Shown here: positions 1 through 64,000 of the stretch, piece by piece
Layout: every line of letters begins with the position of its first letter
How positions within the stretch are numbered: position 1 is the first letter of the stretch
Source of the DNA: Octopus bimaculoides
Taxonomy: Eukaryota
Reading direction: 5' to 3'
DNA length: 64,000 bases
NCBI RefSeq assembly: GCF_001194135.2
Contig: NC_068982.1
Span: forward strand, 169,084,257-169,148,256
The notes under the pieces: model-generated
Databases searched by the model: none
Seen by the model: the letters and a program-made list of their open reading frames with translations, nothing else
Told to the model about the DNA's origin: nothing
Made by a program: the position numbers and the translations under genes

Positions 1-232
1 GGAGAGGCCTTTGTTACCAACAAAGGTATATATATGTACATACCAGTGGCGTGCAGTCTCAGTAATGCAAAGTAAGCAGCGCATGTCCAGTAATTTCTAT
101 TGGGAAATTAGATAAAATATTTACTTTGTTTCAAAGAAAATCTATCCAGTTGTCTTCGAAATATTCTGTCTCCCTTCCCCTCATTTAGTGACTAGTAAGT
201 TATGCGATGAGGAGACCGCATGTAAACACTTC

Positions 233-507
233 CTATCTGTGTCTGTTAGTTTGTCCTTCCTCCCTCTCTCTTAGTGATCTGTTAAAAGATATACTAAGAC
301 CGATAGCATATATCTTTTGTACCCCCTTCCTCTCTCTATCGACAAATATATCGGGTAGGCAATGCTATGAAACAAGCTGCATGTCAACTATATCTATCTC
401 TGTTAGTTTGTCCTTCCTCTCTCTCTCTCTCTCTCTTAGTGACCTGTTAAAAGATATGCTAAGACAGCGCATTTGAAATATTTTGTACCCCCTTCCTCTC
501 TCTATCA
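233..507 (+). repeat. about 110-bp imperfect direct duplication in the hAT subterminal region
   Basis: ctgttagtttgtccttcct...ttagtga.ctgttaaaagatat.ctaagac...ttttgtacccccttcctctctctatc occurs at about 233-340 and 393-507. Confidence 0.8.
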
Positions 508-534
508 GTGACTTGGTAATTTAATCAGGCTGGC

Positions 535-687
535 CATCATCATCATCATCATCGTTTAACGTCTGCTTTCCATGCTAGCATGGGTTGGACGATTTGACTG
601 AGGACTGGTGAGACCGGATGGCAACACCAGGCTCCAATCTAAATTTGGCAGAGTTTCTACAGCTGGATGCCCTTCCTAATGCCAACC
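535..687 (+). mobile_element. SINE-like repeat family A (nested in the hAT)
   Basis: (CAT)n-gtttaacgtc.g.tttccatgct.gcatgggttggacg...gctggatgcccttcctaatgccaacc; at least 8 copies in the window. Confidence 0.75.
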
Positions 688-992
688 GAGGCCCCCTCTC
701 TCTCTCTTTGTTAGTGTAGAATTGTTGCTGGTTCCACTTATTGACCGGAACTGGATCAGTTCTTTAGAACTGCTATAATTAGCCATAATTCTTGGACAAG
801 CCTGGCGTGTAAGTTTGAATTTTTTATCCAAAACATCTGTTTGCACTATTATATTTTTGGAGTGTTCTGAAAACAAAAATATTATATATATTATATTTCT
901 TATTTCAGAAGTAGCTAATTAATCTTAAATTAGTTTAATTAACGTTTTTTTTTAATTCACTTACAATTTACGCGTGCTTTACTTTTTTCGAA

Positions 993-1490
993 ATGAGTGA
1001 AATGTGTGTTATAAACGATATTTTAAGAAATAGTTTTTCGAAAAGAGACTTCCATGGAAAACAATTAATTATAAATGATGGGAGACCAACACCGAATTTA
1101 CCTAATTTGCGAACTTACAAGAAATTCACGAGACAATTTCAGGTTAATTTGTATGAAAAGAAAAAATGGTTAGCTGGAAGTGCTACACTTAATAAATTAT
1201 TCTGTTGGCCTTGTTTACTTTTTTGCTTAGTAAAGAATGTTTGGAATGATAAAGGCTATGATGATTTAAATAATTTACATATGGCTATGCTAAAGCACGA
1301 GCGTTCTCAAAGCATATAAAATCTTTGATAGATCTTAAAATATTCGGGAATGTTCGCATAAACTTACAATTAGATGCATGTAATAATCAAAGCATACAAC
1401 ATCATAATGAGAAAGTTAGACGAAACAGATCTATTCTGCAACGATTGATTGATGTTGTTATTTTTTTAGGCCTCCAGGAATTATCGTTTC
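993..1490 (+). pseudogene. hAT transposase N-terminal fragment (TTF-type zinc finger / ZMYM1-like)
   Basis: KWLAGSATLNKLFCWPCLLF...W...GYDDL...KHERS, then a frameshift into HNEKVRRNRSILQRLIDVVIFLGLQELSFR; no catalytic core follows. Confidence 0.8.
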
Positions 1491-3135
1491 GGCAAATTTT
1501 GTAAATAGGGGCAGGGTAATGTTGAATATTTAAGAAAATTTGCAGAGTGTAAGATGTTTGTAAGCAATTCCAGAACAACAAAAGCCTTACTTTCACTACA
1601 AAATTTCAATTTCGTTTGTGTCTAAATATTTTCATTCTTTCAAACCATGGCAAACCCCCGACAAAAACTCGTGTTGCATCTCTTTTGTCAGTGAATAAGT
1701 CTCGGTTTCAAAGCAACGAAAATATTGACAATGAAATGAGATTTAAATGTTGCAGTGAAACAACCATTTCTCTTTGTGTGTGTTTGTGTCTGACTGTGTG
1801 ATGATGTGAATGTTCCGAGGCCTCTCCCCCCTCCGTTCGCGAGCGCGCATTTTTTCTTCATATTCGTTCGCAGCAAGTTATTTTACACGTATTTGAATAT
1901 TTTATTTTTTTTATTTCCCACCGGGTCAAACGCTTTAGTTTGACCTTGATTAGAGTTTGTTATAATGTAAATTTTGACCATCTTACATCAGTATTGTTTG
2001 GCAGGAGAAATGGTTCAACTTCTTCGTCAAACCTAACCTACATAGGTTTTCCTTTCTGTGCTGCTGGGTGTAGTCTATTTACAGCCGTAATTGTCTTGTT
2101 TCAATCTCAGAGATGTTGACTGCCACAGCAGTTTTGGAGGCTTTTTAAAATGTTGAATTTTCACTGTCTTTCATTGTGTGTATTCATGTATATGCGTGTA
2201 TTGTCAATGTGTGTGCGTGAGACGTAGTCTTTTAATATACGAAGTTCAGTAAGTCTCAGAACAGTCTGCTTGAGTATCAATAATTTTCCCGGAATTGACA
2301 AGTAGCATGATAAAGCACCTGACTTGTCTTCTAGAGCGTAACGATCTTAAAGCATGGCCATATAATGTAACTAAATGTATTCACTTAATTAAATCATTTC
2401 AAATTGATTCGGCTCAACCAATAGGTATAGGGGCTAATGCAGAATCGCACCCCTTTGAAAAACGAATTTTGTGAAAAATTTTTTTCGGATTCCTACCTTT
2501 AACAGAGATTCCGAATATGCAAAAATATTAACAGAATCCAATTTCATCTTCATTACATTTCACTTATGATTTTTAGACTTTTTAAGGGAGAGGGAGGATG
2601 AGAAAGTACTGACGTTTCGAAGAGAGAAAAATACAATCAATACACTTATTTCAGGCTCATCTCTACAGAGCCATTTTTTATTCCCTGCTTATTCTAGGAC
2701 ATACGGGGGTGATTGCATATTCAGAATCTCCCATATATAAATTGTAGGAATACGAAAATTTTTTTACTGAAAAATTGCCAGGGGGGGGGGGAAATCATTG
2801 CATGCCCAACTCCGGAAGTCACAGCATGCCACTGGTACATACATATGTGTGTGTGTATGTTTGTGTCTCCTTGTCTTTACATAGTGTGATAGTTGTAAAA
2901 TGAGCGTCAGTTATACAAACTGTAATCTATTTCCAATATTCTTCAAAAACATGTTTGGCCAAGGAGAAAAGGACATTGGCCAAGGACATTGATGGAAAAC
3001 AGGTGTAGATTAGCAGTAGGAAGAGCCTCTGGCTGTAGAAAACCTGCTTCAATAAACTCCAACCAACCAATGGAAAGGTGGATGTTAAAATGATATGTAC
3101 AAAAAATTAATTATGTTGAGAATAATCTGCTTCTT

Positions 3136-3316
3136 CATCATTTAACATCCATTTTCTAGACTGGCATGGGTTGGATGAGTTCATAGGAGCTGGCTAGCCA
3201 GAGGACTGCACCAAGCTCCGCTATCTATTTTAGCACGGTTTTTATGGCTGAATGCTCTTCCTGATGCCAACCACTTTACAGTGTTGACTGGGTACTTTTG
3301 ATGTGGCACCAGCACT
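3136..3316 (+). mobile_element. SINE-like family A copy
   Basis: same consensus as 535-687. Confidence 0.7.
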
Positions 3317-4929
3317 TTGTTCAACCTTTCAATACTGAGGACATCTAGTCCGTCTATTGAGCATGCTGTACTTGTGTAGAGACCATACCAGTATTTCACA
3401 AGTGACCACACCCAAATGAAAGCTACACATAACTAATGGTAAGATTGAGTATTGACTTTAAAGTTCCTCTTTGATCTCATATAAGAACATTTTTACTGCT
3501 GTTCATGAATATTCCTCATTGCTATTCTCTGAAATATGACATCCACAACTGTCATCAGATGCTTAAACTTCATCTCATGAAAATTTATCTAACTAGTCAA
3601 GGTGTGGCATCTTATCACACATTATCATCCAACAAGAAACATTCAAATTGAAAGAGAATGGCATTGTCTGGGAAGTTCATATCCATACTGTCAAGTCATG
3701 TTGCATTCTTAAAAGTGAATGGGAATCTCATCCACCAGAGGCTCTTCACTCTGTTAGATTCAAGTAATAAACATATCCTGGAACTAATATTGTGCCTTGG
3801 ACAACCACAAAGTCCAATCAAAGAAGGCAGGTACCATATGGTGTCATACTTTAGTTGCTATTTAATACTTCTTTTGTTCCAGTCTTCACATTTGAAATTA
3901 AACTTGATTCTTTTTTTATTGACAAAATGGCAAAAGATTACAAGAGCTAAATTCCAAGATGCACCAAATCAAATTAGAAAAAAAAAATTGTATTGCTTTT
4001 CCATGAAAGAAATTAAGAAAGACAACAATAGACAGACACAAACTCAATTTTAATGATGCACAAATAGAAATAATTAACCATACTAGTTTTATTTACAGAA
4101 AGGCTTTCTGAGTCTTCAGCTAAGTATAGGTAATAGTGATTAATTATTTACAAGATCTATTAGACATTTATAGGTGTGTAGACAGATAACAAAAAAATTA
4201 CTTCATCCAGGTTTGTTGATAAGCTACAACTACATAAAGCTCTTTTTATTGTTGAAAAATATCAGGTTATCTAAGACGTTTATGTTGATAGTAATATTGA
4301 CATCTTCAATAACTTGCCAAACAACTTCAAACCCAATTGTAAGATATTAGACATGTACAAAAATTAAAATGATTTTATGCTTGCCAAAATCTCTGCAAGT
4401 GATTCACATTGTGGTATAAAAATATTCCTTACAGTAACTTGTTCTGAAGTTCTTTAATAAAGCTGATATTAACCAATATTACTTGTTTTCTAAAAAAACC
4501 CCGAAAATCTGTGATTTATTGATTCAAATTACTAAAATTAATTTGATGAGAATGTATTGAAACTTGAGTAAGCTAATTAAAAATTGCAAACAATTCAATA
4601 ATTCAAAAACTGAAAGCTTAGTTATCAATGAAAAGTATCTAAAACTGCTTCAAGCTCTTCATTGTTTTGGATTTCTAATTTTTGAAATTATTCGAATATT
4701 AAGGTTAAATTTTATTAATAGTTCAGTTTTAAAACCCCTTAATAAATGTTTGTACAACATTCCAAATGGTATTAAACGTCTTGGGAAGAGGTGTTGATAA
4801 AAGAAAATGTAAGTCTCACTATATTCTAAAAATAAACGAAAATATCTCTTTGGGTATGTATTTGGAAACTTTGAAAACTTCATGACTTTTAGTGTCACAA
4901 AAGACTGCACTGTCTTGATATCAAGCATT

Positions 4930-4971
4930 TTAAAACTCCAGTGATCCAATAATGCGTTGCACAATTGCTCC
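4930..4971 (-). CDS. probable ferlin alternative terminal exon B (distal)
   Basis: tttctcattttatttttctcaacacag|GGA GCA ATT GTG CAA CGC ATT ATT GGA TCA CTG GAG TTT TAA = GAIVQRIIGSLEF*; phase 0; aligns ungapped to exon A. Confidence 0.65.
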   Translation of the reverse strand, partial: GAIVQRIIGSLEF

Positions 4972-6864
4972 CTGTGTTGAGAAAAATAAAATGAGAAAGG
5001 AAGTTAATGTAATGATAATACAGTTAGATAAATTCATCATGCACACACACATTTTCCCCTCTTTTTGATGTATAAAAACATGTCAGAAATCTTGAGATTA
5101 TCATCATCATCATCATTATTAAGATTATTATTATTATCATTGTGATTTTTAAGTATCCAAAAAAAATTATCAATTATTCAAAGAATAAAGCATAGCCTGT
5201 TGACATCTTTCCTTTTAACTTTGAGATTCCATTTGCATTCTCTTAATTGTCATTTCAGCTAATCTCAATTTTTTGTTGATCAATTTATAGAATTACAAGA
5301 TTTATTATAAAGTTATTTACTAAAAGATAAGAGATTTTAGCAATACAACATTTAAAACAGTAAGAGGAATGAGATAAAATGAAATATACACATACACTTA
5401 AATGACATGCAGTTTTAATAATAAAAACAAACAAATAAAATAAAGCAGCAAATATAAAGCTTTAAGCAAAAAAAGTAAAAAAAAAAGAAAAAGAAAAATC
5501 ATTCAAAAGGGTGTCTTTACTATTTTTTACAATCGCTCTAAGGTTTAAAAAATAACGAAAGATTCAAACATTTGCAAATGAATAATTTTAATTAGGATTA
5601 CTTATACCCAGAGATTTCCACCAGTCAAGAATATATCTGAGTATATAATCTAAAACCTGTCCATCCTAAAGCAATAAATAAATAACAGCAAATCTAAACT
5701 AATTTTAAGAAATCTACCTTGTATATTTTATCAATGGAAATGCTATTGGATGCATGTATATTATAATAGCTCTTAGTAGGCAGATTAGGTCTTTTTGTCC
5801 AATTTTGATAGAAAAGGTAATTAATGACCTCAGAAATCAAAACCTCAAATTCCATTAGCACTAGGCCTTCTTGTCACTAGTGGTTTTGACTCACTACACT
5901 GATAAATCAGCACTTTAGCTAGTAACTGTTTCACAGTCAACAACACATACATCATAATTGCATTGCAACATTAAAACTGGAGGAGATACATGGGATGGAG
6001 AATCACTGAAGAAGTCGCAGGTGTGTCATGAAAGATTTCCAGACAATGGATATATAAAATAAGAAGAATAATAAACAAGTTTTGCTTACATAATGAGTTG
6101 GATTTTAAAATCTTTTATTGTTTTAGAAAAAAATTTTGTATATCACTAACTTGAACTATATGGTTCAGTTTAATACATTTTCTTAAAACAGTGTTTGTAA
6201 GTTTAGCACATTTTGATGTGGTGGATTTTAATGAAAACTTTTTATTTTCTAGATTTATCAGTAAGCCTGAGTAAACAGGAAAACTAAAAGCAAAGACCAT
6301 GCTTGTATTGAAGATATAGCTATGAATAAGAGGAATTTGATAAGATCTATAGTAATTCATATTAAGTGAAGAATCTAGACAAGTTTTTCATGAATTCTAA
6401 CAGACCAGAGAAAGTAAAAATCTGTAGAAATGAATTGCTTTCTTCATTTCTTGTGAGAATCTGATGGAATTACATCAATGAAGAAGGCAATTTCTGTATA
6501 AGATGTAAATTTCTTTACATTAACACAATGCTTCAGAGTTTTAGGTGATAGAGAAAATTGGAATTTGTGACATTCATGCTAATCTCAAAATTTCAGCAAG
6601 AAAATAAAATATAGCATCACAAAACTGAAGGTGTTCTCAAATGAGAAATCAAAACTATGGCTATTAATTGTATGTAGCTATAAAGTGTTACATAATTGTT
6701 TAATGGAACCTGAGTGGTACAAGAATCTGTATAATCTTTATGTCTCCTAGATTTGTAAAATCCAAGTTGTTTAATATAATTTAAAAAAAATTTTGGAGAT
6801 TTAAACAGTGAGCATATTGCTGGTTTAATACTGGGGTATTAGCAAAAGACGTGCACATGCATTT

Positions 6865-6906
<42 letters not shown>

Positions 6907-6930
6907 ATATTAGGGAAAAAATCCAAAATT

Positions 6931-7705
6931 NNNNNNNNNNNNNNNNNNNNNNNNNNNNNNNNNNNNNNNNNNNNNNNNNNNNNNNNNNNNNNNNNNNNNN
7001 NNNNNNNNNNNNNNNNNNNNNNNNNNNNNNNNNNNNNNNNNNNNNNNNNNNNNNNNNNNNNNNNNNNNNNNNNNNNNNNNNNNNNNNNNNNNNNNNNNNN
7101 NNNNNNNNNNNNNNNNNNNNNNNNNNNNNNNNNNNNNNNNNNNNNNNNNNNNNNNNNNNNNNNNNNNNNNNNNNNNNNNNNNNNNNNNNNNNNNNNNNNN
7201 NNNNNNNNNNNNNNNNNNNNNNNNNNNNNNNNNNNNNNNNNNNNNNNNNNNNNNNNNNNNNNNNNNNNNNNNNNNNNNNNNNNNNNNNNNNNNNNNNNNN
7301 NNNNNNNNNNNNNNNNNNNNNNNNNNNNNNNNNNNNNNNNNNNNNNNNNNNNNNNNNNNNNNNNNNNNNNNNNNNNNNNNNNNNNNNNNNNNNNNNNNNN
7401 NNNNNNNNNNNNNNNNNNNNNNNNNNNNNNNNNNNNNNNNNNNNNNNNNNNNNNNNNNNNNNNNNNNNNNNNNNNNNNNNNNNNNNNNNNNNNNNNNNNN
7501 NNNNNNNNNNNNNNNNNNNNNNNNNNNNNNNNNNNNNNNNNNNNNNNNNNNNNNNNNNNNNNNNNNNNNNNNNNNNNNNNNNNNNNNNNNNNNNNNNNNN
7601 NNNNNNNNNNNNNNNNNNNNNNNNNNNNNNNNNNNNNNNNNNNNNNNNNNNNNNNNNNNNNNNNNNNNNNNNNNNNNNNNNNNNNNNNNNNNNNNNNNNN
7701 NNNNN
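6931..7705. other. assembly gap (N)
   Basis: N run; other gaps at 11168-11177, 12611-12655, 17896-18052, 22553-23346, 30657-31075 and 39997-40006, most next to microsatellites. The ferlin frame closes across them, so no constitutive exon needs to be hidden there. Confidence 1.
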
Positions 7706-9531
7706 ATATACCACTGAAGTTATTTAGCAATGATGTTCTGTAAAGAAATCACTAATAATATCTGCTTAGTAGCATATTCCTTTTCACTCTTATCCTAATC
7801 AAACTTCCTCACAGCTATCATCACAACTTCACAATGATGAGAAATAAGAAGCTCTAGCGATAGACTAACTACAAGATATAAATATATCTTTAAAGAATGG
7901 GTAATTTGTTGTTATCACTTTTGAATTAGATAAGAGATGCATGCAGCATAGCTAAGTATGAAGAAACAATGATAAAAATATTTAATGTCAATCTAGCATC
8001 AGACACATTCACTTAAATTATAATATAAATAAACTGAAAGGTAAGTTACAATTCCAGATTATTCAAATAGTAACAAATTTATTACTAAACATTTCAAAAC
8101 TGATCAAAAGCTTACAAAATTACTGGAATTATCCCTATTAATATAAAACAAACATTTCTGAAGTAAATGTTACAAGACTGATGAAATCATAAAACTAAAA
8201 GACAGCAAAGAAAAGAATGATAAATGTGCATCTTTTTGTTTTCCTTTTAAGGACAAGTCAGCATTAGTAATCTTAAAACAAAATGCAACATGCCTAAGCA
8301 AAGAAATAAAGCAGAAATTAATATCAATTCACATTATAAAAATACACCTGTATAAATGAAGTTAAAAGACAAGCAAACATTTTCTTTAAAGCATTTTAAG
8401 CATAAGTATTTAAAGTATATATACATTCATGCAGGGTAAAATTAGGAATAATAATAGGAAAAAGCTCTTAAAAATTGAGGCATATGAAGTAATTTATTAG
8501 AAATAGCTGCTGGCAATGCTGTTAGCAAGAATTTGTAAGCAATGGTAAAATTAAGCTGAATATTGAGGCATAAGCAGTAGTTTATTAGAAGTTATAGAAA
8601 GAGCTGCAAGTGATGTTATCAACAAGAATTTATAAGCAATGGCAAAGTTATGCTGAATGAGAAATGTCAACTTACAACACAACATTAGCTGGAATGCTCA
8701 ATTGGCTGTACTGAAAATGAACTCTGTGCTAGGGATTCTATATACATTTAGATGGAAAGTAATTGATTCTATGGGGCAACTATGTGTGTGTGTTTATATA
8801 TGTATAACAGATGGACAACGGATGCTAAATGATGATGATAGTAGTTAAGAATTTATGATTCACCCACTTGGAAAACTATATAATTCACAGTCAATGTTGT
8901 TTTGTTTTTTAATCTAGAAATATGTAAGCTACTAATAATCTATTCACAAAACAGGAGATTGAATTATATACAAAGTTATTTCTACTATGTTTAAGAGACA
9001 TATAATTTGTTTTGTTTTTCAGTCAGTTACTTGAAGTATTTCAGTGTCTGTCAAAACATCTAAAGATATTTTCTTATTTTTGAGGATAGTCAAACCATGA
9101 TTTTAATAAAGAACAAAAAAAAAAAAAAAATTTAGTTACTGAGACTAAAAAGACCTTTTTCTGGAAAATATCTTTAAAACTTAAATATCTAGATTTTTAA
9201 TCTTACAGCTGATTATGTACATACAAGTGTACATATAATAATTTTTATATAACAGTCATTTTTCTAGGCTTGAGTTTATTGGATAAACTTTGAAGTATTT
9301 CATATACTTTACAGCATGGTTTAGTAGTTTTGGGCCACTGATATTTGAGAGTCTGTCTGCAGTAATACTGAAGAGTTCCCCTCTACTCTATATCAATTCT
9401 GATTCAGAGTTACTATTCTTCTAGATAGGTTGCATATGATATAGTTTGTAAAGTTCACATCTCCATTAATTTGTTCCTTCCTTTCAGCCATAATTTTAAT
9501 AGTGGTTTGTACTGTCTTTCACCACAGTATG

Positions 9532-9563
<32 letters not shown>

Positions 9564-9564
9564 G

Positions 9565-9737
9565 CTGGTGTTGCTTAAAAAGCACCCAGTACACTCTGGA
9601 AAGTGGTTGGCATTAGGAAGTGCATCCACCTGTAGAAAACAAGCCAAAACAGACTATGGAACCTGGTGCACTTCCTGGCCTTGCCACCTTCTGTCAAGCT
9701 ATCCAACCCATGCCAGCATGGAAAATGGGCATTAAAT
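9565..9737 (-). mobile_element. SINE-like family A copy
   Basis: reverse complement of the family A consensus (ccaacccatgccagcatggaaaa). Confidence 0.7.
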
Positions 9738-11370
9738 AACACATACATACACACAATAGTTTTTATACAGTACTCGAGAAATAAAAGGGTTACTTAAGTT
9801 TCATACGGTGTGCCAATTGTACATAGAGTACATTTTTTTTTGCTCACATACACAGATAGTAAGTATGTATTTCTCATCAATTTAGGGGCTTGTCCTTATT
9901 CATCCATATAAGGTAGCTCCCACAAAGATTAGAGCTTTTGCAATAAATTCATCATCAAGTAACTTTTATCAAATCCTTTGGATTCAAATATGAAACAATT
10001 TAGAAGTGAATCAGTCCTGGCTTAGTGAATTTAGAAATGTATAATTCAGTCCTAGAAATAGTAAATGAAACCTTTTAAAAACTGACTTATCTCTTAAAAT
10101 CATTTTATTTCTATAACTAGGATTATTACAACTAAGAAATGCAGTGAAAAAACCACAAAAATGTAACACCTTTTATTTTTCGATATGTTGTAGTTTATTG
10201 AAAATATCAGTTAACAAGAACAAACTTGAGTTTATACAAGTGACAACATGAGAAAAATAATGTTTCTTTTGTATACACATAACAGTTTATCAAAAACAAA
10301 ATTAATTCATGTAAAAAGTTATGTTAGAGAGTAATGAAAACTGTGACCTTCTGATTACGGAAAATATAATCTAAAGATGATGTTAGCAAATGGTTAATAT
10401 GTCTCACATAACAGAGGAAAATAACATATGTAGGTGGGGTGGGGGCACTGCATTATATGTATTGAGATTTTATTTGAACCTTAAAGTTATAGTTTATAGA
10501 TATTTAAAACCTTAAGAATATATCTAAGGTTGATTATGTAAAAAAAGAAAAAAATTCAGGTTAAATGTTTTGCACTTCGTAAAACTGTCACTGTTCTATT
10601 ATTATTATGACTAAAACTGATTTCATATTTGTTGTATGAGCAAGGATCCCTAAGAAATGGCATTGATTTCACAACCCTTGCCAAGTAATAATATCAAGCC
10701 AACTAAAATGTATGACAAAATATTTCTGCTTAATTTTTATAACATTCAAAAGGCTTTCTAAACTTAATGGAACCAAGCAAATATTCCAGTAATTGATACA
10801 TTATTTCAATCAATTAATTTCCCCCCCAACATTTGGTATTTTTTAAGGCACAAAAGTCCATTTTTTAAAATTTATTTTTATAAGCAGAAGGGAATATGAT
10901 CAGCTGACTAATATGCAAAAAGTATTTGAATATCAATATTTTGTTAATTATATTTTACTAATTTCAATTATTCCATGATTTTAATTATTGTTTATCTTGA
11001 ATTTTGACAAGAACAACATCTGAGCAACCTTGGAACAGTTAAGTCATTGCAAACTTGAAATGATTTAATGTTAATACATTAACATTTCCCAATATATTCC
11101 TTCTAAAAGGTATCACCATACTAATTCCTTATTACAAATCAATTTTCAGCAAGAACTAATCATATATNNNNNNNNNNATTCCTTAATTATTTTTTACATA
11201 AGAAAATACTATAAAAAAGCTGTTAATAATAGATGCCTCTGGGAAAAAAAATATAAGCTAATGAAAACTATTATTTTAAACATTCATTTAGGTTAGTAAT
11301 TGGCCTATGTAAAAAATAGCAAAGTGAGTAAACATATAAAATCTCATATAAAGGGAGATTTTGGCTGGTT

Positions 11371-63084
<51,714 letters not shown>

Positions 63085-63842
63085 CTGTCAAACAAATATG
63101 AAACAATTTCAAACAAACAAAATAAAAAGTTATCAGTTTAAATTCTTTCAGTCTTATAAGATGTAGTTTGAATCAAATCTAAACAAATCACTAATGTGAA
63201 AAATGTCATTACAATATCGGGCAAGCAAACATGATCCAATAAATTGTACTATGCTTTCGCTAATTGTTTTTAGGTGTTTCTATAGTTGTGAGCAGACAGG
63301 CACCCTCTCTTAGCCTTCCTATTCTTGATACAGTGGAACATGGTGGATGTGATGCTGAAGGGAGAAAAAGTAGTACCAACACCAAGCTGGTATTCATTTA
63401 CAGATGAGTAGGGTGGAGCAATGTGAAATGATGTATCTTGCTCAAGGACATAACATGCTGCTCAGTCCAGGAACTGAACCCCTGATTTTATGACTATTAG
63501 TCCAGCATCCAAACCACTTGGACACAAAATATATTTAAAATTATATTAATTACATTTTTAAAGAAAAATATTTCTCTACTTTTTAAGGGGTTATCCAATG
63601 CAATTAAAGTAATGAATTAAAATCAATCTTTCATAAGACATGTAGTTGCCTTTCAGATAAAACTAATTATGTTAAATTATACATATCAAGTGCATAATAG
63701 TAATTGAGAATTCAAATCTTAGACATAGCTAGGATTTCAACCAAAGAAGCTTTCAATAATTAAGATGAATCTACTATTAAATATCTAATTTGTGAAAAAC
63801 ATAAAATTAAAATATACATTAGAATAATTATATCTGCAAATT

Positions 63843-64000
63843 AAGGTGGCAATATGGCAGAATTGTTACAGTGCTGGACAAAATGCTTTGGTTCTGAGTT
63901 CAAATGATATTGGGATTGCCTTTCATTCTTTCAGGGTTGATAAAATAAGCACTAGTTTAGTACTAGGGGTCAATGTAATCAATATACACTCTCCCCTGAA
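63843..64000 (+). mobile_element. SINE family C copy (runs off the window)
   Basis: aaggtggc...ggcagaattgtta...ttctgagttcaaat...gcctttcattctttcagggttgataaa. Confidence 0.6.

Follow-up and report, generated by a model that had tools for sequence, protein, structure and literature searches.

Sequence analysis indicates that the ferlin gene in the window (the whole stretch of 64,000 nt of Octopus bimaculoides DNA analysed here) carries a duplicated terminal exon which is real and probably functional. Both copies are mini-exons that start in phase 0 behind one shared TM exon, and each of them has its own acceptor and its own stop. Being in phase with the TM exon and ending with a stop of their own, the two are usable only as alternatives. 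In the likeliest reading both would serve as alternative last exons, which we consider rather probable. The features concerned are located as follows.

63086 to 12865, minus strand: body of a DysF-type (type I) ferlin gene, located by tblastn of the full-length ferlins P0124 and P0262 and by Pfam
14693 to 14584, minus strand: penultimate exon, 36 residues and 2 bases, donor AA/GTAAGT, read from the sequence and found by tblastn
13012 to 12865, minus strand: TM exon, (N) and 49 residues, ending in phase 0
11403 to 11371, minus strand: proximal terminal mini-exon, coding part of 10 residues and TAA, PSSM score 18.0 bits (rank 2)
7705 to 6931, no strand: assembly gap of 775 Ns which separates the two tail exons, from the listing of N runs
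5058 to 4972, minus strand: 3’ splice-site region ahead of the distal exon, with the acceptor AG at 4973-4972
4971 to 4930, minus strand: distal terminal mini-exon, coding part GAIVQRIIGSLEF and TAA, PSSM score 20.4 bits (rank 1)

Organisation of the two tail exons

The proximal exon reads ccttgcag/GAA GCA TTT TCA AGA AAG ATT GTT GGA GCT TAA and the distal exon tttctcattttatttttctcaacacag/GGA GCA ATT GTG CAA CGC ATT ATT GGA TCA CTG GAG TTT TAA, with the slash at the exon border. A previous sequence-only reading had described a strong acceptor followed by a tail ORF in phase 0 at 4971-4930 on the minus strand, and this was recovered base for base. The same holds for the TM exon, which was said to end in phase 0 at 12865 and is directly followed by a consensus donor GTAAGT at 12864-12859 (..TTC CCA/gtaagt). 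Phase, acceptor and stop fit for both mini-exons, such that either is able to complete the protein as had been proposed.

The intron between the TM exon and the proximal exon comprises 1461 nt. From the proximal stop to the distal exon we counted 6400 nt as assembled, in agreement with the 6.4 kb given before, but this includes the 775-N gap (6931-7705) and the true distance is uncertain. As the gap lies between the two exons, it is by scaffolding that the distal exon is linked to the gene. The ungapped alignment of the two tails reported by the sequence-only reading was reproduced as well. It extends over 10 residues with 3 identities and conservative pairs, resulting in a BLOSUM62 score of 17. 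Taken together the layout of an alternative last exon is present, i.e. one donor, two competent 3’ splice sites, compatible phases and two stops.

The host gene

Searching the window with full-length ferlins (tblastn) yielded ~29 collinear coding exons, all on the minus strand and running from 63086 to 12865. On an ortholog of 1959 aa they cover residues ~583-1950, and the 5’ part of the gene is located outside the window. Downstream, no ferlin exons able to own the distal exon were found by tblastn in the window. One residue of the search queries, at the 14584/13012 junction, was K where N is correct; the results are unaffected by it.

The exons between 58460 and 53836 show GWxWxxxW motifs, and the DysF-related PF06398 (Pex24p) was matched with 30.7 bits at a cutoff of 26.8. 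A C2 domain was matched in the gene by Pfam, and homologues of the upstream region carry PF08150 (FerB), PF00168 and PF06398. With a 537-aa upstream query the closest named relative was MYOF of the cuttlefish Acanthosepion pharaonis (82% identity over the FerB region), and bivalve and gastropod ferlins reached 59-64% identity. These identities point to a cephalopod gene. The extreme C-terminus, as read from the TM exon, consists of a single hydrophobic stretch of 21 residues followed by a short tail. Ferlin_C (PF16165) was matched with 109.0 bits when the distal tail was attached and with 106.6 bits for the proximal one (Pfam, cutoff 29.4). This alignment runs into the tail up to position 154 of the 154 profile positions and favours the distal version by 2.4 bits, whereby the Pfam profile is independent of the tail scoring matrix used below. 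DysF-containing ferlins are type I in the classification of Lek et al. (PMC2923515). With DysF, C2, FerB and Ferlin_C all found, the ferlin of the window is of type I.

Further duplicated exons were sought within the ferlin gene, and none were found beyond the normal similarity among C2 domains. The region 44347-31741 on the minus strand has no tblastn match over 12.6 kb, and residues ~1276-1340 of the ortholog fall here. Open segments at ~42808 (26 residues) and ~35800 (33 residues) may represent poorly conserved linker exons.

Gaps and repeats in the window

The window has a GC content of 30% and contains many microsatellites and N gaps. Seven N runs are present (6931-7705, 11168-11177, 12611-12655, 17896-18052, 22553-23346, 30657-31075 and 39997-40006), most of which border on (TA)n, (CA)n or (GA)n microsatellites. 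The run at 12611-12655 is located in the intron just past the TM exon.

An interspersed, SINE-like repeat of ~150-190 nt occurs in seven copies with 71-80% identity and in both orientations. Of these, four are in ferlin introns, a fifth lies between the tail exons and the other two are past the distal exon:

41540-41850, 43451-43628, 49662-49840 and 50833-50965: copies of the SINE-like repeat
9578-9725: copy of the SINE-like repeat
3132-3315 and 542-687: copies of the SINE-like repeat

The repeat has no tRNA or Rfam match, and the Rfam and tRNA scans of the whole window were empty. A remnant of a Mos1/mariner-type transposase is found in a ferlin intron at 39136-38975 on the minus strand (HTH_48, 50.4 bits, Pfam) with open segments down to ~38658. 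Two further intronic segments on the minus strand, 17753-16759 and 26259-25930, are frame-shifted and by eye resemble decayed Tc1/mariner transposases; they have no Pfam match. On the plus strand an ORF of 108 aa (993-1319) with a ...LFCWPCLLF... motif looks by eye like hAT/ZMYM-type transposon-derived proteins. Neither Pfam nor an exact search of the contig collection gave a match for it.

Both tails match the tail motif of the ferlin family

Across animals, ferlin tails share the motif G[AY]xVx[KR][IM][IVL]G[AS]. A scoring matrix (log-odds PSSM) was built from the 69 unique 10-mers of 78 post-TM ferlin tails of other animals, with the window excluded; the tails were taken from the matches to the 271-aa C-terminal query described below. 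All six frames of the 64-kb window (~128,000 positions) were scanned with this matrix. The distal tail came out first with 20.4 bits and the proximal tail second with 18.0 bits, while the third-best score in the window was 10.8 bits. The exact chance to reach at least 20.4 bits is 5e-8 per position. Downstream of the TM exon 632 positions on the same strand are preceded by AG, which gives 3e-5 expected matches. Only 18 of these 632 positions have a comparable pyrimidine tract, which lowers the expectation to 9e-7. Among 200 Markov-simulated windows one attained 20.4 bits anywhere in the six frames. Judged by these scores, the homology of both predicted mini-exons to the conserved tail motif of ferlins is genuine.

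Splice sites and polyadenylation signals

The distal acceptor resembles the real acceptors of the gene. It has 14 pyrimidines at the 18 positions from -20 to -3, equal to the median of the gene’s 27 acceptors (range 11-17), and this count is reached by just 3.8% of all AGs on the strand. Its AG-free zone is 85 nt long. Zones of at least 85 nt are found for 1.35% of all AGs on the strand, and the median zone of the gene’s acceptors is 40 nt. Two branch-point-like motifs are located upstream of the distal exon, namely TTAAC with its A at -33 and CTAAC with its A at -53. The proximal acceptor, ttttcttcttcctctttttcatccttgcag, has 16 pyrimidines at the 18 positions and an AG-free zone of 46 nt.

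Hexamers of the type AATAAA/ATTAAA are found 301-494 nt past the proximal stop and 213-471 nt past the distal stop, with a strand background of 2.9 per kb. As this is merely the background density of AT-rich sequence (30% GC), the hexamers are uninformative on independent poly(A) sites.

Age of the duplication, probable selection and likely ancestral copy

On the DNA level the two tail exons are identical at 17 of 30 nt. No significant DNA similarity beyond T-rich tracts was detected in the 300-nt flanks, and a comparison of the 3.4-kb neighbourhoods of both exons revealed microsatellite matches only. The lack of flank similarity together with the 17/30 nt identity shows that the duplication is old. 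It is at the protein level only that the sequences support a common origin by tandem exon duplication.

In simulations of neutral decay an unused copy retained its AG together with at least 18 bits in no more than 1% of the runs from d = 0.3 (substitutions per site) upwards, and in less than 0.1% from d = 0.5. Survival under neutral decay is thus so rare that it argues for both copies being upheld by selection, now or recently.

The sequence-only reading had regarded the distal exon as the second tail, and in this point the polarity is probably reversed. Seven of nine residues of the distal tail are identical to GASVQAIIG of the best ortholog (P0001/P0262). Compared with 129 unique ferlin tails, the distal tail beats the proximal one in 91 cases, with a mean BLOSUM62 score of 14.5 vs 9.1. 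Two positions of the proximal tail are off consensus, with E for G at position 1 and S for V at position 4, and the tail is similar to the versions of Lymnaea and flatworms. Based on the ortholog match and the higher BLOSUM62 scores, it is more likely that the distal copy is the ancestral-looking, canonical tail and the proximal copy the derived, second one.

Alternative explanations

Rather unlikely, in our view, is that one mini-exon only is used and that the other is a silent relic of the exon duplication which was never, or is no longer, spliced. The best candidate for the used copy would then be the distal one with its canonical look; otherwise it would be the proximal one, as the first to be met. 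Such single use would be in line with the five other type I ferlin loci described below, which manage with one tail exon, and with the two off-consensus positions of the proximal tail. However, both copies retain acceptor, frame, stop and a motif match of 18-20 bits despite flanks that diverged past recognition, and it is this combination that survived neutral decay at d ≥ 0.3 in no more than 1% of the simulations.

An assembly artefact is very unlikely. In that case contig 1-6930 would be misplaced, and the distal tail exon would stem from another ferlin (a non-DysF paralogue) or from a mis-scaffolded copy. The position of the gap 6931-7705 between the exons is compatible with this, and in flatworms and leeches some non-DysF ferlins, P0081, P0117 and P0164 among them, have tails of the GA[IV]V..[IM]V type as well. 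The artefact nevertheless needs a mis-join that puts the last exon of one ferlin, correctly oriented, just past that of another. Moreover no TM-exon-like sequence was found within 2 kb above the distal exon, and the distal tail most closely resembles that of the best type I ortholog, with which it shares the above-mentioned 7 of 9 residues. The two exon regions have no DNA similarity and hence are not haplotype copies, which rules out a haplotig duplication. With tblastn the window was found to contain no second ferlin gene body.

A random short ORF which follows a random AG and by coincidence looks like the proximal tail has a practically negligible probability: the distal exon has just 13 codons and the two tails only 3 identical residues, but a chance ORF is effectively ruled out by the best score in the window against an independent family PSSM (5e-8 per position, 3e-5 expected matches overall) and by an acceptor whose pyrimidine tract is above average and which has branch-point motifs and an AG-free zone of 85 nt.

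Proposed use of the two exons

If both mini-exons are used as alternative last exons, two routes would be available. In one of them splicing from 12865 to 11403 and polyadenylation ahead of the distal exon would generate the 10-residue tail with a net charge of +1. In the other the proximal exon would be skipped, and splicing from 12865 to 4971 would yield ...VYSFP-GAIVQRIIGSLEF, a tail which is three residues longer and has a net charge of 0. The latter product would end with ...YSFPGAIVQRIIGSLEF. Apart from the luminal tail and the 3’ UTR the two products would be the same.

From this arrangement we infer that both exons would be used in vivo, that the choice would be regulated and that it could have functional consequences. 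These may concern tail-anchored insertion or targeting, luminal interactions or a regulation based on the 3’ UTR. The length and charge of the tail can affect the insertion and targeting of tail-anchored proteins. Such an effect on insertion or targeting may apply to the ferlin of the window. Ferlins belong to the tail-anchored proteins, as described for otoferlin (PMC10984619). That the choice of the tail alters trafficking is speculation.

The luminal or extracellular residues of ferlins are usually regarded as a passive stub, and to our knowledge no function has been assigned to the conserved post-anchor tail. Only tentatively we put forward that the cephalopod ferlin tail could be a functional module which is switched by a regulated choice of the last exon. 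Such a switch would have evolved independently of that between exons 47/48 of vertebrate otoferlin (OTOF), and what it would alter in the dysferlin/myoferlin-like protein is its insertion pathway, its destination membrane or an interaction in the lumen. Should both exons be used, the locus would represent a natural experiment, in which the tiny ferlin tail is under selection and worth switching. The pair would then also be a handle on the function of the tail, as it would offer two natural variants on an identical protein body. Moreover the terminal exon has a length of 42 nt. Homology-based annotation calls just one of such a pair, and models of the locus may carry either C-terminus. The tail pair may already be contained in existing isoform annotation. 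The general understanding of ferlins and of alternative last exons is unchanged by our findings.

Comparison with other ferlin loci and known systems

The ferlin loci of Lingula, Helobdella, Elysia, Limulus and Dicrocoelium show the same phase-0 intron after a ...[FILM]P codon. In these five type I loci the tail is likewise encoded by a separate last exon, which follows the pattern G/x-A-x-V-x-[KR]-I-[IV]-G-x and a stop. No convincing second tail copy was found at the five invertebrate loci within the readable 8-10 kb downstream. Each of them thus has one convincing tail exon, whereas the window has two. The single mini-exon in the five other loci indicates that the mini-exon itself is old and its duplication lineage-specific. 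Judged by the shared intron position and tail pattern, type I ferlins ancestrally had their tail on an exon of its own that starts in phase 0.

In Dicrocoelium dendriticum (L010) a tail-like ORF, GNLGNKMLGAKSDI followed by a stop, is located at 44637 on the plus strand right after an AG, 7 kb past the annotated tail exon at 37587. It has a poor pyrimidine tract, and its score of 14.6 bits is within the chance maxima. The non-DysF ferlin of Owenia fusiformis (L011, 16241 on the plus strand) has the tail GYMVKKMMHA with a stop, contiguous with the TM and with no intron. Among the ferlins examined, a separate tail mini-exon seems to be specific to the DysF type.

Protein databases were also searched with the C-terminal region. 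A 271-aa C-terminal query returned a best match of 66% identity and no cephalopod, a 99-aa C-terminal query gave no scoring candidates, and an exhaustive search of representative proteins reached 59% at best. Alternative-tail isoforms are absent from the clusters of the 10 closest matches (Lymnaea, Calicophoron, Branchiostoma and others). Five JGI metagenome sequences matched a degenerate DNA pattern of the distal tail. They were rejected as chance matches in high-GC bacterial sequence without ferlin context. A full-text literature search for the tail peptides yielded no mention, and a literature search on ferlins in cephalopods gave nothing relevant.

A switch of the last exon has been described for another ferlin. 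Exon 47 of vertebrate OTOF contains a stop; in the cochlea this exon is left out and exon 48 used instead (PMC7768390). The resulting isoforms differ in their extreme C-termini and 3’ UTRs and are tissue-specific in brain and cochlea (PMC7768390). The likeness to the window consists in a stop-containing exon of a ferlin that is, or in the window would be, either included or passed over for a downstream exon. The OTOF alternatives also replace the transmembrane segment. In the window, by contrast, both alternatives share the TM exon (13012-12865), such that a change would be limited to the tail of 10-13 residues. As the gene of the window is a DysF-type lophotrochozoan ferlin, any relation to the OTOF switch would be convergent. 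We thus see the exon 47/48 switch as an analogy and not as a system to which the locus would belong.

Alternative last exons of the skipped-terminal-exon type, which are coupled to alternative polyadenylation, have the same layout of one donor and two terminal exons with a 3’ splice site and a stop each, and their products differ in the C-terminus and the 3’ UTR. What sets the window apart from alternative last exons in general is that its two terminal exons are homologous copies and not unrelated sequences. With regard to its architecture, the locus is a fresh example of a fairly ordinary, known kind.
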